Shown one piece after another: positions 1-64,000 of a stretch of DNA of 64,000 nt. Every line of letters begins with the position of its first letter. Position 1 is the stretch's first letter. The DNA comes from Candidatus Bathyarchaeota archaeon. Lineage in GTDB: Archaea; Thermoproteota; Bathyarchaeia; 40CM-2-53-6; RBG-13-38-9. The notes below the pieces were generated by a model, which saw only the letters and a program-made list of their open reading frames with translations, searched no databases and was not told where the DNA came from. The stretch spans positions 960,001 through 1,024,000 of the forward strand of contig CAWECG010000003.1 of NCBI GenBank assembly GCA_963807605.1, given 5' to 3'. The translations under genes were made by a program, and so were the position numbers.

Positions 1-612
1 CCTTCGGCGAACAAAGCTGGCAGACCAAGTCCGACAAAAGCTCAACATGTACTCGAAGACCTCAACGGGGAGGTAGATCTGATTATTGACGGAGGTGCGA
101 CTGAAGTCGGGCTGGAATCTACCGTCGTAGACCTCACAGTGAAGCCGCCACAGATACTCAGGCCAGGTGGAATCACTATCGAGATGTTGAGAGAGGTCTG
201 TGGGCGATTTCAGATTCATCCGGCGGTCTCGCATCAGTTGAGTGAGAAAGAAGCTGCAAAATCTCCAGGGATGAAATACAGGCACTATGCCCCAAAGGCA
301 AGCCTAACGGTTATTGTAGGAAAAGAGGATGATGTTCAGGGAAAAATTGCCGAATTGATACGCCATTTTAATTCGAAAGGCTTGAAGATCGGTGTGGCAA
401 CGACAACTGACAACAAGTATCAGACCGATCATCTAGAGAATCTGGGAGAATCAAAGGAAAAGATCGCGAAATGTCTATTTGACGTTTTTCGGAAGTTTGA
501 CAAAGCCGGAGTGGATGTGATACTCGCTGAGGGAGTTGACGAGGAAGGTCTCGGCCTAGCAATAATGAATCGACTTAAGAAGGCATCCGGGTACAAGATC
601 ATCGAAGTTTAG
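1..612 (+). CDS. sua5: Threonylcarbamoyl-AMP synthase Sua5 (5'-truncated by window edge)
   Basis: Frame 1 is open from base 1: PSANKAGRPSPT...GLESTVVD...LRPGGIT and SPGMKYRHYAP, GLGLAIMNRLKKAS (YrdC plus SUA5 domains). Confidence 0.95.
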   Translation, partial: PSANKAGRPSPTKAQHVLEDLNGEVDLIIDGGATEVGLESTVVDLTVKPPQILRPGGITIEMLREVCGRFQIHPAVSHQLSEKEAAKSPGMKYRHYAPKASLTVIVGKEDDVQGKIAELIRHFNSKGLKIGVATTTDNKYQTDHLENLGESKEKIAKCLFDVFRKFDKAGVDVILAEGVDEEGLGLAIMNRLKKASGYKIIEV

Positions 613-616
613 ATTA

Positions 617-1585
617 TCAACGATCTGAACTCAACTTTAGATTCACGCCCTCAACGGTAGACGGGATTTCTTTGCCGGATCCGAGGGGCTGGAAAACCTC
701 GTCAACACTCATTAAGCGAAAAGTGTTGAGGGTGGCTTGGCCTGACAGGACTTTGTATGCTCCGACGCATCGCTGAGAAACTTGCTCGATTACTATGGGG
801 GGTAGGTGAGGGGGAGGGCCGTCGCCTTGGTAACCACTTCTCATGAGAAAGTCTCTCAGAAACTCTTTGTCCAAAGAGTAGGCCTCTTGTCTCTCACCTA
901 CGCGATAGCTCTTGCTAGACCAGAGGCGGGCTGAGTCGTGTGTCGGGGGCTCGTCTATCTGCATTAGATGATCTCCTGCACGACCATATTCGAGCTTGAA
1001 GTCTGGGATAATAAGCCCTCTTCTTGAAGCTTCAGCCTTGTAGAACTCGTAGAGTCTGAAAGTAGCCTCCTCGAGCGTTCCCCATTCTTCTCTTGAGACA
1101 AAACCTTTACCCAGAGCTTCTTCTCGGGACAACGTAACGTCATGTCCCAGATCGCTTTTAGTAGTAGGTGTAAGTAAAGATTCAGGCAACTCTTCAGCCA
1201 TCCGCAGTCCAGCAGGAAGAGTCACTCCCCCGAGGGTACGTTCTCCCTTCTCATAGGCCCGCCAGGCTGAACCATAAAGATACCCTCGAGCAATCCACTC
1301 AACGTCAATTCTCTCAGTCTTTACGACTTTGATGCTTCTATCATCAACCTTCTCAACGAAATGATTCGGAAATACTGATTTGGTCTTGTCAAACCAGTAC
1401 GCAGATAACTGGTTCAAAGCCCACCCTTTAAGAGGGATGCCATTCGGGAGGACTACGTCGAAGGCTGAAACCCTATCGGTCGAGACAATCAGCAGAAAGT
1501 CCGTCAGATCATAGACATCCCGCACCTTTCCTCGCCTAAAGACTGGCAGCGGATAGTTGGATTGCAGTAAAATTTCGTGATTCAT
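617..1585 (-). CDS. purC: SAICAR synthase
   Basis: RGKVRDVY, STDRVSAFD, RGYLYGS, PTTK, DFKLEYG, SLDKEFLRD motifs. Confidence 0.95.
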   Translation of the reverse strand: MNHEILLQSNYPLPVFRRGKVRDVYDLTDFLLIVSTDRVSAFDVVLPNGIPLKGWALNQLSAYWFDKTKSVFPNHFVEKVDDRSIKVVKTERIDVEWIARGYLYGSAWRAYEKGERTLGGVTLPAGLRMAEELPESLLTPTTKSDLGHDVTLSREEALGKGFVSREEWGTLEEATFRLYEFYKAEASRRGLIIPDFKLEYGRAGDHLMQIDEPPTHDSARLWSSKSYRVGERQEAYSLDKEFLRDFLMRSGYQGDGPPPHLPPIVIEQVSQRCVGAYKVLSGQATLNTFRLMSVDEVFQPLGSGKEIPSTVEGVNLKLSSDR

Positions 1586-1761
1586 TCACCCTCACTCCAG
1601 CAACGATTCCTGAGGTAGATCTTTGATTCTAGTCAACAAAGCCACTGTTGCAGATTTGAAATAGAACAGTCCAATACTTGTGCCTTTCTTGGATGAACGC
1701 ATCTTGTTCCCCTACGCCAAGGGACGGAAATATTATCTTGACGTAGATCGCTGTTGTGGAC

Positions 1762-2245
1762 TCATAAGGTAGAAGAAACGCTCAGCATTGATCGTGGGAT
1801 CCTGAAACCACTCGGCCTTGTCAAAGCAATAAAGATAACGGGTTGCCGCCTTCCATTGTTTGGAGACCTTATGACATGAGTAGGAGTTGCGTCTAGTCCC
1901 ACACCCAAAGAGCATGTCAGGATTTCTCTATCCCAAACAGTAGATTTGATCTTTTTAGCCAACTCTCCGGCTTTTACAAAACTTCGAACCCTTTGACTTG
2001 CATCTAAGAAAGCTTCATCGATTCCTGTCTGCTCGAACCTGTCAGCGAAGGCTCTAAGTACTGCCATTACCCTCCCTGAGAACGGCTCGTATAGCGCGAA
2101 GTCTACTGGCAGATATACTCCCCGAGGACAAAGCTTCCAAGCACGGGATATTGGCATCGTAAAACAAATACCAAATTTTCTAGCTTCGTAATTGGGGCAC
2201 TGACAACACCGCGCCCGAGGCCCTGTTTGGGATCAGCTCGCGCGC
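1762..2245 (-). pseudogene. dbh: Y-family DNA polymerase IV (DinB/Dbh) fragment, frameshifted and truncated at both ends
   Basis: ADPKQGLGRGVVS (frameshift) NYEARKFGI..MPISRAWKLCP...EQTGIDEAFLD...TCSLGVG, then similarity is lost; the N-terminal VDMD motif is absent. Confidence 0.85.
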
Positions 2246-2267
2246 TCCGAAGTGCTCCAAGGCGGAC

Positions 2268-3461
2268 TCATTTGTCGTTGAGTATCTCTATTCCAGGGAG
2301 AATCTTTCCTCCGACGTATTCTAGCGAGGCACCCCCCCCAGTTGAGATATGGCTGACTTCAGATTCTGTTACTCCAGCCTTCCCCAAAGCCGAGACTGAA
2401 TCGCCGCCCCCAACAACTGTTGTCGCGCCACGAAAATGTGCAAGAGCGATTGCCAATGCCACATCGGCAGTTCCGTGGGAGAACTCTTTAAGCTCGAATA
2501 GACCCATTGGGCCGTTCCAGAACACTGTTCCATGCGTAGAAGATATTACGGACGTGTAGGTCCCGGAAGTTAGAGGGCCTATGTCGAACCCCATCATGTC
2601 AGGCGGAATGTCTCCGCGCACATATCGAAATTGGTTGGCAGAATCGATATTCGGCGCGACTAAATGATCTTCTGGGAGAAGAATCTTATCTTCTCTGTTA
2701 AGAATTTCGCTAGCCCATGGTACAAAATCATTCTCGATTGGAGATTCTCCTATCGATATACCCTTTGACGCTAGGAAGGTATATGCTATGCAGCCTCCAA
2801 TTAATACTTTGTTTGCTTTTTCGATCAACCTTCTCAATGCATCTATCTTGTCGTGGATCTTTGCTCCTCCGATTACTAATGTGAACGGTTGGGTGGGTTC
2901 ATCTCTTATCTTGGTAAGGTATTCTAGTTCCTTCTGTAGTTGAAGGCCTGCGAGCCTGTACTGTAGCAGGCTGGGCGCTCCATATGTTGATGCATGCTTT
3001 CTATGGGAGACGCTGAATGCTTCGTTGACATATATTTCTGCTAGGGATGCGAGTGAACGGGAGAATCCATCATCATCTTTCTCTTCTTCGGAATGGAAGC
3101 GTAAGTTCTCTAGAACGAGAATATCTCCATCAGTCAGATTCTTGATTGAATTCTCGACATCTTTGCCGATACATTCACTGATCCATCTAATCTTTCTGTT
3201 TGGGAGGAGCTTCTGGAGGCATTCGGCTACGGGTTTCAGTGACATCGTCGGGTCAGGTTTTCCTTCGGGTCTCCCCAGGTGAGAAGCGACGATGAGCCTT
3301 GCGCCTCTGGTAGAGAGATAGTTCAATGTTGGTGTGGAGCTTCTAATTCTGAAGTCATCATCAACTTGACCTTCTCTTAGAGGGACGTTATAGTCTACCC
3401 TAACTAGAGTTCTCTTCCCTTTGTAGAATTCGTTCGGAAGATCGGCTATGGAAGCCTTCAT
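2268..3461 (-). CDS. pgk: Phosphoglycerate kinase
   Basis: RVDYNVP, SHLGRP, LENLRF, GGAKIHDKI, WNGPMGLFE, HISTGGGASLE. Confidence 0.97.
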   Translation of the reverse strand: MKASIADLPNEFYKGKRTLVRVDYNVPLREGQVDDDFRIRSSTPTLNYLSTRGARLIVASHLGRPEGKPDPTMSLKPVAECLQKLLPNRKIRWISECIGKDVENSIKNLTDGDILVLENLRFHSEEEKDDDGFSRSLASLAEIYVNEAFSVSHRKHASTYGAPSLLQYRLAGLQLQKELEYLTKIRDEPTQPFTLVIGGAKIHDKIDALRRLIEKANKVLIGGCIAYTFLASKGISIGESPIENDFVPWASEILNREDKILLPEDHLVAPNIDSANQFRYVRGDIPPDMMGFDIGPLTSGTYTSVISSTHGTVFWNGPMGLFELKEFSHGTADVALAIALAHFRGATTVVGGGDSVSALGKAGVTESEVSHISTGGGASLEYVGGKILPGIEILNDK

Positions 3462-3541
3462 CTCGTTTCAACACGCCCAATTGAACATTTCGCCCAAATT
3501 AGGCCTTTGACAGTCTTCAAAATGCGATTCCAGTTGTCCAG

Positions 3542-4852
3542 TCATCCCGTACTGTTCACTTTCTGCTTAAGTTGAGAAACAAGAATGGGCATCAGCTCAG
3601 ATCCTTTGGGAAGGACTCCCAGACTTCCTTTCGCGCACTCTCTCTCACAGAACTTCCTCAGCCCATCTCCTAAAATGTTTCTTCCAGCAATAAGAAGGGG
3701 GACAGGATCATCTGAGTGAGATTTCATCTCGCATGGAGTTGAATGATCAGCTGACACGCAAGTCAGAATCTCTTCAGGATCCACCGCACCGCGCAATTTG
3801 CCAAAGAAGTCCGCATCGATAATCTCTATTGATCTTTTCTTTAATTCAAAATTGCCATCATGAGCCGGTTCGTCAGGACCCTTGATGTGAATGTAGAATG
3901 CATCATGATACTGAAGATTTTCAAGTAGCTTACTGGCCTTGAGTTGGCTGTCGCGACTCAGGTTGTCTGATGGTGGAGGGATCTCTATGGTTGCCATGCC
4001 AGCTAGGGTGGCTATGCCTTTCTCAACAGGCATCTCGACTATTGATGCAAAGTCAATGTTGTATTTCTTGTTGATATCGAAGAGTGTTGGTAGCCTATTG
4101 CCTGCGTCTCGCGTTAATATTGCGTTGGCCTTCAATTTACCAGATGACTCTCTCTTGATGTTTATGGGATGATACTCTAGGAGCGTGCGGGTCTTCTCTA
4201 CGAACTCGTTGACCAGTTTTGCGGAAATATTAGCCTCATGAGTCGCGTCCATCGGTTTACATTCTTCTAGAGAAGTCTCCGCTCCGAGCTTGGACTTTGC
4301 TACGCCAAACCCCCCGATATGTGTGTAGGCAGCATCTGTATTCGTGATATTCCCTGACAAGGAGCCATTGCTCTTCCTGATGACGAGAACTGCCCGGTAA
4401 CCGACGGTGCTCTTGAACTCGAACCTAGAAGGTACCGTTTCAAGCCTTATCTCTGAATTAATTGATTTGCTTAGCTCGGTTGCTTCAGAGGTTGTCAGAT
4501 TTCTTCCAACGCGGCGGTCTAGGATCTTATTGGTACTATCTACCGTTGCAAAGTTGCATCTGAGGGCGAGATCCCCATCATTCACAATCATGTTTGCGCC
4601 AAAAGCCTCCAAAGGCCCCCTTCCCGTGTAGAATTTTGCGGGATCATATCCCAATATTGAAACGACTGCAACATCACTCTCAGGAGCTATTCCCTTTCCG
4701 ACTGTGTACATCAGCCCGAGTTTTCCCTTTGGGACTAATTTGTCGAGGTTAGGGGTTTCTGCAGCTTCAAGTGGAGTTTTATTTCCTAGTTCTGAAATTG
4801 GGCGATCGCCCAAGCCATCGATGACCACATAGAGAAGTTTTCCTTCCTTCAG
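3542..4852 (-). CDS. apgM: 2,3-BPG-independent phosphoglycerate mutase (archaeal ApgM)
   Basis: VIDGLGDRP, KTPLEAAETPNLD, HIKGPDEPAHDG, SADHSTP, HSDDPVP; frame extends to a probable CTG start at 4852. Confidence 0.95.
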   Translation of the reverse strand: MKEGKLLYVVIDGLGDRPISELGNKTPLEAAETPNLDKLVPKGKLGLMYTVGKGIAPESDVAVVSILGYDPAKFYTGRGPLEAFGANMIVNDGDLALRCNFATVDSTNKILDRRVGRNLTTSEATELSKSINSEIRLETVPSRFEFKSTVGYRAVLVIRKSNGSLSGNITNTDAAYTHIGGFGVAKSKLGAETSLEECKPMDATHEANISAKLVNEFVEKTRTLLEYHPINIKRESSGKLKANAILTRDAGNRLPTLFDINKKYNIDFASIVEMPVEKGIATLAGMATIEIPPPSDNLSRDSQLKASKLLENLQYHDAFYIHIKGPDEPAHDGNFELKKRSIEIIDADFFGKLRGAVDPEEILTCVSADHSTPCEMKSHSDDPVPLLIAGRNILGDGLRKFCERECAKGSLGVLPKGSELMPILVSQLKQKVNSTG

Positions 4853-4907
4853 GAGATTTCACCCACTGCAAGTCTTGACTGATGCATTTGTCGGCTTCCT
4901 CCAATAA

Positions 4908-6980
4908 CTATATCGTTGGAGTGAATCGCCTTAGAAAGAGAGCGTTTGTAACAACGGTCACTGAGCTGAAAGCCATGGCTGCAGCGGCGAACATCGGGTT
5001 GAGTAGTATCTTGAAAGTAGGGTATAAAACACCTGCAGCAACTGGAATGAATGCAACATTGTAAAAAAATGCCCAAAAGAGATTCTGCTTAATCTTCCCG
5101 ACTGTTCGCTTGCTCAGTTGAATCGAAGCTACAACGTCACGTAAATCGTCTCTTATCAGAACTATGCCCCCGGTCTCCAAAGCTACGTCCGTCCCACTTC
5201 CAATTGCTATTCCGATATCTAATTGGGCTAGGGCCGGTGCGTCGTTGATTCCATCTCCGACCATCCCAACAATCTTTCCTTCCGATTGAAGTCTCTTGAT
5301 GACGTCAGCCTTCTCGGCAGGTAGAACTTCAGCCACAACATTATCTATACCGGCCTGTTTGGCTATGGCACGTGCCGTACGTTCGTTGTCGCCTGTCAGC
5401 ATTGTTACTTCTATGTCCATGCTGCGGAGTTCTTTGATGGCTACTTTTGAACTCTCCTTCAAAGTGTCGGCGACTGCTATGAGGCCTGCAAGCTTTCCGT
5501 CTATAGATGTAATCATAACCGTCTTGCCTTCATGCTCGAGTGTTATTATGTCGTCCTCGACTTGAGCTATTGAAATTCCGTTATCTGCCATAAGTCTGCG
5601 GTTGCCAAGCAACACTTTCTTTGCATCGCATGCGGCTGCTACTCCCTTTCCTGGGAGTGCTTCAAAGGATTCTAGGCGGGGTATGGTCAATCCTTTGCTT
5701 TTAGCGGCGTTTACGATAGCTTCTCCTAGGGTATGCTCAGAGCCGCTTTCAGCAGAAGCTGAGAACTCCAGAACCTGACTCTTATCGTATGGAGCCAATG
5801 CGAATATATCGGTGACTGATGGTTCTCCTTTGGTGAGAGTTCCAGTCTTGTCGAAGACTATGGCATTGAGTTTGTGAGCTTTCTCTAGGTATTCGCCTCC
5901 TTTGATCAGTATACCATTCTCAGCACCCTTGCCTGTGCCGACCATTATGGCTGCGGGAGTCGCGATCCCTAGGGCGCACGGGCAGGCGATTATTAGCACA
6001 GCTATGAAGACGCCTAGCGCGAAGACTAATCCTAAACCAAGCATATTCCATATGATGAATGATATTGTTGCGATGGCTATTACTGCAGGGACGAAATATG
6101 AGGATACAAGGTCGGCGAGTCTTTGAATTGGCGCTCTGGCCACCTGGGCTTCCTCGACGAGCTTAATGATCTGTGATAGCATGGTGTCGGAGCCAACCTT
6201 GATTGCCTTGAATTTGAGGAGACCTGCCTTGTTGATTGTTGCTCCTATGACCTGGTCTCCGACCTGTTTCTCAACGGGGATGCTCTCACCAGTGATCATC
6301 TTTTCGTCGACAGTGGAGTAGCCCTCAACTACTTCCCCGTCAACTGGTATTCTTTCTCCAGGACGAACAACAATAATATCGCCGACGTTGACTTGCTCTA
6401 CCGGAATCGCTACCTCGGATCCTTCCCTGATTACCGTAGCGTCTTGAGGTTGAAGTCCCATAAGCTTTCTAATTGCCTCAGATGCCTTGCCTTTAGCGAG
6501 GTCCTCAAACAATTTACCAAGAAGTATCAATGCTATTATCACGGCAGCCGTATCGAAGTAGACTGTCCCCTCAGGAAAGGCTGAAGGATTGAAAGTGACG
6601 ATCGTACTATAGCTCCAAGCAGCTGAAGTGCCCAATGCGATCAAAGTATCCATGTTAGCACTTCTGCTCTGAATAGCATTCCAAGTTCCTTTGTAGTATC
6701 GCCAGCCCGCGATGAACTGTACAGGTGTGGCTAGAAGGAAGAGCCAGATGTTGTTCGGAAGATAAGGAAGTATTGGTAAGTACGTAAAGACGAGTGTTGG
6801 GATACCAAGTATGATGCTAAAGGCGACGAGGATCTTCATATTTCTCAGCTCAACTTCAGGTCTGAGAAATGTTTTGAGGCAAGTCTCGCTGCAGAAATAG
6901 TAAGTTATTCCGCGAACTGTAGCTTTGAGCTTACTAGTCTTCTCATCGACATACATTCCACAAATTGGATCCTTAGCCAA
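4908..6980 (-). CDS. copA: Cu(+)-translocating P1B-type ATPase with N-terminal YHS/TRASH metal-binding domain
   Basis: [43 protein letters not shown] and MAFSS motifs. Confidence 0.95.
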
Positions 6981-7043
6981 TGGGATTGACCTCTAGTTTT
7001 CGAATTTGGTGAGGGGCGTAGAAAAGGATGGGATTTTCCATTC

Positions 7044-7187
7044 TCAAGTGAGGTACTTGGAGGTGTTCTTATCGAAGTCCTCCTTGCAGCCTAGGGAACA
7101 GAAATAATAGGTCTTGTCTTTGTAGATGCTCTTGAATTTTGCAGATTTCTCATCAACATTCATTCCGCAGATGGGGTCTTTGGCCAA
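7044..7187 (-). CDS. Stand-alone YHS/TRASH metallochaperone (47 aa, not in ORF track)
   Basis: Hand translation from TTG gives [47 protein letters not shown]; GAGGTGA SD upstream; lies directly upstream of copA. Confidence 0.9.
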   Translation of the reverse strand: MAKDPICGMNVDEKSAKFKSIYKDKTYYFCSLGCKEDFDKNTSKYLT

Positions 7188-7208
7188 GCATTTCACCTCA
7201 TATGTCTG

Positions 7209-7220
7209 ATGCATATGCAT
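7209..7220. promoter_or_regulatory. Palindrome ATGCATATGCAT upstream of the YHS-copA unit, candidate operator
   Basis: Perfect 12-bp palindrome about 20 bp upstream of the YHS start. Confidence 0.3.
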
Positions 7221-7225
7221 TTGTC

Positions 7226-7405
7226 TTATAGATTTAGTTCGGTCCTAGCTTTTACAACTTGAAGTATGTCACTATGAGTCACTATTCCCAGTAATTTTCC
7301 GCTGGCTACAACCAGGGCTTGCCCAACATCATACCTTGACATCTTCATCATGACTTCAACGGCGTCTTGGTCCGGCCTAACTGTGACTATCTTTTCAGCG
7401 CGCTT
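7226..7405 (-). pseudogene. CBS-domain fragment lacking its N-terminal part (C-terminal relic)
   Basis: KIVTVRPDQDAVEVMMKMSRYDVGQALVVASGKLLGIVTHSDILQVVK*; no start codon upstream of the domain. Confidence 0.7.
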
Positions 7406-7463
7406 TCTTGGTGTTGAAAGTAGATGGTTATGTTGAGCCCACGAGTACTGGCGAAGAGTAGCT

Positions 7464-7697
7464 TCAGGCGGAGGCTGGGGACAAGACTACCTCAAAGTCT
7501 TCTCCTCTGTATATTACCTGCATCAAGACATAGAGGAAATCCTCTCTGCTTGGTAGTAGTAATCCCTTAGCAAGGAGTCCTTCATAGACTTGATGAGGCT
7601 TGACTTCAGCGTTTGAGACAGGGACTATTACTGGCGCGTTCACTTCATCCTCGATGTAGATTTCGCTGTTCCGCCTTACTACCCGAAGTCGTGTCAT
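7464..7697 (-). CDS. Hypothetical protein (77 aa)
   Basis: ATG start with GAGGAG SD upstream and protein-like composition. Confidence 0.55.
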   Translation of the reverse strand: MTRLRVVRRNSEIYIEDEVNAPVIVPVSNAEVKPHQVYEGLLAKGLLLPSREDFLYVLMQVIYRGEDFEVVLSPASA

Positions 7698-7899
7698 CTT
7701 GTTTCTTGTTTACTCTCCTCGTCTGGTCGAGTATAGTATGATGGGGTTACCTATCAACTTTTTTTGATCTAGATCTCTGTTGCAAAAAGCAGAATGCTTA
7801 GTTACTGAGATCTTTGAAGGATTGATCTAGTCTGTTCCGAGTCAATGTTATATTTAGAGCTAGAGTGCTCGGGTTATCAGTACCAGACTTCTGTTTAGA

Positions 7900-8337
7900 T
7901 TATTTTCTCCTTGAGTAAAGTCCGATTAATTCTGCTTTAGCGAGAGTGTGTTTTTCGACCGTCTTAAGGAAGTTCTTTTGATCAACACCTTCGAGATGGT
8001 TGATGTCGAGTGCGTAGATGGTGAATATGTAACGGTGCGTTCCTGATGGCGGGCAGGGACCGCCATAATTCTTATTTCCAAAGTCATTTTGAATTTGCTG
8101 GGCGTCCTTGGGCATTTTGCCTTGATCGATGCCTTTCGTGTCCTTAGGAATGTCACAGATAAGCCAATGAACGAAGTCTCCTCCGGGAGCATCAGGATCA
8201 ACCACGGTTAGGGCGTAACTCTTGGTGCCACTAGGTGAATCTTCCCACGATAGTCTAGGAGAGATGTCAGCGCCATCGCAAGTGAATTTGGAGGGGATCG
8301 TACTGTTGTGCTGAAAGTCGCTGCTTGTCAACTTCAC
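7900..8337 (-). CDS. YbhB/YbcL (PEBP) family protein
   Basis: TCDGADISP, DPDAPGGDFVHW, YGGPCPPSGTHRY. Confidence 0.95.
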   Translation of the reverse strand: MKLTSSDFQHNSTIPSKFTCDGADISPRLSWEDSPSGTKSYALTVVDPDAPGGDFVHWLICDIPKDTKGIDQGKMPKDAQQIQNDFGNKNYGGPCPPSGTHRYIFTIYALDINHLEGVDQKNFLKTVEKHTLAKAELIGLYSRRK

Positions 8338-8360
8338 GGGCTCGTCACCTTCCAGTTGAA

Positions 8361-11300
8361 TTATTCTCTTTTTCTTCTTTTATTCATTACCATTGTTAAC
8401 GTGTAGGCAACCCCGATTCCTATGATTGTTAAGAAGGGGAATTGTGTGATGTTGAATTCAGGAATTGGAATTCCACTTTGGACTAGGTAGAAGTTGTATG
8501 TGGCAAGTCCTCCGTCGGGAACCATGATAGTGGAGCTTTGTGAGGTTAGACCAGGGTGGTCAACTATGATACTATAGACTCCATGAGGCAGATATGTTTC
8601 ATACAGACCGTCCCAAGTGTAACTGATGTGGGTGTAATTGTCTTGATAGGTTACGGAGGCCCAGCTTACACTTCTCAGATCCCTTCGGATATTGTAGAAT
8701 GCGACCGTTCCATGAACTTGTCCTCTCATATGAAGTGAGAATATGGCTGATGAGCCCCCTCCCAAGCTTGCGGGGGGGAGTCTAATCGTCTCTCTCAGCT
8801 CGAATGGACCAGGGTGATTATACGGGAGGATAGTTGTCATGTTCCATGTTTGCAACTCACCTTGAAGCATAGCAAATGGAGGAGGATAGAATTCTGTAGG
8901 CCTATACCAGTTAGCCATCTCCACCGTCACGTACCATCCTCCAGAATACATTCCTGCTAGCGGAGTAGGGGAACTACCCCAAATTCCGCTGTCAGCTGAG
9001 TAGAGGGTAAGCAGAAATCGTGCTTGCGCTTCCGCAGTTGGATCTATATATCTCAGGAGACCCGCCAGACCCTTATATTCAACCTGCTGGGTTCCCGCCG
9101 GTATGGCTACTGAACCGCTGGCATTAATCACTTTTTTTCCGTCAGTAAAGAATCCAAGATCCGAGGAGGGTTGGACGGCCCCTATATCAAGTGATGTCGT
9201 GGCCGCAGCTACCAAGGCGTCTCTGTCGTCGTAGACGCTTATACGCATGGTCATGTTGTAAGGTAGGGTGGTTGGGAGGTCTTCTTTTTCGAAGTCTATC
9301 GCGAAATTGAATTCTACACCTTTGATTAGTCGGATGGGTGCATCTGCGATCTGACCCATACTTACGTCGACAATGATTTTACCGAGGTCACCCAGAGTGG
9401 TGACGCCCTCTTGGACGTAGCCATAAGTCCATCCAGTGATTGCGTATCGACCAGGATAGATGGCAACGGCAGATCTAAGGTTCGGAGTCCTGTAAAATGT
9501 GGGTTGATACAAGAATCCTATTTTTTCAGCTTGAAAGAAGACATTGGTGGAGAAATACTGTTGAGAGGGGAATGACGGTAATGACGGAAGATCTGGACCA
9601 TAGCTTTCTAGGATAGTCGAGCCGTTCGTGATTAGCATGCTTGCTGATGGACCGAATACGATTCTCCAATTCGGCCAAGGTATAACTGAGAAAGCCGATT
9701 CTGTCGTGGGCAGGGTCCATACATGTCTGATGGAGTCCCAAAAGCTAATAGAATCAACGAAAGAGTCTGAGGCTACGTCGTATACCAGAACTGATGCTGT
9801 TGTTCCGTTATAACTCCATAGGCGTCGAATAGGAGGGTTCTCCCAGTTGATGGAGTAGACTGTGGTGTTTATTCCCCCGCCTCTGAACATGTGCGCACTG
9901 ACCGATGAGTTGCTGCACATCGAGATCGAGAAGCCGACAGCTCTGTCGAGATCAATCAATTCATTACCTGGAGCTAATGCTTGGATGTAACCTCGCATGT
10001 ACATGTAAAGCGAGTATGAGCTTGGATACATTCCATAATCTCGTAATCCACGATAGCGGAAGAGAGAATACTTGATTCCAGCCCTAGGATCTGGGGGTGG
10101 TATGACCCCTGCCATGCCAAGCCCGTTAAGGGTCAAGCTCGCAGAGGCGGAGAGGGCTGATACAAAAGTGAAATTGAAGGCTGACAATACCCCTTGAGAA
10201 TCTAGAGCCTCAACCACGAGGAATCTTCCAGGATCAGGTCCCCCAATTGGTTTCTCCTGCATACCTCCAATCGCATCATGAAAATGGACTGTGAGGTTTA
10301 GGCTTCCTGAAAGCCACAGATCCATCTGGAAGGCGACACCTAGAGTCTGCCCTTGGGTTAACGTGAAGTAGTAATCTTTGAAGTTCGAACCTGAAATGTC
10401 TGTCTGAATATAACCGTTCACATATGCGCGAACGAAGTAAGTGCCGGGTCCTAGACCGTCGATCCATGTGGCAAATACTTGAGGAACCATACCGCTGAAC
10501 CTGTAAGGCGCGCCGAAATAGCGTTGAAAGCCAAACTGGAAGCGAAATGAAGATTTGCCGGATCCTAGGCCGGTTACAGGGTCGAAGCTTCCGGTGGGGC
10601 TGACCCACCAAGTCTGGGCAGGACCGACTCCGTTGTAGAGTCCGAAGGGATCCTTGAAGGGCGGAAGGGCAGTAGAGGGGTAATAGCTGATCGGGCCCTC
10701 CCAGGGGAAGGCGACGAGCTTCGGAGAGTTCGGGGGGAGCAATATGCCGGAGCTGAATATGGTGTTTCCCGTAACATATGATGTGTAAGGAGCATGTGTG
10801 AGATTGAGTGGCGAGTAACTGACGACATTATCCTCGACATAACTGTCGCTATCGTATATGACTACGCTGATGGGGAGATCGCCTTTCCAGGGTGTAATAC
10901 CTAAGCAACTCTTTGAGTCAATCTCGCCCAGTATCTCTGGTCCTGGCACAAGATAGAGATCAAGGCCGAGAGACTGTCCTCTGTAGACTATCACCTTCTC
11001 AGTTGTTATCAGTTCGGGCAGACCTGCTGCGCTTGCATAGATGCTGTAGATACCCGGAGCCACACCCTCTATTTCGAAATGTCCTTTTGCGGAGGCATTG
11101 AAGTATCCCCTGGCCTCCACAACCCTTCCCGTTGGAACACCTGTAACAGGATCAGAGGCGACGCCGATTGCTCTAACCCTTCCTGGAAGATCAATCGGCT
11201 TGCCGTAAAGCTCTAAATTCGATTCTTCCCCATATCTAACAGTTCCATAAATAATAGCGGGGTCCAGTTCCCCCTTGACAAGGAGAACAGGCCAGTTCTC

Positions 11301-12119
11301 AGCCGGCATAGTGCTATTGATCAACGGAGCACTTTGACTCTTGACAGGATAATGGTCTCCCAGAAATATCTTGAAGAAGTATCTACCTGCTACTTCCGGT
11401 GCTCTAAGTTGGTTTATGCGAATGTAGTACCATTCCTGCCATTTCCTCTGTGGTGTAAATACCATTCCATTTCCTGAGGGAGTGATCCTTACGATCCACC
11501 ATCCCGGACCGAATGGATCATTCATGTCTGCTTTGGTCACGAGGATACTGCCGTAATCGGCCGTCAAGGTTGTAAGGATGTTTGAGGCATCGCCTAAGGT
11601 CCAGTTTATTCCGCCAGCCGGTTCAAAACCATCCTGTACAAGTTCGCCGCTCTTATCTTGGAATGGGGCTGGAATATACAGCGAAATATTGTTGTATCGG
11701 AAAGTCGGCGATGGATTGGTAGGCGTTATGAAGGCGTTGGCTTGAGAAAAGTTAATTGCGAAAATCAAATCGCCCACGTTATCATGTGTCGGCGAGGAAG
11801 TCAGTATTGCACCCTCTGGGGAATATGAGGAACCTGCAGCCTGAAGGGGTTCCTCATAATTCTCAAAAGGCGATTGGTATCCTGGAAATCCTGCCACGCC
11901 AGTATAGAAGTTAGAGCCGCCGCCAGGCCAGACATATCCTAGAGGGCCAGGAACGTGAGCTGTACCAAAGGTGTTGGTAGGGTTCAGCTCGTTATCGTTT
12001 GATCGAAAATATGGTGGCTGACCGTTGGGCTCTCCTAGAGTTGTGTGCGCATAGATCGGAGCGGGCAGATGAGTTACCAGTGCCACCAATAATATTACTG
12101 CGGGCCATCGAGGGATCAA
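8361..12119 (-). CDS. Large surface protein with carboxypeptidase-regulatory-like beta domains and PEF-CTERM-like sorting signal
   Basis: Signal peptide; GHFEIEGVAPGIYSIYASAAG and YETYLPHGVYSI beta-sandwich motifs; C-terminal IPEF, TM helix and KRRKRE. Confidence 0.8.
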   Translation of the reverse strand: MIPRWPAVILLVALVTHLPAPIYAHTTLGEPNGQPPYFRSNDNELNPTNTFGTAHVPGPLGYVWPGGGSNFYTGVAGFPGYQSPFENYEEPLQAAGSSYSPEGAILTSSPTHDNVGDLIFAINFSQANAFITPTNPSPTFRYNNISLYIPAPFQDKSGELVQDGFEPAGGINWTLGDASNILTTLTADYGSILVTKADMNDPFGPGWWIVRITPSGNGMVFTPQRKWQEWYYIRINQLRAPEVAGRYFFKIFLGDHYPVKSQSAPLINSTMPAENWPVLLVKGELDPAIIYGTVRYGEESNLELYGKPIDLPGRVRAIGVASDPVTGVPTGRVVEARGYFNASAKGHFEIEGVAPGIYSIYASAAGLPELITTEKVIVYRGQSLGLDLYLVPGPEILGEIDSKSCLGITPWKGDLPISVVIYDSDSYVEDNVVSYSPLNLTHAPYTSYVTGNTIFSSGILLPPNSPKLVAFPWEGPISYYPSTALPPFKDPFGLYNGVGPAQTWWVSPTGSFDPVTGLGSGKSSFRFQFGFQRYFGAPYRFSGMVPQVFATWIDGLGPGTYFVRAYVNGYIQTDISGSNFKDYYFTLTQGQTLGVAFQMDLWLSGSLNLTVHFHDAIGGMQEKPIGGPDPGRFLVVEALDSQGVLSAFNFTFVSALSASASLTLNGLGMAGVIPPPDPRAGIKYSLFRYRGLRDYGMYPSSYSLYMYMRGYIQALAPGNELIDLDRAVGFSISMCSNSSVSAHMFRGGGINTTVYSINWENPPIRRLWSYNGTTASVLVYDVASDSFVDSISFWDSIRHVWTLPTTESAFSVIPWPNWRIVFGPSASMLITNGSTILESYGPDLPSLPSFPSQQYFSTNVFFQAEKIGFLYQPTFYRTPNLRSAVAIYPGRYAITGWTYGYVQEGVTTLGDLGKIIVDVSMGQIADAPIRLIKGVEFNFAIDFEKEDLPTTLPYNMTMRISVYDDRDALVAAATTSLDIGAVQPSSDLGFFTDGKKVINASGSVAIPAGTQQVEYKGLAGLLRYIDPTAEAQARFLLTLYSADSGIWGSSPTPLAGMYSGGWYVTVEMANWYRPTEFYPPPFAMLQGELQTWNMTTILPYNHPGPFELRETIRLPPASLGGGSSAIFSLHMRGQVHGTVAFYNIRRDLRSVSWASVTYQDNYTHISYTWDGLYETYLPHGVYSIIVDHPGLTSQSSTIMVPDGGLATYNFYLVQSGIPIPEFNITQFPFLTIIGIGVAYTLTMVMNKRRKRE

Positions 12120-12136
12120 GCATTACTTGCCCCAAA

Positions 12137-13522
12137 TCATGTGGTACCTGCATACTCAACTACTCTGCTGTTAGATTGCGCCGTTTTCATCCTGCGCCTT
12201 CTAATCAAAGTATATCCACCAGCGCCAACTACAACAACTACCGCAAGAACAGCTATTGCTACCGTTAGGGATGCCGCTTGTACATTAAGTGTAACTGTTA
12301 ATGTATCGTATAGGTCATTGTTATCTTGGGTCCAGTCCAGCCGTAGATCAATGCTGTACTGTCTTGGTTGTGCCTTGGAGTCAACATCAACTGTGAAGAA
12401 TGCTGCCTTCACCTCGCCAGCAAGCATAGTCCCAAGAAAATCAGTTAAAGTGCCAGAGAAGAAATTGCCAACCTGCAGCTCCACTCTAACCGAATCGGCC
12501 TCGACGGAGCCGGTATTCTTCAATTCAACTCGGATGACATCTCCAGAATCGCCTACCGAGAGGCTCATCGGTGTAATGCTTAATATCTCAAATTTGTCTT
12601 TCTCAAAGACGTAGAGTGGGACCTCTCCGATAGATGTTGTTTTTTCATCTTTAACAATGTCCAAAGTTGCGAAGTAGTTACTGTAAGTCGCATTTTTGGC
12701 AACATCAACAACGAAATCTGCCTCCGCAACCTGCCCTGCTGGGAGATTCCCTACAAAGTACGTGTCTGAACCACTGGAAGCTACAGTGAATGGTGGGCTT
12801 AATTCTATTCTGAGTTCAACATCTTTAGCTGCACCTTGTCCTGAATTAGCGATCCACACTTTAACCTGAACTTGTTTGCTATCTGGATATACCTTCGTAG
12901 GAAGAGTCAGGACACTCTGAACATGTAGCTCGCCTCTCCAGATGGGAACGTCTACGGTATTGGTTGTAGTGATGGATTGAAGCTCCCTTGCAGATTTGTA
13001 TGCTATTTGTAAGTTATAACGGTAGATTCCCTCTTTCGCTAATGCATCAACACTCGTAGTGAAGGTTAACGTGAAACTATAGCCAGGCTGCATGTCGCCT
13101 GCGACTTTTGAAACAGACGTTCCAGAATAAGGCGTGCCGTTGAGTTCGTAATTGTACTCAAGAGGTGGTCCTAGGAACAACGTTGCACTCACATTCCTTG
13201 CAACATCATCACCAACGTTCGATAACACGACTGAAAGAGGGACATTTACGTCACCCGGACGCGCATTTGAAGGGTTGAGTGGATTGGTGCCCCAGAATAC
13301 TTGGACGACCACAACATTTGCGACGCCAATGGCACGAACGGATGGAGTAATAGATGGCATGGAGATTATTGACATGAGAAATGCCAAAACAATTAGTAGT
13401 AAGGGGCGCTCTTTCAATTCAACCACACCAAGACAGATTTCCTTCATTTGTATATAACAAACTTTGCAATCTAGCACACGGATGATTCTAATATCTTTTC
13501 TCTTTTCCGGCGGCATATGCAC
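12137..13522 (-). CDS. COG1361-type S-layer/CARDB-repeat membrane-anchored protein (true start probably near 13417)
   Basis: Three Ig-like repeats (LSNVG..ARNV, IANSG..AKDV, LKNTG..ADSV), signal-like N-terminus, C-terminal TM plus RRRR. Confidence 0.8.
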   Translation of the reverse strand: MHMPPEKRKDIRIIRVLDCKVCYIQMKEICLGVVELKERPLLLIVLAFLMSIISMPSITPSVRAIGVANVVVVQVFWGTNPLNPSNARPGDVNVPLSVVLSNVGDDVARNVSATLFLGPPLEYNYELNGTPYSGTSVSKVAGDMQPGYSFTLTFTTSVDALAKEGIYRYNLQIAYKSARELQSITTTNTVDVPIWRGELHVQSVLTLPTKVYPDSKQVQVKVWIANSGQGAAKDVELRIELSPPFTVASSGSDTYFVGNLPAGQVAEADFVVDVAKNATYSNYFATLDIVKDEKTTSIGEVPLYVFEKDKFEILSITPMSLSVGDSGDVIRVELKNTGSVEADSVRVELQVGNFFSGTLTDFLGTMLAGEVKAAFFTVDVDSKAQPRQYSIDLRLDWTQDNNDLYDTLTVTLNVQAASLTVAIAVLAVVVVVGAGGYTLIRRRRMKTAQSNSRVVEYAGTT

Positions 13523-13578
13523 GGTCTCGTTGGGAAGATAAGTGAAGACGATGCTAACGCAGGGAGTTTTGGCAGGAA

Positions 13579-13989
13579 TTAGAGAGCCCGTTTGAATGCC
13601 AAGGTTGCTATGCCGACCATGATCGAAGTGAAGAGTGGTAAGTATGCAAAGTCTCCCACAACCGCTGGAAGACTCGCTCCTTTGTACATTTGTACATAAG
13701 CGAGCGTAAAGCGTCTACAGCATAGGCTGCGGGGTTTACAACCGCGATACTCTTCATCCAGTTAGGAAATCCATCAATCGGAAAGACCGCGCCGCTTGTA
13801 AAGTAGAATATCAGGTTGATTGGGAATGCAGTGAATTAATAAACTTCAGGTGTGGGCGATCTCACCACATAGGCAGTCATTATAGAAATTAATCCAAGAA
13901 CGGTTAGAAAGATCGTGAACAGGCATAAGCAGAAAACCTACGGCATCTGTCATCGGACGAACGCCTGCAATCACAACCGCCATAAGAAG
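13579..13989 (-). pseudogene. ABC-2 permease C-terminal relic, paralog of 23334-24491
   Basis: LFTIFLTVLGLISIMTAYVVRS..Y*FTAFPINLIFYFTSGAVFPIDGFPNWMKSIAVVNPAAYAVDALRSLMYK..AVVGDF..AFKRAL*; one in-frame TAA, a 1-bp frameshift and an 8-bp TGTACAAA duplication. Confidence 0.9.
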
Positions 13990-14083
13990 CAAGTTACATA
14001 AGAATTTAAGAAGCTACGACGTACTTGTTGGTAGTACAAAGTTCCGTTAAGTTTAAATCGCCTCTAACAACCTTTTTTCCTCG

Positions 14084-15649
14084 GTGAACAACTTGAGGCT
14101 AAATGCCTTAATTCTTATATGCCTATGCATCTTTTCTTTGTCTACGATTTTCGAGTTAAGTCCAATCCAACCGGTCAGAGCCCAGCCCTACACTAGTTTG
14201 TACACACCATATTACTACTATTCCCCATATTCAGGATACGGAAGCTACGGTAAGTACACAGTTACAATATCCGTCTCAGGTCTCCCTTCAGAATACTCTG
14301 CGAATGTGAAGATCGACGGAAACGATCAAGGAACGATAGCTGGAGGATCATCGAAGCAATTTCAAGTGAATAGCACCGACGCCCATACATTTCAAGTTGA
14401 TAATTACGTTTCGGGAGCGAGTGGGGTAAGGTACTCCTGCAGCAATGACTCATGGACACTGCAGAAATCCACAAGTACTTACTCTTCCTACAACTCGTAC
14501 TATTATCCATACTATGATTACTACTCTCCGTATTATTCGTACTATTCCCCGGCTGCCTCCTACAGCTTCGACGACAGCAATGCAAGTAGCGGTCGTACTG
14601 ATCGTATTACGCAGGTAGAAATTGCAGGCAGACCAGAACTTCAGCCTAGAGCTACTACAAGCTCAATCTCAGGCTACGAAGCGCAGCTGCAAGTGGAATA
14701 TGTAGCGTATAACGGTACACATAGCGGAACATACAGCGGAACACATAGCCATACACATAGTGGAACATACAGCGGAACATACAGCGGAACATACAGCGGA
14801 ACACATAGCCATACACATAGTGGAACATACAGCGGAACACATCACCACAACTACAACGGGTATTCATATTACTATCCTGGTCTCTACTACTATCCCTACG
14901 ACTACTACTATCCGTACTATTACCCCTCATCATCTTACATGAACCAAACGCAGGTTTCTCACGCATTCTCCTACCTTCCAGAGTATAAGTTGACTGTTAC
15001 CAATGCTCAAGGCCAATCGGTCAGCCAGGCAGGCTGGAAGTCTAATGATTCAGTTGTAACATTAAGCACCCCAGACACGGTTGACAAGTCAAACGTGGAG
15101 AGGGACGTCTTCAAGTCTTGGAACGTCGACGGTACAGAGATGAGTGCAAGCACGATCACCCTAACAATGGATGATCTGCATACAGCCACAGCAAACTACC
15201 AAACCCAATACTATCTGGACGTGAAATCTGACCTAGGTAGCCCCCAGGGCTCAGGATGGTACAACCAAGGCGACCAGGCCACAGTCTCCGTACTTCCAGA
15301 AGTGCCTATGACAGGATTCTGGGGCTCCCTCGGTGCAAAATATGTCTTTAACAGCTGGAGTGGAGTAACCGGATCCCCTAACAGTCCAACAGCAAAAGTT
15401 ACCATGGACAACCCTATAATAGTAACAGCGATGTGGAAGCCGGACTACACCACAGCCTACCTCATCCTAGCTGGAGTCATGATCATACTCCTGATTTTCG
15501 TAGCCGCTGTGGCAGCTAGAAAGACCGCTTTGCAACCTAAGAAAGAAGAGAAGAGCGTCACAATGGACACTCTAAACCTCAGATACACCAAAGGCGAGAT
15601 AACCAGACAAGACTACCTAAGGACGAAGAAAGACATAGAGAAATCTTAG
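14084..15649 (+). CDS. Tyr-rich secreted/membrane-anchored protein with His/Thr/Ser repeat, B-repeat-like domains and C-terminal SHOCT domain
   Basis: Signal peptide, YYYP-rich tracts, GSGWY..G / YVFNSWSG repeat domain, TM helix, LRYTKGEITRQDY (SHOCT-like). Confidence 0.75.
   Translation: MNNLRLNALILICLCIFSLSTIFELSPIQPVRAQPYTSLYTPYYYYSPYSGYGSYGKYTVTISVSGLPSEYSANVKIDGNDQGTIAGGSSKQFQVNSTDAHTFQVDNYVSGASGVRYSCSNDSWTLQKSTSTYSSYNSYYYPYYDYYSPYYSYYSPAASYSFDDSNASSGRTDRITQVEIAGRPELQPRATTSSISGYEAQLQVEYVAYNGTHSGTYSGTHSHTHSGTYSGTYSGTYSGTHSHTHSGTYSGTHHHNYNGYSYYYPGLYYYPYDYYYPYYYPSSSYMNQTQVSHAFSYLPEYKLTVTNAQGQSVSQAGWKSNDSVVTLSTPDTVDKSNVERDVFKSWNVDGTEMSASTITLTMDDLHTATANYQTQYYLDVKSDLGSPQGSGWYNQGDQATVSVLPEVPMTGFWGSLGAKYVFNSWSGVTGSPNSPTAKVTMDNPIIVTAMWKPDYTTAYLILAGVMIILLIFVAAVAARKTALQPKKEEKSVTMDTLNLRYTKGEITRQDYLRTKKDIEKS
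14716..14848 (+). repeat. 12-bp tandem repeat (ACATACAGCGGA-like) with 60-bp higher-order duplication, encoding T-[HY]-S-[GH]
   Basis: Seen directly; peptide THSGTYSGTHSHTHSGTYSGTYSGTYSGTHSHTHSGTYSGTHHH. Confidence 0.95.
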
Positions 15650-15915
15650 ACATCCCCCATTTCCCTTTTTTCAAAAAGGCCTATCCCACACGTTGCATAC
15701 GTTTCTTCCGAAGGCTGAACAGAATCGTCTGTTACGTGTTCCAGACCTGAGCCTATCAACTTTCATAGACGAAAACTGGCTCGTTTTGGTCGTCAGAAAT
15801 ATCCATACTATCTCTCAATAGAGAGTCGTTCCAATTCCTTAGCGCTGGTGATATCGGCGCCCTTCGCTATCTGCAGAAGATGCAAAGGAGGCCGGTCTCG
15901 ACGCGACGTGGAATG

Positions 15916-16065
15916 TTAGCCTATGTTCAAGTCAATAACCATGGTCTGCAACAGTAATCTCACAACGTTGTTCTGAATATTAATGATGGTCTTGCTTAGA
16001 GTGCTTATGGTAGTCTCTTCCTCTTTGATCATTCTGGAGATGGCCTCTTCGATTCTTTTGGCTCA
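15916..16065 (-). pseudogene. Possible ferritin-like helical fragment
   Basis: AKRIEEAISRMIKEEETTISTLSKTIINIQNNVVRLLLQTMVID resembles ferritin-like N-terminal helices; short and stops early. Confidence 0.3.
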
Positions 16066-16240
16066 TTATCGATCTACTAAATGCAGATTTGGTCAGCACA
16101 TTTTGAGTCTGAACTCTTCCGCTGGAAGAATTTCGTCAGTAAGCCTCAGTACTCTTTAATATACCTATTCTGATGTTCACTGAAAGCTTATATTTCCTCT
16201 CTGTTTTTCAAGGCACCTCTAAAGAAAGAAGGTATCCAGC

Positions 16241-16741
16241 ATGAAGAGCGACGACAATTTGAAGGAGGCCTTTGCTGGGGAGTCCCAGGCAAACAGGAAG
16301 TATACCGCCTTCTCTAGGAAAGCCGAACAGGAGGGTTATACCCAAATCGCGAAATTCTTCAGAGCTGCAGCCGAAGCAGAGACCGTCCATGCCTTGAATC
16401 ATTTAAGAGTCATGAAGGGCATCGGTTCAACCCTCGATAATGCGAAGGTTGCCAAAGAAGGCGAGGTCTACGAGCACATGAGAATGTACCCTGAATTCAT
16501 TAAGATTGCTGAGGCCGAGGACAGGAAAGATGCTCGTCAAACCTTCCACTATGCTAACGAGACGGAGAAGAAACACGCCCAATTCTATCAGAGGGCTATT
16601 GAAGCCCTAGGAAAGGGAAAAGACCTAGACAAGAATGAGTATTTCGTCTGCCAGACCTGCGGATATACAGTCGAAGGAGAAGCACCTGAAGTATGTCCAG
16701 TCTGCGGTTCCCCAAAGAGCATGTACAAACAAGTGGCCTAA
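16241..16741 (+). CDS. rbr: Rubrerythrin
   Basis: AFAGESQANRKY, EAETVHA, MYPEF, EKKH, C-terminal CxxC..CPVCG. Confidence 0.96.
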   Translation: MKSDDNLKEAFAGESQANRKYTAFSRKAEQEGYTQIAKFFRAAAEAETVHALNHLRVMKGIGSTLDNAKVAKEGEVYEHMRMYPEFIKIAEAEDRKDARQTFHYANETEKKHAQFYQRAIEALGKGKDLDKNEYFVCQTCGYTVEGEAPEVCPVCGSPKSMYKQVA

Positions 16742-16822
16742 AATCCACTGCATGATAGCAGAATCGACTTCACCAGAACTCATCTTTTATAGCGTGCGCT
16801 CCATCTTTTCCTGTGATTAGTT

Positions 16823-17383
16823 TTGGACTTTAAGATTGCGTGGGGCATCACAGGATCAGGAGACTGCATGCCTCAAATAATAAATGAAATTAGGGGAATA
16901 GTTCAACAAAATCAGAGAATCAAGATATACATTTTCTTATCCAAAGCTGCACAACAGGTCATCGGATGGTATGGTCTAAGCAAAGATCTGGGAGCAATTT
17001 CAGGAAAAATATTCTATGAGGTTGACTCCAACACAACCAAACCCTACTATTATCTCCCCGGAGCATTACAGTTGCGCAAATTCAGCCTCTTTCTGGTATG
17101 TCCTGCAACAGCGAACACTGTGGCAAAGATAGTGAACGGCATCGCCGATACCTTGATCACTAATTCCGTAGCTCAAGCAGCTAAAGCAGCCGTCCCCATC
17201 TACATATTCCCAGTAGACCATGAGGAAGGCGGTCAAACCACAATATTGCCCAACGGATCCAAACTGGAGCTGACAATGAGGGAAATAGATCTTGAGAATA
17301 GTAGACTACTCTCCAAGATGAAGAACGTCAATGTCTTCACAAATACATCGATGCTGAAAGAAATACTGTTGAGTCATTCATAA
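16823..17383 (+). CDS. afpA: Archaeal flavoprotein AfpA family
   Basis: IAWGITGSGD, PATANTVAKIVNGIADTLITN, LPNG.KLELTMREIDLEN. Confidence 0.85.
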   Translation: MDFKIAWGITGSGDCMPQIINEIRGIVQQNQRIKIYIFLSKAAQQVIGWYGLSKDLGAISGKIFYEVDSNTTKPYYYLPGALQLRKFSLFLVCPATANTVAKIVNGIADTLITNSVAQAAKAAVPIYIFPVDHEEGGQTTILPNGSKLELTMREIDLENSRLLSKMKNVNVFTNTSMLKEILLSHS

Positions 17384-17442
17384 TTAGACCAGTTTTAAGA
17401 AGATATTTGATTTCTCCCAAGAGAAGACAACGGAGACTAAGA

Positions 17443-18126
17443 ATGAGTTCCGTTGAGGGTGTCCTGAAGAAACTAAGGACCAAAGCAAAGCCTGATCAGC
17501 TGGAAGGAATGGCCCGATACGGAATAGTAACCAAGCGAAGACTGGGAGTATCGGTCCCCGACATGCGAAAGATAGCGAAAGAATCGGGAAAGGATCACAA
17601 ACTCGCAATCGAATTATGGAAGACGGGTATACCTGAGGCAAAGATCGTAGCAACGATGATCGATGAGCCTGAGAAGTTATCGGAGACTCAGATGGAGGAC
17701 TGGGTCAAAGACATCGACTCTTGGGACGTCTGCGATCAGGTGTGCGCAAGCCTCTTCGAGAAGACTCCCTTGGCTTGGAGGAAAATCTTCGACTGGTCTA
17801 ATCGGGAAGAGGAGTTCGTAAAGAGGGCAGCTTTCGCACTAATAGCCTGCTTGGCATGGCACGATAAGGACGCAGAAGACGAGAAATTCATCAGGTTATT
17901 TCCGGTGATTAAACGTGGAGCCACAGACGACCGGAATTTCGTGAAGAAGGCTGTCAACTGGGCACTCAGGAATATTGGGAAAAGGAATCAGAACCTGAAC
18001 ACGGCAGCAGTAAGGGCTGCCAAGGAAATTCAACGAATTGATTCAAAGGCTGCCCGCTGGATTGCCTCCGACACCATCAGGGAACTCGAAAGCGAGGCTG
18101 TCCAAAGAAGGCTGAGGAACAAGTGA
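17443..18126 (+). CDS. DNA alkylation repair protein (AlkD-like)
   Basis: GVSVPDMRKIAK, DSWDVCDQ, EEFVKRAAF, DDRNFVKKAVNWALRNIGKR. Confidence 0.92.
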   Translation: MSSVEGVLKKLRTKAKPDQLEGMARYGIVTKRRLGVSVPDMRKIAKESGKDHKLAIELWKTGIPEAKIVATMIDEPEKLSETQMEDWVKDIDSWDVCDQVCASLFEKTPLAWRKIFDWSNREEEFVKRAAFALIACLAWHDKDAEDEKFIRLFPVIKRGATDDRNFVKKAVNWALRNIGKRNQNLNTAAVRAAKEIQRIDSKAARWIASDTIRELESEAVQRRLRNK

Positions 18127-18384
18127 TAACACTCCAGGACGCGCACTATTCCTCGCGCACGTAGGCTGAACTTCACAGATAATTCAACCCAGTCTAGGAA
18201 AATGCAAACTTCTCCAGCATCCAATGACTTTCCTTTAGCGAGGACTGCTTTATATAGGACGGAGCGTAAGGAGGTAGCAAGTTAGTTTGACGAGAACGAG
18301 AGTCGAGAGCCGTTTTTTTACGAAAACGTCGCGCGTACATTCTTCTTGTTTCAACTGGCGAAAACACAAGAGGTGAAAAACTAC

Positions 18385-18588
18385 ATGTATTCTCAAATGA
18401 AAGACGCCCCAGTAGAGGAGGGCAAGACATACGAGGTCGACATTAAGGAACTAAGTCGACGCGGTGATGGTCTGGCACGTGTCGAAGGATTCGTGGTCTT
18501 TGTACCTAACACGAACCCCGGCGATCACGTCAAGATCCAAGTTACTCAGGTTCGCGACCGATTCGCAATAGCTGAAAAAGCGGAGTAA
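18385..18588 (+). CDS. Single-TRAM-domain RNA chaperone
   Basis: APVEEGKTYEVDI..RGDGLARVEGFVVFVP..GDHVKIQVT; GAGGTGA SD. Confidence 0.93.
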   Translation: MYSQMKDAPVEEGKTYEVDIKELSRRGDGLARVEGFVVFVPNTNPGDHVKIQVTQVRDRFAIAEKAE

Positions 18589-18596
18589 ACTTGAGT

Positions 18597-18633
18597 CTGC
18601 CATCCAAGCGGGATGGCAGCGCAACTTTTTTTT
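18597..18633 (+). terminator. Hairpin plus T-run terminator after the TRAM gene
   Basis: CTGCCATCC-aagcg-GGATGGCAG (9-bp stem) followed by T8. Confidence 0.7.
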
Positions 18634-18740
18634 CATAGTTACGCAATGTGAGATAGATGGGTAGACGGTTTATTGTCGTTCAGAGTGAGATTCTCTCGTG
18701 GGGGCGCCCGTCTAAAATTCCACCATTGAGCTACCTTCTA

Positions 18741-19181
18741 GAGAATTCTCAAAGCAATCATTCTATACTCGATGACTGGTAAGGCACCTTCATCTTCAAC
18801 AGCCAGAAGTATCACTTTACAGACTGGTCTATCTATCTTGGTTATGGATTCACGAGCAGCAACATCAACTTGTAAATGAATCCTGATAACTACCCCTCTG
18901 TCATGCTCAGCCTCAATTATATACTTGAAGATCCAAGTTCGGTCCTCCGTCAACCTCTAGTAAACCAACCCTACGTCGTAGGCAACATCAACGCCGGCTC
19001 ACTGTACTGGATACCATACTCTACATGGATCGGAGACAAATGCCCGATAACAGGCACAGGATTCAACTGCTACAATGGGAAGCTCAAGACCCTGCCGATG
19101 GGATACGATAACCAGTCAATGAGTCTGCCAACAAGTACATATGTACTGGACGGGATGAAGCCTATACCCGTGGTGAGCTGA
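18741..19181 (+). pseudogene. C-terminal relic of an unknown protein
   Basis: The 101-aa ORF at 18876 continues upstream in the same frame through two TAA stops. Confidence 0.4.
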
Positions 19182-19283
19182 AACCCATTCCAATAACTGG
19201 ACAACATATGCGTGTGGATCGATGAAACACTCAATGTTAATGAATTATTTTTTGTCTATAATAGATTCTCGCCCTTATTGATT

Positions 19284-20042
19284 TCAAGGGGGTATGTCAA
19301 AGTTAAGTCTAAATCCTTCGTTAAGGATCTGGGGAGATTTTAGCCTGAATTGGCCGATCTCTCGTAGGTTCTTCACGTGAGTTCCTCCACAGGGGATTCC
19401 TTGAAACCCGCCTATTCTTACAATCCTTAGACGTACGTTCTTGGGCAGGCGAACAAGACTCGAAGCGTTCAAGGAGGAAAGCAGCTCCTTCCTTTCTATC
19501 GTTTGTGATGTAACCTCTGCCCCTTCTGCGATCAGCTTATTCGCCATCTCTTCGAGAGCTCTAAGTTGTTCGATTGCCGGACAGGATCCACGGTATCCTA
19601 CGTAGCTATCGTCTCCAACCCAAGAATCAGTTGTCTCCATGCGTTCTTTCAAGATTACAGAAAAACAGTTGTCCAGAAGATGGGCCGCGGTATGTTTCCT
19701 CATGCATCTGTATCTGAAATCCCAGTCTATCTCAAGTCGGGCAGAACCGGTTTGTGGCTCACTCCAAACAACTTTGCCAAAGTGAACTATAATTCCTTCA
19801 ATTAGCATGACCTTGGTTACTTCAAAGATGAATACTTCACCGAGAATTCTTCCTTTATCCGAAGGCTGCCCGCCAGATTTTGGATGAAATATCGATTGAT
19901 CCACTAATACATATGCAGTCTTTCGATCATCCTGTTCCACCCTTAATACATTACAGGAACTTGATTTCAGATATGGATCGTCCATGTACAGCATATTTGT
20001 AGCAGGCATATTCTGCGCGAGATCCCGAGGGTTCATCATCAA
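19284..20042 (-). CDS. alaX: Alanyl-tRNA editing protein AlaX
   Basis: LYMDDPYL, FHPKSGGQPSD, HTAAH (HxxxH), PCGGTHV. Confidence 0.92.
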   Translation of the reverse strand: MMMNPRDLAQNMPATNMLYMDDPYLKSSSCNVLRVEQDDRKTAYVLVDQSIFHPKSGGQPSDKGRILGEVFIFEVTKVMLIEGIIVHFGKVVWSEPQTGSARLEIDWDFRYRCMRKHTAAHLLDNCFSVILKERMETTDSWVGDDSYVGYRGSCPAIEQLRALEEMANKLIAEGAEVTSQTIERKELLSSLNASSLVRLPKNVRLRIVRIGGFQGIPCGGTHVKNLREIGQFRLKSPQILNEGFRLNFDIPP

Positions 20043-20240
20043 TCACTGGAGACTCCGAATTGCGTGCAACCTCTAAAGAAGTATGGCTTCTACAAAAACC
20101 ATAGCTCATGCTATAGGTCTCAAGCACTGGGTACAATGGGTGAAAGGAATATAGATGCGTGCTAGATACGTTTCGCCCTCCAGACAACTGTCGATATGCC
20201 TATTTGTCCTAGTGAACCAATCCTTGCTGAGGTCAAAACT

Positions 20241-20591
20241 GTGATTGAGGAGATCCGGAGTGTCCCTGTTGTGGTATCGGATACAAAAGAAGCGAGCAAA
20301 TGGTATAGGGACAAACTGGACTTTGAGATTCGAGAGAGCGACGGCCACTGGGTAACCGTCGCTCCAAGAGGATGGCCCTCAGAGATTCATCTATGTGAGG
20401 TTGATACTCTTGAACCTGGAAACACAGGAATATTGTTCTTGGCCGATGATCTCGATGCAACATATCGTGAATTGAAGAAGAAAGGTGTTGAATTCACACA
20501 AGAACCTTCTAAGAAAGAAGGGGGAACTATGGCTAAGTTCAAAGATCCTTACGGAAACATCTATTGGCTAATGTCGAAGAGTGAGTACTAG
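20241..20591 (+). CDS. VOC/glyoxalase family protein
   Basis: VSD...WYRDKLDFE, DDLDATYRELKKKGVEF, FKDPYGN. Confidence 0.9.
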   Translation: MIEEIRSVPVVVSDTKEASKWYRDKLDFEIRESDGHWVTVAPRGWPSEIHLCEVDTLEPGNTGILFLADDLDATYRELKKKGVEFTQEPSKKEGGTMAKFKDPYGNIYWLMSKSEY

Positions 20592-20759
20592 GAATCGATT
20601 TACCCTAATGTAGTGTGCTACTCTTGCAACTAACCAATAATTATTAGCTGGTTAGTCGTTATATTGCAAAGGGGGGCGCTGAGTCAGCGGCTGCCCGAGC
20701 GATCTCTCATTTGTTCTGGTTACTTCCTTGGAGTGGGATCAGCGAGGAGAATTGGAAAG

Positions 20760-20876
20760 ATGTCTGAAAAGGTATCACGACGCGGATTTCTTGCCGGTTT
20801 AGCAGTGGTCACGCGCTCGCGGAATGTTGTAGACATGCGTTCGATGGGCTGTCCACTGTTAAGGGATAACTCATGA
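20760..20876 (+). pseudogene. Orphan twin-arginine signal peptide relic
   Basis: GAGGAG SD then MSEKVSRRGFLAGLAVV; the hydrophobic core is cut at ACGCGCTCGCG and the frame stops at 38 aa. Confidence 0.6.
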
Positions 20877-20928
20877 AGAACATTGGCCCGCATTCTTCTT
20901 ATAGTGAAGCTGTTCCATAAATTATCTA

Positions 20929-21387
20929 GTGATGAGTGAATTGGCAGAAACTGAATCGAGTTATCCGCACATTGGCAGCATCTTGATATTGGTGGGCGGA
21001 ATCTTGGCAATTGTTGTCTCAGCAATGCGTGCGGTTTTCATGTTTGTAGGAAGAGCGTTACGGCCACGTATTGCGAGGCCGATGGTCTTGCAGAGACCAG
21101 GTCAAAGTGCTCCGGCTGTTGTCGGTATGGCCAGATGGGGTTACGGTTTTATGTTTATTGGTGCGATAGTAACCATTGTACTGGGAATAATCGCGATCTA
21201 CGCTTACACTCGCGTCAAGAATGGGAAAGTGCAAAATGGGGGATTAATCGCCATCGTAGTCGGCACCATAATGGTGGTGAGCACTCACTGGTTAGCGGGC
21301 ATTCTAACCTTGGTTGGAGGGATTCTCTGTTACACGTGGAGGAAAGCAGAACCCCCTGCTTCTTCTTCAAAACCGTCTTCATCTTGA
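20929..21387 (+). CDS. Small integral membrane protein
   Basis: Three to four hydrophobic helices with Gly-rich GILTLVGGIL motif. Confidence 0.75.
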   Translation: MMSELAETESSYPHIGSILILVGGILAIVVSAMRAVFMFVGRALRPRIARPMVLQRPGQSAPAVVGMARWGYGFMFIGAIVTIVLGIIAIYAYTRVKNGKVQNGGLIAIVVGTIMVVSTHWLAGILTLVGGILCYTWRKAEPPASSSKPSSS

Positions 21388-21540
21388 AGACAGTCCGGTT
21401 TCAAGCGGATGCACCAACGGATACACACATCAAAAAGAATCAGTTCAAATTTGTCCGCTCGCACCACCTGACCCACACACAAATAACCTCCTCCGGTGGT
21501 TCAAATTATGGTGCTCTGATCAGCTAGGGCACACATACCT

Positions 21541-21730
21541 TGTTCAAATGTTCATTCAGATAGGGACTAAAACAGGCACTGTTTTTGGAGTATTGACTAC
21601 TAAATCTTCAATACTGCCCAATAGTAATAGCATATTTTAACTGGTTCTGTAGCAACTACTGCTTTTGAACATTTGAACAGAACTGTGAACATTTGAACAA
21701 AGCAGTGAACGTTTGAACGTTAGTCTGAAC
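21541..21730. repeat. Iteron-like TGAAC array (20-bp period) with an inverted copy
   Basis: TGAAC at 21666/21674, 21686/21694, 21706/21714 and 21726; inverted TGTTCAAATGTTCA at 21541-21554. Confidence 0.85.
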
Positions 21731-21926
21731 GGAGTCAACCATAGCTGGTGAGCACCACCACCAAGATAGAATGGCTCGCTTCGCTCACTGCGAGAAAAAA
21801 CTGGAGCGATCTCGCGCCAAATCGTATAGATAATGAACATGCTAGAGGATCGATGTGATTCAATTGAGCAATCCCTAATAATTGCCTACTCACACCTAAG
21901 CTAAGAAAGACTTTGGAGTATCGAAG

Positions 21927-22424
21927 ATGAGCGGCGTTGAGTCTCGTTCTGTAGAGCTTTTTCAAACAGTCCTAGTGCCGGTTTTGCTGATCAACGGTGT
22001 CGGCCTGTTCCTTCTGGTATTGCAGACCAGATACGGAAGAATCGTTGACAGAATGAGAACACTAACCCATGAACGACGCAATATCGTCAAGAGCAAGATC
22101 TTGAGTCGTTCGGAGATCGAGAAGACCTGGGATCAGAACCGCTTGTCTGACATAGATGAACAGATGAAAATACTTGTCAGGCGCGGTAAACTGTTGAAGG
22201 ACGCTTTGAAGTACATGTTCATAGCCATATTCGCGTCTATAATAGCGCCTTTCCTCTTGCTTATCGAAATGCTAACCACGGTAAAGCTGACATTAGTTTT
22301 TTTGTTTCTGCTATTATTTGTGATGATCATGCTGTTTGTCGCAGGCATAAATGGAATAAGAGAAGTGACCAGTTCCTACACTGCAGTCATGTTTGACATT
22401 GACACGCATGCGCTTGAAGGATAG
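21927..22424 (+). CDS. DUF2721-like membrane protein
   Basis: PVLLINGVGLFLLVLQTRYGRIVDRMR...LVRRGKLLKDAL, followed by two TM helices. Confidence 0.8.
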   Translation: MSGVESRSVELFQTVLVPVLLINGVGLFLLVLQTRYGRIVDRMRTLTHERRNIVKSKILSRSEIEKTWDQNRLSDIDEQMKILVRRGKLLKDALKYMFIAIFASIIAPFLLLIEMLTTVKLTLVFLFLLLFVMIMLFVAGINGIREVTSSYTAVMFDIDTHALEG

Positions 22425-22685
22425 AATAGAAGGCGAGCGCACTCCTACCTGCCTTACCTCGCACCACCATCACAGACGATTCTACGTAGGGCGCACTAAG
22501 ATTGGGCAACAACACGCGCTCTCATATGTAGTATGCAGGTCTTGCATACTATAGTTCGCTGTTTTATATACTGTTTAAAGCCTGCAGGTATCGTTTACAA
22601 ACTTCTATTAGACTTACTTCTTTTTTACGAATAATATTATTTCTTCTTCTATTATGCAGAAAATAGGTAATTTTTCTATTAGAAA

Positions 22686-22819
22686 TTTACACCTTTACTT
22701 CTTATCTGGTGTCTGTAGCCTATGCTTGTTTACTCGTTTACTTCTTTACCTCTTTTTTCTACCTTGGTTTTCCTTTCCACTATTAGCACTTACCGTTTAG
22801 ATGCAAATTACACCGTTAC
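22686..22819. repeat. Iteron-like TTTAC array in an AT-rich tract
   Basis: TTTAC at 22686/22694 and 22729/22737/22745; TTAC at 22808/22816; 8-bp spacing throughout. Confidence 0.65.
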
Positions 22820-22864
22820 CTCTGCAAGCGTAGCGAGCAGTCATCATTATGGTGGTGGTGAGTG

Positions 22865-23136
22865 TATCCTTTGGTGAGAGGGATATTACATAGTAGCTGT
22901 TTTCTGGGGTCAATATGGGAGTGTCTAGGCTAGTACAAGGGCTAATGGGTTAGGGATATGGGGATAGTCGGGGAGAATGATATTCTCCGTACTACTATCC
23001 TCCCCCTACTTTGTACTACTCTAGTATTCAACATAGGTAATTGGAATAGTACATGTCAAGACTACTCAAGTAGTACTATTCCCTGGGCTATCCCCCATTA
23101 TCCGTCTGCACAAATGACATTATCCTTCGTTATCCC
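22865..23136. repeat. GGGATA/TATCC inverted array with nested stem-loops
   Basis: GGGATA at 22880, 22953, 22961; TATCC at 22865, 22996, 23089, 23099, 23121, 23131; stems GGAGAAT/ATTCTCC, TAGTACAA/TTGTACTA, GGAATAGTAC/GTACTATTCC. Confidence 0.65.
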
Positions 23137-23333
23137 AAGTTCTCTGGTACATTGTCCTTTCTTAGGTGACTGTATGGACCGTGGAATTGAGGAAGTTCTA
23201 CGAGAATTACTTAGCTTGGCAGGAAAGAAGCCCTATGCAATGATGACTTGCGCTCACCCGATAAGGCACGCACAAAAAAATAGTTTACTCTAAGTGCGCT
23301 CGCGCTTCAGAGGGTTGAATTTTTGCAAGTAGA

Positions 23334-24491
23334 TTACAATGTGCGCCGAAACGCGATTACGGCCAATGCCACCATCAACCCAGTGAAGACTGCTAGGAAA
23401 ATGAAATCACCTGCAACCGCTTGAAACTCAGCCCGCTTGTACATTAACAGCCGTAGGGCATGGATAGCGTAGGTTTCCGGGTTGATTACCGAGATTGCCT
23501 TCATCCACGTCGGCATTCCATCCAGCGGATATAACGCGCCGCTCGTGTAATATAGAGTCAAATTGATTGGAAAACATGTAACCCTATACAGATCGGCAGC
23601 CGTAGATCTAACAGCGTATGCAGTCATCATCGCGATGAGGCCCAGTGATGTCAGAAATAGGGTGAACATTGTGAGTACTATTCCTGACAGGTTTGGGTTT
23701 GGGAATATGTTCGTGGGGCGAATGCCGGTCAGTACGACGGCTAATACGAACAATGCTACCGCTGAGAAGAGGGCTTTGATGACGCCTGAAAGTAGAACGC
23801 CGATGACAATTTCATATTTCTTCAAAGGCGTAACTAAGTATCCCTCGATTATTCCCCTCTCTTTATCGACTACGAGTTGTACACCGCCCGCGATGATTGA
23901 GACGAACATGATCGACTGAACAAATGTTCCCGGTGCCATAAAATCAATGTACCTGACATATCTATATGCGAACCCCAAATCGACAGTCATAGTCGGGCTG
24001 TCTGGGACTGATGTCTGGATTAGGGGTGATAGCTGCTGGCCTGCCTGCGCAACTTCGGATCCAATAGCGGCCGTACTTAAGGGATCAGTATTATCCAACG
24101 TTACTGTTACGAAGACTTTTGAGTTTTTAGTTAATGAATCATCAAATCCCAAGGGAATATGGACGATCGCCTTAACTAGGCCTTCGTGTAGCATTTGCTG
24201 CGCCGTATCCAGATCGGGAACGTCTATTAGTTTGAACGAATTCTGACAATTTACTCCACCGAGTTCACAGCTCTGCTCATTCCGTAAGTATTCAACGAAA
24301 TTTGATGAATATGGACCATAACTTTCACGCACCACCGCGATTGGTGCATGCGTTATTGCTCCTCCAAACGCGCTCCCGAGCAAGATCAGCGTCAGTAATG
24401 GTCCAACAATGGTCGATATCATAAGCATTGGTTGCCTCAAGAATTTGAGGACATCACGTAGACATATGGCTAAGCTGCCGCTGCCCTTCAT
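23334..24491 (-). CDS. ABC-2 type exporter permease
   Basis: RYIDFMAPG, DKERGIIEGYLVTP, SGALYPLDGMPTWM, NPETYAIHALR. Confidence 0.93.
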   Translation of the reverse strand: MKGSGSLAICLRDVLKFLRQPMLMISTIVGPLLTLILLGSAFGGAITHAPIAVVRESYGPYSSNFVEYLRNEQSCELGGVNCQNSFKLIDVPDLDTAQQMLHEGLVKAIVHIPLGFDDSLTKNSKVFVTVTLDNTDPLSTAAIGSEVAQAGQQLSPLIQTSVPDSPTMTVDLGFAYRYVRYIDFMAPGTFVQSIMFVSIIAGGVQLVVDKERGIIEGYLVTPLKKYEIVIGVLLSGVIKALFSAVALFVLAVVLTGIRPTNIFPNPNLSGIVLTMFTLFLTSLGLIAMMTAYAVRSTAADLYRVTCFPINLTLYYTSGALYPLDGMPTWMKAISVINPETYAIHALRLLMYKRAEFQAVAGDFIFLAVFTGLMVALAVIAFRRTL

Positions 24492-25414
24492 TCCCGCAAA
24501 CTCCGACCTGTAAAGTTCAGGAATACATCATCCAGTGTAAGGTCACGAAGAGTAATGGTGCGGAGCTTTCCTCCATTTGAGTCAACGAGTTCAACTATCT
24601 TCGGAACTGCTTCCGGACCATTATTCACTAGAATCGTTAAGCCGCCGTCTCGCCTTTTGATTTCCAGAACGAAATTGGCATTCTCCAGAGCCTTGAGAGC
24701 GGTATCTGGAAGGGTTGAGAAGTCGGCTTCAACTATGTCACCGCCCGCAACTTTTCGCTTAAGCTCCGTTGGGGTTCCTAAGGCAACAATCTTACCGTAA
24801 TCTATGATTGCGAGTCTGTCGCAAAGATTTTCCGCTTCGTCTAGGTAATGGGTCGTGATTACGAGCGTGATGTCGTGGTCTTCATGTATCCTCTTAATGT
24901 AGTCCAATACGGCAGCACGAGCTTGCGGATCCAAGCCTGTGGTAGGTTCATCGAGGAATAGGATTTGAGGATCGTGCAGGAGGGCTCTCACTATTTCCAA
25001 GCGTCGTTTCATTCCACCTGAATAACCAGCTACGGGGATCTTGGCTCGGTCAGCTAACCCTACCACTTTGAGGAGTGCGGGTATTCGCTCTTGGCGTTGT
25101 TTGCGAGGCATCCCGTAATACATCCCGTAAAGATTCATGTTTTGCATTGCCGACAATTCAATGTCCAACGTTGATGCCTGTGTGACAACTCCTATTCGCT
25201 CACGCACCTTGTCTGCTTCCCGCAAAATATCAGCTCCCGCGACGGTAGCTGTACCCTCGGTAGGCGACATGACAGTTACCAACATACGTTGAAGAGTTGT
25301 CTTACCGGCACCGTTAGGCCCTATGAGTCCGAACACTTCATGCTTGATTTTAAGATTCAAATGATCGACTGCTATGAAGTCGCCGAATTTTTTCGTAATG
25401 CCAAAAGTCTGCAC
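24488..25414 (-). CDS. ABC exporter ATP-binding subunit (DrrA-like)
   Basis: GPNGAGKTT, YSGGMKRR, LFLDEPTTGLDP, TTHYLDEAE. Confidence 0.95.
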   Translation of the reverse strand: MQTFGITKKFGDFIAVDHLNLKIKHEVFGLIGPNGAGKTTLQRMLVTVMSPTEGTATVAGADILREADKVRERIGVVTQASTLDIELSAMQNMNLYGMYYGMPRKQRQERIPALLKVVGLADRAKIPVAGYSGGMKRRLEIVRALLHDPQILFLDEPTTGLDPQARAAVLDYIKRIHEDHDITLVITTHYLDEAENLCDRLAIIDYGKIVALGTPTELKRKVAGGDIVEADFSTLPDTALKALENANFVLEIKRRDGGLTILVNNGPEAVPKIVELVDSNGGKLRTITLRDLTLDDVFLNFTGRSLRE

Positions 25415-25512
25415 AGCTAGATCCAGTGGGAGTCGCCATCCGGATTGTTTTCGAGATATTGTTCTATCTTGAGGATTTTTGGGGCTCGTTCTCTTAACGG
25501 GGCTTGAGTGCG

Positions 25513-25800
25513 TTAGCCTCGTCTTTTAGATATATCATTAGATCTCTCAACAGGTTGATGAATACCCCATCCCTTTCCGCCTTCTAAGTCTCCCTTGTGT
25601 TTATCCTCTCTAGCCAATGGAATGCAGAATCGATTCTTTTCTTGAAAGCCGGCCTCAAGAAAGTATTGGTGAGCGATCAATGGCAAGTCCATGATTCTGT
25701 CGCCCTCGTATGGTTCAGGCAGGTATGACTGCATCAAAGGCTACATAACCGTTGTCCCTCACGGTTTCATAGCAGTGTTTAGCCAGCTTCTTTAAGAAAC
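25513..25800 (-). pseudogene. Possible DNA-modification methyltransferase C-terminal relic
   Basis: FLKKLAKHCYETVRDNGYVAF (frameshift) MQSYLP...IMDLP...FLEAGF resembles the segment after the catalytic motif of N4/N6 methylases. Confidence 0.4.
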
Positions 25801-25860
25801 AAATGATCTTGTCGATGAGTATGAACTATTGTTAGAGTCCCGCCTGCGAGGAGAGAGGAG

Positions 25861-26382
25861 TTGTCTCATCTTGCCAAGGAGAGGCTAATCTATGATAAGC
25901 TCACTGTTGGCAGTACTCTGAGGATCCAGCATGTCAAACCTGACGGTTTGATCTTGGAACTGAGCGAAGGCCAGGTGCAGAGTTTCGAGGGCAGAACTCT
26001 GATGTTGCGCAGAAAGATCTTCGGCGATGGAAGATGCGATGGACTGGACGTTCCAAAGGCCAGTACAGACTATGCAGTGACGCCGGCAGAGGAGGGGTCG
26101 CCGATTCTTGGGCATTCATACTACTCACGTGGTGGAATGTCGAAGGGTGAGCTTTACAATATCTGCACGTCTATCGAGTTCTGCCCTGAGATAATCCGGT
26201 ATGTCAATCTTGAGATTGATGTGGTCAGAAGGGTTGGTGAGCTGCCTAAGGTGATCGATTCTGATAGACTTGACGGCGCTGTGGAGTCGGGATATGTAAG
26301 CAGTCATCTGGCTCAGACAGCCAAAGATACTGCTCGAAATTTTGCTAGGGAATTCTCACAGTCTGGAGCTTTAGGGCCTTAA
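25861..26382 (+). pseudogene. FAU-1 ribonuclease C-terminal (DUF402) part, N-terminally truncated
   Basis: DGLDVPK..DYAVT...YYSRGG..KGELYNICTSIE...IRYVNLEIDVV; full FAU-1 proteins are much longer. Confidence 0.7.
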
Positions 26383-26715
26383 GATATCTTCGTCGGAATC
26401 CTTCAAAGATATCTTGAGCGTCTTGAGTGGGACTTGAAACTCCATATCTTTGCCCTCCTCTAATCTTCTGATTATCATAGAGATATAATCACTATGCATC
26501 CTTGCGTAGAAGTAACAATGCGGGGTGTCTCTACTGAATGATACACTGTCTATCTTTCCGTCAACCAGCAAATCAAGGAGCTTGAATACCGGGAGGTCGT
26601 CTCTTGCCTTCATCAGGTATAGCGACTCAAGAACATAGTCGATGGTCGCATACTCAACTTTCTTCTTTGAAGACTTGATGTAGACCCTTGAGATGTCTGT
26701 TGTCCGTGTCATCAT
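26371..26715 (-). CDS. Hypothetical protein (114 aa)
   Basis: Clean ORF with protein-like composition; no family recognised. Confidence 0.6.
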   Translation of the reverse strand: MMTRTTDISRVYIKSSKKKVEYATIDYVLESLYLMKARDDLPVFKLLDLLVDGKIDSVSFSRDTPHCYFYARMHSDYISMIIRRLEEGKDMEFQVPLKTLKISLKDSDEDILRP

Positions 26716-27028
26716 CCGACCCTCTCTTTCATCTCCCTGACCGCTCGCTCAATATCTACCAAGCTTTGTCTGACCTCTGCCATCTGGGGTGTTTAGTTCA
26801 TCCAGTTGTCTGCTAATGGTCTCTGTCCTCATTGAGTTGAGTGAGATCTTCCTTTACAGGTTTACGCGCGCGCGCCTCTGCCAACCGCCACGAAGGCATC
26901 AGTCACTTGCCCTAACCCTTGGAGGCATCAACCGCCGGGGAGATTTAAAGGTTGATGATAGATTGCTGTAAAAAAGCAGAAGATATGGGGTGGGTCTATT
27001 CTTTGGCTTGACGCAGACCGTGTCAATA

Positions 27029-28225
27029 TTAGGCTGGGAGTTCCTCGATGGTAGCTTTGACTCTTTCCATGCCTTCCTTTATGTTCTCTAGACTCGTGGC
27101 GTATGAAAATCTCAAGTATCCTTCACCGTACTTTCCGAAGGCTGTTCCATGCACAGCCGCGACGTGAGCCTTGTTCAGGAGGTGAAGCATCAGCTCCTTC
27201 GACTTCATCCCAATCTTCTTGATGTTTGGAAAGACGTAGAAGGCTCCTGTCGGAGTTCTACAGGATATTCCTTTGATGGAGTTGAGGGCTTGGACTATCG
27301 CGTCCCTTCTCCTCTGGTACTCTCTGACCATCTGGCCTACTGAGTCTTGCGGGCCTCTCAATGCCTCAATCCCAGCCATTTGGCTGAAGGCCGCAGCGCA
27401 TGATGCTATGTTGACCTGTAGCTTAGTCATATTAGATATGACTTTAGCGTCACCTACCGCGTAGCCTAGGCGCCAACCTGTCATGGCATACGTCTTGGAG
27501 AAACCATGGACCATTATGGTCCTCTCCTTCATCCCTGGAACAGATAGCATGCTGTGGTGCTGGCCATCGTAGATGATCTTGGAGTAGATCTCGTCGGACA
27601 TCATCCAGAGGTTGTGCTTCTTCGCTATCTCAGCAAGCTCCTCAACCTCATTCTTCAAAAGACTTGATCCGCAAGGGTTGTGTGGAGAATTAAGTATGAG
27701 CAGCTTGGTCTTCTTCGTCACCTTCTTCCTGACATCAGCCGGGCTGAGTCGAAAATCATTCTGCTCTCTAAGAGGGATCGGCACAGGCTTGGCCCTCACA
27801 AGATTCACAACAGACTCATATATCGGGAAGGCCGGGTTGGGCATTATCACCTCGTCGCCGGGGTCTACAGTTGCGAGGATACCTGTGAAGAGTCCCGGTT
27901 TCGCCCCTGGCATGACCATGACTTCCTTCTCAGGATTTACGTCAACGTCGAAGTCGCTTGAGACATACTCTGCTATTGCTTGTCTGAGTTCAAGCAGTCC
28001 CGGGGCTGCTGTGTAATGTGTGTAGCCTGATGCCAGGGCCTTTCGTGCAGCCTCTTTGATATGTTCAGGCGTATCGAAGTCCGGTTCTCCCATCTCGAAG
28101 TGGGTGACTCGTGTCCCCGTCTTCTCGATCTCCTTGGCCATGGCGAATACTTCGAACGCGGTCTCTGTTCCAGTTCGATTCATCCTATCCGCGATGGAGG
28201 GTTGCTTAGTCTTCTTCATTGCCAT
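27029..28225 (-). CDS. aspC: Class I/II PLP aminotransferase (aspartate aminotransferase-like)
   Basis: GEPDFDTP, NSPHNPCG, SDEIY, FSKTYAMTGWRLG, GAFYVFP. Confidence 0.93.
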   Translation of the reverse strand: MAMKKTKQPSIADRMNRTGTETAFEVFAMAKEIEKTGTRVTHFEMGEPDFDTPEHIKEAARKALASGYTHYTAAPGLLELRQAIAEYVSSDFDVDVNPEKEVMVMPGAKPGLFTGILATVDPGDEVIMPNPAFPIYESVVNLVRAKPVPIPLREQNDFRLSPADVRKKVTKKTKLLILNSPHNPCGSSLLKNEVEELAEIAKKHNLWMMSDEIYSKIIYDGQHHSMLSVPGMKERTIMVHGFSKTYAMTGWRLGYAVGDAKVISNMTKLQVNIASCAAAFSQMAGIEALRGPQDSVGQMVREYQRRRDAIVQALNSIKGISCRTPTGAFYVFPNIKKIGMKSKELMLHLLNKAHVAAVHGTAFGKYGEGYLRFSYATSLENIKEGMERVKATIEELPA

Positions 28226-28312
28226 CTCAAACCTCTTTTTTCAGAAGGCGTTATCCATTATCTTGTCTATGCGTATGTGGGGTAAACCCAAACTGAAACG
28301 CAATTCGATTAT

Positions 28313-29329
28313 TTAAGTGTGATTAGGACAATCGCCGAAGAGCGTCGATAATTCGATCGTCATTCCAACCCTCTTCTCAGTAGCCTCCTTATAGACCAGC
28401 TTTGCAACGACTGCATCTTGTATGGCAAGACCTGTTGAGTCGAATATGGTTATCTCTTTTGGCGAAGTTCTGCCCTTCTTCTTGCCGGCAACGATCTCGC
28501 CCAGTTCGCAGTAGATGCCCTCTTTATCGATAAGTCCTTTGCTTGCTGGAACATTTACCTCTCCGCTATGCCAAGCTTGGTCCCAATCGTCGATCACGAC
28601 CTTAGACCTCTTTAGTATCGCTGGATCCAGCTCCTCTTTTCCAGGTGCATCGGCACCCATAGCATTAATGTGGGTACCTTCCTCAATCCATTCGCTCATT
28701 ACAATGGGCTTCCTGGATGGTGTGACTGTGCATATTATATCTCGATCCTGTGCAACCTCCTCAACACTCTGTGCACTCTCGATCTTCAAGTTAGGATATT
28801 CCCGTCCAGCTCTCTCCACAAACTTATTTCTGGTCTCTTCGTCTATGTCGTATACCTTGACCTCAGTCAGCTCCCTGATATGGTTAATGAATGCCAACTG
28901 TGTTCTCGCTTGAGCGCCTGCGCCAACTAATCCGAGCCTAGAGGCGCCTTCGTTTGCAAGGTATTTTGTTGCGACGCCGGCGGCGGCGCCCGTTCTTACG
29001 GCTGTCAATTTCGTTCCGTCCATTATCGCCTGAGGAGCCCCAGTCTTGGGGTCAATCAGGATGATGACTGCCATTACTGTGGGCAAATTGAACTTTCGGT
29101 TTTCTGGGTGGACATTGACTACTTTGACTGCTGATATGTCCATAGACTCCATGTAAGAAGGCATGACCCTTAGGTCTCCGTTATACTTCTCATAGTAGAG
29201 GTATGTCTTCGGCGGCATCTGGACCCTGCCAAGTCCCTTCTCCCGGAAAGCTTGCTCGACAACCTCAAGAACTTCGCTCACCTCGAGCAGAGGTTTGATG
29301 TCGCGGTCGGTTAAGAGAAGAATCTTCAA
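28313..29329 (-). CDS. ala: Alanine dehydrogenase (ornithine cyclodeaminase/mu-crystallin family)
   Basis: GDLRVMPSY, KVVNVHPEN, RTGAAAGVA, GADAPGKEE, FDSTGLAIQD. Confidence 0.9.
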   Translation of the reverse strand: MKILLLTDRDIKPLLEVSEVLEVVEQAFREKGLGRVQMPPKTYLYYEKYNGDLRVMPSYMESMDISAVKVVNVHPENRKFNLPTVMAVIILIDPKTGAPQAIMDGTKLTAVRTGAAAGVATKYLANEGASRLGLVGAGAQARTQLAFINHIRELTEVKVYDIDEETRNKFVERAGREYPNLKIESAQSVEEVAQDRDIICTVTPSRKPIVMSEWIEEGTHINAMGADAPGKEELDPAILKRSKVVIDDWDQAWHSGEVNVPASKGLIDKEGIYCELGEIVAGKKKGRTSPKEITIFDSTGLAIQDAVVAKLVYKEATEKRVGMTIELSTLFGDCPNHT

Positions 29330-29481
29330 GGTTGACTCTGGAAATCATTCTAGACTAGGTGATATAAGTTGTTGCTGACTGCTCGGAGTAACTTATCTAA
29401 TAAATTTCGCCCAAACTGGGAAAGATCTCCACTAGGATCATATAAAGAGCCCCGGCAGGCGGTTTGACTATTGGCAATACT

Positions 29482-30595
29482 TCAGTTCTTGGAGAATCGA
29501 CGTGTCCGAGAGAGGGGTGTACGTTCTTCTGACCAGCCCAACTCCAATCCTTGATGTGAGAGCCTTACGCTTCCGCACGCTATTTCCGCGACCCCTCTTG
29601 GGGGCACATTCGTGTAGGCTCTTAACATTCTCCTCGTTCGATTAAGATGTTCCAAAATCCCGATTCCGATCAGAAATCCTTCTTCGTCGAGGAAACCCAA
29701 GATCTCTCCGCCCTCACATCTTGCTGTAAGCAGACTCTCTCCCTTGATTTTCTCAAGTGAGAAGTTCCTGTGGATGGCTTTCCTCAAATATCGCATGTAC
29801 CCATATTCGCGGAGGCATTTACGTTCCTCTCGGCTTCTGACTTTTATGAACTTGGGGGCTTGAATCTTCACCACTGGGGCAGATGTCTTCTCGAGTATTT
29901 GTTTCAACTCAGCGCCCTCAGCAAGTCCCAGTACCGAGTCCGGCTTCAGTTTCCTGATCATCATCACTTTGAAGGCCACGGCTTCATCATTTGCTACCCA
30001 ACCGTCAGTGTTGATGACCGTTGGTGTGCCCATGGGGATGCGACTTTCGAGTTTTAGGATTCCATGAATTACTTTGTCAACAACCGAGCTTGGACTCGTC
30101 TCGCCGATGAATATCATCGCATCAACTCTTGAGTCCTCCAACTCGATCAACGGTTTATCGATAATGCTTAGTCCTAGGCTTCCGGGCGGCCCGAGGTCGG
30201 ACTGGCCGATGTCAGCATCTATCACAGCGAATCTTCTTCCCAACCTAAGCTGATGATTGGCAAGGAATGTACAGAAGGTACTCTTGCCAGTATCAGTAGA
30301 ATCCTATCACGACGGCTTTGCCCACCTCCGGCTTCTGGAGCGCCTCAGCAGCCGAATACCATGAGTCAGGGACGGTGGAGCCATCAACCTCCAAGTAACT
30401 AGCCCTCTCGCCGACCTCAGCCTCAAGGATCGAATCGTTTACTATCTCGATAGGCAGTTGGCGTTCACTCTTGATTATCAGTCTTCGTTTCAACCGGAGT
30501 GGAGCGCCGAATATTTCTGCGGAGCCTTTCTCAAGCCTAAGTGAAGCTGGACCTGAGATGAGCAAGGTCTTCCCGCTGAGCAGTACAAACTTCAG
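29482..30595 (-). pseudogene. clp1: Clp1/Grc3-type polynucleotide 5'-OH kinase with a single frameshift in Walker A
   Basis: GGA-T-TCT-ACT-GAT-ACT-GGC-AAG-AGT-ACC: removing the base at about 30301 restores GSTDTGKST and joins it to DADIGQSDLGPPG / INTDGW. Confidence 0.85.
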
Positions 30596-30748
30596 CCGCG
30601 TTCCACTCCAGGCATCATCCGTCTAGAATTGCAGAGGCATTGTAATAACTGCTTGGTCAAGTCCCAATCCAATCAAAACATATAATTGAGTTCCCTCTTC
30701 AACAATTTCTAGTCCGAACGGACAAAGAAGTGCGCAGCTGAAAGACTG

Positions 30749-31447
30749 ATGAAAATGCTCCCAACCCTTACCCCATCTCTCGACCGGCTGCTTGGGGGGG
30801 GCTTCCCAACAGGCTGTCTCAGCTTGGTGTATGGCGAGGCCGAGACAGGTAAGACAACGCTGACCATGCAATGCGCAGTCTCAGCCTCAAGAAGACGTTT
30901 GAAGACGCTCTATGTGGACTCAGATCAGTCTCTTTCACACCATCGGCTCCTGCAAATCATCGGAGCGGACAATGCTGACGCTTGTGAGGACATAATCATA
31001 TTCCTCCCTCAGTCTTTTCTTGAACAGTCACAAATAGTGGAGAGCCTCGAGAACTATATTACAAAAAGAGTTGGGCTGATAGTGATCGATACGGTAACCT
31101 CCCTTTACAGGGCGTCACTTGAAGGCGGGAAGCCCTTTGATCTCAACCGAGAACTGAATAGGCAACTGGCATATCTTGCTGAGCTGGCCGCAAGACATCA
31201 CCTAACCGCGGTGATAACAGGTCAAGTACGATCGACAGTCGATGGGCTGGGATGGAAGATAGAACCCGTTGCACGCCGTACACTCTTCCACTGGCCCAAA
31301 GTCGTCCTGAAGCTCAAGCTAACCGCCAAGAGGAGTATTAAAGAGGCCAGACTTGAGAGGCCACTCTCCGACGATCCCGCTGAGCGACATTGCCTCTTGG
31401 AGATGGTTGAGAAAGGTTTGGTAGACTTTCTATACGAACCAGCCTAG
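30749..31447 (+). CDS. radB: RadB-like RecA-family recombination mediator
   Basis: LDRLLGGGF, YGEAETGKTT, LIVIDTVTSLYR; no N-terminal HhH domain. Confidence 0.85.
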   Translation: MKMLPTLTPSLDRLLGGGFPTGCLSLVYGEAETGKTTLTMQCAVSASRRRLKTLYVDSDQSLSHHRLLQIIGADNADACEDIIIFLPQSFLEQSQIVESLENYITKRVGLIVIDTVTSLYRASLEGGKPFDLNRELNRQLAYLAELAARHHLTAVITGQVRSTVDGLGWKIEPVARRTLFHWPKVVLKLKLTAKRSIKEARLERPLSDDPAERHCLLEMVEKGLVDFLYEPA

Positions 31448-31464
31448 GACAGGTTGCTTAGCCC

Positions 31465-31962
31465 TTGCTTACAGAGACAGACATTCTCTTCGCGATCTAC
31501 ATAGCAATCCCCATATACATCGCAAACAGCCTCCCCACAATCTTCAAAGGTGGCCCACCAATGGATTTCGGCTGGCGATTCATAGACGGAGAAAGAATCT
31601 TCGGAGTAAACAAAACCTTCAGAGGCTTCGGTTTCGGTCTCCTCTGCGGCTTATTGGCATCATTAACTGAAGGAATCTTCATCGGAAGGGAGATTCTACT
31701 ACTGGGGTTCCTCGCCTCCGTAGGAGCATTGCTAGGCGATCTCTTTGGGGCCTTCATAAAACGTAGGATGAAGCTGAAGCCCGGCGCGCCCTTTCCTGTA
31801 CTTGATCAGCTCGACTTTATCCTCGGGGCTTTACTACTCTCATATCCGCTCCACCGTGCAAGTCTGGGCACGGTGATGATACTTGTGATCTTTACTCCTC
31901 CAATACATTTGCTAGCAAACTTCGTGGCTTATCGTCTCAAGGTCAAGAGGAACTGGTGGTGA
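31465..31962 (+). CDS. carS: CDP-archaeol synthase
   Basis: PIYIANSLP, DGERIFG.NKTFRG, GDLFGAFIKRR, P.LDQLDF. Confidence 0.93.
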   Translation: MLTETDILFAIYIAIPIYIANSLPTIFKGGPPMDFGWRFIDGERIFGVNKTFRGFGFGLLCGLLASLTEGIFIGREILLLGFLASVGALLGDLFGAFIKRRMKLKPGAPFPVLDQLDFILGALLLSYPLHRASLGTVMILVIFTPPIHLLANFVAYRLKVKRNWW

Positions 31963-31964
31963 AA

Positions 31965-32453
31965 CTAGCCCGACACTTTACTTTGGAGCAGGATGTTGGA
32001 GTAATAGACAACTAGCAGCACTAGCATCAAGCCTACCAGAAGTGCAAGGTATGCTTGGCGGGGGCGGTAGGCCATTCTTACGCTCCTTAGTACGAGGTAA
32101 AAGCCTATAGCACCAAAAAAATAGAGCATGCCAGAGATCAGGCCCTCATTTATGGTCTGCATATTCAGGTCTCCAGGATAAATGAAGGTCCACCCACGAG
32201 CTACCGGCAACATCGTCAAAGCCTGTCCAGACATGATCTCGACTACGCTGTAAACGCCCCCCGCTAGGACAAAGATTGCAAAAGCCATCAAAAGCACAGT
32301 GATGATCGTCAGCGAGGGTTTCACTCTCATGACCCGTGGAAAATGGAGCACTCTGAATCTGAAGGCTAGATTATTCAGGAACCTTTTGAACTTCCAGTTG
32401 AAGCCTCCAACATTATTGCTCAAGTCTGGCCATCTTCCCCCTTGGAGTGTCAA
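31965..32453 (-). CDS. OST3/OST6/OSTC(DC2)-like oligosaccharyltransferase accessory subunit
   Basis: FVLAGGVYSVV...FIYPGDLNMQTINEGLISGMLYFFGAIGF parallels the GG.IYD / F..Q...EG motif of the OST3/OST6/DC2 family; 3 TM helices. Confidence 0.7.
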   Translation of the reverse strand: MTLQGGRWPDLSNNVGGFNWKFKRFLNNLAFRFRVLHFPRVMRVKPSLTIITVLLMAFAIFVLAGGVYSVVEIMSGQALTMLPVARGWTFIYPGDLNMQTINEGLISGMLYFFGAIGFYLVLRSVRMAYRPRQAYLALLVGLMLVLLVVYYSNILLQSKVSG

Positions 32454-32460
32454 ATCATAG

Positions 32461-32649
32461 TTATAAGCTCTTAGAGGCTGAGCCTACCGGATATATTGGT
32501 TTTCGACTCAAGGTTGAAATAGCGTCATCAATGTCATTTGTGAGGGGATTACTCTCTTCTTGCCTCAGAAGATCTACTGTAAGAACTGTGGCCACGAGCT
32601 CTATGTCGGTCTCGAACTCGAGTCCCCCCTTGAGACTATCCATAAACAC
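32461..32649 (-). CDS. Small hypothetical protein, possibly Pcc1-like; frame is open further upstream without a canonical start
   Basis: YIKTKLVLASRTVATVFMDSL...LTVDL...NDIDDAI alpha/beta pattern; weak. Confidence 0.3.
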   Translation of the reverse strand: MFMDSLKGGLEFETDIELVATVLTVDLLRQEESNPLTNDIDDAISTLSRKPIYPVGSASKSL

Positions 32650-32793
32650 GGTGGCTACTGTCCGGGATGCAAGAACAAGCTTGGTTTTGATATAGAGTCG
32701 ATAAAGATAACTCCTGCAGAGCTTAGACTCTAGAGCTTCTGATCACTGATATATACTGATAAACATCATTACTACTCCCAATCGTTATGAGGT

Positions 32794-33216
32794 TTGAGCA
32801 TCTTGAAGGTTGACGACTACGATGTCCCTGACGATCTGCGCTACACGAAAGAGCATACATGGGTCAAGGTGGAAAATGATAAATGCAGAGTCGGCGTGAC
32901 CGACTATGCACAGAAGGCCCTGCACGAGGTTGTATTCATCGAACTCCCGAAAGCCGGATCTGATGTTGAGCAGTTGAAGGCTGCTGGAACTCTGGAATCT
33001 GTCAAGGCGGTTTCAGACTTCTTCTCCCCAGTCTCAGGCGAAGTCATAGAGGCGAATACTAGCCTGCCTGATAATCCAGAGCATGTGAATAATAGCCCAT
33101 ACGGCGATGGTTGGGTCGCGATTATTAAGCCCTCAAACCTAGATCAAGAGCTTGTAGCTCTGATGGATGCTAAGGGATACTGCGAACTCCTGAAGACTAT
33201 AATAGAGAAGAAGTAA
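32794..33216 (+). CDS. gcvH: Glycine cleavage system H protein
   Basis: YTKEHTW, GVTDYAQ, ESVKAVSD (lipoyl Lys), NNSPYGDGW. Confidence 0.96.
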   Translation: MSILKVDDYDVPDDLRYTKEHTWVKVENDKCRVGVTDYAQKALHEVVFIELPKAGSDVEQLKAAGTLESVKAVSDFFSPVSGEVIEANTSLPDNPEHVNNSPYGDGWVAIIKPSNLDQELVALMDAKGYCELLKTIIEKK

Positions 33217-33319
33217 GATTATCGTCGGTTGGCACCTTTCTCGGGCATTCCACTTATTCTCCTGACAGTCTAAAGATGAGCTGTTGCCCCGATTCTTATT
33301 GGCCACGATATTTCGCTGA

Positions 33320-33803
33320 TTAGGTCTTGAGTCTGACCAGGATAGAGATCTTTCTCCGTGAGCCTTTTAGCAGAGGTCGTATCATCACTTGGAAGTCTAC
33401 AACTGCTTTGCGTAATTTGATCGCTATGGCGTGGCAAAAGCAGCCAGTGTTTGCAGATTCCGCATCCAGTGCTTTTGCGGGGTCGACGACCGCGTATACG
33501 CGGTCATTTCCGCTTTCAATCATAGTCGGTGGGATAAAGTGCGAGGTTTCCTCGATGTCACTTATTGAGAACGATCTTGGGCTATTCTGCTTGGTCTTTG
33601 AGCCAATGAGTTTTTAACCTCAACCTCGGGTAGACTCTGGCGTACTCTAGAGGTAGTGTCTTCATAACCGCGTCACCCCACGCAGCCTCCACTTCGTTCG
33701 CTGCATAAGGGCAGTCAATTTGGGCGTGACTAAAGAAAGCACGGATGGATGAGTTTCTAAAATGGACGCCGCAGACATCAACAGAAAGGTCTGCCAGCAC
33801 CAT
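33320..33803 (-). pseudogene. Dihydropyrimidine dehydrogenase PreA-like relic with large internal deletion
   Basis: N-terminal ADLSVDVCGVHFRN..EAAWGDAVMKT joined, via frameshifts, to C-terminal YAVVDPAK[C]TGCGIC..GCFCHAI (4Fe-4S). Confidence 0.65.
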
Positions 33804-33917
33804 CGGCTTCGACCTCGCAATCGTGAGTAAGAAAATGAAGCCAAAAGAATCGTTGATTTGTTATTTGTTCCTAAACCTTCTCCAAGGGACGATCCCAACT
33901 GACAGATGATGATTTGT

Positions 33918-34490
33918 TTACTGCTGTTTAGCTCCACATCTATCACAGAACCGCGATTCCACAGGAATCTCAGCGCCACACTTGCTGCATTGCATGCTCT
34001 TCGGTGCGGGAGGTGATGCGGGAGGTGATGCGGGAGGTGATGCGGGAGGTGATGCGGGAGGTGATGCGGGAGGTGATGCGGGAGGTGATGCGGGAGGTGA
34101 TGCGGGAGGTGGTGCAACCTCCCTGATCTGTTTAAGGTCATCCAAGGTCGTCCTAATTTCTGAGACTCTCTTATCAAATTCCTCTCGATCAAGTAGGCCG
34201 GAAGCATATGCTGTGGAGGCATCATCGAGATCCGTCCTCAACATCTCTAAGACAGTGGATGTGGGTGAACCTTCAGAAGACGACTGCGTAGGATGCAAGA
34301 ACATTGGATCATGATGTTGGGAAGCGTCTAAACCGGATCCCGGGTGTGTTCGCCGTCTTAGAAGAAGGAAGACAATAACTATAACCACGACTATCACGGC
34401 GACAATCACGACCGCTAACAGCAAAGTAATATCCGGGCTAAACTGCAAAAGAATCGCGGCTAAATTCAGTGGAAGAGCAGACTTCAACAT
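33918..34490 (-). CDS. Membrane-anchored protein with SHOCT-like helix, PPAS linker and C-terminal zinc ribbon
   Basis: TM plus RRR, YASGLLDREEFDKR, (PPAS)8, CSKCG...FCDRCG. Confidence 0.85.
   Translation of the reverse strand: MLKSALPLNLAAILLQFSPDITLLLAVVIVAVIVVVIVIVFLLLRRRTHPGSGLDASQHHDPMFLHPTQSSSEGSPTSTVLEMLRTDLDDASTAYASGLLDREEFDKRVSEIRTTLDDLKQIREVAPPPASPPASPPASPPASPPASPPASPPASPPASPPAPKSMQCSKCGAEIPVESRFCDRCGAKQQ
34006..34110. repeat. Perfect 12-bp VNTR GCGGGAGGTGAT, 8 copies plus a partial copy
   Basis: Seen directly; no synonymous variation between copies. Confidence 0.97.
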
Positions 34491-34647
34491 TTGTCTTCCG
34501 CATCAATCCAGGTTAATGTCGAACAACACCATTCGATCGGCGAGACCAGGCCCAACGAATCTTCTAACCAGCTTAATACTACAACTAATCACCGTATAAA
34601 TCGTATCCTCCATTACTATCCATCTTCATCGGCCCCTCTCAACACGA

Positions 34648-35367
34648 CTAAGTGAGTTCTCGCACCACCTCTATCTTGTTCAGCGTCATCATATATAGGA
34701 AAAGGGCATGTAAGAGGTCGGCATCGTGTGGCAGCACGCCAAGCTGCTTGGCGACAACAACTGGTAAGCCATAGGTATTCACTGCGTTCGCCGGAACTAT
34801 CACACGCCGCGTAACATCACGGGCATTAGCCCTCAACCTCAAATCCATAGCCAGGTCGTACGTGCAGAGGTCTGTGCAAACACCCACTACGATGAAAGTG
34901 TCGACCTCAGCATGCTGCCTGAGCCATTGCTCCATCTCGGTATCCACGATCGTATGGAGTGAGTTCTTGTGAGTGATGACAAAGTCTCCTGCAAAGGGAA
35001 GTGATGCAATCTTAGGGACGGTCTGCGCTTCTCGGCTACCGCGAACGCAATGCTGGCCGTATGCCTTGAATTCTTCAGCTTGCTCGCTGTGCCACTCCTG
35101 AATTAAGACGCAGTTTCTGACTCCGAGATTGTGGGCTTGTTTAAGAAGATTCACTATTGGCTCCACGCAAGCCGCTGCACGCGGACTGGCCAAGTTGCCT
35201 TCGTAACAGAAGCCATTCAACATGTCAACTGAGCAAATGGCTACATGGGTTGGGTCCTTGACCACGTCCTTGAGAGGTAGTGACTTTAGATCTGCATGCC
35301 ACTCGCTAAGCCAATCGAGAAATTCCTTTGACTTCTTACTAAGATCTATCTCTTGTGTAATCGTGAT
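34648..35367 (-). CDS. Isochorismatase/nicotinamidase-family cysteine hydrolase
   Basis: VDMLNGFC, HCVRGS.E, KNSL, VGVCTDLC (D-K-C triad); frame is open about 34 codons upstream of the GTG, to an ATC. Confidence 0.88.
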   Translation of the reverse strand: MTITQEIDLSKKSKEFLDWLSEWHADLKSLPLKDVVKDPTHVAICSVDMLNGFCYEGNLASPRAAACVEPIVNLLKQAHNLGVRNCVLIQEWHSEQAEEFKAYGQHCVRGSREAQTVPKIASLPFAGDFVITHKNSLHTIVDTEMEQWLRQHAEVDTFIVVGVCTDLCTYDLAMDLRLRANARDVTRRVIVPANAVNTYGLPVVVAKQLGVLPHDADLLHALFLYMMTLNKIEVVRELT

Positions 35368-35445
35368 GGCAGGTCACTCTCGTCCACCAGCAGATCAGGG
35401 GTCGGGTGAATTTAAGATGAATCAATTTCTGAATTCTCCCCATTC

Positions 35446-36246
35446 TTGGCCCTAGGAATACCTATAAATAGTAGTTGTCCGTGGTCCGATTCTTTCTTGG
35501 GAAGAGCTTTGCCAGCAAAGAGATCTGCTGAACGTCAGACGGTCGAGGATTCTCAAGAAAGCAGGAAGGCGAAGGCCCATAAGATACTCGTGGTCGCCTT
35601 CGGCGACAGCCTCACTGCAGGAGACCAGGCGCCAAGACCAGGTGCACCTCTGCCAAAATCGACGCCCTACACGGACCCGTTAAAGGAGCTTATTGATGGA
35701 GCTCTGGATAAGATTGGAAAGCTCAAGCTAGTCCAGGTTATTATTTACAATAAAGGAGTGAGTGGCGAAACAACATCAGACATGATGCGAAGGCTTGACA
35801 GCGACATATTATCCGTCAAACCAAGTTACACCGTCGTACTGGGAGGTTCGAATGACATCGGTTGGGGTGTAGAACCGAAGGAAATCTCAGATAATCTGGT
35901 TCAGATGTATGAGAAGTTATCCTCAAAAGGGATTGAGGTGGTCGCCTGCACAGTCCCGTCCATCGTCGGAGCAGATACCTACGTAAAGCCCCGACTTGAA
36001 CTGAACGAACTTATCTCAGACTACTGTTTCGAGAACGAGTTGGTCTGCGTAGATCTCTTCTCGGCGACATTCGATCCCAAGACTAAGATGCTGGATAAGA
36101 AGTACTCAAGTAGCGATGGCCTTCACCTCAGTACCGCCGGGTACACCAAGGTGGCCGAGACGATATTCGAACAGGCTTTCGCCAAACTCGTCCCAATCTG
36201 GACCGTGGGACAGGAGGCTCCCGGATCTTCCACCAAACCTCGTTGA
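35446..36246 (+). CDS. SGNH/GDSL hydrolase
   Basis: FGDSLTAG, NKGVSGETT, GGSND, DGLH. Confidence 0.92.
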   Translation: MALGIPINSSCPWSDSFLGRALPAKRSAERQTVEDSQESRKAKAHKILVVAFGDSLTAGDQAPRPGAPLPKSTPYTDPLKELIDGALDKIGKLKLVQVIIYNKGVSGETTSDMMRRLDSDILSVKPSYTVVLGGSNDIGWGVEPKEISDNLVQMYEKLSSKGIEVVACTVPSIVGADTYVKPRLELNELISDYCFENELVCVDLFSATFDPKTKMLDKKYSSSDGLHLSTAGYTKVAETIFEQAFAKLVPIWTVGQEAPGSSTKPR

Positions 36247-36255
36247 TGAGGACTC

Positions 36256-36647
36256 TTGGGATCCCCCACTGATGAGGAGACTACTGTAAGTGCTCTTAGA
36301 GAGGGCATCTCAAGATTTGTCCGAGGGCGCGGATGGGAGAGATTTCACAATCCAAAGAATCTTGTCGAGTCTATCTGCATTGAGGCATCTGAACTCCTCG
36401 AGCTCTTCCAGTGGCTGACAACAGCTGAGTCCAAGAACTTGAACAAAGATCCTGACAACCTAGTCTTCTCTCAAGCGAATTGGCTGACGTCCTCATCTAC
36501 TGTTTTGCTCTAGCAAATGCTGTCCAAGTAGATGTGTCGGGCTCAGTCCTCTCCAAGCTCAAAGAGAGCTCAAGAAGATACTCAACATCTAGCTACAAGG
36601 GAAAGGCACCTAGTCGCTGCAAATCGATCAGCAGAAAAATCTATTGA
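36256..36647 (+). pseudogene. MazG-like (dCTPase-type) nucleotide pyrophosphohydrolase, frameshifted
   Basis: RGWERFHNPKNL..ICIEASELLELFQW; a shift at the CTTCTCTC tract (about 36466) restores ELADVLIYCFALAN..K..RY. Confidence 0.85.
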
Positions 36648-36678
36648 TGTCTGGAATAGTATAAGCTTGAGAGAGATC

Positions 36679-36918
36679 TTGACCCGCCCCAGTCTTCCGG
36701 ATACATGTCCAGGGATCACGAAATTTGTACGACCAACTCCCGAATCGATAGTTTGTCAGAGTTGCGGCAGAAACCTGGAGATATGGAGCGATGAGGATGA
36801 GGTCAAGTGTGACGGCTGCGGAGCTCAGGTATCCAAGGAGAAAGGAGCATCATGTCTCGACTACTGCGAATATGCAAACAAATGTAGAGATATAATCAAC
36901 AAGAGAAAGCTCGGATAG
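36679..36918 (+). CDS. Small Cys-rich metal-binding protein
   Basis: CPG..CQSCG..EIWSDE..CDGCG..SCLDYCEYANKC. Confidence 0.8.
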   Translation: MTRPSLPDTCPGITKFVRPTPESIVCQSCGRNLEIWSDEDEVKCDGCGAQVSKEKGASCLDYCEYANKCRDIINKRKLG

Positions 36919-36985
36919 GCGATCTTGGCCTAACTCGGTTGGACTCCGTACAGATCAAGCCTAAAACCCGCGCGCGTAGAAGGTA

Positions 36986-37678
36986 TCATTTGTATCTCTG
37001 TTCTTTGTAAGGGCGGCTGAATTGCTATAACCCAGTTTCTCCCAGAAACCTAGTTGATCCTCGGTTGTGAATTTGATCTCGTGAATCCACTTGGTACTCT
37101 TATATCCATACTTTTGTGGAACGACCCGCCTTAAGGGCTGGCCACGTTCAGGTTCAAGTTGCTTCTCATCTAACTCACATGCTAACATAACATCCGCGTC
37201 TAGCAATACATCCAGAGGCAGAGAGGTGAAGTAACTGTCCTCACACGTGAATCCAACGAAATGTGCGCTGGATTTCGGTGCACAAAACTCAACGATGTTC
37301 TTGAAAGTCGTTCCACCCCGCAGGTTGTCCAGCTTGCTCCAGCCAGTCACACAGTGAAAATCCGATTGCCGAGTTGTCTTCGGCAGTCTCAGAAAATCAC
37401 TCCAGAATAAACTAAGTGGCTTCTGAACCTCCCCGAGAATTGAGCCTCCAATCTTTCTCCACAAACATTGGGGTTGCGGCGATGCTGAAAACTACGATTT
37501 CTGTAACCTCGCGCTGATTGGGCGGAAGGTGGGAAGGATTAGATGGTGTTCGCTCGCCTTTGAAAGGCTGTCTAAAGAATATTGATCCTACACTCAAGGT
37601 AGCAACCCCTACGGCTATTCCTAGAAGATATTTCAGGAGTCTTCTTCTACTCAACGGTTGTCCGAAGAGTTGAGGCAT
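36986..37678 (-). pseudogene. Tat-exported molybdopterin oxidoreductase (sulfite oxidase/MsrP-like), two frameshifts
   Basis: SRRRLLK signal, LPPNQ, shift near 37440, DFHCVTGWS, VPQKYGYKSTKW, GFWEKLGY, second shift before KEQRY*. Confidence 0.85.
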
Positions 37679-37759
37679 TCTTCTCTTCCATCTGTGCCTG
37701 ACGCATATCGGCCTGATTCTGGCATCATATCCAATTAAACACAATTACCGTCAAACTAA

Positions 37760-40700
37760 TTACTTAATAGATCGTTTACCGGGACGCTTACGCACTATTC
37801 GGCTTTGTGCTCGTTTCTTCTTGATGGCTCTCTTCTGAATTCGGTGCATTCCGATGAAGTAGTCTCTTCCATCGATCAACCATTCCCTCGAGAGCTCAAC
37901 CTTGGGTCTTTTCTGTCCTTTGCCAAGGAAATTCAGATTCTTTGCTCTGACCTCTTCGCAGATGTAGTCTTCCTTCTTCTTCAGCGACTCTAATTCCGCC
38001 TTCCCAGGGGGAACTACGTAAGCACTGACATAAGCATCGACCGGTAGACTCATCTGCCTCCGCATCTCTTGCATGCGTCTTACTATATCCCTTACGAGCC
38101 CTTCTGCCAGAAGTCTCTTTGGCATGGTTGTGTCGACGTATACTCTTCCTTTGCTGAAGGTTCCAGGTATGAAGTTCTCCGCCATCTCCTCTCTGAATGT
38201 AACCATCTCGGAGTCTAACGTAACGGTTCTTTCCTCCACTTTCAAATCGTAAGTTCCCTTCTCTTTGAGCTCTTCAAAGATCTCTCTGCCGTCAAGCCTT
38301 TTTATCGCCTCGGCGATCACATTAGTCTCTCCTTTGAAGGTTGGTCCCAGAGCTTTGTAGTTTGGAGACACCTTCAGTGTCTTAAGCTTCTCTTCTTCTT
38401 CCACCGCAACGAACTCTATCTTCCGAGTATTTGCTTGGGAGTAGATCACCTGTTCAAACTCCTCGGCAGCTCTTTGGACAGTTGGCTCTTCTGTCACGAT
38501 TATGATTTTTGAGATTGGTTGTCTGAGCTTTATCCTAGCAGTCTGCCTCGCGCTTAGAGCTGCGCTTATCAACTCTTTGGTCAGTTCCATATTCTCCTCG
38601 AGTGAAGGTTCGATCCAGTTGATCTTGGGCTCTGGGTATCGGCACATGTGTATGCTCTCAAGGGGTGACGCCTCTGCGGGTTTGATCATTTCTTGGTAGA
38701 TCTTCTCTGTAATGAAGGGTGTGAATGGTGCGCTTAAGAGGAGCCATGTCTTGAGGGCGTGGTAGAGGGTTGAGTATGAGGCAAGTTTGTCAGGGCTCTC
38801 TTTCTCCTGCCAGAACCTTCGCCTTACGAGCTTGATGTACCATCTGCTTAGGTCTTCAACGGCAAATTGGCTAAGGACTCTGGCGGCCTTGTGTATGTTG
38901 AGACTCTCAAGCTCCTTCTGTACGAGGAGTTTCAGACTCTCCGTCTTAGAGACAAGCCACTTATCTTCAGGTCGGAGGTTGCCTTCCCAGACCGGCCATT
39001 CTTCAGGCTCGAATTGATCAAGGTTCATGTAGATGCTTGCGAAGGCGTAGATGTTCCAGACGACCTTAAGATCCTTCATTGTATCCTCGACTGTTGTTGT
39101 CGAGAAGTTGAAGTCTTCCCATACAGTCCGTTGGAGCTCGTAGAGGCGAAGTGCATCTCTACCATACTTCTGAACGATGTCATTTGGTGAGATAAAGTTG
39201 CCTTGGGACTTGCTCATCTTCTGTCCTTCGGTGTTGAATGTGTGGCCGTGCATCAGGACGGCTTTGTAGGGTGAACTGTCGAATGCCACCAGGCCTGCGC
39301 CAAGTTGTGAGTAGAACCAGCCTCTGGTCTGGTCGTGGGCCTCGATTATTAGATCTGCTGGCCACCACTTCTTGAACTCCACCTCAATCCTTGGGTATTG
39401 GAGGGATGCCCATGAGGCGACACCTGAGTCCATCCAGACATCCACTATGTCAGGAACTCGACTCATTGAGCCACCACATTCGCAGTCGAATTTTATTGGG
39501 TCGACATCCTGTCTGTGGAGCTCAATTGGTCCTTGAAGGTTTGAGGCTCTCTGTCTTAGCTCTCTCTCTGAACCGATGACAGTTCTTCTGCCGCAGTTCT
39601 GGCAGATCCAGATTGGCATGGGGGAACCCCAGTATCGCTGTCGTGATATTACCCAGTCCCTTGCCCCAAGCAGCCAATCCTTGAATCTCCTTGTTCCAGC
39701 CCAGTCTGGGGTCCAGCTGATCTTCTCATTCTCTTCGAACAATCTCTGTTTTAAGTCAGTAATCTTGATGAACCACTGTTCAGTGGCCCTGAGTATCAGT
39801 GGGGTCTTGCATCTCCAGCAGTGAGGATATGGATGCTCAATCACTGAAGTCTTCAAGAGTAGGGACTTGGCCTTAAGGTCTTCAACAATCTCTGGGTTAG
39901 CATCAAAGACATATTTCCCAGAGTATTTTCCCGCCTCCTGAGTGAACCTTCCAGTCTGATCGACTGGACTCATCACCGGTAAGTGATTAACTTGGCCTAC
40001 CTCAAAGTCTTCCTCACCGTGTCCAGGCGCGCAATGGACGCATCCAGTGCCTTCCTCCATCGACACATATTCCTTGCTTAGAACGATTGTGTGGATGTTG
40101 TCTTCTCTTGGCTTGGCTTGGATTGGAACCTCATTCCGGAGGGGTGGGCGATACTTCAGGCCTTTTAGCTTATTTCCCTTGAAGATCTCTAAGACTTCTT
40201 CTGGTTGTCCTTCGAACACAGCATGCCTTCTTGCTTCGGCCAAGATGTAGACTTCGTCACCCACCCTGACCCTTGAGTAGTCAGTGTCGGGATTTACCAT
40301 GACTGCGAGGTTTGCAGGAAGCGTCCAAGGTGTCGTCGTCCAGATCAGTATATACTCCTTCTCCTCACCTTCTACAGGAAACTTGACGTAGATGGATTGG
40401 TCTTTGACAGTCCTGTACTCATCTGTCACCTCGTATCCTGCCAAGGCTGTCTCGCAGCGGGGGCACCAATGGACGACCTTCAATCCTTTCTGCAGTAACC
40501 CCTTGCTCTCAGCTCTCTGTATTATCCACCATACAGACTCAATGTACTCATTCTTGTAAGTCAGGTAGGGTCTGTCCCAATCCATCCAGACCCCAAGATC
40601 CTTGAAGACACGTGTCTGAATTTTAGCGTTCTCTTGAGCATAGCATTTACAGAATTCTATGAACCTCTTTATTGTAATGGATTCTTCGATCTCTCTCTTA

Positions 40701-41023
40701 CTCTTTATCTTGAGATCTTCCTCAACCTTAACCTCTATAGGCAGTCCGTGGCAGTCGTAGCCAGGCTGATCTCTAACATCGCGGCCCATCATCCGCTGAT
40801 GCCTTATCACAACATCCTTCAGTATCTTATTCCAGGATGTACCTACGTGAGGCGGATTCGTGACATACGGCGGGCCGTCCAAGAAGTAGAACTTATTCCT
40901 ACCTTGGAGTCTCTGCTTGACCTTCTCGTAGATCCGGTTCTTGTTCCACCAGCGCAGAATCTCCTTCTCCAAAGCACTGGGGGAGTAGGCATGTGGTATC
41001 TTGCCAACAATGGATGCAGTCAA
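37760..41023 (-). CDS. ileS: Isoleucyl-tRNA synthetase
   Basis: DGPPY..HVGT, DCHGLPIE, WTTTPWTL, ISRQRYWG, KMSKS. Confidence 0.98.
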   Translation of the reverse strand: MTASIVGKIPHAYSPSALEKEILRWWNKNRIYEKVKQRLQGRNKFYFLDGPPYVTNPPHVGTSWNKILKDVVIRHQRMMGRDVRDQPGYDCHGLPIEVKVEEDLKIKSKREIEESITIKRFIEFCKCYAQENAKIQTRVFKDLGVWMDWDRPYLTYKNEYIESVWWIIQRAESKGLLQKGLKVVHWCPRCETALAGYEVTDEYRTVKDQSIYVKFPVEGEEKEYILIWTTTPWTLPANLAVMVNPDTDYSRVRVGDEVYILAEARRHAVFEGQPEEVLEIFKGNKLKGLKYRPPLRNEVPIQAKPREDNIHTIVLSKEYVSMEEGTGCVHCAPGHGEEDFEVGQVNHLPVMSPVDQTGRFTQEAGKYSGKYVFDANPEIVEDLKAKSLLLKTSVIEHPYPHCWRCKTPLILRATEQWFIKITDLKQRLFEENEKISWTPDWAGTRRFKDWLLGARDWVISRQRYWGSPMPIWICQNCGRRTVIGSERELRQRASNLQGPIELHRQDVDPIKFDCECGGSMSRVPDIVDVWMDSGVASWASLQYPRIEVEFKKWWPADLIIEAHDQTRGWFYSQLGAGLVAFDSSPYKAVLMHGHTFNTEGQKMSKSQGNFISPNDIVQKYGRDALRLYELQRTVWEDFNFSTTTVEDTMKDLKVVWNIYAFASIYMNLDQFEPEEWPVWEGNLRPEDKWLVSKTESLKLLVQKELESLNIHKAARVLSQFAVEDLSRWYIKLVRRRFWQEKESPDKLASYSTLYHALKTWLLLSAPFTPFITEKIYQEMIKPAEASPLESIHMCRYPEPKINWIEPSLEENMELTKELISAALSARQTARIKLRQPISKIIIVTEEPTVQRAAEEFEQVIYSQANTRKIEFVAVEEEEKLKTLKVSPNYKALGPTFKGETNVIAEAIKRLDGREIFEELKEKGTYDLKVEERTVTLDSEMVTFREEMAENFIPGTFSKGRVYVDTTMPKRLLAEGLVRDIVRRMQEMRRQMSLPVDAYVSAYVVPPGKAELESLKKKEDYICEEVRAKNLNFLGKGQKRPKVELSREWLIDGRDYFIGMHRIQKRAIKKKRAQSRIVRKRPGKRSIK

Positions 41024-41149
41024 CCGAAGCCACTCACATCATAAAGGCGTCTGGACCTTATATTTTAGCCTCAGAGGGAACTCTTAACTCGACCACAACA
41101 CGAATAAGGCGCATCAAAATCTCCCGATAGCATTCGTGAGGAATCCCTG

Positions 41150-41398
41150 TTGACAACGCCAAGGGCTAAGCTTTTCGGTTCCGCATGTAACCTGAAGCAA
41201 GGGATTCTCAGTAAAGCTAGCGATCTTAAGGCCTCACTGGCCAGTATTCCAAGAGCTTCGTACCTCAATCTTCTCTGCATTATTATTATAACAGCTGCGG
41301 CGGCTCTTCTCCGTTCTTTGCCTTTGAGATGGGGAAAATATCTGACTGAATTTGACCCCTATGTGCAGTATAGGCAGACCGAATATACAGTCAATTGA
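41150..41398 (+). pseudogene. aglB: Oligosaccharyltransferase AglB/STT3 N-terminal fragment
   Basis: TM helix then LRSLPLRWGKYLTEFDPYVQYRQTEY (STT3 EFDP motif), then a stop and an AT-rich tract. Confidence 0.85.
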
Positions 41399-41641
41399 GG
41401 TAGTTGATAGAAAAATAATTATTGATTAATAATTATGTTATTGTCAGGCCTCGAGAAATCTCCTCGCCAAAGCGCTGTCCCCTAAGGTGGACGTTAGCGC
41501 GATTGAGGATAGCCTGGATGCGAAGCCATAATGCCCCACCAGTGGGCGAATAGGCGCATGCCAAACATACTCATCCAGGAACAAAGATAGAAGAGGGGCC
41601 TTCACATAGGCGCGCTTCCAGGGGCTCAGTAGACTGCCGGC

Positions 41642-42403
41642 TCAAGATATGTAGCTGGTAGTCTTCTCAGAGATGCTGCCTTTCAGGGCGAGATCCATCT
41701 TATCCTCAGCTTGGCGCACTTTCAACTCTATCTCATCCATCCTCACGATATCCCTATCAATGCCTTCAAAGTTGACATCGATCCCCAGTAGTCTAGTCAA
41801 GATCTTCAGGACATTCTTGGCAGCTTTGGGATCTGGCACGTAGCCAACCGTCTCCCCCAGCAGGCATATGGCGGGTAGATCACGAGGCTGTGCTAGCCCC
41901 AATATCAGCCCAGATACCCCTACCACCGGTATACCTGACCTGTTGACTACCACGCCTAGTTCAGTCAGCTTATTTACTATCTCGATCTTTGTCGCTGCGC
42001 CGATGACCTTTGCTTCATCTTTTTTCTCTGAGCTGTAGCCTCCGACAGTAACTATGAGCTTGGCTGAGTGTTCAGCCGCGTAATTCATGATTATATCCGC
42101 GATCTCATACTGGCCTACTGAGGTTTGAGGTTGGCAGTCGCCCGTTATAACAAGTATCTCTTTTCTATCGGTCCTGCTGCGCCAGTGGTATAATTCATTT
42201 CTGGGGAGTCTGACCAGTCCTTTTCTATCGACTATCGCGTAGTAAGGGAACTGTGGGGAGTAGAGTGTTGCTATCCTCTTGGCTTTGAGGCTCCTGATGA
42301 CCTCTTGAGCTACTATTCTACCCACAGATCCTAGACCGGGCAGACCTTCTATGATCACAGGTTCACGGGGTCTGATCTTCGATTCTACCATTGAGGTCTT
42401 CAT
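41642..42403 (-). CDS. PAC2-family proteasome assembly chaperone
   Basis: EGLPGLGSVGRI, TGDCQP, GGY, CLLGET, DPKAA; usual position after nop10. Confidence 0.92.
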   Translation of the reverse strand: MKTSMVESKIRPREPVIIEGLPGLGSVGRIVAQEVIRSLKAKRIATLYSPQFPYYAIVDRKGLVRLPRNELYHWRSRTDRKEILVITGDCQPQTSVGQYEIADIIMNYAAEHSAKLIVTVGGYSSEKKDEAKVIGAATKIEIVNKLTELGVVVNRSGIPVVGVSGLILGLAQPRDLPAICLLGETVGYVPDPKAAKNVLKILTRLLGIDVNFEGIDRDIVRMDEIELKVRQAEDKMDLALKGSISEKTTSYIS

Positions 42404-42557
42404 GGCGACTCGGTTTCTGCACTCTGTAGCGTGCATACTTGTCTGTTGGTGAGAATTTTGACGGGATCGGGCTCACAGTCTCAACGTTACACTTGGGGCA
42501 GATGTCCTTGAGCGTATATTCTCGGCATCTAGTACATCTGCGTATTTGCCATTTCAA
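42363..42557 (-). CDS. nop10: H/ACA RNP protein Nop10
   Basis: C..C.EYTLK..CPKC, P.KFSP.DKY..YR. Confidence 0.95.
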   Translation of the reverse strand: MKWQIRRCTRCREYTLKDICPKCNVETVSPIPSKFSPTDKYARYRVQKPSRHEDLNGRIEDQTP

Positions 42558-43339
42558 TCTAGCTGGCGTCCCGCTCCTCCCAGGTTTCGGATAGAGTTCA
42601 AGGCTTCATTCACGGCATCTTGCAGAATCTTCTCAGCTTCAGAATAGTCTCTCGCGATGACCTCGATCCTATACTTCGGAGCCCCGATGGTGTAGATGTC
42701 TACCGTGGCATCCTTTGGCGTCTTGATTGTCTTTGCGTTTATGAGGGCGGTCTTGATCTGATCGATCCCATCAGGTTTCAGGCTGGAGATCTCGACTGTC
42801 GCCTCAACTTCTGCGGTCTCGATCTTGATCTTTTGCTTGGCAGTCTCAGCCAAGGCTGATGCCCATTCAGGCGATATATCGAGCTTCGTGAATGTCTTCT
42901 CGCCCATCTCAGCGGACTCTTCTAGTGCATCGAAGATATTCGTATACTTCGATAGGATCTTGTTCTTGATCTCCTCGATCTTGTCCGGGGTCGTGCTTAA
43001 TTTCTCGGATGCAAATTTGAGTATCGACTCCGCCCTCTTGTTCTTCTTCCAGTCGAGTAACTTCTCGGTCTTCTCTCTGCCGGTTACTCTTCTAAGTGAG
43101 AGGTCTATCTGTCCCTTCTGAGGATTAACTCTGAGGACTTTGAGAACTAGCTTCTGTCCTTCTCTTGCATGGTCTCTTATGTTCCTGACCCAGGTAGTAG
43201 ATATCTCTGAGATATGTACCAGAGCCTCTCTGCCATTGAACTCATCGAGTTTAACGTAGATACCGTAGTCAGTTAGTCTCGTTACGGTAGCTATTACGAC
43301 ATCCCCGACTTCCGGGTATCCTTGGAACGAGATCCTGAT
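42554..43339 (-). CDS. eif2a: Translation initiation factor 2 alpha (probable ATC start)
   Basis: Open frame YPEVGDVVIATV..YGIYVKLDEF..LVHISEIST.WVRNI..IDLSLRRV..YTIGAPKYRI; the ORF track shows only the last 117 aa. Confidence 0.93.
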   Translation of the reverse strand: MRISFQGYPEVGDVVIATVTRLTDYGIYVKLDEFNGREALVHISEISTTWVRNIRDHAREGQKLVLKVLRVNPQKGQIDLSLRRVTGREKTEKLLDWKKNKRAESILKFASEKLSTTPDKIEEIKNKILSKYTNIFDALEESAEMGEKTFTKLDISPEWASALAETAKQKIKIETAEVEATVEISSLKPDGIDQIKTALINAKTIKTPKDATVDIYTIGAPKYRIEVIARDYSEAEKILQDAVNEALNSIRNLGGAGRQLD

Positions 43340-43345
43340 CCTCTC

Positions 43346-43540
43346 CTACGTTAGTATTTGTATGACCTCGCCCTTTATTGAGGCCTTTCCACCGGAGGGC
43401 TCAGCCAAGACCTCATCGCATACGTTACATCTGATTATTGTAGAGCATCTCTCGAACACAGTCTGTTCGTTAGAGCATTTAGGGCATCTTACTGTTAGGA
43501 AAGTGCTTTCTGGTTTGGGGATGAGACCTCTCTTGACCAT
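43346..43540 (-). CDS. rps27e: 30S ribosomal protein S27e
   Basis: P.S.FLTVRCPKC.NEQ..F, C..C..LAEPSGGK. Confidence 0.96.
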   Translation of the reverse strand: MVKRGLIPKPESTFLTVRCPKCSNEQTVFERCSTIIRCNVCDEVLAEPSGGKASIKGEVIQILT

Positions 43541-43544
43541 ATTC

Positions 43545-43823
43545 TCAGGCTCCTAGTTCCAGCTTTCTCAGCCTTATGCCCTTCTTCTGAAGTGTGAATC
43601 CACAAGTCTTGCATTTGAGCTTAAGAACTTGTTTCTTAGTAGTCTTTGCTGTACGTTTCAGTTCAGGCCATTTCTGGCCCCCATAGCCATGCTTCTCGCG
43701 TTCGTGCCTTCTCACTCCCCCGGCTAAGGTTCTTTCGCGTCCTTTCTTATAGACAGCGACAGCGTGTGGAGTGTGGTGTTTACATTTCGGGCAGAAAGTG
43801 TTGAGCTCCTTAGTCATCTTCAT
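43545..43823 (-). CDS. rpl44e: 50S ribosomal protein L44e
   Basis: FCPKCKHHT.H, GYGGQ, AKTTKK..L.C..C. Confidence 0.96.
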   Translation of the reverse strand: MKMTKELNTFCPKCKHHTPHAVAVYKKGRERTLAGGVRRHEREKHGYGGQKWPELKRTAKTTKKQVLKLKCKTCGFTLQKKGIRLRKLELGA

Positions 43824-43934
43824 GCTTACGCACCAAGCAGAGGCATAGTACAACGTCTATATGCGCTATTTATTCGTTTTTAAAGAATATGCGACGTGTC
43901 AACGTCTGTATTTACTCGGCTAGATCTGGATTTC

Positions 43935-44504
43935 TCAACGTTTCACTTCTATCTTCACCGCGGCTTTCTGACGAATCAGTGCCTCAGCGTTATCTCGAGG
44001 CAGTGTTGCTACATCTTCAGGCTCAAAGGGCCCATAAGTCTCCATGTCCACCGCCACAATGGCTGGAATCTTGGCCGTGAACCTGACCACGATTTTTTCA
44101 GTTTCCAAGTCTGCTTTGGCTCTTGAGTCGACGTTTCCCCCTTCGAGTATTCTCTCTCTCAAGTTATCATGATCCTCAAAGGCTTCCAGCACTCTCTTGT
44201 AGATCGCCGCCTCTTCCACTGCAAGTTGTTGTCGAGAAAGATCTTTGTGTTCAAAGCCACCACTGATCAGTTTCTGGAGTCTTGTCTCCATTAATGAAGA
44301 GAACAATTTTTGAGCATTGTCAAGCTCCATATTGAGAATACGATACTTTAGCGTCTTCTCGTCTAACATTCTGAGTTCTTCATGAATCTTCTTGATATAC
44401 TGACTGATCTCCGTGAAGAAATGAGGCTCAAGCGGCTGAAGATCTTCGGAATCGAACTTCTCTTTTCGCCAGGCACTGTAAAGTCTATTATGCAACTTGT
44501 TCAA
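43935..44504 (-). CDS. GINS subunit (Gins15/Gins51 type)
   Basis: LQPL..FF, RLQK, VRF...PAIVAVDMETYGPF.PEDVATLP..NA..LI; follows priS. Confidence 0.88.
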   Translation of the reverse strand: MNKLHNRLYSAWRKEKFDSEDLQPLEPHFFTEISQYIKKIHEELRMLDEKTLKYRILNMELDNAQKLFSSLMETRLQKLISGGFEHKDLSRQQLAVEEAAIYKRVLEAFEDHDNLRERILEGGNVDSRAKADLETEKIVVRFTAKIPAIVAVDMETYGPFEPEDVATLPRDNAEALIRQKAAVKIEVKR

Positions 44505-45747
44505 TCACCGGGTGTGCTCTACCTTTGCAGAGCATCAGAATGGCAGCTGCAGTGGGAACAGTAACGTCAACATCATTGAATGGTCCATATTCTTCTCCGC
44601 CTATCATAAATCGTGGGACCTCCTCAACGTGTACGGTCTCATGACCCTCAAAAACTGTAGCTCGCCTCAGCGGGTTGAACTGGGGAAGTTCATCCATCTT
44701 GACCTGCATTGCTCTGAAGCCCGTCTTTCCATTGAGAGTCTCTGGAAGTCTTATCAGTCTATGGGTATCTGTCGTCACGACGGTATCTATGTTTACAGAC
44801 TCTAAGGATGCTGCCTTATGGATAATCAGCTTCCAGGTGTGTCTTCCCACGCCTTCGATCGGTCGCCAATATGGTCTATCCCCTTTGGGTTCTTCGCTTC
44901 TTGATTTCACTATGGAGTCTACTGTCTTGCTCGCCAGATCCATTTTCTTGAGCGTTTCTTGGTCTGCTTCAAACAGGATATACTTCAGTCGTTTGGCCAG
45001 TCTCCCTCTCCAACCGGGATCGTTAGGTGTCGGGCCGTCGGCAATGTTAAGTCTTCCCTCGAGGTCGTATAGACCCAAGAGAGCTGGATCCAGTCCTGTA
45101 CCTGTAATGTAATCTGTCATCTCCTTTCTTTCTTCTGAGCTGAGACTTTTGACGTCTTCAGAGTCTACATGAAGGTGGTAGCCTCTGTGTCCTGAGAAGT
45201 TGGTTTTCATATGCTCGAGGCTTACTCCAAAATCTGAATTAAGTACGTTGATAAGCTTCAGGACCTCCTCCCTCGCCTTCTCCAAGCAATCTTGGCACAT
45301 CCAAATGTCTTCCCTGAAGCGCTGTCCTTTACAGTCTGGACAATTCTGTGGTGCCTTGCCATGACCTGAGGCTTTGCAACTCATGCAGACCCATCTATCA
45401 TGGATCTTCTTGCACTCTGTGTCGATATGATCGGCATCTATGTCGAAGATGAGGTCTGAGCCAATCCAGCCTTTCCTATCCATGGGTGACTCGGGATCGG
45501 TATAGTAAGCAGCCGAGTAGTAGACATCCGATGGGATCCTTGTCTCGATGAACTTTCTCAAGCCACTAATTTGCGTGAATGATCTGTGCCTAATCATTTG
45601 ACCTTCTGAAAATAAAAGGAAGCCGAATTCTCTCCTTTCCATTGTTTGCGGAGGAGAGATGGTGTCTTCGTTCTTCTTGTAGTATTCAGAGAACCTGAGT
45701 TTTATCAAAGATCGAGTTAGTTGCTTTAGGTTCTCTGAGTTCTTCAT
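44488..45747 (-). CDS. priS: DNA primase small subunit
   Basis: REFGF, DLIFDIDAD, FSGHRGYH, IDTVVTTD.HRLIRLP. Confidence 0.96.
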   Translation of the reverse strand: MKNSENLKQLTRSLIKLRFSEYYKKNEDTISPPQTMERREFGFLLFSEGQMIRHRSFTQISGLRKFIETRIPSDVYYSAAYYTDPESPMDRKGWIGSDLIFDIDADHIDTECKKIHDRWVCMSCKASGHGKAPQNCPDCKGQRFREDIWMCQDCLEKAREEVLKLINVLNSDFGVSLEHMKTNFSGHRGYHLHVDSEDVKSLSSEERKEMTDYITGTGLDPALLGLYDLEGRLNIADGPTPNDPGWRGRLAKRLKYILFEADQETLKKMDLASKTVDSIVKSRSEEPKGDRPYWRPIEGVGRHTWKLIIHKAASLESVNIDTVVTTDTHRLIRLPETLNGKTGFRAMQVKMDELPQFNPLRRATVFEGHETVHVEEVPRFMIGGEEYGPFNDVDVTVPTAAAILMLCKGRAHPVIEQVA

Positions 45748-45943
45748 GGGTCAGTTACCCTTCCATCCAGATCTCCACGTATGACTATTTAGATATCTAT
45801 GAAAGAGACCTATGTCTTATAATCAGACGATCATCGTAGGTGCGATATCTTTCGGCGGATCTCCCGTACTCGAGTCGCGAAGATGAGTGAGATTCTCGTT
45901 AGACACGCAGTTCAGGTTACCTAGGAGGTCAAGCACTCTTTGC

Positions 45944-46975
45944 TCAGGCTTTCCTCCTCGGAATAGTTCTTTTTCTTCTGTAGTACATCATAGGATGTCT
46001 AACCTTACCGCATAGTTCATCAGGCCCGGGGCATAATCCATGGGTCTTCAGCGTATCACATTTGGGAGGCGTATACTTGGTTCTGCCACCTCTTACGCCA
46101 CTTATGTGCTCGACCTGATATCTTGTCTTCCTTTCATCAAAGTCTGACGCCGACTTGAAGAAGCTCACTACTTCATCTTCTGTAGCACCTGTATTCACCA
46201 AGAAAGATGTCAGGGTGAACCTGCCGACGTGAGATAGCCTCCCGCCAGAGGATAGCGTGTCTAGTAATTTCTTGATACAGGGTGGCATATCTGCGACTTC
46301 CAAACCAAGAGTCTGCGCTTGGGTTTGGTAGGTACTTCCGCTTGATGCAAGTTCTCTTATGGATTTGATAGCCTCCTGAAGAGCGCTCGGTGGTTCGACA
46401 GTGGGACGCCTAGTTTTCTGAAGTATCTTTCTTTGAATCTCCTCCTCTATCAGTCGTGACGCCTCATCGCTTGTCAGTCTTACGTAACCTGATCCGAGGG
46501 TGCGGTTTGTGAGTTTCCATTTAAGTTCATTCAAATCGCAGGTATTGCTTAGAAAATCTTTGAAATGGAGAAGGAAATCTCCTTCTTGTCCTCCACCTTC
46601 ATCAAGATGCCTAATCTTCCAGCTGAAAGTTTCCTTTGCAATTCTAAGGATCTTGTCCGGAGGTTCATCCTTCAGTTTCTTAGAGAAGCTCTTTGACTCA
46701 GCGACAGCGTATCTTCTCTTGGAGTTCTCGCTGTCTGAGTACGCCATTAGCATGATGGCTGTCGGAAAAGACGGGACTTCTATGTTCGGATCCTCTTCTT
46801 GGGGTGAGAGCTCATCAGGCTTGAGCAGTGACTGTCGGATCCTCTGTTCCGCTCTCTTGAGGATCGCGCCATACGGTTCTGTGATCAAATCGCCAATTTC
46901 TATTCCGAGGTTCTTAACAAAGTCTGCTGCTTCATTTGTGAACGGATATCGTGCCTTATCTCTTTCCGAACTCAT
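45944..46975 (-). CDS. priL: DNA primase large subunit
   Basis: YPF, WKLTNR, PPCI, H.GRF, DFDE..TRYQVEH, Y.PP.C. Confidence 0.95.
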   Translation of the reverse strand: MSSERDKARYPFTNEAADFVKNLGIEIGDLITEPYGAILKRAEQRIRQSLLKPDELSPQEEDPNIEVPSFPTAIMLMAYSDSENSKRRYAVAESKSFSKKLKDEPPDKILRIAKETFSWKIRHLDEGGGQEGDFLLHFKDFLSNTCDLNELKWKLTNRTLGSGYVRLTSDEASRLIEEEIQRKILQKTRRPTVEPPSALQEAIKSIRELASSGSTYQTQAQTLGLEVADMPPCIKKLLDTLSSGGRLSHVGRFTLTSFLVNTGATEDEVVSFFKSASDFDERKTRYQVEHISGVRGGRTKYTPPKCDTLKTHGLCPGPDELCGKVRHPMMYYRRKRTIPRRKA

Positions 46976-46984
46976 TTAGTATTC

Positions 46985-47740
46985 TTACTCTGCCTCTATC
47001 CTCGGCGCCATATAATATGTGAGCCTTCCTTGTTGAGGCATCTCAAATTCGAGCCTTACCGGCATATTCGTTGAGAATTCCATCGAAGCAACCTCTGAGG
47101 TTGCCGATCCCGCCTTGACCATCTCGCCTAGGTAGTTGAGGTTGAATGTGGCAGCCGCATTTTCCTTGACGTCTAACTCGAGTAGGGCACCGTCATTCTT
47201 GGTTAGTTCCATACTTACGTTGCTCAATTCAGAAGTTGCCTTGACAAGGAGCTTATCTTGACTCGCCTCAAACCTGATATTGTCACTCACAGTCTCGCTA
47301 TCCTCGACAATCTCCTTCAGTGTCTCGGACATCAGTTTGATCTTAGCATTGAAGGTGAGTTTGGGTGTAGGGACCTCTTCTTCTACAGGTTCAAGTGTGG
47401 GCATAGTGAATTTCTTCAGTATCTTTCCTTTCAGAGTCAGATTGACCTTCTTGTTCTCCTCATCGTATGACATCTCTAAACTCTCTTCACTCTTGCCCCT
47501 TCTCAGGAGTTTGAGCATCGTGGAGACATTGACCCTAATGTTTGTGGGTTTGTCGCAGACATATTCCTCGAAGGCCACTTTGGGCCATTCAAAATCTACC
47601 ATCGCCACGTGAGAGGGGTCCATCGACCTTAACTTCAGACCTTCGCTGGTGGTGTTGAAATCTGCCTCCTCGATCAGAGTCGATATGGCTGTCAAGAGAT
47701 TCTTCCATATCTTAGCGTCTTGAACTACTGCTTTGAACAT
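46985..47740 (-). CDS. pcn: PCNA sliding clamp
   Basis: MDPSHVAMVD, YYMAPRIE. Confidence 0.97.
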   Translation of the reverse strand: MFKAVVQDAKIWKNLLTAISTLIEEADFNTTSEGLKLRSMDPSHVAMVDFEWPKVAFEEYVCDKPTNIRVNVSTMLKLLRRGKSEESLEMSYDEENKKVNLTLKGKILKKFTMPTLEPVEEEVPTPKLTFNAKIKLMSETLKEIVEDSETVSDNIRFEASQDKLLVKATSELSNVSMELTKNDGALLELDVKENAAATFNLNYLGEMVKAGSATSEVASMEFSTNMPVRLEFEMPQQGRLTYYMAPRIEAE

Positions 47741-47801
47741 AGATATCCCTAATCCTCCCTACTTGATTAAGCAAAAGGGCTTCTTTTCAGTTTTGGTCTG
47801 T

Positions 47802-48125
47802 CTAGGAGGTCTCACGCCAAGTCGAACCGCAGCGGACACATCTGAAGAACTGAGTTGATGATTCATCGGCGCCGCGTGTCTGCACAAGCCAGTAGAATGC
47901 CTCTGGATGGCCGCACTTCGGGCAGACTGCTGATGTCTTCGGTAGAGTCCTTATTTTCTGTTCCTCTCGACCGATGACGACTATCTTCTCCTTTTCATGC
48001 TTTATCTTTTCGACTTCTTTTGCGGCTTTCTTGGTTTCATAGTTGCACTTGGGACAGACAAGAACTACTTTTTTCTCTTTCTTAGTAGGTACTAGAGTCA
48101 TTCCACAATTCGGACAAAACTGCAT
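47802..48125 (-). CDS. tfs: Transcription factor S (TFS)
   Basis: FCPNCG, CPKCG, QTRGADE, FFRC..C..WRE. Confidence 0.95.
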   Translation of the reverse strand: MQFCPNCGMTLVPTKKEKKVVLVCPKCNYETKKAAKEVEKIKHEKEKIVVIGREEQKIRTLPKTSAVCPKCGHPEAFYWLVQTRGADESSTQFFRCVRCGSTWRETS

Positions 48126-48214
48126 CTTCTGGAGCAACCGTCCGTGCCATTACCCCGTGAGCCTCATTTAAGGATTACTGCAGATAACGGCAATTTGAAT
48201 GCAGCCACATCGTT

Positions 48215-48811
48215 TCACAGGATTGTCTCGGGCATCTGTTGAACTAACGTTCTTGCGAGTAAGCGTGCAACTCTCAAAGGGTCTGGAATGGCGCCTTGAA
48301 GGGTGAATCGATCAAGGATCCTTACGGCCTCCTTCCTGTCAAGTCCCAAGTATCGAGCAAAGACTGTCTTTCCAGTGTGGAGCCTCAGTTCTTCCCTTTC
48401 CCCATTCTCTTTGTATTGGGTAATCCTCTCTTCAGCTCTGGTTCCAAAGTATTCCAAGAAGTATTTCTCCAAGCCTTCAGATTCCTCATAGGTAGTGCAG
48501 ATCACGGGAAGGCCTGTGTCCTTGTGGACTCTCCCCAAGTTTATTATATTGAACCAGCTGATGATGCAGCCATTCAGAAATATGAAGTTGATATCCTCTC
48601 TGTGGAGCGTCTGGTAGAGCTCGATCACGCAGTCTGTTGCATCCATACCTCCAACAGTTGTTCTTGAGAAAGAGAAGCCATCCAGAATTAGGTCTGCACG
48701 CATGACGACTCCGGCAAGAATAGATTTCTTGCTCTTACTTTTAATGAAGCTCTCTGAAATGCCTAGGACTCTAACGCCTCTCTTATCGACATGTATCCTC
48801 GGAGTATTCAC
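48215..48811 (-). CDS. DUF99 family (endonuclease V-like) protein
   Basis: RVLGISESF, GGMDAT, GCIISWFNII, IPDPLRVA. Confidence 0.9.
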   Translation of the reverse strand: MNTPRIHVDKRGVRVLGISESFIKSKSKKSILAGVVMRADLILDGFSFSRTTVGGMDATDCVIELYQTLHREDINFIFLNGCIISWFNIINLGRVHKDTGLPVICTTYEESEGLEKYFLEYFGTRAEERITQYKENGEREELRLHTGKTVFARYLGLDRKEAVRILDRFTLQGAIPDPLRVARLLARTLVQQMPETIL

Positions 48812-48881
48812 CGTTACCTCCCCTAAGTAGTGCGTACTCCTATTCTAAACAATAGCTTTCTTGGAGGGTGCGCGGTTGGAC

Positions 48882-49256
48882 TCACGAATTGTGCAGCTGT
48901 TCTATTCGTTTTTTTGCGACATTTATCATTTGAGTGAAGCTTTCTTGAGGGTTCGGATTCTTCCTCAGAATTTCAATTGCCTCTTCACAAGCCATGAGCT
49001 TGTTCTGCCAAGCATAGACCAGAAGGGCCTCAGCAGCATTCGCAATCTCGTTTCTTCCCGTTCTCTTGGGAAGCATTCCCCTGAGTCCAGATGCCCTGGC
49101 TGCATCTGCAAGTATGCGATCGCTGACCTTAACCCCAGTTGGTTTACCTTGGATCTCGGTTAGCGCCAGAGAATAGATGAAATTAATATATGCGTCTCCG
49201 AGTCTTGCTAGGCCTTTGTCTACTAGGATCTTTTTGAGTTCGTCCGTTCCCATCAC
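48882..49256 (-). CDS. Archaeal RNase III-like (Mini-III fold) protein
   Basis: LARLGDAYINFIYSLA, ANAAEALLVYAW. Confidence 0.85.
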   Translation of the reverse strand: MMGTDELKKILVDKGLARLGDAYINFIYSLALTEIQGKPTGVKVSDRILADAARASGLRGMLPKRTGRNEIANAAEALLVYAWQNKLMACEEAIEILRKNPNPQESFTQMINVAKKRIEQLHNS

Positions 49257-49537
49257 GGACTTCCTGTAGCTTGTCTAAACTTCGTCAGGAACTCATCGGT
49301 TCTCTCTGTAATCTTCTTCAAAGCTCGTTCAAGCACTTTGCTTGGATCAGCATCTTTCTTTACCTTGAGGTAGACCACGGATCTTAGCGTCAGGGGATGT
49401 GGCATGTCGTATCCAGCCATCTTGATGCCACGCTCCTCCAGCAGAGTATTTTGAAGAAGGTTGCAGAAGGTATGTCCTTCCCCCTCTATCTCTAACCTCA
49501 ATTCATCTGCAGTCTTCTTGAGAATATTGATCTTCAA
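49253..49537 (-). CDS. rpoL: RNA polymerase subunit L (Rpo11)
   Basis: EGEGHTFCNLL, AGYDMPHPL; TTG start at 49537. Confidence 0.95.
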   Translation of the reverse strand: MKINILKKTADELRLEIEGEGHTFCNLLQNTLLEERGIKMAGYDMPHPLTLRSVVYLKVKKDADPSKVLERALKKITERTDEFLTKFRQATGSP

Positions 49538-49550
49538 GCATATCCCGTTC

Positions 49551-50114
49551 CTAGGACGCGTAATCTTCAGCCAGTTTTCTCTTCTCGGTGTTATTGCATC
49601 TTTCACATTTCAGGAGTCTTCGTCTTAAAGCGAGTGGATGGCCACAATTTGAACAATAGGCCTTCAGCACTCCCAGATTTGGTCCGACGGTCATAAGCCT
49701 GATGATGCCATCGGCAGTGCTTGCAACTTTGGCTCTAACTTGGTCTAGTTGCCTACAGACATCGGTCATGCTTCTTTCATAACTCGGGCTCGACGCTGAT
49801 ATGTGTAAAAGTCCAGTGAATGGTGTCGACAGAGCCTTGTCACCGATCTTGATGATGTCTATCACAGCCATCTTTTCCTGAACATGCGTCGCTACGCCTG
49901 TTACGATCCCTCCTTCCAAGGGTAGAGTTGGTGTCCTCCTAGGAACTACTGAAACAATCTTCCTTGATGGATCCGCTCTCGCGTTCCCAACGAACTGTGA
50001 ATATATGCTTCCGTCAATTTCGTATGTGCCTTCGCCGGGTGTGAATTCTTCGATAACCCCGAGTTTTGAGCCCGGAACTACGAATCTTTCACGATCGACA
50101 TTTCTTGTAGGCAT
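49551..50114 (-). CDS. csl4: Exosome RNA-binding subunit Csl4
   Basis: VVPG..LG..EEF.PGEG, LHIS, LGV..A.CSNCG, C..C...EKRK. Confidence 0.94.
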   Translation of the reverse strand: MPTRNVDRERFVVPGSKLGVIEEFTPGEGTYEIDGSIYSQFVGNARADPSRKIVSVVPRRTPTLPLEGGIVTGVATHVQEKMAVIDIIKIGDKALSTPFTGLLHISASSPSYERSMTDVCRQLDQVRAKVASTADGIIRLMTVGPNLGVLKAYCSNCGHPLALRRRLLKCERCNNTEKRKLAEDYAS

Positions 50115-50874
50115 GAATAGACTACCAGACCTTACTGGCTAACTACATTCGGTCCTGACTTCTCACGTTAGTTCTCAAAGTCGTCATATTAACATTGTTA
50201 TTCTGTTGTGTTTGTTCGCGTCTTCACGCGTGCGTCCCACTACTTTTCTTCTCCAAGGCTAAACAGCGACGCGTCTTAGATTAGGCAATTTGTTTTCGTT
50301 AAGCTTTTGTTGGGTTAGTCAGGTGTTCTTGGCTGAATCTAAAAGGTAACGCAGGTATTTCGCAAGCTCAGACTTTGGATGCTCAAGCACGCGCTTTAGC
50401 CTTCTTCGCTGATCTCTTTCGTCGAGTGAAAGTTGCCTGCCTAAAAATGATTTTGCCGAGTCTCTAAATTTAATTAGTCGTTTTTTTAGGAAATGAATAT
50501 ACATCTGTCGCCATGGTTGTGTTTACTCAGAAACTTCTCAGGGTACAGGCCTGACAGAGTAGCTCGGTCGCTTTTCCAATACCTGTACTTCGTCAGGATA
50601 ATCTTTTTTCGCCCTGTGGGAGAGCTCGTATTCCGAGAGCCATCTTTGTGGCATTTTTAGCCTGTTCATTCATGAGTTTTCGCTAAACTTCTGCAAGGCG
50701 TCTTGTGGCTTCTAATTTTCCAGCCATCTGTCACATGAGGATCTCGTACTGCTCCATCTTCTCCTGTATCTTCCGGAGGTCTAAGTCGGTAGTTCCAGAC
50801 ATGATATTCATTTTCTTAGCGATTCGGTACTGCTTCAAGAGTGTACGCACGCGCTGGCATGTCCAAGATTAGGT

Positions 50875-51498
50875 CTATCTGTTTATCGAATTGGATCTCA
50901 TGACGTAGAGGTCGACTTCAACGTCGTATTTTCTTCTTTTATGGAAGTCGTATGTTCTTGGTATCTGGAGTTCCATTTCGTAGAGGGCTTCTACGCTGCC
51001 GGAGTTCTTCTTTATCAGTTTGAGTAAGTAAAGTCGCGTACTTCGCTTATGTAAAGAGTAGGTTACGTCAGCTATCGAAAGGGCCTTTAGAAGGAATTTC
51101 CTATCAGCATGCTCCAATCTGGTTCCGAAGGGTGGATTCATTAACACGGTATCAAATGACCCTCGTATTGCGTCTATGTCAGAGTTTATCCAGAATATGC
51201 TATTCCGAGTCTGAAGGGACTTGGCGTTCTCCCTTGCGATTTGGATGCTGATCGGATCGATATCTACTGCTGTGACTTCTTTAGCTCCTAGGATGCTCGC
51301 CCCGATCGCGAGCCTTCCTGTGCCACATCCAAGATCTATGATGCTTTTGCTAGCAATGTCTCCGCGGATATTCGAAGCTATAGAGAGCATCTCAGCGGCT
51401 GTTCTAGAGGGTATGGTGTATTGTTCCAGCCAGACTTTCGGCCGGGGATGGACGATCAATCTGTCAAGTACAATCTCTATTTCCTTTCTACGGATCAT
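50875..51498 (-). CDS. METTL5-family methyltransferase
   Basis: LEQYTIP, DLGCGTG, MNPPFG, YSLHK. Confidence 0.93.
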   Translation of the reverse strand: MIRRKEIEIVLDRLIVHPRPKVWLEQYTIPSRTAAEMLSIASNIRGDIASKSIIDLGCGTGRLAIGASILGAKEVTAVDIDPISIQIARENAKSLQTRNSIFWINSDIDAIRGSFDTVLMNPPFGTRLEHADRKFLLKALSIADVTYSLHKRSTRLYLLKLIKKNSGSVEALYEMELQIPRTYDFHKRRKYDVEVDLYVMRSNSINR

Positions 51499-51533
51499 CG
51501 ATCAAATTTTTTCCTCGTCTTTAGAATTAAAGC

Positions 51534-52544
51534 TTAGAGTAAACCTTGGTCCACTAGATTCTCCCATGTCAATTCGCCGATCGCTACAAGCGCCTCTCTT
51601 GGCAACAAGATGGGCTTTGAGAATCTCTCAGCATCATCAAGAGCAAGTCTAGGGCAAGCCGTATTCACAAAAATCTGCACATCTTCAAAGTTCTGAACGG
51701 ATTCAGGCACAATTTCATCTGCAGCTATGATGACGACATTCTTACCTCGGCCCGAAATCATCTTCTTGAGTCTGATAACGCCCATAGGGTCGTATTGACC
51801 GGGTTTGGTTCCCATTACTATAGCAAAGTCCTTTGCTTTCTTTGCTTTGTCTATAGTTGCGTATCGACGTCGAATGATAGTTTCTCGTATCTTATTCATG
51901 TTTGTGACTTGATTTGAGTAAGGGTCTGCTTGGATAACAGGTTTCTTGACAGCCATCGCGGCTCCCAAACCGTGGAATCTGCTTCCAATGATGAGGAAGG
52001 CTTCAACCTTGTCAGCTATAGACTTTAGGGGCGTGTAGTCGCATCCAATGATCTGTCCACTATATATGTTGCGACCCCCCTTCGGTGTGACCACAACTTC
52101 TATCCCTAGCCTGTTCAAATAATCTCTGACGCCCTTGAGTTCATCTAGATGTTGAAGAGTTGTTGTGAGTCCAATCGTTCTCCAACCTGTGAGTTCTTGT
52201 TCTACCTTCTCGAGAACCGGCTTCAAATTCAGCTTTGATCTGGCGTCTAAGAAGACTACAGGTAGTCCATCAACGGCTGCAAATTGAGTGTGGCCATAAT
52301 GTACGATTAGATCTACGCCCAAGAGTATTGCTTGGTTGATTGCTATATCGCATGCTCCGTAACATGCGCTTGAAGATACGATCACGTCTGCCGAGGTTTT
52401 CTCCTCGATGATCTTTGAGAGTTTGGATGCTATGGGTTTGAGTCCGTCGGGAATCTGAATGAGGACTCTTCTTGCATTTCGTCTTGTTATTTCATCGAGC
52501 AAACGGTCTATCTCTAGGTCGTAATTGAGAGTCAACGGTGACAT
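51534..52544 (-). CDS. dph2: Diphthamide biosynthesis protein Dph2
   Basis: QIPDGLK, CYGACD, HYGH, GQIIGCD, NTACPR. Confidence 0.95.
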   Translation of the reverse strand: MSPLTLNYDLEIDRLLDEITRRNARRVLIQIPDGLKPIASKLSKIIEEKTSADVIVSSSACYGACDIAINQAILLGVDLIVHYGHTQFAAVDGLPVVFLDARSKLNLKPVLEKVEQELTGWRTIGLTTTLQHLDELKGVRDYLNRLGIEVVVTPKGGRNIYSGQIIGCDYTPLKSIADKVEAFLIIGSRFHGLGAAMAVKKPVIQADPYSNQVTNMNKIRETIIRRRYATIDKAKKAKDFAIVMGTKPGQYDPMGVIRLKKMISGRGKNVVIIAADEIVPESVQNFEDVQIFVNTACPRLALDDAERFSKPILLPREALVAIGELTWENLVDQGLL

Positions 52545-52612
52545 GTTCTATCCGTTTGGCTCTTACTGAGCCTAGAATAATATTGCAACTTATGATGATC
52601 TCTATTGACTGT

Positions 52613-53131
52613 TTAGGCCTCTATTTTTTGAGGGCTCTCAGCGAGTTTCTCGACTGCTATCCTACATGGCATCGGTAGTTTTTTTGAGCATTCGAATAGT
52701 GCTTCTTGGGCAAGTTTCAGGGTATTCTCATTCACGTAGATGTCAATCAGTTCTTGGTTTTGTGTCACCCTTGCAGCTCGGCTTGTGGGCTTACCGAAGG
52801 ATTTTCTCATGCCTTCTTGTAGCCTGTCAGCGCCTGCGGTGGCTATCATCTTATTCTCGCGAAGTACTACGTGTGGATAGATTCTAAGATGGAGAAGATA
52901 GCCTGTTTCTCCAAGCTTGTCGGTTAGCATTTTGTTGGCAGAAATTCTCGCAGCTTCTATGGCATTGTGGCGTATCTGCAGTCTTCCTTGGGAAATGAGT
53001 GTCACTTTATACTTGTAGTCTCCTTGGCCTCCCATCACATATTTCGAGATCTTTGATGCAGGTGAGCCATGGATATACTTGCCTCGTGTGTACGCTTGAC
53101 CTCTTGATGATCTATAGTTTCTCCCTTTCAT
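52613..53131 (-). CDS. rpl10e: 50S ribosomal protein uL16 (L10e)
   Basis: QIRHNAIEAARI, YPHVVLRENKM..AGADRLQ.GMR.SFGKP. Confidence 0.97.
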   Translation of the reverse strand: MKGRNYRSSRGQAYTRGKYIHGSPASKISKYVMGGQGDYKYKVTLISQGRLQIRHNAIEAARISANKMLTDKLGETGYLLHLRIYPHVVLRENKMIATAGADRLQEGMRKSFGKPTSRAARVTQNQELIDIYVNENTLKLAQEALFECSKKLPMPCRIAVEKLAESPQKIEA

Positions 53132-53202
53132 TTCGACTCGCCGATTCCAAGAATGACCATTCCGTCTTATTTAAACATCCAGACTGACATCTATTGTCTC
53201 CA

Positions 53203-53922
53203 TTACCTTCCCTGCTGTCCGTATATTCTTATTTTGTCAGCGGCTCTCCTTAGTACGCCTATAATAAGCGTCGCTTCCCTCTCTGAAATTAGGCCACGTG
53301 AGATTACATTGCTTAGAGCCCTTCTAGCGAGTGGGACTCTATGGTGAGGGAGGTGAACCATTCTTGCGAGGTCCTCATATGTCTCAAGCAGTCTTTCCCT
53401 GACTTCTTTGTCTGCATTTTCAATCGAGCTTATCCTTCTAGTTCTTGTTGTTTGAAGTTCGTAAAGTGTTATGGAGACTGCTGTGGCTATGTTAAGAGTC
53501 CTGTAACTGTTGCTCGTTGGGATATTTACAACCAGATCGCATCTTGCGATCTCGGTATTCAACAGGCCTTGGCTTTCCCTGCCGAAAAGTATCGCGGCTC
53601 TGCTTTTCACGTTAACAGCCTTTCGAGCAAACTCCCTTAAAGTGAGCACTCTTCTGTTAAGGTTTGATCGACTATTTGCAACGATCGCTGTGGTTGCTAC
53701 AGCGTAGTCGCATTTGTCGAGCGCATCTTCAAGATTCGAGACTACTTTCGCTTTGGCCAGGAGGTCTTGAGCGTGGCTAGCTAGCATCCTAGCTTCTAAA
53801 CCGAGTTCTGCCTGTGGATTTACAAGCCAAAGGTCATCATATCCAAAGTTCTTCATTGCTCGGGCGATTAGTCCGATATTTCCATCGTGCTCTGGCTCTA
53901 CGAGGACCACTCGGGTTTTCAA
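53203..53922 (-). CDS. trmJ: TrmJ-type SPOUT RNA methyltransferase
   Basis: VEPE..GNIG.IARAMKNFG, FGRES.GL, LNIATAV. Confidence 0.92.
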   Translation of the reverse strand: MKTRVVLVEPEHDGNIGLIARAMKNFGYDDLWLVNPQAELGLEARMLASHAQDLLAKAKVVSNLEDALDKCDYAVATTAIVANSRSNLNRRVLTLREFARKAVNVKSRAAILFGRESQGLLNTEIARCDLVVNIPTSNSYRTLNIATAVSITLYELQTTRTRRISSIENADKEVRERLLETYEDLARMVHLPHHRVPLARRALSNVISRGLISEREATLIIGVLRRAADKIRIYGQQGR

Positions 53923-53937
53923 CTGATATCACTGAGT

Positions 53938-54759
53938 CTATCGGGAGAGGGTCTCTTTTCGGGCTACCAGGATAGGGGTGAGACCTCGAGCTATTTCCTC
54001 AAACTCCTCTACAGATAACTGAAAGACTCTCTTATCGAGAATACCCAACTCATAGATCTCCTTTGGAAAGGACTGGGTTCTATCTCGGAGATAGTGTTTG
54101 AGGGAGACTCTAAGGGTCCTCCTCCTCTGAGTGAATAATCCTCTGACGACATCGACGAAAGGCTCCTCATCAATTCCTTTCGTAGTATCTCCAAGTGTAA
54201 CCTTTATGATTGCTGAGTCGACCTTGGGTCTTGGGTTGAAAGCATCTCTGGAGATGTAGTCTAGTATCTCTGCGCGGGCTTTGTGAGCGATCATGACTGT
54301 TAGTCTACCGTAGTCTTTCGTCCCCGGTTTGGCGACTAATCTCTCAGCAAACTCCTTCTGGAGCGCTAGGATAATGGTCTGGCATCTGCGCCTTAGAAGA
54401 AGGAATAGTAGTTTTGAAGAGATGTTGTATGGGGGAGTCGCTACGACTTTGTCGTAGTCTGGGAGGTCTATCTTCAAGATATCTCCTGTTATTATCTCGA
54501 CTTTTGGATTGTTCAGAAACTTTCTACTTAGAAACTCAACTAATGCAGGATCCTTCTCTACTGCTATGACCTTCTTTGCCTTAGTCTGGAGAAGCTGTGT
54601 GAGGCCGCCCAGCCCAGGGCCAACTTCAAGAACGATGTCGTCGGGCGAGATCTCTGCGTAAGACGCTATCTTCTCAAGCCATCTCTTATCTGTTAGGAAG
54701 TTCTGGCCGAATCTTTTCTTTGGTACGAATGAGGTTGGGAGGCCTCTTGCATACATCAA
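53938..54759 (-). CDS. rsmA: 16S rRNA dimethyladenosine transferase KsgA/RsmA
   Basis: GQNFL, EVGPG.G.LT, PYNISS, QKEFAERL, F.PRPKVDS. Confidence 0.96.
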   Translation of the reverse strand: MMYARGLPTSFVPKKRFGQNFLTDKRWLEKIASYAEISPDDIVLEVGPGLGGLTQLLQTKAKKVIAVEKDPALVEFLSRKFLNNPKVEIITGDILKIDLPDYDKVVATPPYNISSKLLFLLLRRRCQTIILALQKEFAERLVAKPGTKDYGRLTVMIAHKARAEILDYISRDAFNPRPKVDSAIIKVTLGDTTKGIDEEPFVDVVRGLFTQRRRTLRVSLKHYLRDRTQSFPKEIYELGILDKRVFQLSVEEFEEIARGLTPILVARKETLSR

Positions 54760-55382
54760 GTTGCCCTTACGAACAGTCTGTATTTCGACTCGCCAATTAA
54801 TTCTTCTACGATTCTCTTAGCGATCGTCCTCGCAGGATCGGTTATTCCAGCTCGAGTCTGGATATCTTTGAAACTCTCGAATGGTTTCTTCTCTCTCGTA
54901 TCGATGACGTGCCACATTGACTTCTTTCCTATGCCTGGGAGAAGCTCAAGTGAATGCATTCTGGGAGTGATCGGTTGGGCTCTGTTAAAGAAATCCACAA
55001 AGTCACCTTCACGTTTCTCAACCAGCTCCTCAAGCATCGATGGAATCTCTACCTTAGCTGTGGCCGTCAACTCATCGTAGCTTATTCTTCCTATGATTCT
55101 CTCGACCTTGTCACGCTTATCTTTGCCGACGTACAGCCTTTCGTGAAGGAGCACGTCGATCCCATGTTTAGGTTCTAACTCAAGCAATGTGAAGTAACTC
55201 TCCCCCACTGCTTGGACTGTTGGAGCGGCCATATGCCGGTATCTATCATGAGTAAGTCTTCCTGTTGGAAGGTAATCGAGAACGTAAGCATACTCCTCAT
55301 ACGTTCTTCTCGCGGAGACATCATACTCAGGGTCTCTTTGATCTAATCTCCTGTCTCCGTATTGTTTTGTAGGAATTGACAT
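54756..55382 (-). CDS. DUF655 RNA-binding protein
   Basis: EEYAYVLDYL, FTLLE, FFN.A.PIT.RMH.LELLPGIGKK. Confidence 0.93.
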   Translation of the reverse strand: MSIPTKQYGDRRLDQRDPEYDVSARRTYEEYAYVLDYLPTGRLTHDRYRHMAAPTVQAVGESYFTLLELEPKHGIDVLLHERLYVGKDKRDKVERIIGRISYDELTATAKVEIPSMLEELVEKREGDFVDFFNRAQPITPRMHSLELLPGIGKKSMWHVIDTREKKPFESFKDIQTRAGITDPARTIAKRIVEELIGESKYRLFVRAT

Positions 55383-55703
55383 ACTCTTCCTCCCGCAGCT
55401 TGGATTATTCAAAAAGCACTCTAAGATCTGAGAACTATATTCGTCGGTCCGGACAGCATGCGACGTATGTTGCTGTAGGAGGGTGGCTCCAATAGTGTTA
55501 CTTCCAACTCCTAGAAGGTGTGCTTCTTTAAGAAAAGGTTTTCCTTAGATCTAGACTTCTCTGGGGAGAAAGGCGACAATTCGGAATCCCGCTTCGCATT
55601 TAGTCAGTCGAAGGAGGTAGATTCTCCGCAAAGGGCGATATGCCAAGTATCTTGGTCTTGAAACGGTTGAATATGTGGGGTCGAGCTGCAAATTGGCCAT
55701 TTT

Positions 55704-56252
55704 TTAGAGAATTTTGGTGATTTGGTCCACGCTGTTTACCTTTCGGTACTTCTTCATCACCCTTCTCTTAAGCTCGGTCCCGCATACCTCACATTTTCTG
55801 TCGAGGTAGTTATGAGGGTATCTCCTGAAACATGCCGGACAGTAAAATGACCAATTGAACTCGTAGCTTATGCCGAAGGTTGCTAGAAAGGTGTAGCTGA
55901 GACCCAAGTGCTCAGCAACGTTCTGTATTGCATAGTCGTCGCTGACTATTACAGGATTTCTTCCCTCCATTCTCAGGTCGAGGCTCAGGGCAAGTATCTT
56001 GAGGTCGGCTTTCGAGAGGGCATCTCTCTCTCCAAGCTTTAACGATGCCTTCCTCACAGCCCCGTAAGAGGACGGTAGTGGTTCTCTCACCAGTAAGCTT
56101 CCATTATCTCTAGATGTAGAGAACCTTAACGCCGGCATACTCTTGGGTGGCAACTCAGACTCGACCTCAGGAACTGAATAGGCTTGACCCTTGATCATCG
56201 ACGGATTGATTCCCATGATCAGGGCCGATGTATCAAGTACGTGTATTGTCAT
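55704..56252 (-). CDS. nob1: Nob1 PIN-domain rRNA maturation endonuclease
   Basis: VLDTSA, LS.ADL, SDDYAIQN, CPAC..CEVCG. Confidence 0.93.
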   Translation of the reverse strand: MTIHVLDTSALIMGINPSMIKGQAYSVPEVESELPPKSMPALRFSTSRDNGSLLVREPLPSSYGAVRKASLKLGERDALSKADLKILALSLDLRMEGRNPVIVSDDYAIQNVAEHLGLSYTFLATFGISYEFNWSFYCPACFRRYPHNYLDRKCEVCGTELKRRVMKKYRKVNSVDQITKIL

Positions 56253-57105
56253 CCTCTCTCGCGCTCCATCTTTGCGGACGTGCTAGGGTTCGGTTCAAGA
56301 AGGAAGAGTTCAGCCTAACGAAGACAGCTTTGTTCTTAGACTTTCTGATGGTCAAGAAACTGCCAGGTGGTAGATGTTTCGTGTAGCGGCCGTCGACTGT
56401 AATTACAGCTCTCAGCTTAGGGTCTGCCAATCTAACTTGAAGATCGCCTATCGAGGAGAAGACGAGTGCACGGACGTAGTCTGACGGACAGATGAATACC
56501 GCGGTGAAGGCATCAAGAGAAGTCTGTAATACTGGGCCGCCAGCCGAGAGAGCATGAGCCGTTGAGCCCGTCGGTGTGGCAATAATAAGGCCGTCAGCCC
56601 TCTGGTCCACTAGATTTCCGTTATCGTGCTTCAATTCAAAATGGAGCATCTTCCAAGAAGTTGCAGGAGTTATAAGGACTTCATTGAGCCCATCTATCAA
56701 CAATTTATCTTCAAAGTAAATCGACAATTTGGAATGTTCTTGTAGGCCGTGTTTCCCAAGCAGACACTCTTTTAGAGCTTTGAGCGCATTTTCAGGTTCG
56801 ACCTCCGTCAAATATCCGCGTCTTCCCATATTGACAGCCAATATTGGCGTCTCAGGTTTCTGGATGCTCATGATCGTCTTCAGGACCGTTCCATCCCCAC
56901 CAATGGTAACGATAAGGTCAGCATTCATCTCGGTGAGAGATACGCCTCCATCGATATTCTTCAATCTTGCAAATTCAATTTCGGGCAGAGCATTGACTCT
57001 GTTAGATTTCAGGTATCTATGAAGATTCGTCGCCAGCCCCAGAGCATCTTCGCTGTCTAGGCGTGGAACAATCCCGACACTCCTGAACAATAGTGTCACC
57101 TGCAA
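56233..57105 (-). CDS. nadK: NAD kinase
   Basis: GGDGT, NE, DGLIIATPTGSTA..SAGGP. Confidence 0.95.
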   Translation of the reverse strand: MQVTLLFRSVGIVPRLDSEDALGLATNLHRYLKSNRVNALPEIEFARLKNIDGGVSLTEMNADLIVTIGGDGTVLKTIMSIQKPETPILAVNMGRRGYLTEVEPENALKALKECLLGKHGLQEHSKLSIYFEDKLLIDGLNEVLITPATSWKMLHFELKHDNGNLVDQRADGLIIATPTGSTAHALSAGGPVLQTSLDAFTAVFICPSDYVRALVFSSIGDLQVRLADPKLRAVITVDGRYTKHLPPGSFLTIRKSKNKAVFVRLNSSFLNRTLARPQRWSAREDDNTRT

Positions 57106-57222
57106 TCTTTGAGAGTGCTAAATGTTATAGTTGCGACTCTAACCTTAAGAGGTTATGTCAGACCGCCCAAAGTCTTTTAGCCTGTTAATGTAGACTGGAA
57201 TCGAGACGCTGAGGAGATCCTG

Positions 57223-57615
57223 ATGAGCAAGCCCACCGATGTAGGAAGCATAAAGGTAGGCCAGTACATAGTTATAGACAATGAACCCTGCAGAGTAGTG
57301 GAGTACGAGAAGAGCAAACCGGGCAAGCATGGGGCTGCGAAGGCAAGGATCGTAGCTATGGGAATCTTCACTGAGCAGAAGAGAAACGTCATAAGTCCGG
57401 TCGATGCAAAGATCGACGTACCTGTCATAGAGAAGCGAAGTGGGCAAGTGCTAGCTCTGATGAGCGAGATGGTTCAAATAATGGACCTTGAGAGCTACGA
57501 GACTTTTGAGACGCCTCTTCCAAAAGAGACGGAACTTAGATCTAAAATGAATTCTGGGGTAGAAGTCGAGTACTGGAAGATGGCTGGCGGGATTAAGATA
57601 ATAAGAACTAAGTGA
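57223..57615 (+). CDS. eif5a: Translation factor aIF5A
   Basis: KSKPGKHGAAK hypusine motif. Confidence 0.98.
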   Translation: MSKPTDVGSIKVGQYIVIDNEPCRVVEYEKSKPGKHGAAKARIVAMGIFTEQKRNVISPVDAKIDVPVIEKRSGQVLALMSEMVQIMDLESYETFETPLPKETELRSKMNSGVEVEYWKMAGGIKIIRTK

Positions 57616-57663
57616 TCTTTGTAGCAACCCCTCATTTTCTGGGGCAGGATTTGGGTTGAAGAG

Positions 57664-58596
57664 ATGCCCTACGTAAGACAGATGAAGATAAGGCCTGGGA
57701 TGCGACTCACAGATGTCATAAGAGAGATGAGTAGAGCAGGCGTTTTGGGAGCTGGAAGGTTTGCCCGGGCCGTCGATATTGTAAGAGAGATATTCAATAA
57801 GGACTACACTTGCTTTCTCTCGTTAGCTGGCCCTGTGGTGGCCGGTGGACTTAGACTAATAATACGAGACCTAATACATTATGATTATTTGGACGCTGTG
57901 ATCTCAACGGGCGCCAATATGACTCATGACGTCATAGAGGCACTGGGATACAAGCACAGCATTGGAACAGCAGCCGCAAGGGACGCCTCCCTAAGGGAAA
58001 AAGGGATCGGCCGAATATACGACATAAACATAGGCATGAAGGCCTTCGAGGGCCTTGAGAGATGGACCTACAGATTTCTAGATAAACTACCAGAAGAGAT
58101 GAGAATTGGTGTGGCCGGATATGAGCTCCTGTGGGAGATTGGAAGAAATCTCAAAGATGAGAATTCCATCTTGAAGGCAGCTTACAAGAAAAAAGTTCCC
58201 ATAGTCTGCCCCGCCCTACAAGATTCGATGCTTGGAATGAACCTGTGGACCTATAGTACGTTAAGGAAGCTCACAATAAACCAATTCAAAGATCTTACGA
58301 AACTCACCGAGATCTCTTCTGAGGCAGAGAAGGTCGGGGCAATAATCATCGGCGGTGGCGTGCCCAAACACCACCTCTTGATAGCTAACATTCTAAGAGG
58401 AGGGGTTGACGTAGCTGTTCAGATAACGATGGATCGACCCGAAGCAGGCGGTTTCAGTGGCGCCCCTCTTGAGGAGGCCATAAGCTGGCGGAAGATCCGA
58501 AACGAGAAAAAAATTGTTACTCTAATAAGCGACGCAACAATAGCCTTCCCCTTAATAGTGGCCGCTGCGCTAGACACCAAACAGAGAAACCGCTGA
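57664..58596 (+). CDS. dys: Deoxyhypusine synthase
   Basis: STGAN..HD, GGGVPKH, GGFSGAPLEEAISW.K, DATIAFP; adjacent to aIF5A. Confidence 0.96.
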   Translation: MPYVRQMKIRPGMRLTDVIREMSRAGVLGAGRFARAVDIVREIFNKDYTCFLSLAGPVVAGGLRLIIRDLIHYDYLDAVISTGANMTHDVIEALGYKHSIGTAAARDASLREKGIGRIYDINIGMKAFEGLERWTYRFLDKLPEEMRIGVAGYELLWEIGRNLKDENSILKAAYKKKVPIVCPALQDSMLGMNLWTYSTLRKLTINQFKDLTKLTEISSEAEKVGAIIIGGGVPKHHLLIANILRGGVDVAVQITMDRPEAGGFSGAPLEEAISWRKIRNEKKIVTLISDATIAFPLIVAAALDTKQRNR

Positions 58597-58633
58597 ACTA
58601 ATTCAGAGAAAAATAGATTCTGAAAATTGACTG

Positions 58634-59974
58634 GTGAATTCGTTGAGTGCACTTGACAGTTTAGGGAAGTCACTCGGCGACGCTGTTAAAAAACTCCTCA
58701 GGTTGCCAATAGTTGACGAAAAAGCCATAAAAGAATTAGTCAAAGACCTCCAGCGAATCCTCCTGGCAGCAGATGTCAACGTCAATCTTGTTCTCCAGAT
58801 CTCAAAGAACGTGGAGGAGAGATCCCTAAAGGAAACTCTTCCACCAGGCGTATCACGAAGAGAACACGTCATAAAAGTGCTTTACGAAGAGATAACACGC
58901 TTTCTCGGTGAAAAGCCGACAAAGCTCTCTCTCGAGCCAGGTCACACAACGACAATAATGCTAGTCGGTATCCAAGGAAGCGGAAAGACAACTGGTGCAG
59001 TAAAGCTTGCAAGGTTCTATCAGAAGCGCGGACTCAAAACAGCGATAGTATGCACAGACACGTTCAGGCCTGGGGCCTTCGAGCAGCTCAAACAACTAGC
59101 CGACCGAGTAGGTATTGTAACCTTCGGACTGAAAGACGAGACTAAACCTGAGAGAATAGCTCGAGAAGGTTTGGGGACTCTCGGTAAAGGGGGCTTCGAC
59201 GTCATCATAATAGACACCGCAGGACGACACAAGAACGAGAAAGACCTCATGGAAGAGATGTGCAGACTCTCAGATGCCATAAAGCCCGACGAGGTCATGC
59301 TAGTCATAGATGGAACGATTGGTCAACAAGCAACGACACAGGCCGCGGCCTTCAACAGTTCAACCCCAATAGGATCTATATACGTGACAAAACTGGACGG
59401 TTCTGCCAAAGGCGGCGGCGCCCTCTCAGCCGTTGCAGCCACAGGCTCAAAGATCAAATTCATCGGCACAGGAGAAAAGATTGAGGACATTGAACAATTC
59501 ATCCCGGCGAACTTCGTCGGAAGGCTCATGGGGATGGGCGACATTCAAGCCCTTGTTGAACGAGTGAAAGAAGCTGAACTCAGTCTTCCAAAAGGGAAGG
59601 CAAAGGACATACTTCATGGCAAATTCACACTCAAAGACTTGTATGACCAAATGGAAGCCATCAGAAAGATGGGTCCCCTAAAGAAGATCTGGAGTATGGT
59701 TCCCGGAGGCTACAATCTCCCCGAAGAGATGGCTGAAGTCGCCGAGAAGAGGCTGGACTCTTGGAGGGTCATAATTCAATCAATGCGCCTCGAAGAGATT
59801 GAGAACCCCAAGATGATCGATTCCTCAAGGACACGACGAATAGCAAGAGGGTCTGGAAAGAGCGAAAGAGACGTAAAGGAACTCCTGAGCCAGCATGCAA
59901 CGATGAGAAGAATGATGAAGTCGATGAGAAGACAGCAATCCAAACTAATTAGAAAACTCCCCTTCCAGACTTAA
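58634..59974 (+). CDS. srp54: Signal recognition particle protein SRP54
   Basis: [26 protein letters not shown], Met-rich M domain. Confidence 0.98.
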
Positions 59975-60059
59975 AACAGGACTTGGGAATTGTTTATAAG
60001 AAGACTACACGAAAAGGGTTGAAGTTCTCCCGACACAAACGAGCTAGAGATGGATCATA

Positions 60060-60356
60060 ATGGTAAGAAAGTCCAAAGGTTACCGACGAGATACTAGACA
60101 ACTCTTCAGGAAGAAGCCACGCCAGAGAGGCAAGATCGGGCTGAGCAGACTCCTACAACCCTACAGGATCGGAGATCGCGTAGTCATAAAGGTTGAACCT
60201 AGCCTCCACAAAGGTATGCCGTATAAAAGGTTTCACGGAAGAGTCGGCGTTGTTAAACAGCAACGTGGAAGGAGTTACATGGTAACCGTAACCTCAGGGG
60301 GGAAAGAGAAACAGGTCATTGCACGACCTGAACATCTTAGACCCTTCACGGGATGA
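60060..60356 (+). CDS. rpl21e: 50S ribosomal protein L21e
   Basis: KGYRR.TR, HKGMP.KRFHG, RPEHL. Confidence 0.97.
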   Translation: MVRKSKGYRRDTRQLFRKKPRQRGKIGLSRLLQPYRIGDRVVIKVEPSLHKGMPYKRFHGRVGVVKQQRGRSYMVTVTSGGKEKQVIARPEHLRPFTG

Positions 60357-60360
60357 GCTT

Positions 60361-60705
60361 ATGCCAAGAAAGATCCTTGATGGGACTGAAGCAACGATTG
60401 CCGAGGCAAGAAGGTTCCTTGAACGGGCCGACGTGGAAGAGCTGGGAGAGTTTCAGAAGAGAGTTCTTGAGTACACTCAGAAATTCTCGAAATTGAAAGC
60501 TGACAGAGCGCGAAAGCTCACCGGAGAATTAACATCTAATTTTGGCATTGAGAAGAAAGAAGCAATCCAAGTAGCGAATTGCATGCCTCAGACCACAGGG
60601 GAACTGAGATCCGTATTATCAGTCAAGGGAAAGATCCTCAGTACAGAACAGCTTCAAGAGATGCTCAAAGTCATAGACAAGTTCAGAGAAAAGGAAAAAG
60701 AATAG
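60361..60705 (+). CDS. rpoF: RNA polymerase subunit F (Rpo4)
   Basis: FQKRVLEY..KFSK, AIQVANCMP.T..ELRSVL; follows L21e. Confidence 0.92.
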   Translation: MPRKILDGTEATIAEARRFLERADVEELGEFQKRVLEYTQKFSKLKADRARKLTGELTSNFGIEKKEAIQVANCMPQTTGELRSVLSVKGKILSTEQLQEMLKVIDKFREKEKE

Positions 60706-60788
60706 CTACGCGCGCGCTATTATCATTACGATTAAGACTGCAAGAATTGCTAATTTATCCAAGGTAATTTGTCCTCTGGCAAGATTCG

Positions 60789-61979
60789 TCACAGCTCGAA
60801 CTTCTTCAATTGTTCAAGCACGTACCGTCTCGTCTGGTCTACAGTTGGCGGTCTTTCAACAATTTGTCCTTTTCTTATTATAGGCTTAAGCATAGGCTCT
60901 GTCGAACCTCCACAGCTAGAACATCTAGGTTCACTCCTTTCGAACGGTAAGACAATATCCGTCGTGCACTCACGGCAGCGCCAGACTTGTTTTCTACCGC
61001 TGAGTTTACCTCTCTTCGCTTCAGGCCTTCCCTCCTTCTCTACTATATCCAAGGCGAAGTCTATTGTCGGAGCGTTACTGATCGATGTTCCAACGCCGAA
61101 TCCCCTTGCCCCACCTTCGTAGAGCCTCTTGATGCTCTCCTCGTTCAATCCGCCTGACACGTAGATCTTAACATTGCTATACCCTCGTGTGTCTAGCTCC
61201 CATCTGACCTCCCTTACGAGGTCTACGAAGTTGCCTCTTCTTGATGGAGGCGTATCGAGCCTGACACCATGTAGCTTTTCTTTTAGCGTCTCAGCAGCCA
61301 TAATCGCCTCAGTCTTCTCATCATAGTACGTGTCCACAAGGGCTATTCTCATGACATCTTCCGGCATGACTTCGTCGAAGGCTCTCCAAGCCTTGATCTG
61401 GTCGCCAAAGACCATGATAAGAGCATGAGGCATCGTTCCGGTTGGCTTCTTTCCTATCGCGTCAGCTCCTGAAAGGCTTGAGACGCCATCCAATCCTCCA
61501 ATATATGAGGATCTGTCCACCATTCGGGAAATTCCTGGATGAACTCTCCTGATGCCGAAGGAGATCACAAAACTGTCAATAGCAGCCTTCCTGACCCTTG
61601 CTGATTTTGTAGCTATACCAGAAGCTTGGCAGATCAAACCAAGAAAGGGGGTTTCAAAAATGCAAAAGTCTCCGTAGCTTCCTTCGACAGCGGCAACTGG
61701 CGCACGTAATCCATGTACATCTCTCGGTCGGAAGATGGTCCCCTCACTCATCGAATACACATTTACAGGCAAACCTTCGAAGAGCTGTATCACCTCATCA
61801 ACTCCGCAGAGTACGCCCCAAGACCAGCCGTTAGGCAGTTCACCGGCAGTCGCCTCCATCACAACATTCATGTCTGCTAAACCCTTGGCCTGCAACACCT
61901 CCTTAGTTCTCACAAAGTATACGTCGGTAGTTCCCCCACTCTTGATCTCTTGTTCAGAGGCGATATTGAATCGTGCCAA
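60789..61979 (-). CDS. pncB: Nicotinate phosphoribosyltransferase
   Basis: TDVYF, SFGIRR, GTMPHAL, LVDT, VRLDTP, VSGG, GVGT. Confidence 0.94.
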   Translation of the reverse strand: MARFNIASEQEIKSGGTTDVYFVRTKEVLQAKGLADMNVVMEATAGELPNGWSWGVLCGVDEVIQLFEGLPVNVYSMSEGTIFRPRDVHGLRAPVAAVEGSYGDFCIFETPFLGLICQASGIATKSARVRKAAIDSFVISFGIRRVHPGISRMVDRSSYIGGLDGVSSLSGADAIGKKPTGTMPHALIMVFGDQIKAWRAFDEVMPEDVMRIALVDTYYDEKTEAIMAAETLKEKLHGVRLDTPPSRRGNFVDLVREVRWELDTRGYSNVKIYVSGGLNEESIKRLYEGGARGFGVGTSISNAPTIDFALDIVEKEGRPEAKRGKLSGRKQVWRCRECTTDIVLPFERSEPRCSSCGGSTEPMLKPIIRKGQIVERPPTVDQTRRYVLEQLKKFEL

Positions 61980-62300
61980 ATTACATCACACGCAGACCAA
62001 AGATTGTCCTTGGACAAAGTTCAATTGTTACATCTCGAAGCGGCAGGATGTTTAAATAGATTGAGCTTATTTCAAAACAGAAATCCGCTGTGAGAGCATT
62101 ATGAGTGTATTGAAGCTCCCACGCGCGCGTATCACAACTTGTTCAAGAGATCTTATCCAGAAAGATGAGTGTCCTTGACAGAGTTCTTGAGTTACTTTCA
62201 ACGCACCGGAACATTCTGAAAGGTCTTCAAGCTCTGCATAAGCCAGCGCAGGCCGGGAAAAACGCCTGCACTACACAAGTTGAGATTTCACCATTTCTAC

Positions 62301-62639
62301 TCAGGATGTCAAGTACTGTAGTATCGCTGTAATCTGATCCGGAGTGAGCGTAGTCCCAAATGCTGGCATACCTTTATCGATATTGCCTTTCTCTATTGTA
62401 TCTCTGTTTACATTGCTGGCAGTGAGCGCGGGGGCTTTCCCTCCAACACCCTTTGCACCATGGCACGCTTCACAGTTGACTTTGTACAATGCTGCACCGT
62501 CTGCAGCGACGGTTGGCGTCGTAGACTGAGGCGGTGAGTATTGCGAAGTCGGGGCAGGAGATCTAGAAATATAGTAGACTCCAGCCACAGCAATTATCAC
62601 TATAACAACTGCTATCGCTATTATGGAACGACTTACCAA
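62301..62639 (-). CDS. Membrane-anchored monoheme class I cytochrome c
   Basis: N-terminal TM, G..LY..NCEACHG, GMPAF..L...QI..I..YL. Confidence 0.9.
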   Translation of the reverse strand: MVSRSIIAIAVVIVIIAVAGVYYISRSPAPTSQYSPPQSTTPTVAADGAALYKVNCEACHGAKGVGGKAPALTASNVNRDTIEKGNIDKGMPAFGTTLTPDQITAILQYLTS

Positions 62640-62894
62640 ACCAAATGCACCTAAATAGAAATTTGTTATTGATTGATTTAAAAACTTTTAAAACATGATA
62701 GGCAGCATCAGACTGTACCTTTCGACAACTAAGACAGATTTATCGGGAGTCACAAACGATTAGGTGAGAGAACTACTGGATTTCAAACGATCTAAACGCC
62801 TTTTGGTCCCACTCAAATTCACTCGTAAAGCTTTTGGAACGTCCATTTCCATCTATGCAATAGACTCTCCAAATCGAGACAACTGGAGTGATCG

Positions 62895-63686
62895 ATGATG
62901 AGAAAGAACTGCATCCAGATGACCTTGATCCAAGTTGACAATTACGGACCCTGGACATTGAGCTTGGGGCACCAACGTGAACCGTATCTCCAAGTACTGC
63001 AATCAGAACTCTACGCTGAACTTCAAAGACTCTTTTCCCTCAAAGCGGGTTTAGTTTTTCTTGGCCGATTTGATAACATGTTAGCAGTGACTAACGGGAT
63101 ATCGGTGAAGGATCATTCAGAGATTCAACAGAGCATATGTCAACTTTTTCCTGTAACAGTCAGCATGGGAATCGGCGCGGGGGAGTACCCAATAGAAGCA
63201 CAACTAAACGCCACTAGAGCCCTACAGAATCGAGGTAGCTCAAGGCACGCTGAACGTATAAACGTATTAGCTGTAGAGCAACCTCTCGACTCAGAAGCAG
63301 ACGATTTCGTTCAAATTGCACACATAGATTTAAACGACGTGACGACGCTTACAGACTCCATCTCAGCATACGACGCCTTCGTTACGATGATCAAGGTCCA
63401 CGAGACTTTGGCGAAAGCATTTCTCCAATCGAGGTCACTTGTCTTCTTCGCAGGAGGAGACAATTTCCTAGTAGTATCGAACGGCCTGACAGAGGATAAA
63501 TATCGGAAGATATTGAAGGAAGTCTCAGGCGAAGTCGGCTTAGAAATGAAAGCAGGAATAGGCATTGGAAGAACAGCCTCAGAAGCACTTGAACTAGCAA
63601 GCCGAGCACTTGACAGAATTAGAGCCAAAAGGAACGAAATGTACACCACACCATTCCCACACACGCTCCTTGAGACTAAGTTATGA
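62895..63686 (+). CDS. gch3: GTP cyclohydrolase IIa/III
   Basis: IQVDNYGPWT, RE..LQ.LQ, RFDN, IAHID, GGDNF. Confidence 0.94.
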   Translation: MMRKNCIQMTLIQVDNYGPWTLSLGHQREPYLQVLQSELYAELQRLFSLKAGLVFLGRFDNMLAVTNGISVKDHSEIQQSICQLFPVTVSMGIGAGEYPIEAQLNATRALQNRGSSRHAERINVLAVEQPLDSEADDFVQIAHIDLNDVTTLTDSISAYDAFVTMIKVHETLAKAFLQSRSLVFFAGGDNFLVVSNGLTEDKYRKILKEVSGEVGLEMKAGIGIGRTASEALELASRALDRIRAKRNEMYTTPFPHTLLETKL

Positions 63687-64000
63687 AGACTTTGATAGAA
63701 GCACCGTTCCTATTGTCAGGGGACGAGATGAAACTCACCAGACAAGGATATGTCCTCATAGATCACGATACAATTGCTGAAGTAGGAACCGGTTCGCGGC
63801 CTCAAACCGAAAAGACCCTCCGATGCAAGCATTCAATCATTATCCCAGGCCTGATAAATTCACACATCCACCTGGGAGATTCAGCGTTCAAAGACGCCGG
63901 CTCAGGAAAGACTCTAGATGAACTCTTCAAACCGCCTAACGGTTTGAAGCACAAGCTACTGAAGGCCGCCACAAGATCCCTTCTATTGGAAGCGGCAAGA
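63683..64000 (+). CDS. Amidohydrolase-family protein (3'-truncated by window edge)
   Basis: MKTLIE..IIPGLINSHIHLGDSAFKD..PPNGLKH (HxH motif); not in ORF track. Confidence 0.88.
   Translation, partial: MKTLIEAPFLLSGDEMKLTRQGYVLIDHDTIAEVGTGSRPQTEKTLRCKHSIIIPGLINSHIHLGDSAFKDAGSGKTLDELFKPPNGLKHKLLKAATRSLLLEAAR

Follow-up and report, generated by a model that had tools for sequence, protein, structure and literature searches.

What is a stretch of about 1.9 kb doing with three different arrays of short repeated words and no Rep, Orc1/Cdc6, integrase, or Cas1 gene near it? The question is raised by a nearly closed Bathyarchaeia genome of 2.65 Mb, whose contigs are referred to here as C1 to C5; the window, that is, the whole stretch of DNA that was analyzed, comprises the 64,000 nucleotides at C3:960001-1024000, and the genes around the locus are ordinary chromosomal genes. 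A sequence-only reading had described the 1.9 kb as noncoding but for one membrane gene, and this is borne out by two intergenic gaps (21388-21926 and 22425-23333) which flank the sole gene of the stretch, encoding a DUF2721 protein. The same reading took the arrays, built of TGAAC, TTTAC, and GGGATA/TATCC words, for the origins of several mobile replicons collected at one locus. On the evidence presented below, we consider it likely that the stretch is pieced together from relics of mobile DNA and represents neither a collection of origins nor a single functional unit.

Two of the three arrays are genuine, with word counts far in excess of chance expectation. The array 1 word TGAACNNNTGAAC was found four times in the 64-kb window versus 0.22 expected, a count of four or more being reached in 0 of 100 shuffles, and the array consists of three 20-bp units with an exact inverted copy upstream. 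The array 2 word TTTACNNNTTTAC was also found four times (0.06 expected), with three of the four occurrences within 22686-22749. The GGGATA/TATCC array is weak, as GGATANNNGGATA occurs once (at 22954; 0.11 expected), which was equaled in 11 of 100 shuffles. Its TATCC words on the opposite strand are spaced by 10 and 22 bp, not 8, and derive from long imperfect hairpins. Pairs of cores exactly 8 bp apart, which had been claimed for all three arrays, do recur in arrays 1 and 2, but array 3 has a single such pair; the 8-bp spacing common to all is therefore a coincidence without a common cause.

The three arrays have no sequence in common, and each is internal to a dispersed repeat module with further copies in the same genome; they are internal features of three unrelated modules, designated B, D, and G. 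Both gaps are built almost wholly of these modules together with module E and the junction units designated X (Table 1). The module borders are sharp in alignments, the multiple copies of B, D, and G are 73 to 93% identical, and the genes beside the other copies are unrelated.

Table 1. Features of the 1.9-kb stretch, in window coordinates
Feature	Position	Strand	Details
Junction 1	21442-21473	+	Pseudo-tRNA T-arm AGTTCAAATTTGTCCGCT, degenerate 14-nt core CGCACCACCTGACC; CACACACAAA tip from 21474
Junction 2	21498-21540	+	T-arm GGTTCAAATTATGGTGCT; core CTGATCAGCTAGGG at 21516-21529; tip CACACATACCT at 21530-21540
Module B	21536-21735	+	Holds TGAAC array; 3 genome copies
B inverted box TGTTCAAATGTTCA	21541-21554		Followed by 111-bp spacer, ~36% GC
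B direct units TGAACATTTGAACA-N6	21666-21725		Three units of 20 bp; extra TGAAC word at 21726-21730
Junction 3	21739-21763	-	Reverse core CCATAGCTGGTGAG at 21739-21752, 1 mismatch to consensus; tip CACCACCACCA at 21753-21763 = gamma left end
Unit gamma	21753-22860 (1,108 bp)	.	Inverted ends of ~40 nt (CACCACCACCA ... GCTCGCTxCGCT)
DUF2721 membrane protein gene (165 aa)	21927-22424	+	Pfam PF11026, E 1.4e-18; inside gamma
Module D	22578-22760	+	~30% GC, pyrimidine-rich; holds TTTAC array; 3 genome copies
TTTAC words of D	22594-22745		Period-8 microrepeat at 22725-22755
Module E	22761-22880	-	Terminal ~100 nt of gamma (right); reverse tip TGGTGGTGGTG at 22850-22860
Short-variant core TCCTTTGGTGAGAG	22867-22880	-	Follows module E reverse tip
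Module G	22895-23252	+	Holds GGGATA/TATCC words; 3 genome copies
Junction 5	23253-23293	+	Core CTCACCCGATAAGG at 23253-23266, then tip CACGCACAAAAAAATAGTTTACTCTAA

Five junctions lie exactly at the module borders of the stretch, and they follow a motif which recurs throughout the genome. This motif has three parts: a fake tRNA 3' end (GGTTCAAAT-N5-TGCT), a core of 14 nt close to the consensus CTCACCAGCTAAGG, and a tip of simple repeats of the CACACA, CGACGA, or CACCACC class; the tip sequences of elements include CGACGACG and CACACAC. The X unit, present in 82 genome copies, is an exact mimic of a tRNA 3' end (GGTTCAAAT + 5 + 7 + 1 + CCA) with the spacing of the genome's real tRNAs. By our own calculation, cores with two or fewer mismatches number 110 in the genome versus about 17 expected; GTTCAAAT is found upstream of 31 of them, a known tip after 58, and a reverse tip before 38. 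Within the stretch, a fake T-arm with tRNA-like spacing is present at two junctions (21442-21473 and 21498-21529). Single-sequence nhmmer and an alignment place junction 1 in the X family, and junction 2 matched the X profile at 21495-21536 (E 9.8e-10), its tip running directly into module B. Junction 5 is also found in the C4 copy of module G, and the homology of the G copy at C3:647k stops exactly there. X is not a real tRNA or tRNA fragment, as it does not overlap any of the 22 tRNA hits, none of which ends in TGCTCTCACCA. An integron attC identity was dropped: X starts with TCTAAC, no GTTAGA partner was seen by eye in the aligned copies, and nothing specific on X as attC was found in the literature. 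In a genome collection of ~185,000 species, the X pattern was restricted to Bathyarchaeia metagenome-assembled genomes, and X-like matches were present in relatives of the same family.

The same grammar as at junction 1 is found at an element of ~9 kb (C3:796434-805413) which sits in the junction motif and contains, within inverted ends, a stand-alone Cas1 of 402 aa (C3:803.5-804.7k; PF01867, E 2.7e-49). The element has inverted tips of 12 nt and is flanked on its two sides by an identical 14-nt duplication, with a reverse T-arm adjoining. Family 2 casposons, including AciBoo-C1 of Aciduliprofundum boonei and the elements of Methanosarcina mazei, are described as having a stand-alone Cas1 and inverted ends and as inserting beside sequence that resembles a tRNA 3' end, where 14 nt are duplicated; the casposase recognizes an upstream "leader" together with the target, and only few terminal bases of the element matter (PMC4046053, PMC6614799). 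These features are matched at C3:796434-805413, and the motif grammar is matched at the five junctions of the stretch. There are also differences from casposons. No polymerase domain was detected among the 10 open reading frames of the Cas1 element, and because it has no family-B polymerase gene it falls outside the strict definition of a casposon; its inverted tips are only 12 nt long; the landing sites are some 80 to 110 scattered fake tRNA ends and not a real tRNA gene; and the units in the stretch itself have no Cas1 and show duplications that are decayed or mismatched.

We hypothesize that a casposase-type Cas1 takes the fake T-arm as its leader and would cut with a stagger of 14 nt. Inserted elements may bring a fresh landing site just within their left end, later elements may then land within earlier ones, and deletions and recombination between similar ends may leave stumps behind. 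Since the arrays lie among the insertion scars of Cas1-driven elements, the locus is best read as a pileup of mobile-element debris. The earlier suggestion of debris of repeated integration, one of three offered, essentially holds; the modules are separated by insertion-junction motifs of Cas1-driven elements. The match between the flanking 14-mers is 14/14 at the Cas1 element and 13/14 at the C4 copy of G; by eye, it is 7/14 at gamma and 2 to 7 of 14 at B, where no convincing target duplication was found. With long and short core variants present and the duplications decayed, the stretch cannot be parsed into a unique nesting order. A search for an orthologous empty site found none, the same-genus relative having only a 26%-identical paralog of the ABC permease. 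The locus exemplifies a Cas1-linked insertion system in which about 100 fake tRNA ends serve as landing pads and nested units with genes, as well as stumps, are left behind, and it bears on the target choice of casposons and on a possible origin of CRISPR-like arrays.

Unit gamma, whose ends were identified from inverted repeats I12, I16, I17, and I19 and local alignment, contains the DUF2721 gene, module D, and module E. The sequence of its right end is met again at C1:418856, where it forms the left end of an element beside a core, and the copy of module E is found at C1:418871-418966 (83% identity). The 14-mers on its two sides, one a long and one a short core variant, are not duplicates of each other, and so gamma is not a clean single insertion. 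It may represent a cargo unit without Cas1 which carries the DUF2721 gene. DUF2721 orthologs in relatives (~56% identity) are found in other contexts, with gaps of ~40 to 260 bp to the neighboring open reading frames.

The other copies of D (C3:190133-190278 on the minus strand and C3:163971-164151 on the plus strand) lie between unrelated genes, no junction motif was found within a few hundred base pairs of them, and no target duplication was seen flanking D. The TTTAC triplet is lost in one of these copies and decayed in the second. G is found at C4:220530-220927 (88% identity) and C3:647160-647515 (93%), with 1-nt indel differences, and in the window it contains two long imperfect hairpins (~22930-23025 and ~23043-23085). 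Inverted ends are absent from both D and G, which are probably decaying low-copy-number noncoding bodies. G also holds a mini-open reading frame of 39 codons starting at 23174; the possibility that G is the 5' part of a larger gene was rejected, as the three copies have only 39 to 53 codons and no longer protein sharing the start was found.

Module B differs from D and G in having terminal inverted repeats (TGTTCAAATGTTCA versus TGAACATTTGAACA, 14/14). Its other genome copies are at C5:63323-63499 and C3:784941-785121, and it is carried by five chromosomal-looking metagenome contigs from related strains (86 to 90% identity). The TGAAC/GTTCA columns are 95 to 98% conserved, versus 68 to 87% for the remaining columns, and the number of units varies between two and three among copies. 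On the related-strain contigs L035 and L036, B belongs to a cassette (L035:2598-5713, corresponding to L036:3098-1) which is 95% identical in different flanks. A gene whose ATG lies 3 nt past the end of B (L035:2878-4155) encodes a protein of 425 aa, which has an HTH-like segment at its N terminus and a long coiled coil, and genes for a 195-aa protein and a SWIM zinc-finger protein follow downstream. Pfam, PHROGs, NCBIfam, and PDB sequence searches placed the 425-aa protein in no family, and a search of 5.8 billion proteins returned coiled-coil noise and three near-identical orphans only; further homologs are 85 to 88% identical. In this genome, the gene is reduced to its first 80 codons, at the C5 copy of B. 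No 14-nt core is present at the cassette border on L035 and L036, and no transposase sharing the ends of B was found. We suggest that B is a 200-bp stump from the left-end region of a mobile cassette spanning 3.1 kb or more and that the bipartite GTTCAAATGTTCA boxes in it, of which one is inverted and three or four are direct, are putative protein-binding sites. In the intact cassette, where they lie directly upstream of the HTH/coiled-coil gene, the boxes could act as an operator or as end-binding sites; in the window, they are orphaned and probably inert.

Several other explanations must be weighed against the relic interpretation. It is unlikely that the words are working regulatory arrays of the host, in which module-spread TGAAC (and perhaps TTTAC) operators would regulate the ABC transporter or the DUF2721 gene. 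Because the TGAAC words are so highly conserved, the array could still work here, for example on the DUF2721 promoter, whose gene starts 190 bp downstream of B, and the position of the array directly before the HTH-protein gene in related strains is that expected of an operator. However, the HTH/coiled-coil gene survives in this genome only as the 80-codon stump, so that the likely binder of the boxes is missing. In addition, the genes beside the three copies of B are unrelated and vary in orientation, B is cut off from the DUF2721 gene by the left end of gamma, and neither D nor G preserves its motifs from copy to copy.

It is similarly doubtful that the modules are generic REP/BIME- or MITE-like repeats moved by a tyrosine integrase or by TnpA/TnpB, with the proximity of Cas1 being coincidental. 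Two of the five integrase genes have X units within ~700 bp, about 40 tnpB copies are present in the genome, and most copies of B, D, and G are without a clean 14-nt duplication. Against this stand the perfect duplication of the Cas1 element at exactly this motif, its inverted tips, and the association of tips and reverse tips with the 110 cores given above. The tnpB genes cluster at C4:480-720k, a region poor in X units. A tnpB/omega-RNA system was itself rejected, as no tnpB gene lies directly beside B, D, or G, the nearest being 1.4 to 1.8 kb from the C5 copy of B. Bacterial REP/BIME mosaic elements are targeted by the insertion sequences IS1397 and ISKpn1, and X resembles them in being a short extragenic unit that occurs in either orientation, forms small clusters, and is favored by mobile DNA as a landing place; however, X is archaeal and mimics a tRNA end rather than being a palindrome, and the enzyme implicated is Cas1 rather than a DDE or RAYT transposase. 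The modules likewise resemble MITEs and nested debris, being noncoding, 150 to 400 bp long, sharply bordered, of low to moderate copy number, intergenic, and nested, with inverted terminal boxes in B and the long inverted ends of gamma. Unlike MITEs, they have no autonomous transposase partner that could be found, D and G have no inverted ends, and B and D have no clean duplications.

Much less probable is that B, D, and G are families of small structured noncoding RNAs with paralogs, a reading which would fit the multiple copies at 73 to 93% identity and the long hairpins in G and B. The window gave no Rfam match at the gathering threshold or at E values up to 10, and no tRNA with ARAGORN. 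The fold z-scores of G (-0.6 and -1.8) and D are near background, and those of B (-2.2 and -3.9) are due to the pairing of its terminal inverted boxes. By eye, the G hairpins are disrupted in the other copies, with no compensating changes, and G was rejected as a structured RNA.

The least probable reading, which we regard as very improbable indeed, is that the arrays are orphan origins, iterons of several archaeal plasmids or viruses which are fired or titrated in trans. Array 1 does have an iteron-like layout (phased direct repeats of 20-bp period, an inverted copy, and an AT-rich spacer), a combination which is not specific to origins; D is low in GC content, and the TGAAC words are conserved above their surroundings. 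Yet the chromosomal sites at which the modules recur are unrelated and have no Rep, MCM, primase, or capsid gene, the features built of TTTAC and GGGATA deteriorate from copy to copy, and the arrays share no sequence and have the 8-bp spacing in two cases only. No Pfam initiator domain was found flanking the window locus or the other two B copies or on L035 and L036, the nearby KaiC-like ATPases gave only generic RecA-fold matches, and no ORB-like elements were seen. The absence of initiator and integrase genes from the window, as first reported, agrees with genome-wide searches: Orc1/Cdc6 (Cdc6_C) is encoded only at C3:881795 and C4:140035, ~100 kb away or on another contig, and all five integrase genes and the Cas1 genes are also elsewhere. 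A scan of viral contigs with the B and G patterns, two of the three array-bearing modules, gave 0 matches. In related strains, the intact TGAAC module lies upstream of an HTH/coiled-coil gene without a replication domain and not of a replication gene. The origin reading is unsupported. The related idea of a decoy bank of invader-initiator sites finds no support either, the arrays being parts of dispersed chromosomal modules. The origin ori1 of phage P4 is marked by the octamer TGTTCACC/GGTGAACA. The likeness to it that had been pointed out amounts to direct and inverted short repeats about an AT-richer spacer and to 7 of 8 octamer bases in GTGAACAT, but none of the P4 context is present. Unlike P4 ori1 and ORB origins, the repeats have no cognate initiator gene here or at the other copies, and unlike those of iteron origins, they lie in a transposable module which, when intact, precedes the HTH/coiled-coil gene. 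The result removes a false lead, as there is no orphan origin bank at this locus.

What is new within the relic interpretation is module B, whose bipartite boxes form a conserved array before an orphan HTH/coiled-coil gene in related strains. Array and protein form a tractable candidate protein-DNA pair. Centromere-operators of the parC/ParR type are direct-repeat arrays just upstream of the gene for their binding protein, and the phased repeats of L035 and L036 similarly reach the start codon of the gene for the protein with the N-terminal HTH-like segment. Unlike parC/ParR, the cassette has no recognized partition ATPase, and the 425-aa protein, a putative binder, has no family match in the databases searched. 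The 8-mer GTTCAAAT is found both in the TGAAC boxes and in the "leader" of the Cas1 landing sites, where it marks the fake tRNA T-arm, and because the two share this word, B might be a multicopy leader mimic, a platform which would bind several molecules of the casposase or of the HTH protein of the cassette, recruiting the enzyme to the ends or soaking it up, an idea which we put forward as a long shot. If it were true, a leader mimic together with self-carried landing sites would be a natural intermediate form linking transposons, integron-like cassette stacks, and CRISPR leader-repeat arrays. In this genome, TGAACATTTGAAC occurs eight times and TGAAC[AG]TTTGAAC ten times, in agreement with a count by eye of the boxes in the three copies of B.

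The stretch at 21400-23320 lies in a 2.65-Mb genome of five contigs (C1 to C5), of which the window covers C3:960001-1024000. In this stretch a single gene, encoding a 165-aa DUF2721 membrane protein, separates two intergenic gaps (21388-21926 and 22425-23333). Its left neighbors are a DUF4064-like membrane gene, a glyoxalase gene, and an AlaX-like gene, and its right neighbors are an ABC-2 permease gene and that of its ATPase; farther out the genes are ordinary chromosomal ones, including those for rubrerythrin, an aminotransferase, and a RadB-like ATPase. A search of the stretch against its own genome defined four dispersed modules, B, D, E, and G, which together with short junction motifs cover ~1.0 kb of the ~1.45 kb of noncoding DNA. 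The borders of the module copies are sharp in alignments, and the other copies are flanked by unrelated genes (NUDIX and sugar nucleotidyltransferases; glutamate dehydrogenase and tRNA; convergent unknown genes, an MFS transporter, and MsrA). Rfam and tRNA searches of the stretch found nothing. Judged from sequence comparison, the stretch appears to be a patchwork of mobile-cassette relics at Cas1-type landing sites. The sequence-only reading had interpreted it as a set of replication origins, with debris of repeated integration as a fallback; the fallback comes close to the truth.

Coordinates of modules, junctions, and cassettes (window positions unless a contig is named)
Feature	Position	Copies or details
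Module B (TGAAC)	21536-21735	C5:63323-63499 (85%), C3:784941-785121 (73%)
Module D (TTTAC)	22578-22760	C3:190133-190278, C3:163971-164151
Module E	22761-22860	C1:418871-418966
Module G (GGGATA/TATCC)	22895-23252/93	C4:220530-220927 (88%), C3:647160-647515 (93%)
Junction 1	T-arm 21442-21459	degenerate core 21460-21473, tip from 21474
Junction 2	T-arm 21498-21515	core 21516-21529, tip 21530-21540, directly continuous with B
Junction 3	reverse core 21739-21752	tip CACCACCACCA at 21753
Junction 4	reverse tip 22850-22860	short-variant reverse core 22867-22880
Junction 5	core 23253-23266	then tip CACGCAC...
Three-gene cassette, L035	L035:2878-5117 (Ga0315291_10012703)	TGAAC array upstream; one of two genomic contexts
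Three-gene cassette, L036	L036:594-2848 (Ga0315274_10052055)	TGAAC array upstream; the other context

The DNA to the left of B is a member of a family of ~46-nt units, here called X (consensus TCTAACGGTTCAAATTnnGATGCTCTCACCAGCTAaGGCACACACA), in which a fake tRNA T-arm is followed by a 14-nt core and then by a simple-repeat tip. A profile search detected 82 copies in the genome, none overlapping its tRNA genes, and matches to the family came from Bathyarchaeia MAGs only. The spacing from the T-loop word to CCA is exactly that of the real tRNA 3' ends of this genome. With up to two mismatches allowed, the core occurs 110 times genome-wide versus ~17 expected by our own calculation; the T-arm word GTTCAAAT is found within 24 nt upstream of 31 of these cores, a CACACA, CGACGA, or CACCACC tip follows 58, and reverse tips precede 38. 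X units also lie within ~700 bp of two of the five tyrosine-integrase genes (C2:55923-57440 and C1:288226-289007), one of which has X on both sides and a TAA stop in its frame.

A 402-aa Cas1 (PF01867, E 2.7e-49) is encoded at C3:803.6k, inside a 9.0-kb segment, C3:796434-805413, with an identical 14-mer, CTTTAGCTGGTGAG, on each side (duplications included, C3:796420-805427, or 921-9928 of the region designated L042). The segment has inverted 12-nt tips (CGACGACGACGA), and a reverse fake T-arm lies immediately beside one of the duplications. The remaining genes of the element (SIR2_2, ATPase_2 with an HTH, and DUF5677) look like defense cargo, and a family-B polymerase is absent from among them. 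It is this one intact element, together with the motif statistics, that points to a link between the junction motif and Cas1. The tip of another element, CACACACA, directly abuts the left side of the Cas1 element.

Within the stretch, junction 5 is the exact point where the C3:647k copy of G ceases to match, and at C4 the 14-mers on either side of G agree at 13 of 14 positions. Inverted ends of ~40 nt (tip plus GCTCGCTxCGCT), headed by the tips at 21753 and 22860, enclose a unit of 1,108 bp, gamma, that contains the DUF2721 gene, D, and E and whose right end recurs as the left end of an element beside a core at C1:418856. Gamma is not a clean single insertion, because the 14-mers flanking it are different variants (7 of 14 positions alike by eye); this probably reflects recombination between similar ends. 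Relatives yielded no empty site for comparison. Junction 1 has its degenerate core covered by the 11-mer CTCGCACCACC (21458-21468), which is found again, at a downstream offset of exactly 1000 bp, at 22458-22468, just past the DUF2721 stop codon; this second occurrence may be the more distant member of an old duplicated pair or a product of chance, pairs of this length being common in 2 kb. Runs of GCGCGCGC occur at C3:1083292-1083316, in the flanks of D and G copies (C3:190.1k, 164.15k, and 647.1k), and at ~3100 of L036. Several modules are bordered by such runs, which are also found 14 nt beyond a real tRNA gene; they may constitute another class of element tip.

The array pattern of B, scanned against metagenome contigs, matched five from related populations, in which B is 86-90% identical and has three units. 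L035 and L036, contigs of related strains bearing B, share a segment of at least 3.1 kb that is 95% identical and holds B ~75 nt inside its left border, beyond which the two contigs differ (NUDIX versus a KaiC-like ATPase). In both, the last TGAAC box stops 3 nt short of the ATG of a 425-aa protein with an HTH-like segment at its N terminus and a long coiled coil, followed by genes for a 190- to 195-aa unknown protein and a 125- to 131-aa SWIM zinc-finger protein. The 425-aa protein gave no family match and had only three near-identical relatives (close homolog clusters) among 5.8 billion proteins. B has inverted ends; no convincing target duplication was found around it, and the 14-nt core is absent from the cassette border in L035 and L036. 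The genome under study retains only stumps of the cassette: B with the first 80 codons of the 425-aa gene on C5, B with ~100 nt of the 5' region of the cassette gene at C3:784685-785121, and the 200-bp core of B alone in the window. The C3:785k copy of B faces a real tRNA gene whose 3' end is ~170 bp away.

Across copies of B, which have two to three units, the TGAAC/GTTCA columns are 95-98% identical versus 68-87% elsewhere, and the boxes contain GTTCAAAT, an 8-mer identical to the landing-site T-arm word. We infer that the boxes are putative protein-binding sites that would form an operator or end-binding sites when the cassette is intact and that are orphaned here. That they are still working regulatory sites at the window locus is unlikely, given that their probable binder is absent from this genome and that the left end of gamma intervenes between B and the DUF2721 gene.

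The observation of three arrays on which the origin interpretation was built held for two of them. TGAACNNNTGAAC of array 1 occurs 4 times in the 64-kb window versus 0.22 expected (TRF, 20-bp unit, 2.7 copies, 21666-21718; exact 14- to 15-nt inverted copy at 21541-21554), and TTTACNNNTTTAC of array 2 occurs 4 times versus 0.06 expected, with three of the four within 22686-22749. Array 3 is weak: GGATANNNGGATA occurs once, a count equaled by 11 of 100 shuffles. The proposed common 8-bp spacing likewise holds repeatedly in two arrays but not in the third, whose TATCC words are spaced at 10 and 22 bp. That the arrays are replication origins is highly improbable. Genes for Rep, MCM, primase, Orc1/Cdc6, integrase, and Cas1 are all absent from the stretch and its vicinity, and none adjoins the other module copies; viral contigs scanned for the B and G patterns gave no match; and pairing between its inverted ends accounts for the fold of B. 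The arrays are mutually unrelated, with no sequence common to B, D, and G, and two of them are degraded from copy to copy. Of the two other copies of D, one lacks the TTTAC triplet and the other has it in decayed form. Copies of G differ through 1-nt indels, and its hairpins are disrupted in other copies without compensation (alignment read by eye), with fold z-scores of -0.6 and -1.8; for its mini-ORF of 39 to 53 codons, no longer relatives were found.

Elsewhere in the genome there are ~40 TnpB-type genes (Cas12f-like TNB domain), most within 240 kb at C4:480000-720000, and an IscB-like RRXRR protein is encoded at both C3:1149.5k and C4:566.7k. A single part of the right gap has no counterpart elsewhere in the genome; there, ~100 bp past the DUF2721 stop codon, a near-perfect 25-nt hairpin, GTAGTATGCAGGTCTTGCATACTAT (22529-22553), may be a terminator-like element.
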